A DNA stretch of 60,018 nt, filler included, from 4 parts of 4 records of this genome joined end to end with filler, not necessarily neighbours in it, one strand, 5' to 3'. Shown: positions 1 through 60,018, counted from the whole stretch's first letter. Notes: generated from the letters alone by a model not told the origin. Program-made: numbers and translations.

Positions 1-343
1 CGGTAAAAATAATTGGTTTGGATAGGTTTTCACACATAAAACTTAGCGCCGCAGCGCTATAACTCATCGTATCACTCCCATGAAGAATAACAAAGCCATC
101 AAAAGAAGCATAGTTGGTTTCGATCATGTCTACTATAGTGACCCACAAACTTGGGTCTATATCACTGGAATCAATAGGGGTTTCAAACGAAATACACTCC
201 GTATCACAATCGAGTAGTTTCAGCTCAGGAATTTGCTCCGCAATAGCGTCAAAATTAAAGGCTTTTAGGGTCCCTGTTTCTGGATGTTTTACCATTCCTA
301 TAGTACCCCCAGTGTACAATAAAAGTATTTTTGATCTTGCCAT
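1..343 (-). CDS. ansA: L-asparaginase type I, 5' part (runs off the window start; absent from the ORF track)
   Basis: Manual translation from ATG at 343: MARSKILLLYTGGTIGM...PIDSSDI...GFVILHGSDTMSYSAAALSF...KPIIFT. Contains both asparaginase motifs, TGGTIG and HG(S/T)DT. Confidence 0.9.
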   Translation of the reverse strand, partial: MARSKILLLYTGGTIGMVKHPETGTLKAFNFDAIAEQIPELKLLDCDTECISFETPIDSSDIDPSLWVTIVDMIETNYASFDGFVILHGSDTMSYSAAALSFMCENLSKPIIFT

Positions 344-361
344 AATAATCACACTATCTTG

Positions 362-1129
362 TTAAACGCCAAAAACAGTCTTTGAATTTTCTGTGGTAAT
401 AGCAGCAATGTCTTCTATGGTTTTCCCTGTAAGATCTGCTAATTTTTGTGCCACCAAAGGCAGGTAGGCAGACTCATTTCTTTTACCTCTGTAGGGGACT
501 GGTGCCAGGTAAGGGGCATCGGTTTCTAAAACCAAATGAGACAAATCTACCTGATCTATAAAACGATCTAATCCGCCATTTTTAAAGGTAAGCACCCCAC
601 CTATCCCAAGTTTCATTCCAAGGGAAATGGCCCTGTTAGCCTGTGAAAGGTCTCCAGTAAAACAGTGGAAAATTCCTCTTAGCAAAGGACCTCTATGGGC
701 CTCCAATACTTCAAAAACTTCATCAAAAGCATCTCTGCAATGAATCACAATGGGAAGCTGGCGCTTTTTAGCCCACTCAATTTGTAAGTGAAAGGCTTCT
801 TGCTGCTCTTTTAAAAAGGCCTTATCCCAGTAGAGATCTATCCCAATTTCTCCTACAGCAACCGCCTGGGTTTCGTCCAAAAAAGACTCCAACACTGCTA
901 GCTCCTCCTGGAAATTTTCTTTTACATGGGTGGGATGAAGGCCACTCATCAAAAACATATTCAAAGGAAAAGCGTTTTTCAATTCCCGCATTTTAGACAA
1001 ATAGCTACTGTCTATTGCAGGGAGAAAAAAACGCTTTACGCCTTTATTTATAGCTTCTTGAATCACCTCATCTCTGTCGTCAGCAAAAGACTCACTGTAC
1101 AAATGGGTATGGGTGTCCGTGAATACCAC
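362..1129 (-). CDS. TatD family deoxyribonuclease
   Basis: DTHTHL, VGEIGID, IHCR, FHCF and LETDAPY motifs. Confidence 0.93.
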   Translation of the reverse strand: MVFTDTHTHLYSESFADDRDEVIQEAINKGVKRFFLPAIDSSYLSKMRELKNAFPLNMFLMSGLHPTHVKENFQEELAVLESFLDETQAVAVGEIGIDLYWDKAFLKEQQEAFHLQIEWAKKRQLPIVIHCRDAFDEVFEVLEAHRGPLLRGIFHCFTGDLSQANRAISLGMKLGIGGVLTFKNGGLDRFIDQVDLSHLVLETDAPYLAPVPYRGKRNESAYLPLVAQKLADLTGKTIEDIAAITTENSKTVFGV

Positions 1130-2355
1130 TACAGCTCTAAAGCTTTCTTTTGATCCCCATCCATTAAGAATGTCGTTGGGTCTTCCAAGGCCTCTTTAAC
1201 AGCCACTAAGAAACCAACAGACTCTTTCCCATCAATAATTCTGTGGTCATAAGAAAGGGCCACATACATAATAGGTGCTACCACAATTTCTCCATTTTTC
1301 ACTACAGGACGCTCCACAATATTGTGCATTCCAAGGATCGCAGACTGAGGCGGGTTAATAATAGGTGTAGACAACATAGATCCAAACACCCCACCATTGG
1401 TAATGGTGAAAGTTCCACCTGTCATTTCATCTACCGTAATTTCTCCGTCACGGGCACGAATTGCAAGGCGTTTTACCTCTGATTCTACCCCTCTAAAACT
1501 CAAATTCTCAGCATTTCTAATTACAGGAACCATTAATCCTTTGGGACCAGATACCGCAATTGAAATATCACAGAAATCATAAGTAACCATCTCTTTTTCA
1601 TCTATCATAGAATTAACCGCTGGGTAAAGTTCTAAGGCGCGAATGACCGCTTTTGTAAAGAATGACATAAAACCTAATCCAACACCATGCTTTTCTGTAA
1701 AGGCTTCTTTATATTGCTTTCTAAGGACAAAAATAGGCCCCATATCTACCTCATTAAAAGTAGTTAGCATAGCTGTTTCGTTCTTTGCAGACACCAAACG
1801 CTCTGCCACCTTTCTTCGCAACATAGACAGCTTACTTCTGGTTGTGCCTCTGGTACCACCATTAGAATTTGTTCCCATAGAAGGTACTGCCTTAACAGCG
1901 TCTTCCTTGGTTACTCTGCCATCCTTACCAGTCCCTACAATCTCAGATGCCAACATGCCTTTTTCTGCCAATATTTTCTTAGCAGCCGGAGAAGCGGATC
2001 CTGTCGCATAGCTAGCAGCAGCAGCGGGGGTTTCTTTTACGGGGGCCGATGCAACAGCAGGGGCGGCTTCTGGGGTAGCTTTAGCCACTTTAGCTGGAGC
2101 ATCTCCTTCTGGCCTAACGGCCGACGTATCTATTAAACAAACCACAGCACCCACCGCAACAGCGTCACCTTCCTCTGCCTTAAGCGTAATTACTCCACTC
2201 ATCTCAGCAGGTAATTCAAGTGTTGCCTTGTCTGAATCTACTTCAGCAATGGCTTGGTCTTTTTCTACATAATCACCATCTTGGACCAACCAAGCGGCAA
2301 TTTCTACTTCTGTGATGGACTCCCCTGGAGAGGGTACTTTCATTTCTAAAATCAT
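1129..2355 (-). CDS. sucB: 2-oxoglutarate dehydrogenase E2, dihydrolipoyllysine succinyltransferase
   Basis: Lipoyl domain (DSDKA), E3-binding domain ([12 protein letters not shown]) and catalytic YDHRIIDG; downstream of sucA. Confidence 0.97.
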
Positions 2356-2387
2356 CGTGTATAATTTATGAGATCTCTTTAAATTTA

Positions 2388-5159
2388 TTATCTAATCATA
2401 TTGTCTTTGGAAGCGTCAAACACATAGTCAATGACTTCCTGGTGCCTTCTTTTAGAACGCACAGCACTACCAGCAGCTGGGGAAGCGTAAAAACGTCTCG
2501 AGGCTACCCTAAATTTAGAGGCCATTGGTAAATGCATGAGCAAGTGGCTCCAAGCCCCCATATTTCTAGGCTCTTCTTGAGCCCAAACAATGTCTTTTGC
2601 GTTTTTATAAGCATCTATTTCTGCCTGGATCTGATCTATAGCCAATGGAAACAATTGTTCTATTCTAACCAATGCCACGTCTTCTCTTTCCAGGTTCTCT
2701 CTGGCTTCTAATAGATCGTAGTAGAATTTACCCGTACAAAATACAAGTGTTTTAACCTGGTCTTTTACCGCCGAATGATCTCCAATAACTTCTTGGAAAT
2801 GACCGTTGGCAAAATCTGCTACACCGGAAACTGCTTTAGGGTGTCTCAATAAACTCTTGGGTGTAAACACCACCAATGGTTTTCTGTAAGTGGCTTTCAG
2901 TTGTCTTCTCAGCAAATGAAACATATTGGCTGGTGTGGTGCAGTCTGCTATAAACATATTGTCCTTGGCACACATTTGCAAATACCTTTCCATCCTAGCA
3001 GAAGAATGCTCTGCCCCTTGACCTTCGTATCCGTGAGGCAATAACATCACCAAACCATTTTGCAATTTCCACTTGTCCTCTGCTGCAGAAATATACTGGT
3101 CAATCATAATTTGGGCCCCATTGCTGAAATCTCCAAATTGTGCCTCCCAAATAGTCAATGTATTTGGACTTGCCATAGCATATCCATAATCAAAACCTAC
3201 CACGCCATACTCAGAGAGTAAAGAGTTAAATATGTGTAATTTACCTTGCTTATCGTTTAACTGATTTAAAAGCAATACTTCTTCTTCACTTGCCTCTACT
3301 TTCAATACGGCATGCCTGTGAGAGAAAGTACCTCGCTCCACATCTTGCCCTGAAATTCTCACGTCAAATCCTTCTTCTAAAAGAGATCCATATGCCAAGA
3401 GTTCTCCCATGGCCCAGTCTAGGCTATTGCTTTCAAAAAACATCTTACGCCTGTCCTCTATGAGCTTGTCTATTTTTCTCAAGAATTTTTTATCCGAAGG
3501 TAAAGTAGTGATCACTTTAGCTATTCCAGTGAGCTTTTCTGCTGGGTAAGCAGTAGCTACTTTTAGTGCCATGGTGTCTTCTTGAGCAGGAGCCAAGCCT
3601 TTCCATGCCTCAGACATAAATGGTGTAATTACCGTCTTATCTTCTTTTCTAGAGTCTTCTAAATCTGATTCTAAACTGTCTTTGTATGATTGCTCTAAAC
3701 CCTTGACAAAATCCGGTGTAATGATCCCTTCTTCAATAAGTATAGCGGTATAGATTTCTTTAGGGTTTTGGTGTTTGGCAATTGCCTTGTACAATTTTGG
3801 CTGTGTAAACCTTGGTTCGTCGCCCTCATTATGACCGTACTTCCTATAACCCAATAGATCAATAAAAACGTCTCTTTTAAACCTCATGCGGTATTCCAAA
3901 GCAAATAATGCAGCGTGTACAACCGCTTCTGCGTCGTCTGCATTCACGTGAAGTACTGGACTCAGAGTGACTTTACCTACGTCTGTACAATAGTTAGAAG
4001 ACCTTGCGTCTAAGTAATTGGTGGTAAAACCAATTTGATTATTTACCACAATATGAATGGTCCCATTGGTTTTATAACCGTCTAACTGGGCCATTTGAAC
4101 CACTTCGTACACCAGACCTTGGCCTGCTATAGCAGCATCTCCATGCAATACAATAGGCAGTACCTTAGAAAAATCTTCTGGGTATAAGTTGTCTTGTTTG
4201 GCTCGGGCAATTCCCTCTACTACTGCACCCACTGTTTCCAAGTGAGATGGATTTGGTGCAATATTCATCACAATCTTATTGCCGTTATCTGACATCCTAT
4301 CTGAAGTCCAGCCCAAGTGATACTTCACATCTCCATCAAAAACTACTTGCTCGTAGTCTTTACCGTCAAACTCACTAAAAATGTCTTTTGCAGACTTACC
4401 AAAAATATTGGTCAGTACATTTAAACGGCCTCTATGGGCCATACCCATTACAAACTCCGCCACTCCTTTAGCCGCGGCAGCTTCTACAATAGCGTCTAAT
4501 GCTGGGATCAAAGATTCATTCCCCTCCAGTGAAAAACGCTTCTGACCTACGTATTTGGTATGTAAAAAAGTTTCAAAACTCACTGCTTGGGTAAGTTTTT
4601 TAAGAATATGTTTTTTCTGATCTACAGAAAATGAAGGGTGATTGTCATTGACATTCAACCAGTTTTGAATCCATTCAACGCGCTCAGGATTTCTAATATA
4701 CATATACTCTACCCCAATAGCGTCACAATATATACGTTGTAAATGGCCAATAATATTAGTGAGTGTCGCAGCGCCAATACCAATAATCTCTCCTGCGGAA
4801 AATACGGTATTTAAGTCTGCTTCCGTCAGTCCAAAGTGTTCCAATTCCAGGGTAGGACTGTATTTCCTTCGCTCCCTTACTGGGTTGGTTTCCGTAAATA
4901 AATGCCCCCTACTTCGGTACCCATCAATCAATCTAATGACTTGAAATTCTTTCTGCATGCTTTTTGGCATCTCAGAAATGGTTTCAGGCGAAACAAGGGT
5001 TTCTTCATTAAAAAAACCATGTGCTTCTGAACCAAAGTCATAGCCTTGGAAAAAAGCACGCCAAGAAGGCTCTACACTGTCTGGATTTTTTAAATATTTA
5101 TCGTATAAGTCCGCAAAAAATGAAGTATGTGCGGCGTTTAAAAAGGAATATGGATCCAT
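2388..5159 (-). CDS. sucA: 2-oxoglutarate dehydrogenase E1
   Basis: [21 protein letters not shown]...NNQIGFTT (TPP binding) and WEAQFGDF motifs. Confidence 0.97.
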
Positions 5160-5332
5160 CTATAATTTGGAATATGGGTCTTTTTTATAAAATTTATTCA
5201 AAAATACAACATTTGCCTAATTTGAGCCTTGGGTTTAACTCATAATTATAAAAAAATACGAAAACCTTATATTAAATTATCATTCCTTAAAAAAAAGCCG
5301 ATAAAGTCTTTCTTTTCAATACTTTAATCACC

Positions 5333-5360
5333 AAAAAAAAAGGAGGGTAAATTGCCCTCC
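5333..5360 (-). terminator. Intrinsic terminator after the amidohydrolase gene
   Basis: Minus strand reads GGAGGG-CAATTTA-CCCTCC followed by T9. Confidence 0.8.
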
Positions 5361-5389
5361 CTTGTTTTATAAAAAGGCTTCACTCAATA

Positions 5390-6691
5390 CTAATAGTCGC
5401 GCAACACTTCTTTATCTTGGTTTTTAAAAATAAGCCCTTCTTTCATCACAAAAACAACTTGCTCCAGCGTACTGACATTTGCTTGCGGATGCTCATTTAC
5501 AGCCACTATGTCTGCCGTATAACCTTGCTTTAATTGACCCAAACTATCTGAATACCCCAATAAATTGGCGTTGGTTATTGTTGCCGCTGCAATGGCTTCC
5601 ATTACAGGCATACCTGCTGCTACCATAAATCCAAATTCTTTGGCATTGTCTCCATGAGGAGAGACTCCTGCGTCTGTTCCAAAAGCAATTTTAACGCCTT
5701 TTTTGTAGGCCGCAGCAAAAGTAGATTGACTTCTCGGACCTATCTCTAGTGCCTTTTTAGCAATTACCTCCGGAAAATAACCAGGTATGGCCGCATTGGC
5801 GGCAGCGGCTTTTCCAGCAGATATTGTTGGCACTAAATAAGCGTCGTATTTTACCATTAAATCCATGGTAGACGGCTCCATAAGTGTGCCGTGTTCTATG
5901 GTTTTAATACCTGCAATAATAGCCCTTCTCATCCCTTCGTCTCCATGTGCATGAGCCGCGGTAAGCATACCGTAATCTTTTGCTGTGCTTACTATAGCAG
6001 CCAATTCATCTGCGGTAAATTGTGGGTTCTGACCATTTTTTGCGACGCTAAGCACCCCTCCTGTTGCAGTGATTTTAATCACATCTGCACCGTCTTTATA
6101 TCTTTGCCTCACAGCCTTTCTAGCGTCTGCGGGAGAATTCACTACACCTTCTCTAGGTCCTGGATCTCCCATTAAATCATAACTTCTTCCGTTGGTTGGA
6201 TCTGCATGACCCCCTGTGGTGCCTATCGCTTTACCTGCAGTAAAAATTCTAGGCCCCATTACAGTTCCTTTGGCAATGGCTTTTCTCAAAGCAATATTGA
6301 CCCCACTTCCCCCTAAATCTCTTACGGTTGTAAAACCTGCCATAAGGGTTCTTTTAGCATATACAGTAGCTCCCAAGGCAACATCGGCTTCATTTTCTGT
6401 AAAACGATTCATATAGGTTCTCGGATTAGACTCGTGCTCTATATGTACATGCATGTCTATAAAACCAGGCATAACAACCTGCTTTTTTAAATCAATATGG
6501 GTGTCCGTTTCTGCGCCATTCACATAGCCATTTAGGATGGATTCTATGGCGTTTCCAGAAACAACAATGGTTTTCTCTGAAAGGGTTTTGCCTGTGGCCA
6601 CGTCTATAATCTGACCACAATGCAAGTAGGTTTTTTGAGCGTGAAGGCTCACAGCCCAAAAGCAAAGGACTGTAAAAAACAATTTTTTCAT
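5390..6691 (-). CDS. Secreted metal-dependent amidohydrolase (Xaa-Pro dipeptidase/carboxypeptidase-like)
   Basis: Signal peptide; PGFIDMHVH, IKITATGG, AHAHG, TIEHG and FGTDAG motifs. Confidence 0.88.
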   Translation of the reverse strand: MKKLFFTVLCFWAVSLHAQKTYLHCGQIIDVATGKTLSEKTIVVSGNAIESILNGYVNGAETDTHIDLKKQVVMPGFIDMHVHIEHESNPRTYMNRFTENEADVALGATVYAKRTLMAGFTTVRDLGGSGVNIALRKAIAKGTVMGPRIFTAGKAIGTTGGHADPTNGRSYDLMGDPGPREGVVNSPADARKAVRQRYKDGADVIKITATGGVLSVAKNGQNPQFTADELAAIVSTAKDYGMLTAAHAHGDEGMRRAIIAGIKTIEHGTLMEPSTMDLMVKYDAYLVPTISAGKAAAANAAIPGYFPEVIAKKALEIGPRSQSTFAAAYKKGVKIAFGTDAGVSPHGDNAKEFGFMVAAGMPVMEAIAAATITNANLLGYSDSLGQLKQGYTADIVAVNEHPQANVSTLEQVVFVMKEGLIFKNQDKEVLRDY

Positions 6692-6761
6692 AATAAAGGC
6701 ACTTTAGGGGTTCGCTAATGTTAAATAAAAATAGCGGGATAATTAAACCGCTTTTCGTTTC

Positions 6762-7778
6762 CTAAGATAGTAATTTATTTTCCCATGCCCATGCAGAAGC
6801 CATAGCCTCTTCTAAAGAAAATCGTGACTGCCAACCTAAAATAGTGCTGGCTTTATGGGTGTTGGCGTATGCGGCTGTGACATCGCCCTGTCTTGGCGGA
6901 GCAAAGACAAAGGGCAAAGAACGCCCACTGACTTTTTCATAGGCCTTAATAACCTCTAAAACAGAGCTTCCCTTACCTGTACCCACATTAAATACTTCAA
7001 ATGAGGCTGTTGGCGCATTGTTTAGTAACCTATTCATCGCGGCCATATGTGCTTCTGCGAGATCTACTACGTGAATGTAATCTCTGATACAAGTGCCGTC
7101 TGGGGTGGGGTAATCATTTCCAAATACAGACAGCTGAGCTCTTTTACCAACCCCTGTCTGTGTAATAAAAGGCACTAAATTTTGAGGAACTCCTAGAGGA
7201 AGCTCACCAATAAGTGCAGATTCGTGTGCCCCAATTGGATTAAAATATCGGAGCGCTGTGACCTTTAAATGGGGATAAGCAAGACAACTGTCCTGTAATA
7301 TTTCTTCTCCAATTTGCTTGGTGTTTCCATAGGGAGACATGGCTTTTAGCACCGGAGCGGTCTCTTCAATAGGCAATTCAAGGGCCTGACCATAAACGGT
7401 GCAAGAAGAACTAAAAATAAATGCAATAGGCTGCTTCACGACTTCCTGAAGTAAATACACTAGGGTATTTAGGTTGTTTTGATAATAATCTAAAGGCTTC
7501 TCAACGGACTCCCCTACTGCTTTAAAAGCGGCAAAATGAATGACCGCATTAATGTCTGGGTGTTTGGAAAATAATATTGATGCAGTTTCAGGATGTCTTA
7601 AATCCATGGGGTAAAATTCAGGTGTTTTTCCCGTTATTGTGGTTATACCATCTAGTACGGCAGCGCTGGTATTCACCAGATTATCTACCACTACTACTTT
7701 ATGACCCGCTTCTAACAGACATACCACAGTATGTGACCCTATATACCCTAGACCGCCTGTCACCAATACTGTTGCCAT
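6762..7778 (-). CDS. galE: UDP-glucose 4-epimerase
   Basis: TGGLGYIGSH, KAVGESV, YGNTK, LRYFNP and RDYIHV motifs. Confidence 0.95.
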   Translation of the reverse strand: MATVLVTGGLGYIGSHTVVCLLEAGHKVVVVDNLVNTSAAVLDGITTITGKTPEFYPMDLRHPETASILFSKHPDINAVIHFAAFKAVGESVEKPLDYYQNNLNTLVYLLQEVVKQPIAFIFSSSCTVYGQALELPIEETAPVLKAMSPYGNTKQIGEEILQDSCLAYPHLKVTALRYFNPIGAHESALIGELPLGVPQNLVPFITQTGVGKRAQLSVFGNDYPTPDGTCIRDYIHVVDLAEAHMAAMNRLLNNAPTASFEVFNVGTGKGSSVLEVIKAYEKVSGRSLPFVFAPPRQGDVTAAYANTHKASTILGWQSRFSLEEAMASAWAWENKLLS

Positions 7779-7779
7779 C

Positions 7780-8934
7780 TTATGAATTTAAAAAATTGAG
7801 GATGGTTTTTGTGATATGTGAAATTTGTGCCGCATCTAATTCGGTATGCATTGGCAATGAAATTACCTGCTCACTTAAGGCATTGGTCACTGTGAAATCT
7901 GTTTCTTTATAACTTTCGTTGGTATAGGCTTTTTGCCTGTGTAATGGAATGGGGTAATACACCCCACAAGGAATTGCTTCTGACGCCAAATGAGCCACAA
8001 GTGCATCTCTTTTTCCATGGGTAATTTTTAAGGTGTATTGGTGAAATACATGGCAATCACAGCTATCGCAAATCCCTTCGCAACCATTGACTGTTTTTGG
8101 TAATTCAATGTCCGGGTGTCCATTAAAAGCAGCGTTATAAGCCTTTGCTGTTGTCCTTCTCTTGGTATTATAACTGTCTAGCCTAGGTAATTTTGCATTT
8201 AATACAGCGGCCTGCAAAGCGTCCAATCTAGAGTTCACCCCAACTACGTCGTGGTGGTATCTCTCGTACATACCGTGGTTTACAATACCTCTTAGGGTAT
8301 GGGCTAGGGCGTCGTCATTGGTGAACAATGCACCCCCATCTCCATAACAGCCTAAATTTTTAGACGGAAAGAAAGAGGTTGCCCCCACGTGCCCTATCGT
8401 ACCAGCCATTTTCTTTGTGCCGTTTACTGAAGTAAAAGTGGCGCCAATGGCTTGTGCATTGTCTTCTATCACTTTTAAATAATGCTTAGCAGCAATTTCC
8501 ATAATTTCATCCATAGGAGCCGTTTGTCCAAAAAGATGTACAGGTACAATGGCTTTTGTCTTAGGGGTTATGGCACTGGCTACTGCAGCTGGGTCTATCA
8601 TAAAAGTGTCTGGTAACACGTCTACCAAAACAGGGGTTAATCCCAATAAGGCAATGACCTCTACGGTAGCTGCAAAGGTAAAATCTGCGGTAATTACCTC
8701 ATCTCCAGGTTGTAAACCTAGGCCCATCATGGCTATTTGTAGTGCATCTGTACCGTTGGCACAAGGAATGACGTGTTTTACGCCCAGATAAGCTTCTAGT
8801 GCTTTCTGAAATTCTTGTACTTCTGGACCATTAATAAAGGCGGCACTCTCTAGCACAGATGTAAATCTTTCGTTTACTTCTGATTGTATTTCACGGTATT
8901 GACCTTGAAGGTCTACCATCTGTATTTTTTTCAT
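7780..8934 (-). CDS. DegT/DnrJ/EryC1/StrS sugar aminotransferase
   Basis: NGTDAL, IEDNAQ and SFFPSKNLG (PLP lysine) motifs. Confidence 0.93.
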   Translation of the reverse strand: MKKIQMVDLQGQYREIQSEVNERFTSVLESAAFINGPEVQEFQKALEAYLGVKHVIPCANGTDALQIAMMGLGLQPGDEVITADFTFAATVEVIALLGLTPVLVDVLPDTFMIDPAAVASAITPKTKAIVPVHLFGQTAPMDEIMEIAAKHYLKVIEDNAQAIGATFTSVNGTKKMAGTIGHVGATSFFPSKNLGCYGDGGALFTNDDALAHTLRGIVNHGMYERYHHDVVGVNSRLDALQAAVLNAKLPRLDSYNTKRRTTAKAYNAAFNGHPDIELPKTVNGCEGICDSCDCHVFHQYTLKITHGKRDALVAHLASEAIPCGVYYPIPLHRQKAYTNESYKETDFTVTNALSEQVISLPMHTELDAAQISHITKTILNFLNS

Positions 8935-9031
8935 AAATGCTTTATAAAGACCCTACGAAAATACAAAAAATACCCCCCTACACCATTGATTGAGATAAAG
9001 AAACGTATTTTTGTTACCAAAGATGTAAGCC

Positions 9032-10291
9032 TTGTATTTATTGTACAATTTATTAGTCACGCTGGGTCAAGGGATTCTTCCTATTGCGGCACTATTTTCA
9101 CCCAAATTAAAACGCTTTGTAAAAGGCCGAAAAGAAGTATTTAAAACCCTTTCTTTAGAATTAAACCCCACTAAAAAAACCATTTGGATGCACGCGGCAT
9201 CTCTGGGAGAATACGAGCAAGGAGTGCCTGTGTTAGAAGAAATTCGCCAGCGTTATCCGGAGCATCAGATTGTATTGTCTTTTTTTTCTCCTTCGGGATT
9301 TGAGGTGAGAAAAAACACTCCACTGGCAGACACAGTCGTTTACTTGCCTATAGATAGCCTTCGCAACGCCATGCAGTTTGTTAAAGTTTTAAAACCTTCT
9401 TTGGCCATTTTTGTGAAATATGAGGTGTGGCCCAATTATATGAACGCCCTTCAACTGGCGCAAATTCCAAGCCTATTAATTTCTGCTGTTTTTAGACCCT
9501 CCCAAATCTACTTTAAATGGTACGGTGGCTTAATGAGAGACAGTCTTCATAAGTTCTCTCATATTTTTGTCCAAGACAGCGGCGCTCTAAAGCTTATAAA
9601 AGAGAGTGGATATGAGCATGTAAGTCTCGCTGGAGACTCTAGATTTGACCGTGTATCACGGCTTTCTAAATACTTAGAATCCCTTCCAAAAGAAATTCAA
9701 GAAATACTCACTGCCTTTACCTCAGCCAAACCACTATTTGTAGGCGGCAGCGTTTGGCCTGAAGATGTTCGCGTTTTAGGCGCTGCGCTTGAAAAAACGG
9801 CCCATCGTATTAAATTTGTTTTAGCCCCTCACAAAGCAGACAAAGCGTCTGTGGAAACAGTACTAAAAATGCTCCCCATAAAATTACAAAAACAAAGTGT
9901 CTGGCTTTCCAAGACAACGCCACAAGAGGCTTCCAAAGCTTCGCTACTTATTGTAGACAGCATAGGTATTTTAAACCAGATCTATCCTTTTGCGCAAATG
10001 GCTTATGTAGGCGGCGGTTTTAAAACAGGCTTACACAATACATTAGAAGCTGCCGTCTATGGCATTCCACTTGCTATTGGACCGAATTTTAACAAGTTTA
10101 AAGAGGCTAAAGACCTTGTGGCACTCGGTGGGATTCAGGTCATAAATACCACAGAAAATGCCACTCACTTTTTAGAATTGGCTTTAGAGGAGCACTATAT
10201 TGAGCAGATAAAAGGGATTCAAAAGGCCTATGTTTCTGCGCAATTAGGTGCTACATCTAAAATAATGTCTCAAATAGCAAAATATTTTTAA
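9032..10291 (+). CDS. waaA: 3-deoxy-D-manno-octulosonic acid (Kdo) transferase
   Basis: WMHAASLGE, YLPID, GDSRFD and GLHNTLEAA motifs. Confidence 0.92.
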   Translation: MYLLYNLLVTLGQGILPIAALFSPKLKRFVKGRKEVFKTLSLELNPTKKTIWMHAASLGEYEQGVPVLEEIRQRYPEHQIVLSFFSPSGFEVRKNTPLADTVVYLPIDSLRNAMQFVKVLKPSLAIFVKYEVWPNYMNALQLAQIPSLLISAVFRPSQIYFKWYGGLMRDSLHKFSHIFVQDSGALKLIKESGYEHVSLAGDSRFDRVSRLSKYLESLPKEIQEILTAFTSAKPLFVGGSVWPEDVRVLGAALEKTAHRIKFVLAPHKADKASVETVLKMLPIKLQKQSVWLSKTTPQEASKASLLIVDSIGILNQIYPFAQMAYVGGGFKTGLHNTLEAAVYGIPLAIGPNFNKFKEAKDLVALGGIQVINTTENATHFLELALEEHYIEQIKGIQKAYVSAQLGATSKIMSQIAKYF

Positions 10292-10323
10292 TAGATTTAC
10301 GGACAACCAACACCACATTTAAA

Positions 10324-11652
10324 ATGCACGCTAAAATTTTAAAATTTTCTATCATTGCTGCTTTAGCAGGATTTCTCTTTGGATTTGACACCGTTGTAAT
10401 CTCTGGAGCAGACAAAAAACTTCAAGCCCTATGGGAATCTTCGGACAGTTTTCACGGCTGGGTAGTCATGGGAATGGCCCTTTGGGGAACGGTTATAGGC
10501 GCGCTTTTTGGCGGATACCCCACCAATAGACTAGGAAGAAAGAAAACCCTTTTTTGGATTGGTATTTTATACTCTGTCTCTGCCATAGGCTCAGCCTTGT
10601 CTAATGATCCTATCACTTTTGCGTTTTTTAGGTTCTTAGGTGGTGTAGGTGTGGGGGTTTCTACCATTGCGGCACCTGCTTATATTTCAGAAATAGCGCC
10701 TGCGAAAGACAGGGGAAGATTGGTAGGCTTTTATCAGTTCATGCTCGTTTTTGGTATTCTTGTCGCATTCTTCTCAAATTACCTTCTGAGTGGCAGCGGA
10801 GAAAACGATTGGAGATGGATGATGGGTGTAGAGGCATTTCCAGCTATTCTGTATACCCTTTTTATTATGGCCGTTCCAATGAGCCCTCGTTGGTTGGTCA
10901 TGAAAAATAGAAAGCAAGAAGCGGCAGTTGCTTTAAAAGAAATTGGCTCAGACATGGTCATTGACGCATTTGTACTCTCAGTTAAAGGAAATAATGAAGC
11001 GGAGCAGCACAAGGAAAATATTTGGATGAAGAAATACCGCTTTCCTTTAATGCTGGCTTTTTTAATCGCTTTTTTTAACCAGTTTTCAGGAATTAATGCC
11101 TTTTTATATTACGCGCCAAGAATATTTGAAGAGGCAGGACTTGGAGAAAGTACCGCGCTTTTGAGCTCTATTGGAATAGGTGCCACCAATTTACTTTTTA
11201 CTTTTATAGGCATCTTTTTAATAGACAAACTAGGCAGAAGACAACTCATGTATATAGGATCCGTGGGCTATATTATTTCCTTAGCCCTCGTTGCAGCAGC
11301 TTTTCAATTTGAGTGGACCGGAATGGCAGTTCCTGGATTTTTATTTCTATTTATTGCCTCTCATGCCATAGGACAAGGGGCTATTATATGGGTGTTTATT
11401 TCTGAAGTATTCCCTAATCACCTCAGGGGCGCTGGTCAATCTTTTGGTACGAGTACCCACTGGGTATTGGCAGCGATAATTCCATCTATGGTACCCTGGT
11501 TGTTTGGCACCATAGGGGCAGCTCCTGTATTTGCCTTTTTTGCTTTTATGATGGTGCTACAACTTGTTTTTGTTCACTTTATGATGCCTGAAACTAAAGG
11601 GGTTTCTCTGGAAGAGCTAAGCGCTCAATTGAGTAAAGAGAAAAGCCGCTAG
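10324..11652 (+). CDS. Sugar porter family MFS transporter
   Basis: GFLFGFDT, YISEIAP, NQFSGINA and PETKG motifs. Confidence 0.93.
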   Translation: MHAKILKFSIIAALAGFLFGFDTVVISGADKKLQALWESSDSFHGWVVMGMALWGTVIGALFGGYPTNRLGRKKTLFWIGILYSVSAIGSALSNDPITFAFFRFLGGVGVGVSTIAAPAYISEIAPAKDRGRLVGFYQFMLVFGILVAFFSNYLLSGSGENDWRWMMGVEAFPAILYTLFIMAVPMSPRWLVMKNRKQEAAVALKEIGSDMVIDAFVLSVKGNNEAEQHKENIWMKKYRFPLMLAFLIAFFNQFSGINAFLYYAPRIFEEAGLGESTALLSSIGIGATNLLFTFIGIFLIDKLGRRQLMYIGSVGYIISLALVAAAFQFEWTGMAVPGFLFLFIASHAIGQGAIIWVFISEVFPNHLRGAGQSFGTSTHWVLAAIIPSMVPWLFGTIGAAPVFAFFAFMMVLQLVFVHFMMPETKGVSLEELSAQLSKEKSR

Positions 11653-12348
11653 AATAGCGCCGAATACTGGACCTAAAACAGGTACCCAGGCATACGCCCA
11701 ATCATTTTTAGCCTTGTTTTTAATGGGAAGTAAGGCGTGTATTATTCTTGGCCCTAAATCTCTTGCAGGATTAATGGCATAACCTGTTGTTCCTCCTAAA
11801 GAAAGCCCTATGGACCAAACTAAAAAGGCCACAGGAATAGCCCCTAGAGATCCCATACCCACAACCTGAGAAGTATCTTCTACACGCACTTCTGTGAAAT
11901 ATAAAATAGTGAATACCAACACAAAAGTTCCAATGGCTTCACTAATAAAATTGGTGGGATAATTTCGTATCGCAGGGGAAGTACAGAATACCGCTTTTTT
12001 AAGGGAATTGTCCTGCGTAATATCAAAATGATTTTTATAAAATACCCACACTACTGAAGCGCCTATCATGGCCCCTAGGAATTGTGCTAATATATAAATA
12101 GGCGCATCTGACCAGGGAAAAGAATCGCTTGCCGCCAGCCCTATCGTTACCGCTGGGTTTAAATGTGCGCCACTATACGGAGCTGCTATCACTACCCCTA
12201 TGTATACGGCAAGTGCCCAACCGGTTGTTATGACAATCCAGCCACTATTATATCCCTGAGTGTCTTTTAACACCACATTGGCTACAACACCAGCTCCCAA
12301 AAGAATCATTATGGCTGTTCCTATTAATTCTGCAATAAATGGCGTCAT
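11617..12348 (-). CDS. glpF: Glycerol uptake facilitator (aquaglyceroporin)
   Basis: SGAHLNPAVT and INPARD motifs; co-oriented with glpK and glpD. Confidence 0.93.
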   Translation of the reverse strand: MTPFIAELIGTAIMILLGAGVVANVVLKDTQGYNSGWIVITTGWALAVYIGVVIAAPYSGAHLNPAVTIGLAASDSFPWSDAPIYILAQFLGAMIGASVVWVFYKNHFDITQDNSLKKAVFCTSPAIRNYPTNFISEAIGTFVLVFTILYFTEVRVEDTSQVVGMGSLGAIPVAFLVWSIGLSLGGTTGYAINPARDLGPRIIHALLPIKNKAKNDWAYAWVPVLGPVFGAILAAFLFTQLSA

Positions 12349-12358
12349 GTGCTTATTT

Positions 12359-13855
12359 TTAATTTATACTGGTCCAGTAGGTCAATGCTTTTATCGCTTT
12401 TTCCCAACCCTTAATATGCGTATTAATGGGGGGTCTGTCTGTTGAAGGTGAAAAAGTTTTATCTGTAGTCCAAATAGATTCAATTTCTTTAAAATCAGTC
12501 CAATAACCCACAGCTAATCCAGCTAAAAAAGCAGCACCCATCGCAGTAGTTTCAACAATTTGGGGCCGGACTGTTTTGGTGTTTAATACATCTGATTGGA
12601 ATTGCATGAGCAAATTATTGACTGTTGCACCTCCGTCTACCCTGAGTTCTTTTATGGATATTTTGGCATCGGCCTCCATGGCCTTAAGCATGTCCATAGT
12701 CTGAAAAGCAATAGACTCTAAAGAAGCTCTTGCTATATGGGCATTGGTACTCCCTCTCGTTAAACCAAAGAGCGTTCCCTTGGCATGTTGGTCCCAGTAC
12801 GGGGCACCCAAACCTGTAAAAGCAGGTACAAAATACACCCCATCTGTGTGATCTACAGTTGCTGCCAAGGCCTCTACTTCGCTAGATTGATCTATCATTT
12901 TTAGTCCATCTCTGAGCCACTGTACCACAGCACCTGCAATAAAAACACTGCCCTCCAATGCGTAGGTTGTTTTCCCTTTGATCTTCCATGCCACAGTGGT
13001 CAGTAAATTGTTTTGGGATACTATGGGCGTGTCTCCAATATTCATGAGCATAAAACAACCTGTCCCATAGGTGTTTTTAACCATTCCTGGCTGGGTACAC
13101 ATCTGCCCAAATAAAGCCGCTTGTTGGTCTCCCGCAATACCTGCAATTGGAATTTTGTGGTCACTGCCCCCAAGGGAAGTGTGACCATATATTTCACTAG
13201 ACTCCTTAACTTCTGGCAGCATTTGAGCAGGAATGTCAAAAAGAGCTAATAATTCAGCATCCCAAGTCATGGTGTTGATGTTAAATAATAAGGTTCTAGA
13301 AGCATTGGTCACATCTGTGATATGCTGAGCTCCTTTGGTAAAGTTCCAAACCAACCAAGCGTCTATGGTGCCCATGAGAAGGTCTCCTTTTACGGCTTTC
13401 TCTCTTGCACCAGGAACATGATCTAAAATCCATTTCACCTTAGTTCCAGAAAAATAGGCATCTATCACTAGACCTGTTTTTTGTCTTATCTCTGCAGACT
13501 TACCCTCATTTTTTAATTGGTCACAATAGTCCGCAGTACGTTTGTCCTGCCAAACTATAGCATTGTAAACGGGGCTACCGGTTTGCTTGTCCCAAACCAC
13601 TACCGTTTCTCTTTGGTTGGTAATACCTATGGCAGCGATGTCTTTTCCTGAGAGTCCTTTTTGAGCAAGGGCTTTTTCTATTACGGCGGTTTGGGTATTT
13701 AATATTTCATTTGGATCGTGCTCTACCCATCCTGGTTTCGGAAAAAATTGGGTAAACTCCTCCTGAGCCATACACACAATAGCACCTTGCTTATTAAACA
13801 CAATAGCCCTTGAAGAGGTTGTTCCTTGATCTAATGATAATATGTACTGATCCAT
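12359..13855 (-). CDS. glpK: Glycerol kinase
   Basis: [28 protein letters not shown] and RVDGG motifs. Confidence 0.97.
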
Positions 13856-13862
13856 GCGGTGG

Positions 13863-15428
13863 TTATTTTAATAAGTATTGTTGCGCCAACACTTTAAACG
13901 AAGCTACTTGAGCAGCTTCCCAATCTGTGTCTTTTTTTAATTCTCTCCCTATAATCTGGGCCACTTCTTCTGCTATATCTATGGCAGCACTAGCATCTAA
14001 AAAAAGTACCCTCACCCTACGAGCCAAAACATCTTCTAAAGTTCTAGCCATTTCGTTTCTAACGGCAAATACCACCTCTGCTTTGGTGTAAGGCAAACGG
14101 GCGTGCAGTTGATCAGATAAGCTTGGATCTGCTTGAATTAAAGCAGCTATTTCACTTTGGTCTGATCCATAAATATACAAATGATCTTGGACATTTGCCT
14201 GTTCTTGGGCCCCGTGAATCTTTAGGTGGACTGTTTGGCAAGTTTGTGGCTTTAACTTATTGAGACGGATTAGTCTGTCTACAGTGTCTTGTGCCATTTT
14301 CCTGTAAGTAGTCCATTTACCCCCTGTAATGGTAACTAATTCAGAAGGAGAAACAATTATTTTGTGGCTTCTAGATATTTCTTTGGTCTTCTCATTGCCA
14401 TCTTTTGGCGCAGCTAATGGCCTTAAGCCCGCAAAGATACTTCGCACGTCTGAGCGCTGTACCTTTTTGTTTAAATACCGGTTGGCAGTTTGGAGGATAA
14501 AATTTATTTCCTCCTCTAAAGGCTTGGGTTCTAAACTGTGGCTGTCTATTAGGGTATCCGTGGTCCCCATGACTACCTTGTTGTGCCAGGGCACTAAGAA
14601 AAGCACGCGACCGTCGTCTGTTTTAGGAATCATAATGGCGTCATTTCCAGGTAAAAATTCTCGGTCAAAAACCAAATGAATTCCCTGGCTAGGACGAATG
14701 GTATTTAGTGCTTGGGCTTGATCCATTTTAAGGACTTCATCTGTAAAAACACCTGTGGCATTCACCACCACTTTAGCCTTTAAATTATATACTTTTTGGG
14801 TCTCTTGATCTATTGCAACCAAACCATTGACCAAACCTTTAGAAGACTTTTTAAGGCTTTGGACCTTAAAATGATTCAAAAGTGTGGCACCATTTTCAAT
14901 ACAAGTTTGGGCTAAATTAACAGCCAATCTAGCGTCGTCGAATTGCCCGTCATGATACACTACACCTCCCTTTAAATTTTCCTTATTCAGGGTAGAGAGT
15001 CTATGAAGGGTCTCTTTCACCCTTATAAATTTAGACGCACCAAAGCTCAATTTTCCCGAAAGCAAATCGTAAACCTTCATACCAAAACCATAAAAGAAAT
15101 TATCCCAGTTTCTATAGTTTGGGATAATAAAGCTTTGGTTTTGCACTAAGTGCGATGCGTTTTTAAGCATTAATCCACGCTCGTACAATGCCTCTCTAAC
15201 CAGATCAATATTTCCCTGTGCCAAATAACGAACACCGCCATGCACCAATTTAGTGCTCCTGCTAGAAGTCCCTTTAGCATAATCTACCTGCTCCAACAAT
15301 AAGGTGTTATAACCTCTTGAAGCGGCATCCAAAGCAACACCCAAACCAGTAGCACCACCACCAATAACAATAATATCCCACAGCTCCTGACTTTCAAGGG
15401 ATTGTATTTGATTTTCTCTAGTAAACAT
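13863..15428 (-). CDS. glpD: FAD-dependent glycerol-3-phosphate dehydrogenase (alternative start at 15440)
   Basis: [23 protein letters not shown] and GGKWTTYR motifs. Confidence 0.93.
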
Positions 15429-15453
15429 AGGGCAAAACATTTTTTCTTTTGCC

Positions 15454-15573
15454 CAAATGTAACAAATAAAAAGTAAAACGAAACAAAACGAAAGTTAATT
15501 GTCCATGAATTATGCCAATTTGTACTTTTTGAAGCATTTTTTTTATTTCGTTTTATTTCATTTCTTATATTTA
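15454..15573. promoter_or_regulatory. Divergent glpD/glpR promoter region with tandem repeat operator candidates
   Basis: Minus-strand TACATTTG (-7 box) at 15454-15461 and plus-strand TATATTTA at 15566-15573. AAAACGAAA occurs twice (15475, 15485), with inverse-oriented TTTCGTTTT/TTTCATTTC at 15546 and 15556. Confidence 0.6.
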
Positions 15574-15582
15574 CCCCATATT

Positions 15583-16341
15583 ATGGAAAGACATAGCGCT
15601 ATTTTAAAAAAATTATCTACTGAAAAGTACGTAGAGGTATTAGATCTCTGTGAGTCCCTGGGCGTCTCAGCAGTCACCATTAGAAAAGACCTTAAATTAT
15701 TAGAGCAAAAAGGCCTACTTTTTAGAACCCACGGAGGAGCTTCTTTAGAAAATCCCTATATCAATGAAAGGACCGTTTTAGATAAGGAAAAGATATTTGT
15801 AGCAGAAAAAAATGGCATAGCGCAAATGGCTGCTTCGCTAATTTCGGAAAATGACGCTATCATGATTGCTTCAGGAACAACGGTCCAGGCACTCTCAAAA
15901 TATATTGAACCCAAGAACAAACTCACGGTTATTACGCCTTCTTTAGCGGTTGTAATGCATTTAATTAAACATGAGAATATTGAAATTTTACAATTGGGTG
16001 GGTACCTGAGGCACAGCGCCGCATCTGTGATTGGAAATTACGCCGAGTATATGCTGGAACACATCTCTTGTAGTAAATTGTTTTTGGGAGCAGACGGAAT
16101 AGACATGAATTACGGAATATCTACCACAAATTTAGAAGAAGCGGCACTCAATAAAAAAATGATTGACGCTGCTCAAAAAGTCATTGTATTGGCAGATGCC
16201 TCGAAATTTGGCAAAAAAAGTTTTGCCAAAATATGCGGGCTGTCCGAGATTGACGAAATCATTACAGATAAAGAGATTTCCAAAACATTCAGAAAGAAAC
16301 TTCTGGAGAACGAAGTGAAAGTTACGGTGGTGGGTCGCTGA
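15583..16341 (+). CDS. DeoR/GlpR family transcriptional regulator (likely start ATG 15583)
   Basis: VSAVTIRKDL HTH and RTHGGA motifs, DeoR C-terminal sensor domain; divergent from glpDKF. Confidence 0.92.
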   Translation: MERHSAILKKLSTEKYVEVLDLCESLGVSAVTIRKDLKLLEQKGLLFRTHGGASLENPYINERTVLDKEKIFVAEKNGIAQMAASLISENDAIMIASGTTVQALSKYIEPKNKLTVITPSLAVVMHLIKHENIEILQLGGYLRHSAASVIGNYAEYMLEHISCSKLFLGADGIDMNYGISTTNLEEAALNKKMIDAAQKVIVLADASKFGKKSFAKICGLSEIDEIITDKEISKTFRKKLLENEVKVTVVGR

Positions 16342-16356
16342 TAATGAAACATTAAC

Positions 16357-16388
16357 AAAAAAAGCCCGATCAAATGATCGGGCTTTTT
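16357..16388. terminator. Bidirectional intrinsic terminator between the DeoR gene and tRNA-Leu
   Basis: AAAAAAA-GCCCGATCA-AA-TGATCGGGC-TTTTT. Confidence 0.88.
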
Positions 16389-16394
16389 ACTTTG

Positions 16395-16476
16395 TACAGG
16401 CGGAGAGACTCGAACTCTCACACCTCGCGGCACTAGATCCTAAGTCTAGCATGTCTACCAATTCCATCACGCCTGC
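16395..16476 (-). tRNA. tRNA-Leu (anticodon UAG)
   Basis: Minus strand GCAGGCG...TGGAATTGGTAGAC...CTAGA-CTTAGGA-TCTAG, long variable arm, GTTCGAGTC, ...CGCCTGT-A. TATATTTG promoter box at 16487-16494. Confidence 0.96.
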
Positions 16477-16569
16477 AAAAGGAGTGCAAATATAATGCAA
16501 AATTTGAATATTAAAAGCGCTATAGTTTAAAAAGTAGTTTTTGTAGCTTTACACACTTAAAAAAGAACC

Positions 16570-17964
16570 ATGCTAGACCCAAAACCATATATTCAAGAGC
16601 ACAAAGAACGCCTATTAAATGAACTCTTTGAACTCCTTAAAATTGCCTCTATCAGTGCTGATCCAGCTTATGACAGTGAAGTTTTAAAGGGGGCAAAATC
16701 AGTACACAATTATTTAAAAGCTGCTGGAATAGACCATACCAAAATTTATGAAACGGAGGGCCACCCAATTGTGTATGGCCAAAAAATCATTGGCCCTAAT
16801 GTACCGACTGTATTGGTGTATGGTCATTACGATGTTCAGCCGCCAGACCCGCTTGATTTGTGGGATTCTAAACCATTTGAGCCTGTGATTAAAAAAACGG
16901 CACTTCATCCTGAGGGAGCCATTTTTGCAAGAGGAGCTTGTGATGACAAAGGGCAAATGTTTATGCATATTAAAGCCATAGAGTATTTAATCACTACAAA
17001 TCAGTTGCCTTGTAATGTAAAATTCATGATCGAAGGAGAAGAAGAAGTGGGCAGTAATAACTTGGTGCATTTTGTCAAGAACAACAGCGCATTACTAAAA
17101 AACGATGTAATTTTAATTTCAGATACTGGAATGATAGCCAACGACACACCATCTATCACTACAGGACTTAGAGGATTGAGTTATGTAGAAGTTTGTGTCA
17201 CTGGACCAAATAGAGATTTACATTCTGGTCTGTACGGAGGTGCAGTGGCTAATCCTATTAACGTATTGACTAAAATGATTGCCAGCATGCACGACCAAGA
17301 CAATCATATTACCATCCCTGGTTTTTATGACAAAGTGGAAGAATTGAGCACCAAAGAGCGCAGTGAAATGGCTAAGGCCCCTTTTGACATAGACGCTTAC
17401 CAAAAAGCACTGAATATTGAAACGGTCTATGGGGAAAAAGGCTACACTACCAATGAAAGGAATTCAATAAGACCTACCCTAGATGTCAATGGCATATGGG
17501 GTGGCTACACTGGTGAAGGCGCTAAAACAGTTATTCCTTCTAAAGCATTTGCGAAAATCTCCATGAGATTAGTGCCCCATCAAGAATGGGAAGAGATTAC
17601 TGAGCTATTCAAAAAGTATTTTGAATCCATAGCCCCTAAGGGCGTTAGTGTGACTGTAACCCCGCATCATGGCGGACAGGGCTATGTGACGCCCATAGAC
17701 CATATAGGTTATAAATCTGCCGCGGAGGCTTACGAAACAACTTTTGGAAAAATGCCTATTCCACAAAGAAGTGGTGGTAGTATTCCAATCGTTTCTTTAT
17801 TTGAAGAAGTTTTGGGGTCTAAATCTGTGCTTATGGGGTTTGGTTTGGACTCAGATGCCATACACTCTCCCAATGAACATTTTGGGGTATGGAACTATTT
17901 AAAAGGCATTGAAACCATCCCTTATTTCTACAGCAATTTCACAGCACATTATTTAAAGCAATAA
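16570..17964 (+). CDS. M20 family dipeptidase
   Basis: YGHYDVQP, ARGACDDKGQ, EGEEEVGS and HSPNE motifs. Confidence 0.92.
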   Translation: MLDPKPYIQEHKERLLNELFELLKIASISADPAYDSEVLKGAKSVHNYLKAAGIDHTKIYETEGHPIVYGQKIIGPNVPTVLVYGHYDVQPPDPLDLWDSKPFEPVIKKTALHPEGAIFARGACDDKGQMFMHIKAIEYLITTNQLPCNVKFMIEGEEEVGSNNLVHFVKNNSALLKNDVILISDTGMIANDTPSITTGLRGLSYVEVCVTGPNRDLHSGLYGGAVANPINVLTKMIASMHDQDNHITIPGFYDKVEELSTKERSEMAKAPFDIDAYQKALNIETVYGEKGYTTNERNSIRPTLDVNGIWGGYTGEGAKTVIPSKAFAKISMRLVPHQEWEEITELFKKYFESIAPKGVSVTVTPHHGGQGYVTPIDHIGYKSAAEAYETTFGKMPIPQRSGGSIPIVSLFEEVLGSKSVLMGFGLDSDAIHSPNEHFGVWNYLKGIETIPYFYSNFTAHYLKQ

Positions 17965-18053
17965 TTCTTTGGGGAAAAAGGCTAAGCAAGACAAAACAGT
18001 CATTTAGTGATACTAAAACTTCGCTGCTTTGAGATAAAATGTGCTGGAAATAA

Positions 18054-18206
18054 CTAATTTTGTTGTACTTCCTGAATAGAAGTCTCTAGAATACTCAAGG
18101 TCATACTGCCTTCTTCAACATCTATTGAACAGAGTTTATACACTTTCATGTGCTTGTCTTTTGTGAGTATTCCGTGAAATTTTTTTGAAGCTATTTTCTG
18201 TTCCAT
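18054..18206 (-). CDS. Candidate 50-aa small protein (below the ORF-track cutoff)
   Basis: ATG..TAG reading MEQKIASKKFHGILTKDKHMKVYKLCSIDVEEGSMTLSILETSIQEVQQN, with TATATTTA -7-like box at 18225-18232. Confidence 0.5.
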   Translation of the reverse strand: MEQKIASKKFHGILTKDKHMKVYKLCSIDVEEGSMTLSILETSIQEVQQN

Positions 18207-18392
18207 AATGTTCTAATTACTTTATAAATATAATTAGAACAAGAGGCTGAAAACTTTGAGATTAGGACGCAGCAACGTTTTAGTTTGGTGAACTCACACC
18301 AATATATGGTTGAAAGGCGTTAGAAACCACTCGTCTAAAAAAAGCATCGATTATCTGCACATTAATTGAATACTAATTTGCAACTACATCAT

Positions 18393-19103
18393 TTACAATA
18401 GATTAAGCCTTCTTATTAACTCCGGTCTGTTGGAACGACTAATGGGAATTACATTTTTTTCAATCAGAACTGAGTTGTCTTCTATATCAATAATCTTAGT
18501 GAAATTAATGATGTATGACCTGTGGGTCTGTAGAAAGATATTATCTGGAAGTTTGTCTTTTATTTTTTTTAAAGTAGAGTGAACCACATACATTTCTTTG
18601 TGGGTCTTTACATCTATATAATCCCCTTTGGCTTTGATAAAAAGGATGTCGTCGAATTTCAATTTAGTTAAACGACGGTCTATGTTTATGTAAAGGTCAT
18701 TTCCAATAGGATCGCTTAAGGGTCCGTCTTGGTGCATAACAGAAGTTCTACGAAGGTTATTCTTCACTTTATTCATAGACTTATTGAAGCGCTCTTGGGT
18801 AATTGGTTTTACCAGATAGTCAGATATGGATTCGTATTCATAAGCCTCTATAGCCAGATCTTTGTCTGCGGTGATGAGCACAATTTGCGCTGGAGTTTTT
18901 AGGGTTTGAACAAAATCAAAACCGCTAAATCCAGGCATATGGATGTCTAAAAAAATGACATCTACGTTTTGCTGATTAAGAAATTTAATGGCCTCAATAG
19001 CACTTGAGAACTCTTCAATAATGTCTAGGTCAGGGATTCCTTCACACAATTGTCGTACTACAAGCCTTGCAGAATCTTGATCGTCTACAATAATACAGTT
19101 CAT
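18393..19103 (-). CDS. LytTR family response regulator
   Basis: REC domain (VDD, FLDIHMP, DYLVKP) plus LytTR domain (DILFIKAKGDY, FLQTHRSYIIN, IPISRS). Confidence 0.95.
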   Translation of the reverse strand: MNCIIVDDQDSARLVVRQLCEGIPDLDIIEEFSSAIEAIKFLNQQNVDVIFLDIHMPGFSGFDFVQTLKTPAQIVLITADKDLAIEAYEYESISDYLVKPITQERFNKSMNKVKNNLRRTSVMHQDGPLSDPIGNDLYINIDRRLTKLKFDDILFIKAKGDYIDVKTHKEMYVVHSTLKKIKDKLPDNIFLQTHRSYIINFTKIIDIEDNSVLIEKNVIPISRSNRPELIRRLNLL

Positions 19104-19116
19104 TCTCCGTCTGTTT

Positions 19117-19464
19117 TTAACATTGATTAATTGCTTCCATAAATCTATCTTTTTGAAGTGGTTTTACCAAATAATCCACCACTAAATCAAAATTATAGGC
19201 AGTTAAAGCCAAGTTTTTGTCTGCGGTTACCAAAACCACCTTAGGGGTGGATGTCAAATTTTCTAAAAAGGAAAAACCACTCATATCTGGCAAATGTATG
19301 TCCAAGAAAACAATGTCTACTTTTCCGTTTTTATTGACATACGCCAAGGCCTCTTCTGCTTTGTCAAAAGTGGCTAAAATATTTAAAGCACCATATTTAA
19401 CAGCCAAATGTTTGGCCACCTCTAGGGCAGTTTGCTCGTCTTCTACAATTACACAATTTTTCAT
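19117..19464 (-). CDS. Stand-alone receiver domain, paralogous to the LytTR regulator's REC domain
   Basis: VED, FLDIHLP, TAD and DYLVKP motifs; no output domain. Confidence 0.9.
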   Translation of the reverse strand: MKNCVIVEDEQTALEVAKHLAVKYGALNILATFDKAEEALAYVNKNGKVDIVFLDIHLPDMSGFSFLENLTSTPKVVLVTADKNLALTAYNFDLVVDYLVKPLQKDRFMEAINQC

Positions 19465-19785
19465 TTAAAAAGAATTTATAAAAGCATTCATTAAAGCCAA
19501 CACTTCTTCAAAACGCGCTGCTTTTGAAGTACTGTTTTGCTTTAAATTTTCTTCGTACTCTTGGGCTATTAAATAGCCAGACTCCATGCCCAGCATGCTT
19601 ATTTTGTTTTTCAACTTATGCACCACTTCTGCTATTTGAAATAAGTTATTGGAGGACACAGCTGAATGGTATTGCTGAAGCTCTAAAGGGAATTCTTTTT
19701 TTATAACCACAACTAGTTTGGCCTTAAAATCTAAATCTCCGTCTGCCAGTTGGTCAATATAATTAAAGTTAGGCTTTTCGTTCAT
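19465..19785 (-). CDS. Stand-alone histidine phosphotransfer (Hpt) protein
   Basis: 106 aa, helical character, VHKLKNKISMLG matches the Hpt HxLKxxxxxLG motif. Confidence 0.85.
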   Translation of the reverse strand: MNEKPNFNYIDQLADGDLDFKAKLVVVIKKEFPLELQQYHSAVSSNNLFQIAEVVHKLKNKISMLGMESGYLIAQEYEENLKQNSTSKAARFEEVLALMNAFINSF

Positions 19786-19814
19786 AATCCTTTGGTTTTA
19801 AATGAAAAAATAAC

Positions 19815-21476
19815 TTATGAAATGTCTTTTTTAATGGTAAAGTAAAAAGTAGCTCCTGCCCCATATTCGCTTTTTACCCATATAGTTCCTCCGTGAAGTT
19901 GTACAATTTTTTTCACAATAGAAAGTCCTATACCACTACTCCCTTTTCCGCTTTCTAAAGTTTCAAATATCTCAAATATTTTTTCTTGATACGCTTTAGG
20001 AATACCAATACCATTGTCTTTTACTGAAAATTCATGTAAGTCTCCCAAATCATTATAGCCAATTTCTATTTGACCTTTAGGCTTGTCCATATGTGAAATT
20101 GCATTGCTCAATAAATTTTGAAACAACTGCTGCAACTGTGTTTTGTCTGCCTTTATTGAAGGCATAGTGCCGTTAAAGCGCAACGCTATTTGTTCTGGCC
20201 AATATATGGTAGCCTTTAACTGCTGAATCAATTCTAAAGTTGGGCATATTTCAAAGCGCGCCTTTTCCGAACCAATACTAGAATACCTTAAGATTCCTGT
20301 GATTAATTGGTCCATTGAGGCAATTTTATCTTGCATTAGGTTAAGCTGAGACAAACCAGCTGGACCCAACTTATCACCAAAATCTTCCTCCAACCAAGAG
20401 GCTAAAGCACTTATACTCCTTAGTGGTGATTTTAAATCATGAGACACTATATGGGCGTATTCTTGTAAACCTTCATTGCTAGACTCTAAATCCTTGAGCA
20501 ATTGCTCTTTTTGTTCAGATAATTCATATTGTTCTGTAATATCTAGGTGAATGCCTATAGACCCTATTACTTGTCCCTTTTCATTATACCTTGGTGCTCC
20601 GCTAATTAACCAGTGTTTTTTTTGCCCTCCCTTGACTTGAACGTTAACTTCGTAAGTATCGGAAATACCTTTTAAGCGATTTTTCTGGTGCACAAGAATA
20701 ATTTTTGGGTCAGAAACATGCAATAATTGTCCTAACTTATTACCGTAAAGCTCCTTCTCTGTATAACCGCTTAAAGTGCAGAAACTTTTATTGACCAATT
20801 GAACCAGATCTTCATTGTCTACTTCTACTAAGCCAAGATTCATATTCGCAATGATACTACTGTATTTTTCTTTTTGTGCTTGAAGGTCAGAAATAACAGC
20901 TTCTAAACGCTTTTGAGAATCTTTTAATGCTTCTTTTTGCTCTTCTAAAATAGCAGAAACCTCTTCTTCATTGGTCACATCTCTAAGCACACCTTGAGCC
21001 GCAATAGGCATTCCAGAAGCGTCATAGATTAAATTGGCATTCACTTGAACAAACCTACTCCCACCTGATTTTATATTTATTTTGGTCTTGAAATTTTTTA
21101 AAATCCCTACCTCTTGCAGTAGTCCAAAAGATTGAAGGGTGGCCATTAAATATTCGTGGTGGACCAATTGGGCGGCATAAAAATCTTCCTTCTCAGTGTC
21201 GAATCCTAAAAACAGCTTGGCAGCCTGGTTCATTTTAATCACTTGCCCCTTCAAATTTATCACAAGGTATGGGTCTGGGATATTAAAAAAAACTCCCTCA
21301 AGCTCTGATGTTTTTTCCTGCAAAAGACCTTTTAACCTGTTGTTGTCTTCTCTTAAATAATGAAGGGTGTCATATAATTCCTTAGACTTGGACTCTAATA
21401 TTTTTTCTGCCTCTTTTCTGGCTTTTACCTGCCTGTCCAAAGCCCTTTGCAATAATTCAATCTCTTGCTTAGACAT
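19815..21476 (-). CDS. Cytoplasmic PAS-PAS sensor histidine kinase (likely start ATG 21476, overlapping the H-NOX stop)
   Basis: N-terminal coiled coil, two PAS/PAC domains (RDVT, LDIT), HisKA SHDLKSPL, N box NLLSNA, DNGIGI and GSSGIGLS; no transmembrane segment. Confidence 0.93.
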   Translation of the reverse strand: MSKQEIELLQRALDRQVKARKEAEKILESKSKELYDTLHYLREDNNRLKGLLQEKTSELEGVFFNIPDPYLVINLKGQVIKMNQAAKLFLGFDTEKEDFYAAQLVHHEYLMATLQSFGLLQEVGILKNFKTKINIKSGGSRFVQVNANLIYDASGMPIAAQGVLRDVTNEEEVSAILEEQKEALKDSQKRLEAVISDLQAQKEKYSSIIANMNLGLVEVDNEDLVQLVNKSFCTLSGYTEKELYGNKLGQLLHVSDPKIILVHQKNRLKGISDTYEVNVQVKGGQKKHWLISGAPRYNEKGQVIGSIGIHLDITEQYELSEQKEQLLKDLESSNEGLQEYAHIVSHDLKSPLRSISALASWLEEDFGDKLGPAGLSQLNLMQDKIASMDQLITGILRYSSIGSEKARFEICPTLELIQQLKATIYWPEQIALRFNGTMPSIKADKTQLQQLFQNLLSNAISHMDKPKGQIEIGYNDLGDLHEFSVKDNGIGIPKAYQEKIFEIFETLESGKGSSGIGLSIVKKIVQLHGGTIWVKSEYGAGATFYFTIKKDIS

Positions 21477-22011
21477 GCGATTGTAGTGTAAATTTAACTT
21501 TAGTGCCGTCTGATTCAAGTAGATCGTAAGACACTTGCACCTCTTGTTCATAATGTCTAAAAGCACTGATCATTAGGCCATGTGCCAAACTGTATAAGCC
21601 TCTTGCAGAACTGTATACCATAATGAGTTTATGCTTTGATTTTTCTAAAACCAAAAAAGAAGGTAAATCCGCATCTGGATAAAGTTTCTTTACATGCACG
21701 TGAATGTGGTCTTCTATAGCTGCTATTAAGGGCATAGGGCTATTATAATTTCTCACAATTTCAGGATGCGCTTCATCCAAACTTTTAAATAAATAAAGTC
21801 CAAAAGCATAAAGTAACTCTTGTATGTCTTTAGACACAAGCTCCCCTAAAGCAACCAAAAGGGAGACCATTTCATTAAAATCATAGGTGCCTACTGAAGT
21901 ATAAATACCCTGGTGTAAGGTTTTTGAATTGGTGATTATTTCGTCTACAACAGCCAAGCCAAATTGCGCCTCAACCATGTCTAAAAACTCCGTGAAAATA
22001 ATTCCCTTCAT
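21469..22011 (-). CDS. H-NOX (heme NO/O2-binding) sensor protein
   Basis: MKGIIF N-terminus, YTSVGTYD, proximal His in DHIHVHV, LYPDADLPSF, YxSxR motif (YSSAR). Confidence 0.93.
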   Translation of the reverse strand: MKGIIFTEFLDMVEAQFGLAVVDEIITNSKTLHQGIYTSVGTYDFNEMVSLLVALGELVSKDIQELLYAFGLYLFKSLDEAHPEIVRNYNSPMPLIAAIEDHIHVHVKKLYPDADLPSFLVLEKSKHKLIMVYSSARGLYSLAHGLMISAFRHYEQEVQVSYDLLESDGTKVKFTLQSHV

Positions 22012-22068
22012 ACCTTAAGATTTGGAAGTCTAAAATAAGGTTTATAGATAGAAAGCGTCTTAAAATGT

Positions 22069-22099
22069 TGTGAAACAGTTGTTTTTTGTATGTGAAACA
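22069..22099. promoter_or_regulatory. Candidate LytTR binding site (direct repeat)
   Basis: TGTGAAACA at 22069 and 22091 (22-bp period), upstream of the H-NOX gene. Confidence 0.55.
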
Positions 22100-22129
22100 C
22101 TTTTCAGGCCAAATAATTGATCCAATTAA

Positions 22130-22534
22130 TTAATGAGTCCCTTTTACCAATTCATTTTGTTTCCAATAATTCAAAAGTGATGCTATTTTTAGCACATAAT
22201 CTTCATACTTGAGGGGCTTAACCAAGTATCCTGCTATACCAATGGAATAGGCTTGTTTTAAATCTGATCTATTGATAGAAGTTGTCAGTACAACCGTTGG
22301 GATGTATTTCAAATTTGGATCTGTCCGAAGCTGTTTCAGGAACTCAAAACCATTCATTTTTGGCATATTCAAGTCTAATAGTATTAAATCTATTTGACTA
22401 TTTTCAGCCAATATATCAAGGGCATTTTCCCCATTATGTGCCTCAATTAGCTCGTGTACTTCCCTTAATTTGATCAGGCTCCTGTTGAATTTAAGAATTT
22501 CAATAGCGTCGTCCTCAATTAATAAAATAGTCAT
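22130..22534 (-). CDS. Single-domain response regulator (Rcp1/CheY-like)
   Basis: IEDD, LLDLNMP, VVLTTS and YLVKP motifs. Confidence 0.92.
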   Translation of the reverse strand: MTILLIEDDAIEILKFNRSLIKLREVHELIEAHNGENALDILAENSQIDLILLDLNMPKMNGFEFLKQLRTDPNLKYIPTVVLTTSINRSDLKQAYSIGIAGYLVKPLKYEDYVLKIASLLNYWKQNELVKGTH

Positions 22535-22633
22535 CTAAAAGATTGATTATAAATGAATTTGAGATAAAAATAAACTTTAATTGACCACTCGCACTAAAAA
22601 AATATAAAAATCGGATTAAACGTAAGGTTTTAC

Positions 22634-23389
22634 CTATAAAAGGTTTTTAAACTCATAGAGATATACCGTACTTGGTGTCGCATCATTCACAAAAGGAGCC
22701 AAGCCAATTTGCAGTAAATAGGAGCCATCTAAAACAGTATCTGGCACAAAAATAAATTCTGTTATTGTCGCTTCTGTTCTAATGTTACCATCCACATTCC
22801 AAAATGCTTTATGGGCCTCTAGTGCCCCTTGGTCTTCTTCCTTATCTATAGAAGGAAGGTCTACCAAAAGATGCTGGACACCTAATTCTCTAATGAAAAT
22901 AGCGGCTCCTTGACTTAAATAGGGTGGATTGCTGTAGCTGTATTGATGGAATGCTTTACTTGTAGTATTGGGCAGTGTTCTGACCACCAATGATTCTGGA
23001 ACCTGATTATTCCCTATGGCCACTATAAGTTGGTCCTTAGTGATCTGTAAATCCCCTTTTACTAACACTGGTGCAACAGTAATTAATAAGGTTTCAAAAA
23101 AATTATTTTTCAAAGCATTGAGCACCTGGTAATCACCTGCTAAAATATGGCCCACGCATTCAGTGTGGGTGCCATGTGCATGTGGATTAAAAGAAATATC
23201 GTTAAAATTGACTGGAGCACCAGCTTCAATACTCCCTATAAAATTCCCTTCTCTATGGGGTTTAATACTTGGTGGATCCACATACCAAGCACCTAATGTT
23301 TGATTGTCTTGCAGACTCAAGTGAATACCTATTGGAGTGGAAAAATCAATTTCTTTTTGACCAGTTGTCCCGGTGATAATTGCTTTCAT
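22634..23389 (-). CDS. Cyclase family metal-dependent hydrolase (kynurenine formamidase-like)
   Basis: HAHGTHTE and VDLPSID motifs. Confidence 0.82.
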   Translation of the reverse strand: MKAIITGTTGQKEIDFSTPIGIHLSLQDNQTLGAWYVDPPSIKPHREGNFIGSIEAGAPVNFNDISFNPHAHGTHTECVGHILAGDYQVLNALKNNFFETLLITVAPVLVKGDLQITKDQLIVAIGNNQVPESLVVRTLPNTTSKAFHQYSYSNPPYLSQGAAIFIRELGVQHLLVDLPSIDKEEDQGALEAHKAFWNVDGNIRTEATITEFIFVPDTVLDGSYLLQIGLAPFVNDATPSTVYLYEFKNLL

Positions 23390-23390
23390 A

Positions 23391-24539
23391 CTAATCGATG
23401 TAAAATAATTGAGCCGCTATACCATCAGAAAAAAATAAGCCAGAGTCAGTGATCTTTAAAACAGTATCATTCACTATTTCTAAAAGACCTTCTGCTATTT
23501 TTTCCTGCGCTTCCCTAATCGCGTAGGACTCATATTCAGGACCAAATAAGGCGTTAATCTTTGATAATTCAACCCCTTTAGAGGCTCTCAGTCCTGTCAT
23601 TATATACTCATTGTAACGCTCAGAAACACTTAAATATTCAATATCAAATGGTCGTTTGCCTTCAAAAATAGCTCTAATATATATGGGATTACTGGCTGCA
23701 TTCCAAGAACGGCTTTTCCCATCATAAGAGTGTGCAGAAGGACCAATACCCATATAACTTTTACCTTCCCAATAGCCTGAATTATTTACAGCATAAAAAC
23801 CTTGCCTAGAAAAATTTGAAAATTCATAGTGTTCATATGCTGCATTCGTTAACAAACGCCTTAATGTGGTGAATTGTGCCTGTGCGCGAGATTCATCTAA
23901 GGGAGGTAATTTACCAGACTTTATTTGATGTTCTAATACGGTTTTAGGTTCCATGGTGAGTGCATAGGCAGAAATGTGATTGGGATTGAAGCCCAAAGCC
24001 ATTTTCACATTCTCAGCCCACAAAAGGTCCTGCTCCTCTGGAGACATTCCAAGCATAGGTACCCCATAAATTAAGTCTATGGAATAATTGTCAAAATATT
24101 GCTTTACCCAATGCAAGGCTTCTTTTGACTGACTGGCATTATGAGCGCGATTCATAAATGATAAATCTGACTGATGAAAAGATTGTATTCCCACACTTAT
24201 TCTATTCACTTTCGTCTTAGAAAGCGCTTTAATATACGCCTCTGAAAGGTCATCTGGATTGGCTTCTAAGGTAATCTCAGCAACAGCTGTTATTGAATAG
24301 TGCGAAAAGACGGCTTCAATAAGTCGCTCAATCTCAATGGGGCTTAAAACAGAAGGAGTACCTCCCCCAAAATATATAGAATTTATTTGATCTTGTGCAA
24401 AACTATCTTTTCGCATCTTCAATTCCATACATAGGGCTTCGATCATTTGATCTTTAGAAGTCATTTTAGTAGAAAAATGAAAGTCACAATAACTACAGGC
24501 TTGCTTACAAAAAGGGATGTGAATATAAATACCACTCAT
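23391..24539 (-). CDS. hemW: Radical SAM heme chaperone HemW
   Basis: YIHIPFCKQACSYCDF, FGGGTPS, EANP and YEFSNF motifs. Confidence 0.9.
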   Translation of the reverse strand: MSGIYIHIPFCKQACSYCDFHFSTKMTSKDQMIEALCMELKMRKDSFAQDQINSIYFGGGTPSVLSPIEIERLIEAVFSHYSITAVAEITLEANPDDLSEAYIKALSKTKVNRISVGIQSFHQSDLSFMNRAHNASQSKEALHWVKQYFDNYSIDLIYGVPMLGMSPEEQDLLWAENVKMALGFNPNHISAYALTMEPKTVLEHQIKSGKLPPLDESRAQAQFTTLRRLLTNAAYEHYEFSNFSRQGFYAVNNSGYWEGKSYMGIGPSAHSYDGKSRSWNAASNPIYIRAIFEGKRPFDIEYLSVSERYNEYIMTGLRASKGVELSKINALFGPEYESYAIREAQEKIAEGLLEIVNDTVLKITDSGLFFSDGIAAQLFYID

Positions 24540-24550
24540 AAAAAGTCCTG

Positions 24551-25105
24551 TTATTTTTTAACCCTTGCTGTATTTTGACTGACAAAAGAAGCCCAGCCTG
24601 AATAGGATTTCTCCCCAGTCACTTTCCCTGAATTATAAAAATGACATACCGCAGCGGCTAAACCATCCGTACTGTCTAAATTTTTTGGCAAAGTCTTTAA
24701 TTGTAATAAACTCTGTAGCATTTTAGCCACCTGCTCTTTAGAAGCATTTCCATTTCCTGTAATGGCCATTTTAATTTTTTTTGGCAGGTATTCCGTAATG
24801 GGAATTTCTCTAGACAAACCAGCTGCCATAGCCACGCCTTGCGCCCTACCTAATTTAAGCATAGACTGAACATTTTTTCCAAAAAATGGTGCCTCAATAG
24901 CTATTTCATCAGGATGATAGGTGTCTATTAATGAGATGGTCCTTTCAAAAATAAGCTTCAATTTGGTGTATGGATCTGCGTATTTTTGAAGCAATAATTC
25001 GTTGAGTTGTACAAAATACATCTCATTTCCCACCACTTTTATAATACCAAAACCCATAATAGTGGTTCCTGGATCAATACCTAAAATAATTCTCTCTTTT
25101 GCCAA
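24551..25105 (-). CDS. ruvC: Holliday junction resolvase
   Basis: [21 protein letters not shown] and DSTDGLA motifs. Confidence 0.96.
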
Positions 25106-25110
25106 TGGAT

Positions 25111-25593
25111 TTAATCTAAATGAATTTCTATTGGGATTTGAAAACGTGTTGCCACAGGAATTCCTTGTTTTATGGCTGGTGATAAAAAAGGCAAAGAAGC
25201 TATTTCTTTTTGTACCCTTTTTTCAAAAGACTGTTTCTCATTTATACTCCCGTTAAATCCCTCAATTTTTTGAATATATATATCAGCAGTTGCATTCACT
25301 TTAAAGTCCATAGAAAAAGTACCTGAAAAAGACAAGCTGTCTTGGTCGTACATTTGTTGAACTACTAGAAGAATTTGTGCTTTTATTACGGCTTCAAAAC
25401 ATTCTTTTTGTAATGATTTTGAAAGGGTTTCTTCGCAGGATTCAAATAGGGGATACAGATCTACAGATTGCCAGTCAATTTCTTTTAATTGATCAGCCAC
25501 ATATTGCGCCTTAAGCTCTTCTTTTGGAGTAAGCCAAGCACAATTGTAAAACAAGCAGATGAGACCTATGTAAAACAAGTTACGCATACCCAA
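25111..25593 (-). CDS. Hypothetical lipoprotein with a TonB-C-like C-terminus
   Basis: Hydrophobic N-terminus ending in Cys; C-terminal [18 protein letters not shown]. Confidence 0.6.
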
Positions 25594-25660
25594 AGGTAGG
25601 GGAAAAAACTCATTTTTATAAAGTCATATAAATCGTAACTTAGTGAAGATTAAAATAAGT

Positions 25661-26146
25661 ATGGATATATTACTGATCACTCTAGGAGCCATTTGCATTT
25701 TTATTGGAGTATTAGGGAGCTTTGTCCCTGTAATCCCTGGACCTCCCTTGAGTTGGATTGGCCTTTTATTATTGCAATACACCAACATTGTAGCTTTTAG
25801 TCCTATTTTTATTGGGGTTACAGGAGTAATTGCATTGCTCGCTACGCTTTTAGATTATTACTTACCTGTGCTCGGAACAAAAAAATACGGAGGAAGCAAA
25901 GGGGGTGTTTGGGGCGCTATAATGGGTCTATTATTCGCCGTTTTCTTTCCTGTTTTTGGCCCTTTAGGATTTCTGATTTGGCCTTTTGCAGGGGCTTTTA
26001 TAGGAGAATTGAGCCAACAAAAAAATCAAAAAAATGCCTTGAGAGCGGCTTGGGGTTCCTTTGTAGGATTCTTGGCAGGCAGCCTGATCAAATTGATTAT
26101 TTCAATGGCCTATGCTGGGTTATTTATCCAACAATTATTGGGGTGA
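25661..26146 (+). CDS. DUF456 family membrane protein (likely start ATG 25661)
   Basis: GSFVPVIPGPPL, KKYGGSKGGVWG and PFAGAFIGEL motifs. Confidence 0.85.
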   Translation: MDILLITLGAICIFIGVLGSFVPVIPGPPLSWIGLLLLQYTNIVAFSPIFIGVTGVIALLATLLDYYLPVLGTKKYGGSKGGVWGAIMGLLFAVFFPVFGPLGFLIWPFAGAFIGELSQQKNQKNALRAAWGSFVGFLAGSLIKLIISMAYAGLFIQQLLG

Positions 26147-26195
26147 ATTTCGCCTAAGGGCCAAAAAAAGAACTACAATACTTTATTTAGCACAT

Positions 26196-26226
26196 AAAAA
26201 AAAGCCTTCCAAATGGGAAAGCCTTT
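26196..26226 (-). terminator. Intrinsic terminator
   Basis: Minus strand AAAGGCTTTCC-CATTT-GGAAGGC-TTTTTTTT. Confidence 0.8.
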
Positions 26227-26290
26227 CATTGGTTGGACAGCCTCGCCATCTCAACACGGCCTTAACACAAGGTTAAGACACAACACAACA
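26196..26290 (-). ncRNA. Candidate ~90-nt small RNA with UUGUGU repeats
   Basis: Exact TATATTTG box at 26294-26301, hairpin GUCUUAAC-CUUGU-GUUAAGGC, terminator hairpin with U8; no substantial ORF. Confidence 0.5.
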
Positions 26291-26411
26291 CAACAAATAT
26301 AACAAAGCTTTTTTAAAAGATGCTTATTTAAAACTAAATATCATTAAAAATTTAGTTCATTAAGACAGGAAGTTTTAAAATAAAGACACCAATAAAAACA
26401 TTATTTGCCTT

Positions 26412-28760
26412 TTAAAAATCTATTACAATACCAAAACTTGGAATAATAGACCCCTCTTCTAGGGGAATTTGAAATAGGCTGCGAGGATTTACCGGCATAC
26501 CAGAGGCGTCTCTACTAAGCCCATAAGAGGGGGGCTGTGGATTGGCATTTGCCAAAGCATTCTGAACTTCTATAAAGAAATCTAAGGCAACCGCTTTATA
26601 GAACCATTTTTTGTCTATTCTAATATCTAATTGATTAAATGGGTCTAATTTCTGACTCCCCAAACGGTCGTAATCCAAGACAATTTTCGGGTATAACTGA
26701 GCGGTTTGTGGAATATCTGTTGGTACAAATGGAGTAGCTGCAGCAAATCTATGGCGGGCACTTACCTCCCAATTCCTAGGAAGCTTATAGCCTGTGGTAA
26801 AAGAAGCCAAATGCCTACTATCCCATACAGATGGCCTAAAGACCTTAGGGTCTAGCCCTGAAAAAGTGGAATAAAAATAAGTGTAGGAGAAAATTCCAAA
26901 AAAGCGATCCATGAGTTTTTGTTGCCACAACAATTCCAATCCATAGGCTTTACCTTTACCAACAGATGCAATGGCTTCATTTCCTAGGACCTCAAAACCA
27001 GCTCCTTTATTGGCGATTGAAACCCCGTCTTCTAAAGAGACTGGATAGTCTGAATAATATTTATAAAAACCTTCTAAAGACACCCTAGCAGTAGGATTCA
27101 AAATCTTTTCTACGCCTAAGACCAAGTGCGTAGAACGGGTGTAGTCCAAGTCTTGATTTAAAAATTCCTGTGCGGTATTTTGAAAGCCCAACATAGTGTA
27201 TGGGGGAATTTTATAATATACTCCAGCGGTACCATTAAGCTTCCAACTAGGTGTTAAAGCATAAGAAGCAGAGGCCCTTGGAGAGAATGTTTTTAATAAA
27301 TTAGATCCCTTGATAAAAGTATCTCCATCCATTCTAAATCCAAAAGAAAGGGCCAAACGATCCTGTAAAAAATCTTTAGATCCTTGGGCAAACAGACCAT
27401 AGTTCAAAAAATCTAAAGAAGTGTTATATTGATAAGCTGCCAGTGTATTGAGCGTACTATTCTCGTAAAAGGCCCTCTGCAAATTAAGTCCATGACTCCA
27501 TTTCCAGCCCTCTGCAAAACGATTTACCGCCAATCTTAATTTTGTTTCTGACTCTAAAGCGTCGTTTTGAAAGCGAAGCTCTGTTTGTGAGGCATTATCA
27601 TTATACTCACTGTAGGTATTCCAGAGGCTGTTATTACTCAAACTCACCTCCATAAAACCACTCTGATCTTCAAAGCGCCTCTTCCAAGTAACCCCAACAG
27701 TATTGGAGTTTTGGTTAATGAAAGGTACCTGATCAAAAGTAGCTTGCTGGTCCGGGGTAGGATCTTCTGGCAAGGCAACTGTAAATTCATCTATACTTCC
27801 AAGACCTACAAAACTCAGGCTGTTGTAAGCGTCTATTTTGTGGTTTAATTTATATTGGTAATCCCAATAATCAGGTCTAATAGGCAAACCTATCAGTTCG
27901 AATAAAAACTGTAAATAGGACCTTCTCACAGACAAAAGCACATCTGTTTTTACTTCCCCATTTTTTTTATTTACCAAGAGGGGTGTTTCAAGTGTTAAAG
28001 CTGCTTCACTGGCACTCAACCTGAAGTTTCCTGCAAACCCATCTGGGTTTACATCTCTTTGAGTAAATTGTAATACTCCAGACAAAGGATTGTTGTACTG
28101 GGCGCCAAAGGCAGATGAAGAAAGCCTTACATCTGAAATAAAAGAAACATTTAACATGCCTACAGGACCTCCAGCACTTCCTTGGGTACTAAAATGGTTG
28201 ATGTTGGGAATCTCAATACCATCCAAATAATACACCACTTCATTGGGAGCACCTCCTCTGATGATTAAATCATTTCTAAAGCCTCCAATAGAAGGAGAGA
28301 CTCCAGGGAGTGTTTGTGCTACCTGTACCACGTCATTATTAGAACCAGGATAATTTGCAATCTCAACAGCAGAGAGCGATTGGGTAGAAAGTGGGGTCTC
28401 TTTAGGCCTTGTGATAGGACTCAAAGCCACTACCACCTCATCCAAAGCTTGTGAAGTTTCTAAAAGCACAAAATTCAATGGGGGTGTTCCCACAGATTTA
28501 ATTTGAAAATTAAAAACCGTCTGCGAAGTAAAACCTAAATAACCCGCTTGTATCGTATAGGTACCCGGCGGAATATTAGGTATGGAAAACTGCCCCAATT
28601 CATCTGTAATGGCACCAAAAGTGGTCCCTTCCAAAACAACCGTTGCCCCGAATAAAGGACTTTGATTTTCTTCAAAAATTTTACCCGTGAGCACACCCAA
28701 CGCTTGGCTGAAACCCGTTAAAGAAAAAGCAAACAATAGTAGAAATAAGATTTTTTTCAT
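26412..28760 (-). CDS. TonB-dependent outer-membrane receptor with N-terminal carboxypeptidase-regulatory-like domain
   Basis: Signal peptide, GAITDELGQF, plug region IIRGG...YLDGIEI, terminal Phe. Confidence 0.92.
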   Translation of the reverse strand: MKKILFLLLFAFSLTGFSQALGVLTGKIFEENQSPLFGATVVLEGTTFGAITDELGQFSIPNIPPGTYTIQAGYLGFTSQTVFNFQIKSVGTPPLNFVLLETSQALDEVVVALSPITRPKETPLSTQSLSAVEIANYPGSNNDVVQVAQTLPGVSPSIGGFRNDLIIRGGAPNEVVYYLDGIEIPNINHFSTQGSAGGPVGMLNVSFISDVRLSSSAFGAQYNNPLSGVLQFTQRDVNPDGFAGNFRLSASEAALTLETPLLVNKKNGEVKTDVLLSVRRSYLQFLFELIGLPIRPDYWDYQYKLNHKIDAYNSLSFVGLGSIDEFTVALPEDPTPDQQATFDQVPFINQNSNTVGVTWKRRFEDQSGFMEVSLSNNSLWNTYSEYNDNASQTELRFQNDALESETKLRLAVNRFAEGWKWSHGLNLQRAFYENSTLNTLAAYQYNTSLDFLNYGLFAQGSKDFLQDRLALSFGFRMDGDTFIKGSNLLKTFSPRASASYALTPSWKLNGTAGVYYKIPPYTMLGFQNTAQEFLNQDLDYTRSTHLVLGVEKILNPTARVSLEGFYKYYSDYPVSLEDGVSIANKGAGFEVLGNEAIASVGKGKAYGLELLWQQKLMDRFFGIFSYTYFYSTFSGLDPKVFRPSVWDSRHLASFTTGYKLPRNWEVSARHRFAAATPFVPTDIPQTAQLYPKIVLDYDRLGSQKLDPFNQLDIRIDKKWFYKAVALDFFIEVQNALANANPQPPSYGLSRDASGMPVNPRSLFQIPLEEGSIIPSFGIVIDF

Positions 28761-28929
28761 AGCGCGTTAAAATTAAGAAGAAAATAGCGGAAAAAAGCAA
28801 GAATCAAAAAACCACTAAATCCTATTAACATACAAATCAAAAATAACCCCTTAAGGTCTCTAAAACTATGACATAAATCATGTCATTTATTGGGATAGCT
28901 TTAAATAAAACTGGCTTAAAACTGTATCA

Positions 28930-30300
28930 TTAATACGCAGTAGTTGTCCACGGATAAGGGGTTCTTTTAATCCATTGCCCTCTAGTAAAATCAGGAAAAT
29001 CTTGGGCGGCTCCGTTATTCTCTATTGACAATTCAGACAGCGGTGTTACCGCACTCCAAGCGGCGGCATCATAGGCATCTATTGGAGGTGCCACATTGGC
29101 TTTCGCTGCTTCCACAAAAGCATTCAAAACAAAGAAGTCCATTCCGCCGTGACCGGCACCCTCTGCGTATTCTCCGTATTTTTTCCAAAGCGGATGGTCG
29201 TACTTTTCCAGCCATGCTTTAGAGCTGTCCCACCTATGTGGCTCAGATTGTCCCTCTATGTATATCCTGTCGCCATCTTTCTCCCAAAGGCCGTTGGCTC
29301 CTTGTACCCTGAACCCCAAAGAGTAAGGTCTAGGAGAATTACAATCATGGGTAATAATAATGGTTTCACCCATGGCTGTTTCTAGGGTAGAGGTAATAAT
29401 ATCTCCTTGTTTAAAACGCACTTTGGCATTCGGGTGGTCTGCACCACCTTTATCCACAATATACTTGTGTAAGCCCACCGCTTTAGTAGCATGAGAAGAC
29501 ATAGACACAAATCTATTCCCCCTATTTATATTGGCCATAGCGGCAATAGGTCCCAAGCCATGCGTTGGGTAAACGTCTGCATTTCTACTGACAGAATATT
29601 GGGTGCGCCATTTGGCCTCAGAAATGGCTTTTTCACCAAACTCTACCCCTCCACTATAGGGTTGTTTCCCATCATTAAACTTAACATGCCTTAAATCGTG
29701 TTGGTACCCACACCTGTAATGCAGCATTTCTCCAAACACCCCTTCTTTTAACATATTTAGGACCGCCATGACGTCCCTTCTGTAATTTACATTTTCCAAC
29801 AACATAAGATGGGTACCCGTTTCTTCATGGGTATTCACTAAGTCCCAGCACTCTTCCATTGTGTTGGCTGCAGACACCTCAACACCTGCAAATTTACCAG
29901 CTTTCATAGCGTCTACACTCATGCGGGTATGCCAGAGCCATGGGGTGGCGATAATTACGGCATCGACCGTTTTTAGGTCTAATAAATTTTTATAATCCAA
30001 CGCATTCTTTCCAAAAACAGCCGGGGATTTAGCACCCGCTTCTGCCATAATTTTTTGGGCTATGGCAATTCTGTTTGGATCTATGTCTGCAATAGCAGTC
30101 ACCACCACATCTTCCCTTTTAAGTGCGTTTTCCAAATGATTGGTTCCCCTGAGACCCACTCCAATAATACCTATGTGCAATTTTTCATTGGCGCGATTTG
30201 TCGCTTTTCCAAAAGTTTGGCCTAAGGCGTAGTTCGGCAGCACCACTGAGGCGGCACCAAAAGCGGCAGATTTCTGAATAAAGGATCTTCTACTAGACAT
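28930..30300 (-). CDS. Tat-exported NAD-dependent glycosidase, GH109 alpha-N-acetylgalactosaminidase-like (Gfo/Idh/MocA fold)
   Basis: SRRSFI Tat motif, IGVGLRG, ATPWLWH, LLENVNY, YPTHGLGP and GHGGMD motifs. Confidence 0.88.
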   Translation of the reverse strand: MSSRRSFIQKSAAFGAASVVLPNYALGQTFGKATNRANEKLHIGIIGVGLRGTNHLENALKREDVVVTAIADIDPNRIAIAQKIMAEAGAKSPAVFGKNALDYKNLLDLKTVDAVIIATPWLWHTRMSVDAMKAGKFAGVEVSAANTMEECWDLVNTHEETGTHLMLLENVNYRRDVMAVLNMLKEGVFGEMLHYRCGYQHDLRHVKFNDGKQPYSGGVEFGEKAISEAKWRTQYSVSRNADVYPTHGLGPIAAMANINRGNRFVSMSSHATKAVGLHKYIVDKGGADHPNAKVRFKQGDIITSTLETAMGETIIITHDCNSPRPYSLGFRVQGANGLWEKDGDRIYIEGQSEPHRWDSSKAWLEKYDHPLWKKYGEYAEGAGHGGMDFFVLNAFVEAAKANVAPPIDAYDAAAWSAVTPLSELSIENNGAAQDFPDFTRGQWIKRTPYPWTTTAY

Positions 30301-30432
30301 ATTAGTGGGTGTTTGTGGGTTTATATTACCATTAAAGGCAAATGAAATTTAGGGAAAAGTTTTATAAAATAGGCTTCTAAAAGGACATTTTATCTAGGAT
30401 GTAGTATCTTGTAGCCGTTTTATAATGCAACT

Positions 30433-31320
30433 ATGACTTTACTTATAATGGCTGCCGGAAGTGGTAGCAGATACGGAGGATTAAAACAATTCGACGGCCT
30501 TGGCCCAAATGGAGAGTACCTTCTTGAATACACCATTTTTAACGCTATAACAGCTGGATTCAACCACATTGTGGTCATTGCTAAACCCGCTAATACAGTA
30601 GATATAAAAGCATATCTATCTCAAAAACTACCCGAACATATTGCTTTAACCGTATTGGGACAAGCTATTTCAGATGTACCAGAGGGCTTTACCGCGCCTG
30701 AAAACAGAGAAAAACCCTGGGGAACTGCCCATGCTGTTTGGACCGCTAGAGCGGTGATTAAAACTCCCTTTGCAACAGTAAATGCAGATGATTATTACGG
30801 TCCTGAAGCGTTTAAAGACGCTGGCGCTTTTTTAAACGCCCTACCCAATGCGCAGACCTATGGGCTTGTTGCCTATGAATTAAGCAATACCTTGTCTGAA
30901 TACGGCACTGTATCTAGAGGGGTCTGTGAGGTAAAAGACGGCGCCTTAAAAGACATTACAGAGCGCACCAAACTTATTGCTTCTGGAAATGAGGAAGCTA
31001 CAGATGAAGATTCTGGGTTAAAATTTCCACTAAACACGCCAGTAAGTATGAATTTTTGGCTGAGTACCCCTTTTATTTTTCCAGCTATCACAGCGCGTTT
31101 TAAAGCATTTTTATCTGGAGAAAACCCTGAAAAAGGAGAATTGTACCTGCCTTATATTGTAGCAGAACAGTTGGAAGAACAAGAAGTTAGTGTGGGGGTA
31201 ATTCCTACGTCTAGCCAATGGTTTGGACTTACCTATGCTCAAGACAAAGCAGCGGCTAAAGAGACCCTTAAAGCACTTCATGAATCTGGTGTTTATCCAG
31301 CTGAATTATGGAAGGCATAG
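30433..31320 (+). CDS. Sugar-phosphate nucleotidyltransferase
   Basis: MAAGSGSRYGGLKQ, REKPWGTAHA and NADDYYG motifs. Confidence 0.88.
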   Translation: MTLLIMAAGSGSRYGGLKQFDGLGPNGEYLLEYTIFNAITAGFNHIVVIAKPANTVDIKAYLSQKLPEHIALTVLGQAISDVPEGFTAPENREKPWGTAHAVWTARAVIKTPFATVNADDYYGPEAFKDAGAFLNALPNAQTYGLVAYELSNTLSEYGTVSRGVCEVKDGALKDITERTKLIASGNEEATDEDSGLKFPLNTPVSMNFWLSTPFIFPAITARFKAFLSGENPEKGELYLPYIVAEQLEEQEVSVGVIPTSSQWFGLTYAQDKAAAKETLKALHESGVYPAELWKA

Positions 31321-31950
31321 ACCAAAAAAACATCGAAAATATTGTTCGCAGTTTTTTACCCCAAAGTAAAAACTTTGAGGTGATTCCCATGACACAAGGC
31401 CTGATCAATGACAGCTATAAAATTAGCTTCACCGATCAGGCCTATTTTTTACAACGCCTCAATACCCAGGTTTTTAAACATCCCACAGGGCTTATGCACA
31501 ATATAGTCCAGTGGCAAAAAAGCATTGTACATGCCTCCTACCATTGCCCTATTTTTTTAAAAACATTAGCGGGGAACTATTTGGTAAAAACAGAACAAGG
31601 CCATTTTTGGCGCATGCAAAATTATGTCTCTAAAGCCATCTCATACGATCTTGCTCCCAATGCGTCTATTGCCTTTGAAGCTGGAAAACTTCTCAATGAT
31701 TTTCACAGTTGCTCCAAAAAAACTGACGCGTCAATGTTCCAAACACACATTCCGCAATTTCAGGATATTTCTTTGCGGTGGGAGCAGTTTCAACTGGCCT
31801 TTAAAAAGGCCGATGCCACAACCATCACTTCCGCTAAATACGCCCTAGAAAAACTTTATTCGCTGCAGGAATTTGTGTTTAACACCCCCTTAAAACTCCC
31901 GGAAAGAATTTGCCATAACGACACAAAACTCAACAATATGCTTTTTCATA
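31308..31950 (+). CDS. APH-family phosphotransferase, N-acetylhexosamine 1-kinase-like (truncated at the contig end)
   Basis: GLINDSY, LQRLN..VF and Brenner motif HNDTKLNN. Confidence 0.8.
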
Positions 31951-32050
31951 NNNNNNNNNNNNNNNNNNNNNNNNNNNNNNNNNNNNNNNNNNNNTTAATT
32001 AATTAANNNNNNNNNNNNNNNNNNNNNNNNNNNNNNNNNNNNNNNNNNNN
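31951..32050. other. Artificial contig linker
   Basis: 44 N + TTAATTAATTAA (stops in all six frames) + 44 N. Confidence 0.99.
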
Positions 32051-32051
32051 A

Positions 32052-32861
32052 AAATACAATGTATATCTTGTGTCTGACTCAACTGGTGAAACCCTAGATA
32101 GAATATTTTTATCGTTAAAATCTCAATTTTCAAACTTTGATTATAATAAAAAAGAATTTGCATTTATCAGAACCGAACAGCAAATTGATAAGATTATTAA
32201 AGAATGTGTTCAAATAGAAAATTCTATTATACTTTATACAATTGTAGAAACTAAATTGGCTAAGTATCTTTCGCAACAAACAATAAAAAGTTCTGTCCCG
32301 TGTTTCGGAGTTTTGGGTAATCTGATTTTAAGTTTTTCAAAACTTCTTAATCAGAAGGCAATACACAAGCCTAGCGCTCAACACGTTTTGGATGACGATT
32401 ATTATAAAAGAATAGAAGCAATACAATTTACCATGGCTCACGATGATGGCAAGAAGGTGGATGATATTAATAATGCAGATGTAATTCTATTAGGCGTAAG
32501 CAGAACAAGCAAGACACCCACTTCTATTTATCTTGCTAATAGAGGATATAAAACTGTTAATATACCTTTAGTATTAGATCAAAATATTCCTAAAGATTTA
32601 ATTTCAAATACCACATCCTGTATAGTCGGACTTGTGGCGGATTCGGAAAGACTATCAGACATAAGGCGAAACAGGGTTGCTATTATGAAGGATCAAAATC
32701 TAAAGGAATATACAGATCTAAATTTTATTAAAAAAGAAGTGGAAGATTCAAAAAAATTATTTAAAAAAAATAATTGGCCAATTATTGACGTTACAAGAAA
32801 ATCTGTTGAAGAAACTGCAGCTTCAATATTAAAAATTATTGAAATAAAAAAAAATAAATGA
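32052..32861 (+). CDS. ppsR: PEP synthase/PPDK regulatory kinase-pyrophosphorylase (5'-truncated)
   Basis: VYLVSDSTGET, HDDG, GVSRTSKTP and DVTRKSVEETA motifs. Confidence 0.92.
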   Translation, partial: KYNVYLVSDSTGETLDRIFLSLKSQFSNFDYNKKEFAFIRTEQQIDKIIKECVQIENSIILYTIVETKLAKYLSQQTIKSSVPCFGVLGNLILSFSKLLNQKAIHKPSAQHVLDDDYYKRIEAIQFTMAHDDGKKVDDINNADVILLGVSRTSKTPTSIYLANRGYKTVNIPLVLDQNIPKDLISNTTSCIVGLVADSERLSDIRRNRVAIMKDQNLKEYTDLNFIKKEVEDSKKLFKKNNWPIIDVTRKSVEETAASILKIIEIKKNK

Positions 32862-33442
32862 AAATAATACTAGCATCTAAGAGTGGAGTAAGAAAAAAAA
32901 TTTTAGATAGATATAAAATTGATAATGAGGTTATAGTTTCAAATGTAAATGAGGAAGACATAAAAGAGTCACTTTTGGCAGAAGGGGCAAACCCCTTGTC
33001 TATTTCAAAAAACCTTGCCGAAATTAAATCAATTAAAGTTAGTATAAAAAATCCAGACCGATTAGTTATTGGAGCTGATAGCGTTATTTCGCTTAATGAT
33101 AAATTGATCAATAAACCGAATTCCAGAGAAGAGGCATTACATATATTAAAAAAACTAAATAATTCAAAACATTATCTAATAAGTTCAGCGTGTATTTCAA
33201 AAAATGGTGTGATGATATGGAATCATACTGATTCATCCGAACTTAAAATGAAGAATCTAACAGATGAAGAGTTAACTAAATACCTAACTAAAATTGAAAC
33301 TAAAACTTTACTTGCATATGGCGTTTATCAAATCGAAGCAAACGGTTTAGATCTTTTTGAATATATAAAAGGTGATAAAGACTCAATTATGGGCTTACCT
33401 ATAAAGCAAATTGTAAATTATATTAAAGAAATTAAAAGATGA
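32858..33442 (+). CDS. maf: Maf family nucleoside triphosphate pyrophosphatase
   Basis: IILASKS, IGADS, NKP and SIMGLP motifs. Confidence 0.9.
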   Translation: MKIILASKSGVRKKILDRYKIDNEVIVSNVNEEDIKESLLAEGANPLSISKNLAEIKSIKVSIKNPDRLVIGADSVISLNDKLINKPNSREEALHILKKLNNSKHYLISSACISKNGVMIWNHTDSSELKMKNLTDEELTKYLTKIETKTLLAYGVYQIEANGLDLFEYIKGDKDSIMGLPIKQIVNYIKEIKR

Positions 33443-34260
33443 AAAAACTTTTTGGAATAATTGGTAATCCTATAAAACATTCTTTGTCACCGATTTTACA
33501 CAACTATTGGTTTGAAAAATATAAGATAGACGCAAAATATACTATTATTGAAGCAACAGATAAAGATTTGCCAGAAGTTATAAGTAAGATTAAAAACGGA
33601 TTACTTGCAGGTATTAATGTAACTTTACCTTTTAAACAGAAAATAATGAATCATATTGATAGAGCAGTTAATGATGCTGAGCTTACTGGTTCAGTTAACA
33701 CTATTTTTTTAAATAATAACAAAACAATCATAGGTGAAAATACGGATGTATTTGGGTTACAAGCTGCTTACCTTAAAGAAATTATTAATAGTGAAAATAA
33801 AAAAACTCTAGTTATTGGTGCGGGAGGAGTATCACCTTCAGTCATTTTAGCTCTTAAAAAATCCGGCATAAGAAAAATTTCAATATCAAATAGGACAAAA
33901 GAAAAATGTATATTTCTTAAGAAAAAATTTAATTTTCTTACTATAATTCCCTGGGAAAATCTAAAATTTGAAATTAAAAATTTTGATATTATCATCAATG
34001 CAACTAGCTTAGGTTTAAAAGGCGGGAATGATTTTGATTTTGTATTTAACCCAACAATGAATGACCTTATTTATATTGATACAATATATAACCCCTTGCA
34101 AACAAAAACTTATAAATATTTAAAAGATAAAGAAAAAAAAGTTTTTAATGGGCTTGATATGTTTATTTACCAAGGACAAAAGTCCTTTTATTTATGGAAT
34201 AAGATTAACCCAGAAATAGATGAGGAATTAATACAATTGCTAAATGAAAAACTTAAATGA
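33439..34260 (+). CDS. aroE: Shikimate dehydrogenase
   Basis: HSLSP, NVTLPFK, NTD, GAGG and NATSLG motifs. Confidence 0.95.
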   Translation: MKKLFGIIGNPIKHSLSPILHNYWFEKYKIDAKYTIIEATDKDLPEVISKIKNGLLAGINVTLPFKQKIMNHIDRAVNDAELTGSVNTIFLNNNKTIIGENTDVFGLQAAYLKEIINSENKKTLVIGAGGVSPSVILALKKSGIRKISISNRTKEKCIFLKKKFNFLTIIPWENLKFEIKNFDIIINATSLGLKGGNDFDFVFNPTMNDLIYIDTIYNPLQTKTYKYLKDKEKKVFNGLDMFIYQGQKSFYLWNKINPEIDEELIQLLNEKLK

Positions 34261-34823
34261 TTAAAATTGGAATTACAGGTTCGCTAGCTTCTGGAAAGTC
34301 TACTGCTAGTAATATTTTGTCTCATAGAAGAGGACCTTTATTTAGCGCAGATAAAGCTGTTAAAGAGCTTTATAAAAACAAGTATTTTAGAAGCAAAATT
34401 AGTAAGAAATTTAATATTGAGAATAATAATAAAATTAAAAAATCTATAAAAAAACGAGCTCTTAATAATAAAAACTTCCTAAAAAAATTAGAAAAAATAA
34501 TTCATCCTTTAGTTAGAAAAAAGATGAAAAAATTTACTGCTCAAAATAAAAATAAAAAAAACCTTTTTTACGAAATCCCTTTGTTAGTTGAGAGTAAATT
34601 AATGAAATATTTTGATATCATTATTTTTATAAAAGCAAAAAAAAAGTTAAGGTTAAAACGATTTAAAATCAATCAAGGCAATGAAAAATTGTTTAAATTA
34701 CTAGATAACAAACAGATGCTGGAAACTAAAAAAATTCAATATTGTGACCATATTATTGTTAATGAAAAAAATTTAAAGATTTTAAAAAAGAACTTATTGG
34801 ATATAATTAAACAATATGTATGA
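34257..34823 (+). CDS. coaE: Dephospho-CoA kinase
   Basis: GITGSLASGKST, IIHPLV and EIPLLVE motifs. Confidence 0.93.
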   Translation: MIKIGITGSLASGKSTASNILSHRRGPLFSADKAVKELYKNKYFRSKISKKFNIENNNKIKKSIKKRALNNKNFLKKLEKIIHPLVRKKMKKFTAQNKNKKNLFYEIPLLVESKLMKYFDIIIFIKAKKKLRLKRFKINQGNEKLFKLLDNKQMLETKKIQYCDHIIVNEKNLKILKKNLLDIIKQYV

Positions 34824-35475
34824 AGTTTTTTTAGATACTGAAACGACTGGTTTGTCTTTTAGAGATGGACATAAAATAGTTGAAATAGCTTGCATTGAAA
34901 CCAAAGATTTAATCGCAACAGGAAAAATATTTCATAAATACATTAACCCCAAAAGAAATATGCCAGATCAAGCATTTAAAATACACGGCTTTTCAGAGGA
35001 ATTCTTAAAAGACAAAGAAACGTTTGATCAGATAGCTGACGATTTTTTAGATTTTATTAATAATAAAAAAATTATTATACACAATGCATCTTTCGATTTA
35101 GGGTTTTTAGATGGAGAATTAGGTTTAATTAAAAAGAAAAAAATTAATACTAAATTAGTAGTAGACTCACTCGAGGCGGCAAGAAATAAGTTTCCTGGTA
35201 CTTCAAATTCTTTAGATGCATTGTGTAGAAAATTTAATATTGATTTGTCACGAAGAACAAAACACAACGCTTTATTAGATTGTGAGTTACTAAGAGAAGT
35301 TTATATCAATTTATTAGATGTCAAAGAACCAATGTTAAATCTATCTAATAATGTATTGGATAAAAAAAATGATAAAATTAAAGACTACAATAAAAATATT
35401 ATTAAAATTTCAGAAACAGATATAAGGAAGCACAAAGATTTTTTAAAATCTGAATTAAAAAAAAATTTCTACTGA
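34816..35475 (+). CDS. dnaQ: DNA polymerase III epsilon subunit
   Basis: DTETTG, HNASFD and HNALLD DEDDh motifs. Confidence 0.95.
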   Translation: MYEVFLDTETTGLSFRDGHKIVEIACIETKDLIATGKIFHKYINPKRNMPDQAFKIHGFSEEFLKDKETFDQIADDFLDFINNKKIIIHNASFDLGFLDGELGLIKKKKINTKLVVDSLEAARNKFPGTSNSLDALCRKFNIDLSRRTKHNALLDCELLREVYINLLDVKEPMLNLSNNVLDKKNDKIKDYNKNIIKISETDIRKHKDFLKSELKKNFY

Positions 35476-35888
35476 ACCTTCTTCATTTTGTAAAGTTTTT
35501 CAAAATCGATACTCTCATTAATTTTTACGTCCTTAAATCCAGAGCTTTCAAATAAGAAAACAAAAATTTGCCTTAATTCCGGGTATATTTCTGACGGCAC
35601 TTCTATCAAAATTATTTTTTCTATTTCTTCTTTATTAATTTTATCATTATTCAATTCTACTATTGTAGAAAAGACAATTTTGGTATCAATTTTTTCAAAA
35701 TCTTCTTTTAAAGGTTTTAAAGAAAGTATAGTTAAAACTTCTATAATATTTTGTTTGATTTGGTTGCTCTTGATATCAATATTAATCTTATAATTTGAAA
35801 TATCTTTTGAAATCAAAAAAAAAGTTTTAGGGTTTGGAATATTAAAATTTAATTCTTTGATATATTTGGCTATAATTTTATAAGTCAT
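35469..35888 (-). CDS. secB: Protein export chaperone SecB
   Basis: KYIKELNFNIPN matches the SecB QYIKDLSFE motif; conserved dnaQ-secB-fxsA context. Confidence 0.82.
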   Translation of the reverse strand: MTYKIIAKYIKELNFNIPNPKTFFLISKDISNYKINIDIKSNQIKQNIIEVLTILSLKPLKEDFEKIDTKIVFSTIVELNNDKINKEEIEKIILIEVPSEIYPELRQIFVFLFESSGFKDVKINESIDFEKLYKMKKVQ

Positions 35889-36294
35889 CTTTTTTGTCTA
35901 CTACTTCACCATCTATTGTTTCATCATTTTTTTTTATATTAAATTTACTTTTATTTTTTAAAGCAATACTAAATATTATTTTTCTTGTGATAGGAATTAA
36001 AAGTAAAAATCCTATAAAATCTGTAAAAAAACCAGGCAAGATTAACAAAATGGCAGCTATTGCAATCGATGCTCCTGATAATAATTCATAAACTGGTAAC
36101 TTATTTTGATAAAGATTAAGCATGCCCGACTTTAAAGTTTGAATACTTTGTATTTTTGCAAAATAAATACCTATTATTGCTGTTAAAAAAATAAGAGCCA
36201 CTGTGTTTAGAGCCCCAATATTGTTGCCCATTTTAATCATTAAGTAAATTTCGAGCGCTGCTAGACCTATAAAAATTAAAAAAAATGAGTTCAT
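35878..36294 (-). CDS. fxsA: FxsA family membrane protein
   Basis: LEIYL, LLILPGFFTDFIG and TIDGEV motifs. Confidence 0.9.
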   Translation of the reverse strand: MNSFFLIFIGLAALEIYLMIKMGNNIGALNTVALIFLTAIIGIYFAKIQSIQTLKSGMLNLYQNKLPVYELLSGASIAIAAILLILPGFFTDFIGFLLLIPITRKIIFSIALKNKSKFNIKKNDETIDGEVVDKKDDL

Positions 36295-36338
36295 TTGTCT
36301 AATACAAAAATATATGATTAATGTATAATTATCAAATT

Positions 36339-36938
36339 ATGAGCAACAGTTTTGGATATATAGACATAATTTTACTGGGTATGATCGCTGGCTTTATAAT
36401 TCTGCGATTAAGAAGTATATTGGGAAGAAAAACCGGTCATCAGACAAAGGTGTATCCCGGTTTTCCTGATAGAAAATTTAGTATCCCAAAAAATGAGACA
36501 AAACCCATTAAACAAAATCATGATGTTTTAGAAGGTAAAAATAAAAAAGAATTTTTAAAAGGTGCAGAGTTAGCTTATGAAACAATTCTTACTTCTTTCG
36601 CAAATGGTGACACAAAAAAATTTAAAAGTCTTTTAACATCAGAAATGAATAGTAATTTTTTAAGTGCTATTGATCAAAGAAATAAAGAAAAAATTAAATC
36701 TGAATTTACATTTATAGGTATTAAAGAATCATCAGTTGAAAAATATGAAAAAATTAAAGATGATTTGTCTGCTACTGTTAAGTTTGTAGCAGAAGTAATT
36801 TCTGTGAAGAAAAAAGAAGAAAAAATAATTGAAGGCAACCCTGATAAAATTAAATTTGTTACAGACATTTGGAAATTTACAAGAAACATAAACAATAAAA
36901 ATCCCAACTGGTATTTAGCTGAAATCATAAATAAGTGA
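36339..36938 (+). CDS. Tim44/TimA family protein (likely start ATG 36339)
   Basis: LRLRSILGRKTG, FLKGAELAY and DIWKFTR...PNWYL motifs. Confidence 0.9.
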   Translation: MSNSFGYIDIILLGMIAGFIILRLRSILGRKTGHQTKVYPGFPDRKFSIPKNETKPIKQNHDVLEGKNKKEFLKGAELAYETILTSFANGDTKKFKSLLTSEMNSNFLSAIDQRNKEKIKSEFTFIGIKESSVEKYEKIKDDLSATVKFVAEVISVKKKEEKIIEGNPDKIKFVTDIWKFTRNINNKNPNWYLAEIINK

Positions 36939-37354
36939 TAAAAAAAAAAGACCTTTCAAAAGAAGACAAAGAGGCCTGGGATAATTTTACTAGACAACCT
37001 TCAGACATATATGACAAAGACTTACAAGTTGCGGATGATAATCCAAGAAAAAATCGTTTAAGGTACGATTTACATGGTTTTACTTTAGAGGATGCAAATA
37101 AAAAAGTTAAAGATTTAATTCTTTCCGGTATTCGAAATAAGTATAAGGAAATACTTTTAATTACTGGAAAAGGTCTTCATTCTAATATTGAGGAAGATAC
37201 CTATGTATCTAAGAATTTAAGTAAATTAAGATTTTCAGTGCCAGCATTTATTAACAGCAGTGATGAACTTAGTAAGTTTGTAGTTTCAATATCTGAAGCT
37301 TCTTTAAAAGATGGTGGTTCAGGTGCTATTCTGATTAAATTAAAAAACTTATAG
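36935..37354 (+). CDS. Smr/MutS2 C-terminal domain protein
   Basis: DLHGFTL, ITGKG and GGSGA motifs. Confidence 0.9.
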
Positions 37355-38394
37355 AATAAATTTTGATAAATCAGTATCTTTTACTAAATTACCTAAATTA
37401 TCTTGTACATATTTTTCGTTAATTGTAATCGTTTCTCCGGATTTGTCTGTAGCATTAAAACTTATATCGTCTAAAACTTTTTCGATTATTGTGTGAAGTC
37501 TTCTAGCACCTATATTTTCTACTGATGAATTTACTTCTGCAGAAATTTTTGCAAGCGTATTAATCCCATCATCAGTAAATTCTAGATTAACATTCTCTGT
37601 TTTTAGTAATTCTTTATATTGTTTAATCAAACTGTTATCTGGTTCTTTGAGTATTCGAATAAAATCTTCTTCCTTAAGAGCATTCAGCTCAACTCTTATT
37701 GGCAATCTTCCTTGCAGTTCTGGAAGTAAATCTGATGGTTTAGCTAATTGAAAGGCTCCAGAGGCTATGAATAAAATATGGTCAGTTTTAATAGGACCAT
37801 GTTTAGTACTTACTGTTGTACCTTCAATAAGTGGCAATAAATCTCTTTGAACACCTTCTCTTGAAACATCTCCGCCAACTCTATCGGTTCTTGCAGAAAT
37901 TTTGTCGATTTCATCAAGAAAGACTATTCCATTATTTTCAGTAGAAATTTTTGCAGCTTTAATAATTTTATCTTGTTCAATCAGTTTATCAGACTCATCA
38001 TTTATTAAAATTTCATGAGACTCTTTTACTGACATTTTCTTTTTCTTTTCTTTATTCCCCATTGATTTACCGATCATTTCACCAATATTAATCATACCAA
38101 CATTTGCACCTGGCATTCCAGGGATTTCAAAGGAAGTGTTGTTTGATCCTGCATCGCTTACAACGATTTCTATTTCTTTGTTATCCAAGTCACCACTTCT
38201 AAGTCTTTTTCTAAAACTTTCTCTGGTCGCTAAACTTGCTTTTTTACCAACCAATGCATCTAAAACTTTTTCTTCAGCTGCCTTTTGGGCTTTAGCATGT
38301 ACTTCTTTTCTCATTTTCACTTTTTCCATTGAGATTGCAATTTCTACTAAATCTCTAACAATTTGCTCCACATCTCTACCCACATAACCAACCT
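37349..38394 (-). CDS. hslU: ATP-dependent protease ATPase HslU (5'-truncated)
   Basis: [29 protein letters not shown] and NIGARRLHT motifs. Confidence 0.96.
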
Positions 38395-38494
38395 NNNNNN
38401 NNNNNNNNNNNNNNNNNNNNNNNNNNNNNNNNNNNNNNTTAATTAATTAANNNNNNNNNNNNNNNNNNNNNNNNNNNNNNNNNNNNNNNNNNNN
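38395..38494. other. Artificial contig linker
   Basis: 44 N + TTAATTAATTAA + 44 N. Confidence 0.99.
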
Positions 38495-38518
38495 AGTAGA
38501 CGAAAGTCGAAGGAACGC
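38495..38518 (+). ncRNA. Glutamine riboswitch (glnA motif) aptamer, 3' half, cut by the contig start
   Basis: AGUA-GAC-GAAA-GUC-GAA-GGAACGC: loop-E motif, P3 with GNRA loop, and the P1 3' strand. Confidence 0.78.
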
Positions 38519-38526
38519 ATGCAAGT

Positions 38527-38580
38527 TAATCGTTCAATCCTCATAAGGGATCGGAAATAGGGGTGACCTTAAGGAACGCG
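38527..38580 (+). ncRNA. Glutamine riboswitch (glnA motif) aptamer, complete
   Basis: P1 CGUUC/GAACG; P2 AUCCU-CAUAA-GGGAU; CGGAA junction; P3 AGGG-GUGA-CCUU; 3' AAGGAACGCG; lies upstream of amtB. Confidence 0.82.
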
Positions 38581-38615
38581 GATCTTATCTGTATTTTCCA
38601 TAACTACGCATGAAT

Positions 38616-38641
38616 ATTTATCACTGAGGTCAGTGATAAAT
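38616..38641. repeat. Perfect 12-bp inverted repeat in the amtB leader
   Basis: ATTTATCACTGA-GG-TCAGTGATAAAT. Confidence 0.85.
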
Positions 38642-38663
38642 TAATTTTAACGTAAAGGTATGT

Positions 38664-39950
38664 ATGGCCAAAAAAATAATATATTTTATAGGAGTTTTAA
38701 TTAGCTCATTATTGATTAGTTCAGGAGTTTATGCTGCAGTTGATATTGAAGTAGCGTATATTTTCAATACATTTTCATTTCTAGTTTGTGCTTTTCTTGT
38801 CATGTGGATGGCTGCTGGATTTTGTATGCTTGAATCAGGCTTAGTTACAACAAAAAGTGTATCAACTATCGCTGCAAAAAATATTGGTAAATTTGCCATT
38901 GTTAGCGTGATGTTTTACTTAGTTGGTTATAATTTAGGTTACGGTGACTCCGATAACCCATATTTTGGTTCTTTTGAAATATGGACTGATAATTCTAGCT
39001 TAGAAACAGGTTACTCAGATTATTCTGACTGGCTATTTCAAACATTATTTGTATGTGCCACATGTTCTATTGTATCTGGTGCAGTTGCGGAGAGAATTAA
39101 GATTTGGCCCTTCTTTATATTTTCAGCAATACTCGGTGGCTTTATTTATCCTATTCAAATGAGTTGGGAATGGGGAGGTGGATGGCTTGACTCTCTTGGT
39201 TTTGCAGATTTTGCGGGTTCTACTCTTGTGCATGCTTGTGGTGGTGCAGCAGCTCTTGCAGGAATAATGATCTTAGGTCCTCGATTAGGTAGATTTACTG
39301 ACGATGGTAGTCCTCAAAACATGGCACCATTTGCAGCTTCATCAATTCCTTTAGTAACTTTAGGAACTTTTATTTTATGGATGGGTTGGTATGGTTTTAA
39401 TGGTGGATCTCAATTAGCTTTAGGTTCTTTTGAGGATTCAACAGCTATGTCACGTATATTTATGAACACACAATTAGCGGCTTGTGGAGGCTGTATAGCC
39501 GGTGCTATGATAACTAGAATTTTAGGAGGAAAAACTGATATTATTATGATGCTGAACGGAGCATTAGCAGGTTTAGTTTCTATAACAGCAGAACCTCTAA
39601 TGCCTAGCCCTATGCTCTCTATTTTTATAGGAGCAATTGGTGGTATCATAATGTACTTTGGCACAAATTTCCTAGAAAGAATGAGACTAGATGATGTTGT
39701 GGGGGCAATTCCAGTTCATATGTTTGCTGGTATTTTTGGTACATTGGTCGTTCCAATTAGTAATCCGGATACTTCATTTTTAATTCAATTAATTGGTGTT
39801 GGATCTGTTTGCATTTTTGTATTCATAATATCTTATGTGTGCATGTATGTAATTAAATCTACTATTGGTTTAAGAATTAGTAATGAGGCTGAAAAACTTG
39901 GAACTGATAAAGCTGAGATAGGTGTTATGGCTTACTCAATTAGAGATTAA
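38664..39950 (+). CDS. amtB: Ammonium transporter
   Basis: AAGFCMLESG, IVSGAVAER, DFAGSTLVH, GWYGFNGGS and DDVVGAIPVH (twin His intact). Confidence 0.96.
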   Translation: MAKKIIYFIGVLISSLLISSGVYAAVDIEVAYIFNTFSFLVCAFLVMWMAAGFCMLESGLVTTKSVSTIAAKNIGKFAIVSVMFYLVGYNLGYGDSDNPYFGSFEIWTDNSSLETGYSDYSDWLFQTLFVCATCSIVSGAVAERIKIWPFFIFSAILGGFIYPIQMSWEWGGGWLDSLGFADFAGSTLVHACGGAAALAGIMILGPRLGRFTDDGSPQNMAPFAASSIPLVTLGTFILWMGWYGFNGGSQLALGSFEDSTAMSRIFMNTQLAACGGCIAGAMITRILGGKTDIIMMLNGALAGLVSITAEPLMPSPMLSIFIGAIGGIIMYFGTNFLERMRLDDVVGAIPVHMFAGIFGTLVVPISNPDTSFLIQLIGVGSVCIFVFIISYVCMYVIKSTIGLRISNEAEKLGTDKAEIGVMAYSIRD

Positions 39951-39969
39951 TTGTTTTTAATCTATATAA

Positions 39970-39996
39970 ATAGAAAGAGGCTATGCCTCTTTCTAT
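39970..39996. terminator. Hairpin downstream of amtB (probable terminator)
   Basis: ATAGAAAGAGGC-TAT-GCCTCTTTCTAT, perfect 12-bp stem. Confidence 0.6.
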
Positions 39997-40011
39997 AAAC
40001 TGAGGAAAAAT

Positions 40012-40203
40012 ATGAAAACAACATTTATTATTGCAAAAAAAAATATTACTTTAAAATATGAAAGAAAAATGCCTGAAAAAGAAGTTTTAAAAATGAAATC
40101 TTTTGTAACAAGTAAAGGTGATAAATTAGTAAAGACAGAAAAATTTAAAATAAAGAAAATTATTGAAAAAGACAATGAAAGAGTCTTTGAAGTGATTTTA
40201 TAG
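40012..40203 (+). CDS. Small basic hypothetical protein (63 aa)
   Basis: GAGGA ribosome binding site upstream of the ATG; Lys-rich; fills the gap between amtB and yqgE. Confidence 0.75.
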   Translation: MKTTFIIAKKNITLKYERKMPEKEVLKMKSFVTSKGDKLVKTEKFKIKKIIEKDNERVFEVIL

Positions 40204-40755
40204 TTAAGCCCTTCCTGAATATTGAGAGAGTTTATTTGGATCCACACCCAGTAACTTATAAGCATTATTCCATTTATTTGTTACTTCTTCATCAAATAAG
40301 AAAGTTGAGTCTGTAGAAAGAGTCATCCAGCTGTTAGCTAAAATCTCTTTTTCAATTTGACCACCTCCCCACCCAGCATAACCTAAGGCAAGAATACTAT
40401 TTTTAGGACCTTTTCCATTAGATAAATCTTCAAAAAATTCAGAAGTGCTAGTTAGAGCTACACCTTTTTCAATAGATAAAGTTTCTTTTTGAATTACCTC
40501 ATCAGAATGCAAAACAAAACCTCTGCCACTTTCAACTGGCCCACCATAACGAATATATAATTTTTTACCTCCAAGTGGTTTATCAATCCCAAGTTGTTCT
40601 AATAAATCAGGATATAAATCATAATCAATTTTTTTATTAATAATGATCCCCATTGCACCTTCTTTTGAATGAGCGCACATATAAATTACAGTCTTATAAA
40701 ATCTTTCATCTTCAAGAGAAGGCATCGAAATTAATAGTTTTCCAGTTAAATTCAT
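40204..40755 (-). CDS. YqgE/AlgH family protein
   Basis: GAMGIIIN, GGPV..RGFVLHS and LGYAGWGGGQIE motifs. Confidence 0.93.
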   Translation of the reverse strand: MNLTGKLLISMPSLEDERFYKTVIYMCAHSKEGAMGIIINKKIDYDLYPDLLEQLGIDKPLGGKKLYIRYGGPVESGRGFVLHSDEVIQKETLSIEKGVALTSTSEFFEDLSNGKGPKNSILALGYAGWGGGQIEKEILANSWMTLSTDSTFLFDEEVTNKWNNAYKLLGVDPNKLSQYSGRA

Positions 40756-40824
40756 TATTATATATATTCGTATTATTTATAGTATTTCAATAGCGTATTA
40801 CTATATATTACAATAATAATTTTA

Positions 40825-42876
40825 ATGAACATTTTGACTAATTTTTATAAGCTTTTTGTTTACACTTTTATTTTAAGCATAGTTTCTTCATATAGTTTTG
40901 CTATAACAAGTGATTGGTCAGTAAGTGAGACGTCAAAATTAAGATTAATCTCACCTTATTCTCAAAATGATGCAAAAAATCTTTTAATTGGACTTGAATA
41001 TGAGATGGAACCAGGCTGGAAAACATATTGGAAGTCTCCAGGTGACGGAGGTTTCGCTCAATCAATCTCTTGGGAGAATTCAACCAATGTTCAAAATGTT
41101 AATATTCAATGGCCTACTCCTATTGAGTTTGAAATATTAGGATTAACTTCTCTTGGATATCAAAATGATGTTATTTTTCCTCTTGAGATAGAGTTGGAAG
41201 ATGAATTAAAAAATACTTTATTAAATTTACATGTGAATTTTTTAATTTGTAAAGAGGTATGTATCCCAGGTGATGCAACGCTTTTTTTAGAAATACCATC
41301 TGGAAAAAAAAAATTAACGGATAATTATTTTAAATTAGAAAAAGCTTTATCATTATTACCTGAAGAAGATTTTAATAGTTCTTATATAAAGGAGATAAGT
41401 CTTAAAACGTTTAGAGATAATCAAAACTCCATATTACAATTACAATTTAAGTCTGATAAAGTTTTTTATAATCCTAAAATATTTCTTCATTCCCCATTTG
41501 GCTTACCAGTTGTAAAAAATTCTATTAGTTATTCTAATGATAATAAAATGATAACGACAGGTTTTAATTTTGATAAAAATCTTATTTCAGAGCAAAAATT
41601 TCCTCTTGAAATTATTATAAAAGATAAAAATCATAATTTTAAACAAATACTAAATGTCCAAATGCAGGATCAATCTTTAACTTTAGATATAGATCGTACC
41701 TATTTTTATTATATATTAATATCATTGATAGCAGGTTTAATTTTAAATGTTATGCCTTGTGTATTTCCAGTGCTCTCAATAAAGTTAATGTCAGTTTTTT
41801 CATCTGAAAAACATAATACTAGTGTTAGTTTTATAACTACTGCTTTAGGAATTATAACTTCTTTTGTTCTTTTGGGATTAATATTTTTATTGTTACAATA
41901 TTTTAACATGTCGATTGCATGGGGTATGCAATTTCAAAATTCCTATTTTTTAATTTTTATTACCTTGGTAATGTTTTTATTTATGATGAATATGTTTGGT
42001 CAATTTGAAATTATTCTTCCATCTCAATTAAATAATTTAAGTATCTTAGATAATAGCAATAACAAATATCTAAAAGATTTCTTTAACGGCTTTTTTGCAA
42101 CACTTATGGCAACACCATGTTCCGCTCCTTTTGTAGGTACAGCTATTACAGCAGCATTTACTCAGTCTTATACAATAGGAATAAGTATTTTTTTATTTAT
42201 GGGTATTGGTATGAGCCTACCATATTTGCTCATTGCTTCTTTTCCAAAATTAATTAATTTTTTACCTAAACCCGGTAAATGGATGGTGTATATAAAATAT
42301 ATTTTAGGATTTTTATTATTAGCTACAGTTTTGTGGCTGTTAAATATTTTATCAAATTTTTTTAATACTTATTTTTTAATTTCATTAATTATATTTTTTT
42401 TAGTTCTATCTTACCGAAAAAAAATACCTTTTCAAAGAAATGTAGTTACTATTTTAGTTTTATTTTCTATTTTTTCTCTATCATCGTTTAAAGTTTTTCA
42501 GCAGAATATAATTATTGATAATGAAAAGGATTGGTTAAATTTTTTTGATGTAGAGATAGATCAACTTATTAATAATAAAGAGTTAGTTTTTTTAGATATT
42601 ACTGCAGATTGGTGCGCCACTTGTCAGTTTAATAAATTAAATATTCTTAATTCTGAAAAAGTTATTCAATTGTTTAAAGATAATAAAGTTACTCTAGTTA
42701 AGGCCGATTGGACAAGGCCTAATCCAAAAATAAATATTTTTTTAGAAAAGTATGATCGATTTGGGATTCCTTTTAATGCTTTCTTTTCTAATAATTTTCC
42801 TGAAGGACTTTTATTATCTGAGTTGCTTTCTGAAAAAGAAATAGTAAACGTAATAAATAAAATAAATAATGAATAA
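40825..42876 (+). CDS. DsbD/ScsB-like thiol:disulfide interchange protein
   Basis: GWKTYWKSPGDGG, CKEVC, LNVMPCVFP, ATPCSAP and ADWCATC motifs. Confidence 0.92.
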   Translation: MNILTNFYKLFVYTFILSIVSSYSFAITSDWSVSETSKLRLISPYSQNDAKNLLIGLEYEMEPGWKTYWKSPGDGGFAQSISWENSTNVQNVNIQWPTPIEFEILGLTSLGYQNDVIFPLEIELEDELKNTLLNLHVNFLICKEVCIPGDATLFLEIPSGKKKLTDNYFKLEKALSLLPEEDFNSSYIKEISLKTFRDNQNSILQLQFKSDKVFYNPKIFLHSPFGLPVVKNSISYSNDNKMITTGFNFDKNLISEQKFPLEIIIKDKNHNFKQILNVQMQDQSLTLDIDRTYFYYILISLIAGLILNVMPCVFPVLSIKLMSVFSSEKHNTSVSFITTALGIITSFVLLGLIFLLLQYFNMSIAWGMQFQNSYFLIFITLVMFLFMMNMFGQFEIILPSQLNNLSILDNSNNKYLKDFFNGFFATLMATPCSAPFVGTAITAAFTQSYTIGISIFLFMGIGMSLPYLLIASFPKLINFLPKPGKWMVYIKYILGFLLLATVLWLLNILSNFFNTYFLISLIIFFLVLSYRKKIPFQRNVVTILVLFSIFSLSSFKVFQQNIIIDNEKDWLNFFDVEIDQLINNKELVFLDITADWCATCQFNKLNILNSEKVIQLFKDNKVTLVKADWTRPNPKINIFLEKYDRFGIPFNAFFSNNFPEGLLLSELLSEKEIVNVINKINNE

Positions 42877-43339
42877 AATAATTCCTTCCATCAAAGTCCC
42901 AATAATACAAAAAGGCATTGTGTCAAAAGTAATACTTTCCGATGAATTACAAGGTAAAAAAATTATTATGTTTGGGGTGCCTGGAGCTTTCACACCAACA
43001 TGTTCTGAAAAACATATGCCAAGTTACATAAAATTACATAATGAGTTTATTGCTAAAGGTATAGATGATATTTATTGTTTATCTGTAAATGATGAATATG
43101 TGATGCAAGCATGGCTGTTAAGTTACACTGAAGGAGATAAGATCCTAGGTATTGCTGATGGGAATGGAGACGTTAGTACAAATCTTGATTTATTAGTTGA
43201 TAAGACAGCAAATTATATGGGTATGCGTTCTACAAGATTTGCAATGATTATAAGAGATAATAACATTCATGAGCTACTTATTGAAGAGCCTGGTGAATTT
43301 AAAAAAACTTCTGCAGAAAATTTATTAACAAAAATTTAA
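42869..43339 (+). CDS. Peroxiredoxin (Prx5 type)
   Basis: PGAFTPTCS, SVND and RSTRFAM motifs. Confidence 0.93.
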   Translation: MNKIIPSIKVPIIQKGIVSKVILSDELQGKKIIMFGVPGAFTPTCSEKHMPSYIKLHNEFIAKGIDDIYCLSVNDEYVMQAWLLSYTEGDKILGIADGNGDVSTNLDLLVDKTANYMGMRSTRFAMIIRDNNIHELLIEEPGEFKKTSAENLLTKI

Positions 43340-43347
43340 AAAAACAA

Positions 43348-44325
43348 TTATGTTTTTTTACGTTGAATAATTGCATAAATCGTAACAGCTGAAGTTATCA
43401 TTATGCCGTTAATAAACTGAACATAGAATCCTGACAGCCCTAAGGCAACAATACCGGATTCAAGAGATCCTATTATTAGTACCCCAATGAAAGTCCCAAA
43501 TATTGTTCCTTTACCTCCAAACACTGATGTTCCACCAACAAATACAGCTGCAAGAGTTGTGAGCATTAATCCTGAACCTTGAGTAGGCCAGAAGTATAAC
43601 ATTTCATACATTGTAAATATTCCTGCCAGAGAGGAAAAGAAGCCAAGTTGAACAAAAGCAATAATTTTTATATTATCAACATTTATACCCATCATTTGAG
43701 AACTGTCTTTATTATCACCCACGAAGTGAATATGGTTTCCAAATTTATGATAACGATAAATCCACTGCATTAAAGCAGTTAAAGCTATAAACCAAATAAA
43801 CTGTGCTGGAATTAATCCAAAAAGTTTTTCAACAAATAAAGTATGATGCCATGTACCGTCAGCAACATCCACTATAGCAACACCACTACCTTGAGAAACA
43901 ACATTTACTAAACCTCTCCAAAAATAAAGCGTTCCAATAGTGGCAACAATAGAAGGTATGCCAATCTTAGTTACGAGAAGGCCGTTAATAAGTCCAGCAA
44001 ACATGCCGAGTGCTGAAGCCAATGCAAAAGCAATAAAAAAATTACCATCAGTTGCTGTTAGTACTAAACCAAAAGTAAGTGATGTTATTCCTACAATAGA
44101 TGGAAAAGATAAATCAATTTCTCCGAGAGTAACTACGAATGTTGCTGATATAGCAATGATACCAAAAAAAGGCATAGATTGCATAAAAGCTCTGTAAATA
44201 GGAAATCTAGTAAATACGTGAGGCGCCCCTAAGAAATAAATTAAAAAAAGAACAATAGCTATAATTGTTATACTTATTTCCAATCTATGTGTTTTTACAA
44301 AATAACTATTTAATAGGGTGTTCAT
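43348..44325 (-). CDS. Monosaccharide ABC transporter permease (RbsC family)
   Basis: GEIDLSF, IPSIVATIG and AVFVGGTSVFGGKG motifs. Confidence 0.92.
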   Translation of the reverse strand: MNTLLNSYFVKTHRLEISITIIAIVLFLIYFLGAPHVFTRFPIYRAFMQSMPFFGIIAISATFVVTLGEIDLSFPSIVGITSLTFGLVLTATDGNFFIAFALASALGMFAGLINGLLVTKIGIPSIVATIGTLYFWRGLVNVVSQGSGVAIVDVADGTWHHTLFVEKLFGLIPAQFIWFIALTALMQWIYRYHKFGNHIHFVGDNKDSSQMMGINVDNIKIIAFVQLGFFSSLAGIFTMYEMLYFWPTQGSGLMLTTLAAVFVGGTSVFGGKGTIFGTFIGVLIIGSLESGIVALGLSGFYVQFINGIMITSAVTIYAIIQRKKT

Positions 44326-44737
44326 TTAAGCCTCTACTTTTATCTTTCCAGATTCATGTAATTGAATCATTTTTTGAACAAGTTCTTCTCTTGATATTTC
44401 ATCTTTATTAAATTCTCCAACAACTTCACCTCTATCTAAAATAATAAATCGATCCGCAGCTCCATAAACATGAATTATATTATGATCTATAAAGATTGCA
44501 GATTTATTTTCTTTTTTTAAACCTTTAACAAAATTTAATACTTTTTCAGTTTCTTGAATTGAAAGACCCATTGTAGGTTCATCAAGAACAATTAAATCTG
44601 AATCGAAGTATAATGACCTTCCAAAAGCTACTCCTTGTTTCTCACCGCCTGACAGTCCCATTATAGTTGAGTCTACGGTAATAGCCTTGGAAGTAAATCC
44701 AATATAGTCTCTTAAAATTTTCTCAGCTTCTTTTCTT
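44326..44737 (-). CDS. Sugar ABC transporter ATP-binding protein (5'-truncated)
   Basis: LSGGEKQ signature, LDEPT Walker B, and H-switch. Confidence 0.9.
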
Positions 44738-44837
44738 NNNNNNNNNNNNNNNNNNNNNNNNNNNNNNNNNNNNNNNNNNNNTTAATTAATTAANNNNNNN
44801 NNNNNNNNNNNNNNNNNNNNNNNNNNNNNNNNNNNNN
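44738..44837. other. Artificial contig linker
   Basis: 44 N + TTAATTAATTAA + 44 N. Confidence 0.99.
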
Positions 44838-45317
44838 AACTGTTTTACCAACACCAGCTCCACCGAATAATCCAATTTTACCACCTCGGGCATATGGCGC
44901 TAATAAATCAACAACCTTAATTCCTGTTACTAGAACTTCTGTTTCTGTAGACTGTTCAACGAACTCAGGGGCAGGTCGGTGAATAGGATAAGTTTTTGTA
45001 GTTCCAATGTCGCCTCTTTCATCAACTGGCTCTCCAATAACGTTCATAATTCGGCCAAGTGTTTCAGGACCTACTGGCATAGAAATGGGGGCGCCTGTAT
45101 CTGTCACTGTTTGACCTCTTACTAATCCGTCTGTTGTATCCATTGCAATTGTTCTAACGGCATTTTGACCTAAATGCTGAGCAACCTCGAGCAAAAGCCT
45201 TGTTCCATCATTATCTAGCTCTAAAGCATTCATGATTGCAGGAAGTTCACCATCGAACTCTACATCCACAACAGCTCCGAGAACTTGTGATATTTTTCCA
45301 GTTAAATTATTAGCCAT
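44838..45317 (-). CDS. atpD: F1F0 ATP synthase beta subunit (3'-truncated)
   Basis: GAVVDVEF and GGAGVGKT motifs. Confidence 0.97.
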
Positions 45318-45328
45318 ATATCCCCCTT

Positions 45329-46222
45329 TTAAATTGATTCAGCTCCAGAAATAATTTCAATTAATTCTTTAGTTATAAACGCTTGTCGCGTTCTGTTATA
45401 TTTTAGTGTCAATCCATCAATCATTTCACCAGCATTACGTGTGGCATTATCCATTGCTGCCATTCTTGCTCCATGCTCACCAGCATCACTTTCTAGTAAT
45501 ACTTTGAATATCTGAATAGAAACATTTTTTGGAAGTAAATCTTTTAAAATAGTTTCTTCATCAGGTTCATAATCATAAATTGCTTTTGCGTCATTGTTAT
45601 CTTCTTTCACTTCTTTTGAAGACTCCGATACATCTAATGGAATGAGTTGTTGCTGTGTTACGTCTTGCGAAATTGCTGAGACAAATTTATTGAAAACCAA
45701 AATACATTTATCAAATTTTCCATTAAAATATAAATCCTGCAGTTTATTTGATACTTGAAGTGCTGAATCATATCCAGAATTTGAAACATTAAGATCTATA
45801 AAACTTTCAGCAATTTTATCTTTCATCACACGGTTGAAAAAATCTCTGCTCTTTTTTCCAACAGGCATAAGTTGAACATTTTTTCCATCCTTCTCCAAAG
45901 ATTTTACTAATTTAAATGTTTCCCTATTAATGCTGCTATTAAAACCACCACAAAGCCCTCTATCGGCACTAACGGGAACAATCATATAGTTTTGATCATT
46001 TCCAGTACCAGTTAAAAGTTTAATGATACCCTCACCAGATGCTGCAGATGAAGCGAGTGAAGATAACATTTCCTCCAAACGTGAAGAATATGGTCTTGCT
46101 GCTACTGCCTTCTCCTGCGATCTACGTAATTTACTTGCCGCAACCATTTTCATGGCTGTAGTGATTTTCTTTGTAGAGACTACAGAGTTAATCTGAGTTT
46201 TGATATCCTTTAAACTTGGCAT
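45329..46222 (-). CDS. atpG: ATP synthase gamma subunit
   Basis: [22 protein letters not shown] and [16 protein letters not shown] motifs. Confidence 0.97.
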
Positions 46223-46224
46223 TA

Positions 46225-47760
46225 TTAGTTACTCGTAAATTTTTCAACGATGTTATCTAAAATTGATTTTAATTTATCATCATTTTCTTTTGATAACTCT
46301 TTTTCATTTGCGATAGCTTCTAATAAATCAGCATGGCTAGATCTCATTTCATTTAAAACTTCTGTTTCAAATCGAACAACATCATTCACTGCGACTTTAT
46401 CTAAGTAACCACGAACACCTGCATAAATCGATACAACTTGTTCAGATACTGTCAGTGGTGAATATTGCCCTTGTTTCAAAATCTCAACCAATCTGGCTCC
46501 ACGGTCTAATAATTGCTTTGTTGAAGCATCTAAATCAGATGCAAACTGAGCAAATGCTGCCATTTCACGATATTGAGCTAATTCTAGTTTAACTGGACCA
46601 GCAATTTTTTTCATTGCTTTTGTTTGCGCAGCAGAACCAACACGACTAACAGATAATCCAACGTTAATTGCGGGACGAATACCAGCAAAGAATAAATTGG
46701 TCTCTAAGAAAATTTGCCCATCCGTGATTGAAATAACGTTTGTTGGAATATAGGCAGATAAATCTCCAGCTTGTGTTTCAATAATAGGTAAAGCTGTTAA
46801 GCTTCCACCACCGTGTTCATCACTCATTTTAGCTGCTCTCTCAAGCAAACGACTATGGATATAAAAAACGTCTCCTGGATATGCTTCACGTCCTGGAGGT
46901 CTTCTTAATAATAAAGACATTTGTCTATACGCAACTGCTTGCTTGGATAAATCATCATAAACAATAAGAGCATGCATACCGTTATCTCTAAAAAATTCAC
47001 CCATCGTACAGCCTGTATAAGCCGATAAAAATTGAAGCGGAGCTGGCTCTGATGCAGTGGCAGATACAACAATAGTATATTCCATTGCACCGTTGTCCTC
47101 TAAAGTTTTAACAATTTGAGCAACAGTTGATCTTTTTTGACCAATCGCAACATAGATACAATATAATTTTTCTTTTTCGTTATCCGATTGGTTAACAGAT
47201 TTCTGGTTTAATATAGTATCAATTGCAACTGCTGTTTTACCAGTCTGTCTGTCACCAATAATAAGCTCACGTTGACCTCTTCCAACAGGAACGAGCGCAT
47301 CGAGCGCTTTGATCCCAGTCTGCATTGGTTCTGATACACTTTGACGAGGAATAATTCCTGGAGCCTTTAATTCAATTCTTCTTTTTTCAGATGATTGAAT
47401 AGGACCTTTACCATCAATAGGGTTCCCTAATCCATCAACAACACGACCTAATAATTCTTTTCCCACAGGAACATCAACAATTTCTCCTGTACGTTTAACC
47501 GTGTCACCTTCTTTAATTCCTGTATCATCGCCAAAGATTGAAACACCGACGTTATCCATTTCAAGGTTGAGGGCCATACCTTTAATGCCGCCTGGAAATT
47601 CTACCATCTCACCAGCTTGTACTTGATCGAGACCGTATACACGTGCGATACCATCTCCAACACTTAAGACTGTTCCAACCTCAGCTACATCTGCTTTAGT
47701 TTCAAAATTGGCAATCTGATCTTTTATTACTGATGAAATTTCAGCTGCTTTTATTTCCAT
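46225..47760 (-). CDS. atpA: ATP synthase alpha subunit
   Basis: GDRQTGKT and [14 protein letters not shown] motifs. Confidence 0.98.
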
Positions 47761-48317
47761 TACGCCCCCTTCATTGCGATTTTAAGTTTATTTATTTTAT
47801 TAGCCAGTGAAGTATCAATCATTTTTGATCCCACTTTTACAATTAATCCACCCATAATATTTTTATCAACATCAAATGATAAAGATAACTTGTCACCTAA
47901 AATACTTTTTAGCTGGTTGGTAATATTATTTTTTTGATCATCATTTAATTCATCGGCTGACGTTATATCAGCAAGAACATCGCCTCTTTTTTGTGAATTG
48001 ATATTCATGAATTGTGTAATGATTGATGCAAGGTTAGAAAATCTTTTATTTTTTTCAATTACTTTTAAAAATGTACTTGTAAGTTCATTAGCATTTATTT
48101 TTTTTAACAAACTTTCAAAAATATTAAGTTTATCAATAGATGTTATTAAAGGACTTTTAACTACCAAACTTAACTCTTTATTATCTTTTAAAATATTTTT
48201 AAGATTGGACAAATCTTCTACAACGGGATCAACGAGTTTTTTTTCTGCAGCCAAATCATATAATGCGGATGCATATCTATCCGATACTAGGTCTCCAGAT
48301 GCAAGTTGTGATGCCAT
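47760..48317 (-). CDS. atpH: ATP synthase delta subunit (likely start ATG 48317)
   Basis: RYASAL and [15 protein letters not shown] motifs; GGAGA RBS just upstream on the minus strand. Confidence 0.93.
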
Positions 48318-48437
48318 TAAAATATTCTCCGTAAGGAATTTGTGTGAGGCTATTAACACATAGAAAAATGTAGGTAAACTCCCAGTTTATGCGTCAAATA
48401 TGTAATTTTGGATATTTAGTCTCTAATTGTGCATAAA

Positions 48438-50396
48438 TCACATAAAAGTATAGGGATCCACATCAATAACAACCCTTACAGCAGAGGGTATTTTAACAGA
48501 ACTAACCATTTTTTTAGTAAAAATATTCAGGTTTTTCCTGCTTTTTCCTTTTAAAAGAATTCTATATCGAAACTGGCCTTTCAATAAATTAATAGGGGCC
48601 TCTACTGGACCCAGAACACTAAATTCTTCTGAATATTTTCTAAAATAAACTAATTTTTGAGAAATTTTTTCAACATTTCCTTTTGATGGACCAGATATGA
48701 TGATGGATGTCATGAAACCAAATGGAGGAATATTAAATTGTTCCCTTTCTAAAAGAGCTTGTTGAACAAAAGATGCGCGGTCTCTTTGCTGCAATGATTG
48801 AATAATGGGCTGCTCGGGATAATAAGTTTGAATAATTACGTTTCCAGTTTGTTGTGATCTCCCTGCTCTTCCACTAACTTGTTGCAACATATTATATGTC
48901 TTTTCAATAGCGCGCATATCACCACCGAATAATCCTGCGTCAGCATCAATCACGCCTACTAATGATAAATTAGGAAAGTCATAACCCTTTGCCATAATTT
49001 GCGTAGCCACAATAATATCAATTTCTTTATTTGAAAATTTATCAATTAATTCTTTTATTTTTTTTGGTGAATTAATAAGATCACTGGACATCACGCTTAT
49101 AACTTTATCTGGAAAAGATTGGTTAAGTTCTTCTGCAATTCTCTCTACTCCAGGTCCAATAAATTTAATGGAGTCTTTGGCAAGACATTTAGGGCAATTA
49201 AATGACATCTCCTCGATACTGCCACACTGATGACAGAGTAAACGTTTTTTCTGTTGATGCATCACCAGCCAGGACGAGCACTGTGCACATTGATGTCTGT
49301 ATCCACACTCAACACATAAACTCAAAGGGGAGTACCCTCTTCTGTTTAAAAAAATTAAGGCCTGTTCCTTATTCGATAAACATTTCTCAATCTCTTTTTT
49401 AAGGAGGGCAGAAATCCATTGATTTTTTTCTAACTTATTTTTTGATAAATCAACTAAATTGATCTGAGGAAGGGGTAAACCTGAATATTGTTTAGATAAA
49501 AAGACATGATGATATTTTTTATGATTAATATTATTGATGGTCTCTAGCGAAGGAGTAGCGGAAGCAAGGATCAATTTATTTTTTTCAAAATTTGCTTTTA
49601 CTACCGCAAGATCTCTTGCCTGATAACGTATGTTGTCCTCTTGTTTATACGATGAGTCATGCTCTTCATCAATCACGGTTAGTCCTAAATTTGCAAATGG
49701 TAAAAAGAGACTTGATCGCGCTCCTATCACGACTATCGGTTCTCCAGCATAACATTGGTGCCAAATTTCTTTACGTCTTTTAGGTGTAATTTTAGAGTGC
49801 CATATGTTTACATCCATTCCAAACCTCTCCTTAAATCTATTTTCAAATTGAGGTGTTAAACTTATCTCCGGCACCATAATGAGTATTTGTTTTGATTGAT
49901 TAATCTCTTGCTCAATTAGATCAAAATATACTTCTGTCTTTCCGGAACCTGTGACACCCTCCAATACAATAGGCTTATTGGAGCTCTTTTGAGTTTTAAT
50001 AATATCTTGTTTCGCTTTATCCTGCTCATCATTTAATATGGTTGGTTTAAAAGTTGGTTCACTTAGAATTTTATCATCTCGTTCGTAACTAATGATATCT
50101 TTATTAATCGTAAATAATTTTAAGACCGATCCTATCGGAGCTAAGGTGTAATCACTTACCCATTTTAAAAACTTTATATTTATCTCATTAAGTTGAATAC
50201 CTTTTGTAACTGTCTCTATTTTTTTAATAGTATAGTTTGGTTTACTGACATCAGCCTGCATGATCATCCCTACTTCCATCGCTTTTCCAAAAGGTACGAT
50301 CACTATTTGACCTACTTCTAAAGTCTGATCATCTGACTCATAGGTAAAAACTTGATCAAAGGGTCTAGCAACGAGGATGTTATAGTACATATTCAA
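48438..50396 (-). CDS. priA: Primosomal protein N' helicase
   Basis: GVTGSGKT, DEEHD, four CxxC pairs, QVSGRAGR and DVDP motifs. Confidence 0.96.
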   Translation of the reverse strand: MNMYYNILVARPFDQVFTYESDDQTLEVGQIVIVPFGKAMEVGMIMQADVSKPNYTIKKIETVTKGIQLNEINIKFLKWVSDYTLAPIGSVLKLFTINKDIISYERDDKILSEPTFKPTILNDEQDKAKQDIIKTQKSSNKPIVLEGVTGSGKTEVYFDLIEQEINQSKQILIMVPEISLTPQFENRFKERFGMDVNIWHSKITPKRRKEIWHQCYAGEPIVVIGARSSLFLPFANLGLTVIDEEHDSSYKQEDNIRYQARDLAVVKANFEKNKLILASATPSLETINNINHKKYHHVFLSKQYSGLPLPQINLVDLSKNKLEKNQWISALLKKEIEKCLSNKEQALIFLNRRGYSPLSLCVECGYRHQCAQCSSWLVMHQQKKRLLCHQCGSIEEMSFNCPKCLAKDSIKFIGPGVERIAEELNQSFPDKVISVMSSDLINSPKKIKELIDKFSNKEIDIIVATQIMAKGYDFPNLSLVGVIDADAGLFGGDMRAIEKTYNMLQQVSGRAGRSQQTGNVIIQTYYPEQPIIQSLQQRDRASFVQQALLEREQFNIPPFGFMTSIIISGPSKGNVEKISQKLVYFRKYSEEFSVLGPVEAPINLLKGQFRYRILLKGKSRKNLNIFTKKMVSSVKIPSAVRVVIDVDPYTFM

Positions 50397-50454
50397 TAAT
50401 AAATTTTTATAATCTTAACTTTTTAAATATCACGTATATGATATACAGCAATCA

Positions 50455-51114
50455 ATGAAATTTTTTGTCGATACAGCAGATATTAAAGAAATAGAAGAAC
50501 TGATTCCAACAGGTTTTGTTGATGGTGTAACGACAAACCCATCTCTTATTGCTAAAAATGGAGATGATATGGCCAAAACAATAAAAGCAATATGTGCTAT
50601 TGTACCAGGACCCGTAAGTGCAGAAGTCACGGCAACTGATTTTGATACCATGTTGCAAGAAGGTGAGTATTTAGCTTCTCTTGCCAAAAACGTAGCCGTC
50701 AAAGTACCTCTCACACCGAACGGATTGAAAACGTGTAAGACACTTCGAGAGAAAAACATCATGGTTAATGTCACTCTATGTTTTACAGCTGCGCAGGCAT
50801 TGTTGGCAGCAAAAGCAGGAGCTAGTTTCATTTCTCCTTTTGTTGGCAGACTTGATGATTTGGGTGAGAATGGTATGGATCTCATCGAGGATATTGTTGA
50901 TATCTATGACAATTATGATTTTGACACAGAAGTACTTGTTGCTTCTATAAGATCTACACAGCATGTTATTGATGCTGCCGTTATTGGTGCCCATGTATCA
51001 ACATTGCCACCAAAAGTAATTCACGAATTATATAATCACCCCTTAACAGAAAAGGGATTAAATGCCTTTTTGGAAGATTGGAAGAAAACAGGACAATCCA
51101 TCCTTCCTAAATAA
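50455..51114 (+). CDS. Transaldolase / fructose-6-phosphate aldolase family
   Basis: FFVDTA, GVTTNPS, VKVP, SPFVGR and ASIR motifs. Confidence 0.93.
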
Positions 51115-51780
51115 ATGAATAAAAAGGATGACAACAGTTCTGCTGAAGAACTTGTTCAAAAGTTTCTCAAAAAAAATAAAAATTTTTTTATCAAACATCC
51201 AGAGCTGCTAAAAGAATTACAATTTCCATTAAAAGATGAAGGATCTGAAAAAGTTATTGATCTTCAAGTGTACCGTTACAAAAAAATCAATCAGGAAAAC
51301 ATAGATTTACAAAATCAAATGACACAAATTTTGCTTGCAGGTAAAAGTCACATGCAATCGCAAAAAAGAATTCTCAAATCATCCCTAAAAATTCTTAACA
51401 GCAAATCATTAGCGAAAGTCTTTAGTGTTATTTTATCCGACTTTAAAACACTCCTAGGATGTGAATACATTAATTGCTTTAGTACGAATAATAATATTAG
51501 CATCAATGAAGTGCAAAAAGTAGATACCCGAGTAGCAAAAAGTTATTTTCGTGACAAAACGATGACAAACTTAAATCAAAATCCAAAAGGGGTCTTGTTA
51601 TTCTTTCCCAACAAATCACCTCAGATCAAATCCTATATTTTATTAAAAATTAATTTTCATGAAGATATGTTTGTTGTTGCTATGGGATCAAAAGATATCA
51701 ATAAATTTAATCCTGATCAACAGGTTGATCTTATTGAATATTTAATAAAAGTTATTGAGAATAAAATTCATCAATTATGA
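51115..51780 (+). CDS. DUF484 family protein
   Basis: FL...NFFIKHPELL and VIDLQ N-terminus; usual position after transaldolase in Alphaproteobacteria. Confidence 0.72.
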   Translation: MNKKDDNSSAEELVQKFLKKNKNFFIKHPELLKELQFPLKDEGSEKVIDLQVYRYKKINQENIDLQNQMTQILLAGKSHMQSQKRILKSSLKILNSKSLAKVFSVILSDFKTLLGCEYINCFSTNNNISINEVQKVDTRVAKSYFRDKTMTNLNQNPKGVLLFFPNKSPQIKSYILLKINFHEDMFVVAMGSKDINKFNPDQQVDLIEYLIKVIENKIHQL

Positions 51781-53099
51781 AGCTAATAGCTCTCACGCTT
51801 TTTTTTCTTTTCTCGTACTCTTCATCTTACGCCAATGACAAAATATGTGGTTGGATAATGGATGAGCCATTTAAAGAATATCAAGAAGAGGCAGAAGATC
51901 AACATGCTGCTTTTTATGTCGTAGTAAGTGATGATGAATGCGAATATGGAATGACTATTGGTCAAAAGTCCGAAGAAAAAGCAAAAAAAGTAGCTTTTAA
52001 AAATTGTGAAAAATATAGAAAAGAAAATAATATCACAGGTAAGTGTGAGCCCTTTGCCATTAATGACAAAATTCTCTGGGAAAATATTGCCTTTGTTACA
52101 AATGATGAAGGAGAAATCGAGTATGACGATGCAATCGATATGGTTGATTATGAATATAGAACACCAGATTGGTATGGACAGGAAAAAATAATATTTCCAA
52201 AATATAAAGGAGTTCCAGATGATCTTCACAGTTTATTTATAGAAACCCTTGAATATTCCTACCTTGAGCTTGGTGAAAAACCCATTGCGGAAACTCACGT
52301 TATTATATGGAATGAAAAAAAATCTAATCTAAAAAAAGTTGCTCAAAATTGGTGTGAGGTTAACCGCGGTGAAGATTTTAATAAAAAATGTCTAAAAGTA
52401 GGTGGTGGCGATGACAAACGATGGTTCAAAGAATGTGTAGCCTCTGCATATTTTTCACCCGAAACACTAAAAGGAAGTATTGAGGGTAATAAATGTTGGT
52501 GGGGAGGTTATAAGAATGAAGCGTGGAGTGTCGCAAAAATAGTAGCACATGAATATTTTCATGTTCATCAAAATATGCAAAAAATCTTTTTTGAAGATGA
52601 ACAACGTTTCGGTGTTGCCCAGTATAAATTTAATGATGATATGCCGATGTGGATTGAAGAAGGTGGTGCTGAATATTTTGGCTATTACATTATTGGAAAA
52701 CATAATTTAGCTGATTATAAAAAAATTATGAAACAAAGACTAAAGTCTTTTCGAAATTGTGCAAAAAAAGGAATAAAACTCAAAGATGTGGAAAGAGAAG
52801 AAGACGCATTTAAGCTTCGCAGTCAATGTGATCAAGGCTTTGAATATGACGGTGGTATGTGGGCAACAGCATATCTTGCGTCTTTAAGTGGATCTAATCA
52901 AAAAGTTTTTTATGATTTTTATGAAGATATTGCTGAACTTGAATTACAAAAAAGAGAAGAAGGAAAAATCCATCAAGGATGGAGAGAATCTTTTAGAAAA
53001 AACTTTAAAATGAGTTATGATGATTTTCTCATAGAGTTTGAAACATTCATTGATTTAAAATCTAAGGAACAATTAAAAATTCTAGATCAAATAAATTAA
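51777..53099 (+). CDS. Secreted putative zinc metallopeptidase (gluzincin-like)
   Basis: Signal peptide; AHEYFH followed by PMWIEEGGAEY. Confidence 0.65.
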   Translation: MKLIALTLFFLFSYSSSYANDKICGWIMDEPFKEYQEEAEDQHAAFYVVVSDDECEYGMTIGQKSEEKAKKVAFKNCEKYRKENNITGKCEPFAINDKILWENIAFVTNDEGEIEYDDAIDMVDYEYRTPDWYGQEKIIFPKYKGVPDDLHSLFIETLEYSYLELGEKPIAETHVIIWNEKKSNLKKVAQNWCEVNRGEDFNKKCLKVGGGDDKRWFKECVASAYFSPETLKGSIEGNKCWWGGYKNEAWSVAKIVAHEYFHVHQNMQKIFFEDEQRFGVAQYKFNDDMPMWIEEGGAEYFGYYIIGKHNLADYKKIMKQRLKSFRNCAKKGIKLKDVEREEDAFKLRSQCDQGFEYDGGMWATAYLASLSGSNQKVFYDFYEDIAELELQKREEGKIHQGWRESFRKNFKMSYDDFLIEFETFIDLKSKEQLKILDQIN

Positions 53100-53116
53100 T
53101 ACTAAAAGGAGACTAC

Positions 53117-53323
53117 ATGAAAGGTTATAGATTTATTACAGATGATGATACGTCAGAGTTTTGTCACCGAGTAACAGAAGCACTGTCTAGTGGTTGGAAG
53201 TTGCACGGCGAACCACAAATGACATTTGATAAAAAAAGAGGGGTAATGCGATGTGGCCAAGCAGTGATAAAAAATGCTCCTAAAAAAAAATATTCCAAAA
53301 AAATGTCATTGAGCTCTATTTAA
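53117..53323 (+). CDS. DUF1737 family small protein
   Basis: YRFITDDD...FCHRVTEAL..GWKLHGEP...CGQAV; AGGAG RBS. Confidence 0.82.
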   Translation: MKGYRFITDDDTSEFCHRVTEALSSGWKLHGEPQMTFDKKRGVMRCGQAVIKNAPKKKYSKKMSLSSI

Positions 53324-53363
53324 ATATTTATTTAGAAACATACAAATTTTCTAAGTTATAAAA

Positions 53364-54677
53364 ATGTCTGATAGAGCATCCATTAGCAATATTATAAAAT
53401 TATCAATTCCAATTTTTTTTGCTAATCTAGTAATTCCGTTGGTAGCCATTGTTGATACGGGCTTAATGGGCAATCTAGATAATGCCAGCTATCTTACAGC
53501 CACAAGTATTGCCACAAGTGTATTTTCCCTAATTTTCTGGAGTTTTGGCTTTCTTCGAATGGGTACTGTTGGTTTAGTGGCGCAAGCTCATGGCTCAAAC
53601 CAATATGAGGAGATTGTTAATTTAGTTTTTCAAAATATTGCTTTTGTTATTATTATTTCCCTACTTTTAGTTATTTTTCAGAAATATATTTTTACAATTG
53701 CCTTAAGTATTTTTGACTTATCAAATGAGACTTCTAAATATTTTAAAGAGTATTTTGAAATACGCATTTACTCTTCTTTTGGTGAGCTCATCATCTTTAT
53801 AATTACTGGATTATTTATTGGTTTACAAAGAACAACAATATCAAGTGTGGTAGTTGGTTTTTTTTCAATCACTAATATTGTATTAAGTTTAATATTTGTA
53901 ATCTCCTTTGATTTAGATGTTCGAGGAGTAGCTCTTGGAACAGTTATATCTTCAACACTGACCGCTATAATTTTTTTATGTTACACATTCTTCGAATTAC
54001 AAAAATTTACATCAATAAAAATCAATATAGCAAAAATATTTAATCTAAAAAAAATTCAAAAATTATTTAATATCAATTTAGATATATTTATCCGATCAGC
54101 CTTCCTTACATTTTCATTCATTTTTTTTACCTACTTAGGGAACACCATTAGTGAAGATGTTGTTGCGGCGAATACTATATTATTAAATCTCATCATGTTA
54201 TCGGCATTTATTTTAGATGCATATGCTTTTTCAACAGAAGGTATCGTGGGTTACTCTATTGGATCCAAAAATAAAACATTACTGACAAATGTTATTAAAA
54301 ATTCATTTATTTTAAGTGCCTCAACAGGTTTATTTATTTCTTTAATATACCTAATTGGCAAAGATAACTTTATCTCCCTCATGACAGACCTGCCTGATAT
54401 TAAAAATTTAAGTTTTTCGTATTCTCATTGGGTTGTTATCATTCCTTTTATTTCTTGTTTTTGTTTTCAATTTGATGGTATTTTTATAGGAGCTTCGCAG
54501 ACAAAAGAGTTACGTAATGCTATGATTGTATCTGTGAGTATTTATATAGTTTGTGCCCTATTCCTAACCAGCAGTTTTGGTAATTCAGGATTATGGATAT
54601 CACTTTGTATCTTTTTTGCATTGAGAGCGTTGACCTTATTCTTTTATCTCAGCAAAATTTATCAACGTATTGTATAA
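53364..54677 (+). CDS. MATE efflux transporter (DinF type)
   Basis: PLVAIVDT, FGFLRMGT and DGIFIGA motifs. Confidence 0.92.
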   Translation: MSDRASISNIIKLSIPIFFANLVIPLVAIVDTGLMGNLDNASYLTATSIATSVFSLIFWSFGFLRMGTVGLVAQAHGSNQYEEIVNLVFQNIAFVIIISLLLVIFQKYIFTIALSIFDLSNETSKYFKEYFEIRIYSSFGELIIFIITGLFIGLQRTTISSVVVGFFSITNIVLSLIFVISFDLDVRGVALGTVISSTLTAIIFLCYTFFELQKFTSIKINIAKIFNLKKIQKLFNINLDIFIRSAFLTFSFIFFTYLGNTISEDVVAANTILLNLIMLSAFILDAYAFSTEGIVGYSIGSKNKTLLTNVIKNSFILSASTGLFISLIYLIGKDNFISLMTDLPDIKNLSFSYSHWVVIIPFISCFCFQFDGIFIGASQTKELRNAMIVSVSIYIVCALFLTSSFGNSGLWISLCIFFALRALTLFFYLSKIYQRIV

Positions 54678-54697
54678 AAAATAAATAAATTTAATTC

Positions 54698-55852
54698 TTA
54701 GGAAGTTTTTTTTGACATTAAATATATTAAACAAATACCATTAAAGCCCCAAATCACGCACAAGGCATACATATTAAATGTTAGTCCAAGATATTTAGCT
54801 GTGTACCCAACAATAGCTGGTCCAAAAATAAATCCAGAAAAACCTAGTGTTGTTAAGTTAGAGACAGTCAAGGAAATAGGATCAGTAGTCACCTTAATTG
54901 CTTGACGGATGACAATAGCAATAAAATTCGCTGTAAATAAGCCAAATAAAACGAGTGCTGGAATAATAAGGTATAAATTTGAGGTTAAAATGCTTGTAAA
55001 TAAAATTACTGCACCGATTATTGATAAATACCCACCTACAACCTTTTCTCCAAGTAATTTTATAAAATTACTAGCAAATAATCTTGCTACTATTTCGCCA
55101 GCATTAAAAAATACAATAACAAGTCCACCTAAAAAAAGTGGAGCTAGTAAATCTCTAGTTAACCATAAAGATGACCAATCAATAATAATACCAATCGTTG
55201 CAAAATTAAACATCAACAAAATACCAAAAATAAATATATTTTTCTTTGGTAATTGAAATTTGCTTATAGGATCTTCACTGTCTTCACTACGTGGTAATCC
55301 AAGAAAATAAATTATCAACACAGATAATAAAATTATAAAACCCATCACACTAAATGTAATTTCAGGGTCAATACCTTGACGAATAACATAGGCTGCCATT
55401 AAAGCTCCACTCAAAGAGCCTGCACTAAACGCAGCTTGGTAAATAGGGGTATAAATTTTATTAGTTTTATTTTCTATATTGGACACTTGCGTTTGATTAC
55501 TTGGAATGACAAAACCAATTGCAGCCCCAAAAGGAAAAGCAACGAGCATAAAACTAAAATAAGTATCTACAACTACTAATAAATATGGGCAAAAAGCCAA
55601 AATAGCAGTCCCTATCATGATAATATTTTTCGTTCCAATTTTTGGAACAATTATTCTCCCTGTAATTTGATTGCTAATTAAATTAACCACTCCGAAGATA
55701 AAAAGCCATAAACCTAAATCTGTTTCTGCTAATTGTAGTCGCTCTAAATTCCACGGGATATAAACAAAGTATATGCCCAGGGTGAAAAAAAAAATGTACG
55801 CATTTTGCATACAAGATACAAGTGCCCTGAAATATATTGTTGAATTACTCAT
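54698..55852 (-). CDS. MFS transporter
   Basis: About 12 hydrophobic segments; DWSSLW and GPAIVG motifs. Confidence 0.85.
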   Translation of the reverse strand: MSNSTIYFRALVSCMQNAYIFFFTLGIYFVYIPWNLERLQLAETDLGLWLFIFGVVNLISNQITGRIIVPKIGTKNIIMIGTAILAFCPYLLVVVDTYFSFMLVAFPFGAAIGFVIPSNQTQVSNIENKTNKIYTPIYQAAFSAGSLSGALMAAYVIRQGIDPEITFSVMGFIILLSVLIIYFLGLPRSEDSEDPISKFQLPKKNIFIFGILLMFNFATIGIIIDWSSLWLTRDLLAPLFLGGLVIVFFNAGEIVARLFASNFIKLLGEKVVGGYLSIIGAVILFTSILTSNLYLIIPALVLFGLFTANFIAIVIRQAIKVTTDPISLTVSNLTTLGFSGFIFGPAIVGYTAKYLGLTFNMYALCVIWGFNGICLIYLMSKKTS

Positions 55853-55911
55853 TTCTTAGTATGGACCTATATATTTTTTAAGTTTAATCTCTGTTAAAAT
55901 CTAATAGCTTT

Positions 55912-57063
55912 TTAAGTTATTTTTCTTGTTGTCCATAGAAGTGCTACACTGTTAAAAAGCCAGATAACGCATAAGATTTGAACATTAAAGGTAAGTCCTA
56001 GAGTGGAAGCGGAGTATCCCACAATTGCTGGACCTATTAAAAAACCTGCCATACACATTGTAACTAAATTAGATGCCGTTGTGTTTATACTCTCTGAAGT
56101 TTGACTTAAAGCATAGCGAATAACGATTGGATAAAAATTTGCTGAACAAAAAGCAAAAAATAAAATACCGAATAAAATTACGTAAGGATTATAAATTAAT
56201 ATACATACAAAAAATACTACACAACCTGTGATACCCAAATAAGCGCCAGCAAATCTCTGGCTTGTAAGTGTAATCAATTTTCCACCCATTAATCTTCCAA
56301 TAGATTCACCTGTTCCCCAAGCAGTAACGGCTAGGCTTGCTACAAGAGCACTCGTTTGAAGATCTCTTGAAAACCATAGAGCTGACCAATCACCAATGAT
56401 GCCAACTGTAGCCATAAAAATAAATCCATATAAACCAAACAGCATTATTTTTTTTTCTGGAAATCTAAATCTCTCAGCTTTTTCAAAATTTTCGTAATTA
56501 GTTGGCAATCCATAAATAAAAATTAATACAATTCCAATTAAAGCTAAAATAAATAATGAGCAAATAACAAGTCTAGGGTTAAATTCAAAATATTGAAAAA
56601 CACCAGAAGTTAATGCGCCAAATAAAAAACCAATACTAATAAAAGCAGTGAATAATGGCTGAAATATTTTTTTTGTTTTCTCCTCAACCAGTCCAGTAAT
56701 AGCTGTGCATGTTGGAAACATTAATCCTAAAGCAATACCAGTTGGTAATGCTGCTAAGATAAAAGTAAAATTATTATAAGCTAATCCAAATGCAAATGGG
56801 CATATAGCAAAAACTAACATTCCTAGTGCTTGCGTTTTTTTTGATCCTAAATTTGGTATTATTATTCTTCCCGAGATTTGACTGACAATTATTTGCATTA
56901 AAGCAAATGTCATAAATAAAAAGCCAAGTGAGCTATCTAAAAGATTTAATTCATTTGCTAACCAAGGTAAAAAAGCAATAATATTACCCCAAACAAATAA
57001 GGGGATAAAAATTGAAATACATGCTGATATAAACGCGTTGATATAAATTTTTTGATCAGCCAT
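55912..57063 (-). CDS. MFS transporter (paralog of the neighbouring gene)
   Basis: About 12 hydrophobic segments; DWSALW and GPAIVG motifs. Confidence 0.85.
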   Translation of the reverse strand: MADQKIYINAFISACISIFIPLFVWGNIIAFLPWLANELNLLDSSLGFLFMTFALMQIIVSQISGRIIIPNLGSKKTQALGMLVFAICPFAFGLAYNNFTFILAALPTGIALGLMFPTCTAITGLVEEKTKKIFQPLFTAFISIGFLFGALTSGVFQYFEFNPRLVICSLFILALIGIVLIFIYGLPTNYENFEKAERFRFPEKKIMLFGLYGFIFMATVGIIGDWSALWFSRDLQTSALVASLAVTAWGTGESIGRLMGGKLITLTSQRFAGAYLGITGCVVFFVCILIYNPYVILFGILFFAFCSANFYPIVIRYALSQTSESINTTASNLVTMCMAGFLIGPAIVGYSASTLGLTFNVQILCVIWLFNSVALLWTTRKIT

Positions 57064-57125
57064 AAAATATGATTAATAAGAAGTAGACTTTATAGAGATA
57101 AAAAAACTATTAAAAATAAATAATA

Positions 57126-58523
57126 TTAAATATGGATTGCTCTTCCATCAATATTCATCGCAGCTTCTTTGACCGCTTCACTTGTTGTTGGATGAGCATG
57201 ACATATGCGAGCAATATCTTCAGAGCTTCCACCAAATTCCATGGTAGTGACTATTTCTGCAATAAGTTGTCCTGCATCATGGCCAATAATATGCGCACCT
57301 AAGATTGCATCAGTCTTCGTGTCTGCTAATATTTTTACAAAACCTTCAGTAGACGACGTTGTTAGTGCTCTTCCATTTGCCATAAATGGAAACTTACCAA
57401 CTTTATAATCTATTTTTGCCTCTTTAAGTTGGCTCTCTGTTTTTCCAACAGAAGCTACTTCTGGGTTAGTGTAAACAATTGCTGGAATAATATCATAATT
57501 AATATGTGGTTTTTGACCATTAATAAATTCTACACATGCTACACCTTCTTCTTCAGCCTTATGTGCTAACATAGGGCCTGGAACCACATCACCAATAGCA
57601 AATATATTATCAATGTTTGTTTTAAATTGATTATTTATTTCAACAGCTTTCTTTTCATTAAGCTTAACACCAACACTCTCTAAGTTTAATCCTTCGGTAT
57701 TTGGTTTGCGACCAACAGACATCAGTACCACATCGTACTTTTCGCTAATTTGTTTTTTATCTGATGACTCCATTGAAACTTCTACTCCTGACTTACCTGC
57801 TTTAGTAGAAATTACTTTATGCGACAGCTTAAATTCTAAACCTTGTTTTTTTAGAGACTTCATAAATTCTTTTGCAATCTCCTCATCCATTGTAGGAACA
57901 ATTCTATCAAGTGCTTCTACCACCGTGACTTTAGATCCAAGCCTACTCCAAACCGATCCCATTTCTAAGCCAATGTAACCACCACCAATAACCAAAAGAG
58001 ATTTAGGTACCTCCTCTAATGCTAATGCTCCTGTTGACGTTACAATTTGTTTTTCATCAACAGGTATTGCATCAATCGAAATGGAACTAGATCCCGTAGC
58101 AATAATAAAGTTTGTTGCTGAATAGTTTTTTTCTCCTTCACTTGAAGATACTTTGACTGTTTTTTTATCAATAAAAGAAGCAGATCCTTGTAGATGCGTA
58201 ATTTTATTTTTTTTAAAGAGAAAACCAATGCCAGTTGTCAGTTGTTTTACAATTTTATTTTTTCGCTGCATGAGTTTTGATAAATCAAGATCAACCTTGC
58301 CAGTTGAAATACCGTGTTCTTCTGTGTGCTTCGAAATTTCTGTAAATTTTTCAGATGAATTTAATAGGGCTTTTGACGGGATACACCCAATATTAAGGCA
58401 AGTGCCACCAAGTGTCTTTTCTTTTTCAACACACGCAACTTTCATTCCTAGTTGAGCACCTCTAATAGCTGCAACATACCCTCCTGGGCCTGAACCAATT
58501 ACAATCAAATCAAAATCTGCCAT
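57126..58523 (-). CDS. lpdA: Dihydrolipoyl dehydrogenase
   Basis: GSGPGG, GGTCLNIGCIPSK and HAHPTTSE motifs. Confidence 0.97.
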   Translation of the reverse strand: MADFDLIVIGSGPGGYVAAIRGAQLGMKVACVEKEKTLGGTCLNIGCIPSKALLNSSEKFTEISKHTEEHGISTGKVDLDLSKLMQRKNKIVKQLTTGIGFLFKKNKITHLQGSASFIDKKTVKVSSSEGEKNYSATNFIIATGSSSISIDAIPVDEKQIVTSTGALALEEVPKSLLVIGGGYIGLEMGSVWSRLGSKVTVVEALDRIVPTMDEEIAKEFMKSLKKQGLEFKLSHKVISTKAGKSGVEVSMESSDKKQISEKYDVVLMSVGRKPNTEGLNLESVGVKLNEKKAVEINNQFKTNIDNIFAIGDVVPGPMLAHKAEEEGVACVEFINGQKPHINYDIIPAIVYTNPEVASVGKTESQLKEAKIDYKVGKFPFMANGRALTTSSTEGFVKILADTKTDAILGAHIIGHDAGQLIAEIVTTMEFGGSSEDIARICHAHPTTSEAVKEAAMNIDGRAIHI

Positions 58524-59720
58524 CTATACTCCTAAAATTAACTTTGATGGATTTTCTAATAAATTTTTGATACTTACTAAAAACCCAACACTTTCTTTTC
58601 CATCAATAATGCGGTGGTCATAACTAAAAGCAAGATACATCATTGGTCGAATTACAATCTTATCATCAACTACCACAGCTCTTTTTTGTATATTATGCAT
58701 ACCTAAAATTCCAGATTGTGGTCTATTAATAATTGGTGTGCTTAACATAGAACCATAAACCCCTCCATTTGAGATCGTAAAGGTTCCTCCTGTTAAATCA
58801 TCCATGGTTAAGCTTCCCTCTTTTGCTTTTGTACTAAGCTCAACTATATTTTTTTCAATATCACCAAAAGTCATTGTATCAGCATCTTTAAGAACTGGGA
58901 CGACAAGACCTTTTTCTGTTCCAACAGCAATACCAATATCAAAATGATTTTTATAAATAATATTTTCATCTCGTATCTCTGCATTAACAGCAGGATAATC
59001 TTGCAAACTTGATACAACTGCTTTTACAAAAAAAGACATGAAGCCAAGCTTAACATTATAGCGTTCAATAAAGTCTTCTTTTTTTGATTCACGAACCTGC
59101 ATGATTTCAGACATATCTACTTCATTAAATGTCGTTAATATAGCAGCAGTATTTTGAGACTCTTTAAGTCTAGTTGCAATAGTCTTTCTAATCTTCGACA
59201 TCTTAACAACTTCTTCTCTTTCTTTTGAAGATGTAGATTTTGAACTAGGATTACTCATAAAATTAAACACGTCACCTTTCGTTAGGCGACCATCTGTTCT
59301 AGATGATGATATCTTATCTGCACTTAAGTCATTTTCAGCGATCAGTTTTTGGACAGAAGGCGATAGTTTTGCATTATCTCCAGCTGGAGTAATTTCTACC
59401 TCTTTACTTATCTTTTCTTCTTTTTTTTCTTCTACAACCGTTTCTTTTTTTGATACGTCTTTTGAAGCTGAAGATGTTTTTGAAATTTTTTGATCTCCAA
59501 GAATAGCAAGTACACCGCCGATATTTATGTCAGCTCCTTCTTCTACTTTAATCTCAGAGATAGAACCTGCACTTGGGGCTGGTACCTCGACTGTAATTTT
59601 ATCAGTTTCTATTTCTACTAAAGGTTCATCTGCATCAAATGAATCACCGACTTTTTTAAGCCATTTAGATACAGTTGCTTCAGTAATAGACTCGCCTAGT
59701 GTAGGTACGATTAATTCCAT
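58524..59720 (-). CDS. sucB: 2-oxoglutarate dehydrogenase E2
   Basis: ETDKI lipoyl site and YDHRIIDG motif. Confidence 0.96.
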
Positions 59721-59753
59721 AGTATTTACAGTGTATTTAACATGTTAAATATT

Positions 59754-60018
59754 TTATTCAATTGGCAGTTTATATTTTCTAAGTGAAACTCCAGATTCTT
59801 CTGATTTAATTTCCTCTAGTTTTCCTTCTATTGCTAATCGAATAATATTTTTTTGATTTGATAAATGTCTATCAAAGGCTCCTGTTGCAGGTGACGCTGC
59901 AGCTCTTCTTCCAATAAAGTGTAATTTTTTTTCTATGCCAATTTTTATTAGCACTCTATGAATTCTTTGTTCAACAAATTGCCATGCTCCCATATTTTTT
60001 GGCTCTTCTTGACACCAA
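59754..60018 (-). CDS. sucA: 2-oxoglutarate dehydrogenase E1, C-terminal fragment
   Basis: WCQEEPKNMGAW and GRRAAASPATG motifs; upstream of sucB. Confidence 0.93.
   Translation of the reverse strand, partial: WCQEEPKNMGAWQFVEQRIHRVLIKIGIEKKLHFIGRRAAASPATGAFDRHLSNQKNIIRLAIEGKLEEIKSEESGVSLRKYKLPIE

Follow-up and report, generated by a model that had tools for sequence, protein, structure and literature searches.

Background

Does a glutamine riboswitch precede the ammonium transporter gene of a marine heterotroph, and, if so, which organism carries it and in which direction would it act? The question is raised by a leader at the very edge of a contig, where a preliminary description had seen a complete aptamer of the glnA RNA motif, preceded by the 3' half of another, ahead of amtB. 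The motif, its tandem form and its links to genes for ammonium transporters, glutamine synthetase, PII and GOGAT in marine metagenomes were published in 2010 (Weinberg 2010, PMC2864571), so that neither the class nor the tandem arrangement nor the association with amt is new. Glutamine binding by the motif followed in 2011 (Ames and Breaker 2011, via citing papers) and its function in cyanobacteria in 2018 (Klahn 2018, PMC6212724).

The 2010 paper gives cyanobacteria and unassigned marine metagenomes as the only sources then known for the motif (Weinberg 2010, PMC2864571). The preliminary description had given the same range, in agreement also with the later cyanobacterial study, which states that the effect and the taxonomic affiliation of marine glnA-linked copies were not known in 2018 (Klahn 2018, PMC6212724). 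Members of the corresponding Rfam family, RF01739, have been reported in phages of SAR11 and OM43 (2022, PMC9004378), and the occurrence of the motif in marine heterotrophs is not wholly unreported, because RF01739 has been listed for SAR86 and for a Pelagibacter MAG island (Haro-Moreno 2025, PMC12379486).

Results

Two glutamine aptamers in the leader of amt2

The stretch of DNA that was analysed (the window, 60,018 nucleotides) is a composite of four contigs; between neighbours stands a linker made of twelve bases with 44 N on either side. The leader lies in the first 170 bases of contig 3 (38495-44737, G+C 0.301), between contig 2 (32051-38394, G+C 0.273) and contig 4 (44838-60018, G+C 0.331). 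Contig 1 (1-31950) has a G+C content of 0.397, against 0.27-0.33 in the other three, and may come from another organism of the bin or represent an island; it carries a tRNA gene with a long variable arm (54.8 bits, 16395-16476, minus strand).

Rfam cmscan over the whole window places a complete aptamer of RF01739 (glutamine-I, glnA RNA motif) on the plus strand at 38529-38582, two bases away from the 38527-38580 given in the preliminary description. The match covers model positions 1-53 of 53 and scores 47.4 bits (E 2.7e-07), above the Rfam gathering score of 35 bits, which confirms by covariance model what had been read by eye. The minimum-energy fold of 38529-38582 is exactly the expected three-way junction of P1 (38531-38535 paired with 38574-38578), P2 and P3, the last closed by a GUGA loop, and in the alignment P2 and P3 vary among copies with their pairing kept. 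We refer to this copy as aptamer 2.

Directly at the contig edge (38495), the 3' half of a preceding aptamer is recognizable on the same strand at 38496-38521, comprising the loop-E strand AGUA, a GAAA-looped P3, GAA and the 3' strand of P1. A permissive scan of 38496-38760 (265 bases) returns it as a truncated RF01739 match to model positions 28-53 with 28.6 bits (E 1.9e-4); it stays under the gathering score only because half of the aptamer is missing. The claim that the 3' half of a canonical AGUA/GAA aptamer precedes the complete one is thus borne out, and the aptamer is complete in six metagenome contigs described below. Two further Rfam matches, to ROSE_2 on the minus strand (19.6 bits against a threshold of 65) and to Glutamine-II (11.7 against 33), were rejected as noise.

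Aptamer 2 ends 82 bases upstream of an amt gene and lies on its sense strand, and aptamers likewise stand on the sense strand in the leaders of amt1 and glnA in relatives. The gene, amt2 (38664-39950, plus strand), encodes a marine-subtype ammonium transporter of 428 amino acids (TIGR03644, 541.9 bits, cut-off 514). Its ATG start codon is preceded by a Shine-Dalgarno-like AAAGG, both being read from the sequence within 38654-38666.

The contig edge and the completed leader

A metagenome collection was scanned with a loose pattern built from the unusual aptamer 2, which returned 34 stretches. Thirteen were inspected; seven are unrelated chance matches, several of them G+C-rich, and six carry the same leader. 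In these six contigs a complete aptamer 1 (64.2 bits) stands 7 bases ahead of aptamer 2 (46.9-49.7 bits) and no further aptamer is seen upstream of it in the amt2 leader, so that this leader holds exactly two.

One metagenome contig (L122, 12.8 kb) is 99.2% identical to the window's contig across all 6243 bases and extends 5.2 kb further, bridging the edge. Its genes are, in order, an amidotransferase-like gene, an iolE-like gene, a Gfo/Idh/MocA oxidoreductase gene, a tandem aptamer pair with amt1 (440 amino acids), a 119-codon open reading frame without assigned family, and a second tandem pair with amt2, the window's gene. The suggestion that more copies might lie beyond the contig edge is thus right for the locus and wrong for the amt2 leader itself, the further pair being situated about 2 kb upstream, before the paralogous amt1. 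Amt1 and Amt2 of this contig are 68% identical. Each paralogue has its own riboswitch pair; therefore the duplication included the leader. In most relatives (L003, L017 and 27 other loci) the amt paralogues stand head to tail as well, with riboswitch pairs about 2040 bases apart. The open reading frame between amt1 and the second pair, which has 119-124 codons, is found in at least two relatives, at L122:4735-5094 (plus strand) and L093:1622-1996 (minus strand) and gives no NCBIfam match.

The element lies in the opening 90 bases of its contig, the bin comprises several contigs, and one of these deviates in G+C content (0.397 vs 0.27-0.33), which could suggest that the RF01739 match is due to chance, or that the contig is cyanobacterial, belongs to a phage or is misassembled at its 5' end. 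The E value of the match was, however, obtained over the whole window, the relatives are alphaproteobacterial records (see below), and contigs from four sequencing runs, each of a different study, agree with the window at every base over 38509-38661 or more. With these runs and the contig that bridges the edge, such a reading is refuted, and we attach practically no weight to it. Misassembly of the 5' end, which the preliminary description had named as a possible objection, was not found: the edge is spanned by L122 and the leader recurs in the four runs.

Why the contig ends where it does can be seen from the same data. The aptamers are near-identical repeats of about 55 bases, present at several loci per genome. 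In Logan contigs of the four runs, the summed depth of 38495-38528 exceeds that of 38546-38579 by a factor of 2 to 15 (423 against 48, 155 against 10, 17 against 9 and 152 against 37). Contigs of these runs start at 38495 or 38509; no loose contig end before 38495 was found in them, and they did not extend the leader. Two contigs of relatives (L001 and L020) likewise begin inside this leader. The 5' end is a repeat-induced assembly break and not a misassembly: short repeats such as the aptamers interrupt the assembly of short reads, and for this reason the contig edge removed the 5' half of aptamer 1. A separate rise in depth was noticed at 38852-38902 in the amt coding region, 4 to 27 times the depth of 38546-38579 in all four runs, presumably reflecting a stretch common to many Amt genes of the community.

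Taken as a whole, the element is almost certainly a genuine tandem glutamine riboswitch.

Aptamer 2 lacks loop E

In aptamer 1 the loop-E motif is canonical, AGUA/GAA. Aptamer 2 has AAUA/UAA (38556-38559 and 38570-38572) in its place, with A at 38557 and U at 38570, by which both loop-E guanines are lost, a detail that had escaped the preliminary description; its P3 is predicted as a five-pair helix closed by GUGA. All 124 unique aptamers of relatives keep CGGAAGUA and GAAGGAAC, that is, both guanines, the variant pattern occurs in none of the 116 genomes of the host family, and the other three aptamers of the amt1-amt2 locus have a canonical loop E. In Rfam score, the drop is from 55-64 bits to 47 bits. 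By score and by its junction, aptamer 2 is still a member of RF01739, as a variant.

The substitutions are not a sequencing error, since they are confirmed by the four runs and by the six metagenome contigs. The latter are 87.7 to 99.2% identical to the window and retain both substitutions, and their differences in P2 and at the first pair of P3 preserve pairing, including a change from G-U to A-U at the first P3 pair.

It is loop E that gives the junction its turn, and the contacts to glutamine come from the first P1 pair together with the triple next to it (Huang 2019, PMC6698751). An aptamer deprived of loop E may bind the ligand poorly or not at all. It is thus possible, at clearly less than even odds, that aptamer 2 has decayed or been retuned, in which case either aptamer 1 would sense glutamine alone or the pair would respond at two thresholds. 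The loss of guanines so strictly conserved elsewhere, the lowered score and the role of loop E in shaping the junction all speak for a change in function. On the other hand, the segments CGUUC, CGG and GGAACGC, which by our own mapping onto the numbering of the crystal structure would contain the ligand contacts (Huang 2019, PMC6698751), are unchanged in both aptamers. The pairing-preserving changes in contigs that keep the variant argue for selection and not for decay. Judged from this pattern of substitutions, the variant looks selected and may be retuned.

A conserved box, a hairpin and two alternative helices

The leaders of relatives were compared as a set of 95 unique sequences, 93 of them tandem. 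Their common layout begins with a promoter-like AT-rich stretch, followed by aptamer 1, a conserved linker of 13-20 bases and aptamer 2, and continues with a conserved box, a hairpin, the Shine-Dalgarno sequence and the start codon. In the window the linker lies at 38518-38530 (plus strand); it is conserved in relatives and complementary to the box that follows aptamer 2. The box itself (38592-38613, plus strand, UUUUCCAUAAC...GCAUGA) is of a type present in 94 of the 95 leaders and is a candidate for an anti-RBS or linker-pairing segment. A hairpin of 11 pairs (38616-38641, plus strand) was located by a terminator scan and is followed by a U-rich tail (38642-38651). Each of 94 leaders (94 of 94) has a hairpin at this place, on average of -10.2 kcal/mol, and the stems differ in sequence while their pairing is kept. 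Another hairpin, 38579-38584 with 38588-38593, appeared in the minimum-energy fold of the window and was dropped, as it is not conserved in relatives. In the literature that we searched, as far as the accessible text goes, no description of the box, hairpin and linker around the aptamers was found.

Two mutually overlapping complementarities involve the box. Its 3' part can pair with the linker in two blocks, one of five pairs and one of five or six, separated by a small internal loop. This duplex, computed for leaders of relatives, has a mean of -11.3 kcal/mol in amt leaders and -9.5 kcal/mol in glnA leaders, and at most 5 of 100 shuffled sequences are as good in 78 of 78 and 14 of 15 leaders, respectively. 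The ribosome-binding or start region, in turn, finds its complement in the 5' part of the box: the box reads UUUCCAUA in amt leaders, opposite UAUGGAG, and UUUCAUAA in glnA leaders, opposite UUAUGAAA. Here at most 5 of 100 shuffles are as good in 41 of 79 amt leaders and in 12 of 15 glnA leaders. In the window this second pairing is weak: it has 5 pairs at -4.5 kcal/mol, a value that 35 of 100 shuffles reach as well. When full leaders were folded without constraints, either one pairing or the other appeared, and the two overlap by a few bases. The case for both helices is one of conserved complementarity with changes on one side; within a gene class, the leaders compared showed no double compensatory change.

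Proposed mode of regulation

As the best overall explanation of these features, we propose that the element is a tandem riboswitch of amt2 in which glutamine turns the gene off by way of the box; we would put the probability of this reading at roughly 0.6. Glutamine, the product of ammonium assimilation, would bind the aptamers. The box would serve as a toggle, leaving the start region free when paired with the linker and blocking translation when paired with the start region, and the conserved hairpin would draw the ribosome-binding and start region close to it. Ligand binding would then shift the box onto the start region and block translation, and the hairpin with its U-rich tail may contribute some transcription termination. 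Several points weaken this explanation: the glutamine riboswitches tested in vivo are on switches, the box-start pairing of the window is weak, and aptamer 2 of the window, lacking loop E, may bind glutamine poorly or not at all. It also counts against the toggle that both helices of the box are compatible with folded aptamers.

As to the sign of the response, off is probably correct, and we hold this part with more confidence than the mechanism as a whole. What favours it is the occurrence of one design before glutamine synthetase and both transporters, where activation at high glutamine would amount to positive feedback, and negative regulation of glnA has been called "reasonable" (Klahn 2018, PMC6212724). 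The opposite sign would have glutamine turn amt2 on, as it does gifB, for instance if this paralogue served a nitrogen-replete state or the release of ammonia. Published work lends this sign some support: the only glutamine riboswitches tested in vivo are cyanobacterial on switches (Klahn 2018, PMC6212724; Huang 2019, PMC6698751), earlier data were read as down-regulation upon nitrogen depletion (Weinberg 2010, PMC2864571), and one Amt of SAR11 was speculated to be made in nitrogen-replete cells only and perhaps to export ammonia (Smith 2013, PMC3870248). The linker-box helix, which frees the start region, is compatible with folded aptamers and would suit an on switch as well. Weighed against the shared leader of glnA and both amt genes, we nevertheless consider activation by glutamine unlikely.

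The level of control is harder to call, and translation as the main one is, on the features of the leader, evenly poised. The hairpin at 38616-38641 might instead be an aptamer-dependent intrinsic terminator and transcription termination the main read-out. It is the only terminator-like site in 38495-40400, its 11 pairs are followed by TAATTTTAAC, and several glnA leaders of relatives show a hairpin followed by a run of 5-8 U. Termination is not general, however, because of 94 unique leaders just 6 carry 4 U or more among the 8 bases following the hairpin. The stem has only 3 G-C pairs. Moreover, it varies freely amid conserved flanking segments, which makes a conserved antiterminator that pairs with the stem hard to draw. 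Termination as the principal mechanism is, in our judgement, improbable, and control of translation through the box stays the preferred account.

The riboswitch belongs to an alphaproteobacterial family

Relatives of the Amt protein numbered 539 in a collection of species-representative genomes, of which 80 loci were kept. The best relative, 95% identical, comes from a MAG titled Proteobacteria bacterium (G001), followed by single-cell genomes titled uncultured Alphaproteobacteria (77-82%); relatives from records titled Pelagibacter, Pelagibacteraceae or Pelagibacterales are 66-82% identical. Searched with a simple motif over the 500 bases ahead of amt, 41 of the 80 loci have two aptamers, a single locus has one, where Rfam finds a second at 45 bits, and 38 have none. 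Every one of the 42 positive loci bears an Alphaproteobacteria title. None of the 35 Pelagibacter-type-titled loci with an upstream region has aptamers by the motif search, and the other 3 of the 38 negatives have no upstream DNA. When 20 of the loci were searched with Rfam, 6 with an Alphaproteobacteria title had pairs and 13 with a Pelagibacter title had none, and two whole Pelagibacter-type genomes gave 0 hits to RF01739. A survey of amtB leaders in SAR11, advised in the preliminary description, therefore ended negatively.

The window's host family, which includes G001 and a second genome, G002, comprises 116 small, AT-rich alphaproteobacterial genomes. RF01739 is present in 99 of the 101 family genomes searched, with 1 to 8 hits each and mostly in even numbers. 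In G001, G002 and a third genome, G005, there are pairs ahead of amt, of another amt that follows it immediately, and of glnA, where the pair stands between glnB and glnA. Some family genomes have 8 hits, that is, four pairs against three identified targets (amt1, amt2 and glnA). One locus of the family (L095, G102:C3:47389-49446, minus strand) carries a single aptamer with the best score of the family scan, 68 bits; its leader differs downstream and lacks the conserved box, and the gene, by its first residues, is neither amt nor glnA.

On the window's own contig, neighbouring genes encode a Tim44/TimA-type protein, which is typical of alphaproteobacteria, and a YqgE/AlgH-family protein. Together with the nearest records, titled Proteobacteria or uncultured Alphaproteobacteria, and with the distribution of RF01739 in the family, they uphold the earlier assignment of the contig to a non-cyanobacterial organism. 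The assignment to a streamlined marine alphaproteobacterium holds, the family being alphaproteobacterial with small AT-rich genomes. The host is not SAR11 proper, the Pelagibacter-titled loci with an upstream region being devoid of aptamers. Another gene of the contig (40825-42876, plus strand) encodes a protein of 683 amino acids that matches DsbD over residues 276-657 only, its first 275 residues being without NCBIfam match. The stretch is present in 18 public runs from 9 studies, mostly labelled as marine or seawater metagenomes.

For the order to which the family belongs, the sampling ratio gives roughly 225 species. Assemblies reach 1.6 Mb in the window's family and 1.4 Mb in its sister lineage, sizes that fit the two families described within the HIMB59/AEGEAN-169 order (Molina-Pardines 2023, PMC10734472). 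Among SAR11-type strains, GlnD, two PII genes and a glnK-amtB arrangement were reported for HIMB59 alone (Smith 2013, PMC3870248). From the number of species, the assembly sizes and the occurrence of GlnD, two PII genes and glnK-amtB in the sister lineage, we infer that the host order is HIMB59/AEGEAN-169 and that the window's family is not the one of strain HIMB59. Isocitrate lyase is absent from G001, G002 and G005; it says little on the placement, because one of two Pelagibacter-type genomes is also without it.

Riboswitch and GlnD relay exclude each other within one order

The distribution of nitrogen sensors was compared across the order; the counts for GlnD, PII and RF01739 refer to genomes of relatives and not to the window's own organism. 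GlnD (TIGR01693) is found in 0 of 116 genomes of the window's family and in 60 of about 71 genomes from the rest of the order (G119 and above). Although the genomes are for the most part incomplete assemblies from single cells or metagenomes, a difference of this size is not a sampling effect. RF01739 shows the reverse distribution: among 151 genomes sampled from the order, all 78 positives are members of the family and none lies outside it. A lineage with the protein relay and without the riboswitch thus stands beside a lineage with the riboswitch and without the relay, in the genomes searched.

PII (PF00543) was retained by 87 of the 116 family genomes, in one copy each and often beside the glnA riboswitch pair. 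In the rest of the order, two PII genes occur in 5 of 5 genomes examined, one of them 127-128 bases upstream of amt, as in glnK-amtB. The host family seems to use the riboswitch in place of the usual protein glutamine sensor, and its RNA sensors would take the part played by GlnD and GlnK in the sister lineage.

Discussion

Relation to known glutamine sensors

In most respects the element resembles the RF01739 copies of marine metagenomes: it scores above the threshold of the covariance model, folds into a three-way junction, is arranged in tandem and is linked to genes for ammonium transporters and glutamine synthetase. It differs from the copies described earlier, as far as the consulted reports go, in its alphaproteobacterial host family, in an aptamer 2 without loop E and in the surrounding box, hairpin and linker. 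The details that seem fresh are the host family, the exclusion of riboswitch and GlnD/GlnK within one order, and the loop-E-less aptamer. In the literature searched, no publication was found that ties RF01739 to HIMB59/AEGEAN-169 or to the loss of GlnD.

A relative tested in vivo is the leader of gifB (IF17) in Synechocystis sp. PCC 6803, which has an aptamer of the same class and acts in the circuit of glutamine synthetase. It has one aptamer only and works as an on switch, its gene encoding an inhibitor of glutamine synthetase (Klahn 2018, PMC6212724), whereas the leaders described here carry two aptamers directly before amt and glnA and are, from their design, expected to be off switches. 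The hosts have in common that PII is present and GlnD absent, in cyanobacteria (Klahn 2018, PMC6212724) as in the window's family. The relay of GlnD and GlnK-AmtB in proteobacteria, reported for strain HIMB59 (Smith 2013, PMC3870248), has the same task, in that it ties both the uptake of ammonium and glutamine synthetase to the pool of glutamine. The relay consists of proteins and acts on transporter activity; the window's family has RNA sensors that act on gene expression.

Serial arrangement of aptamers is not restricted to this class. In the tandem glycine riboswitch, two like aptamers in series feed one expression platform (cf. PMC5066625). The likeness to the present leader lies in the arrangement, while ligand and fold are different.

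Combining these observations, it can be proposed that in one family of HIMB59/AEGEAN-169 type the riboswitches of amt1, amt2 and glnA have replaced GlnD-GlnK, so that glutamine is read out entirely by RNA, in convergence with cyanobacteria and, at amt2, maybe with two thresholds. This proposal is tentative, and we give it a little short of even odds.

Conclusions

With the locus and its relatives, the marine copies of the glutamine riboswitch acquire a host, a family of streamlined marine heterotrophs that is both abundant and uncultured, and a regulon of at least two ammonium transporters and glutamine synthetase. Aptamer 2, lacking loop E, is a natural mutant in which the share of loop E in glutamine binding can be asked. 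The split between riboswitch and GlnD/glnK-amtB within one order presents a natural experiment, in which a minimal genome would have swapped a protein relay for an RNA sensor, and the clear prediction that follows from it lends itself to a test in vitro, with no need to grow the organism. If the proposed replacement is true, the combination of a canonical aptamer with a selected, loop-E-less one may give two glutamine thresholds on one mRNA, and PII without GlnD, together with a glutamine riboswitch, would have arisen independently in cyanobacteria and in this family.
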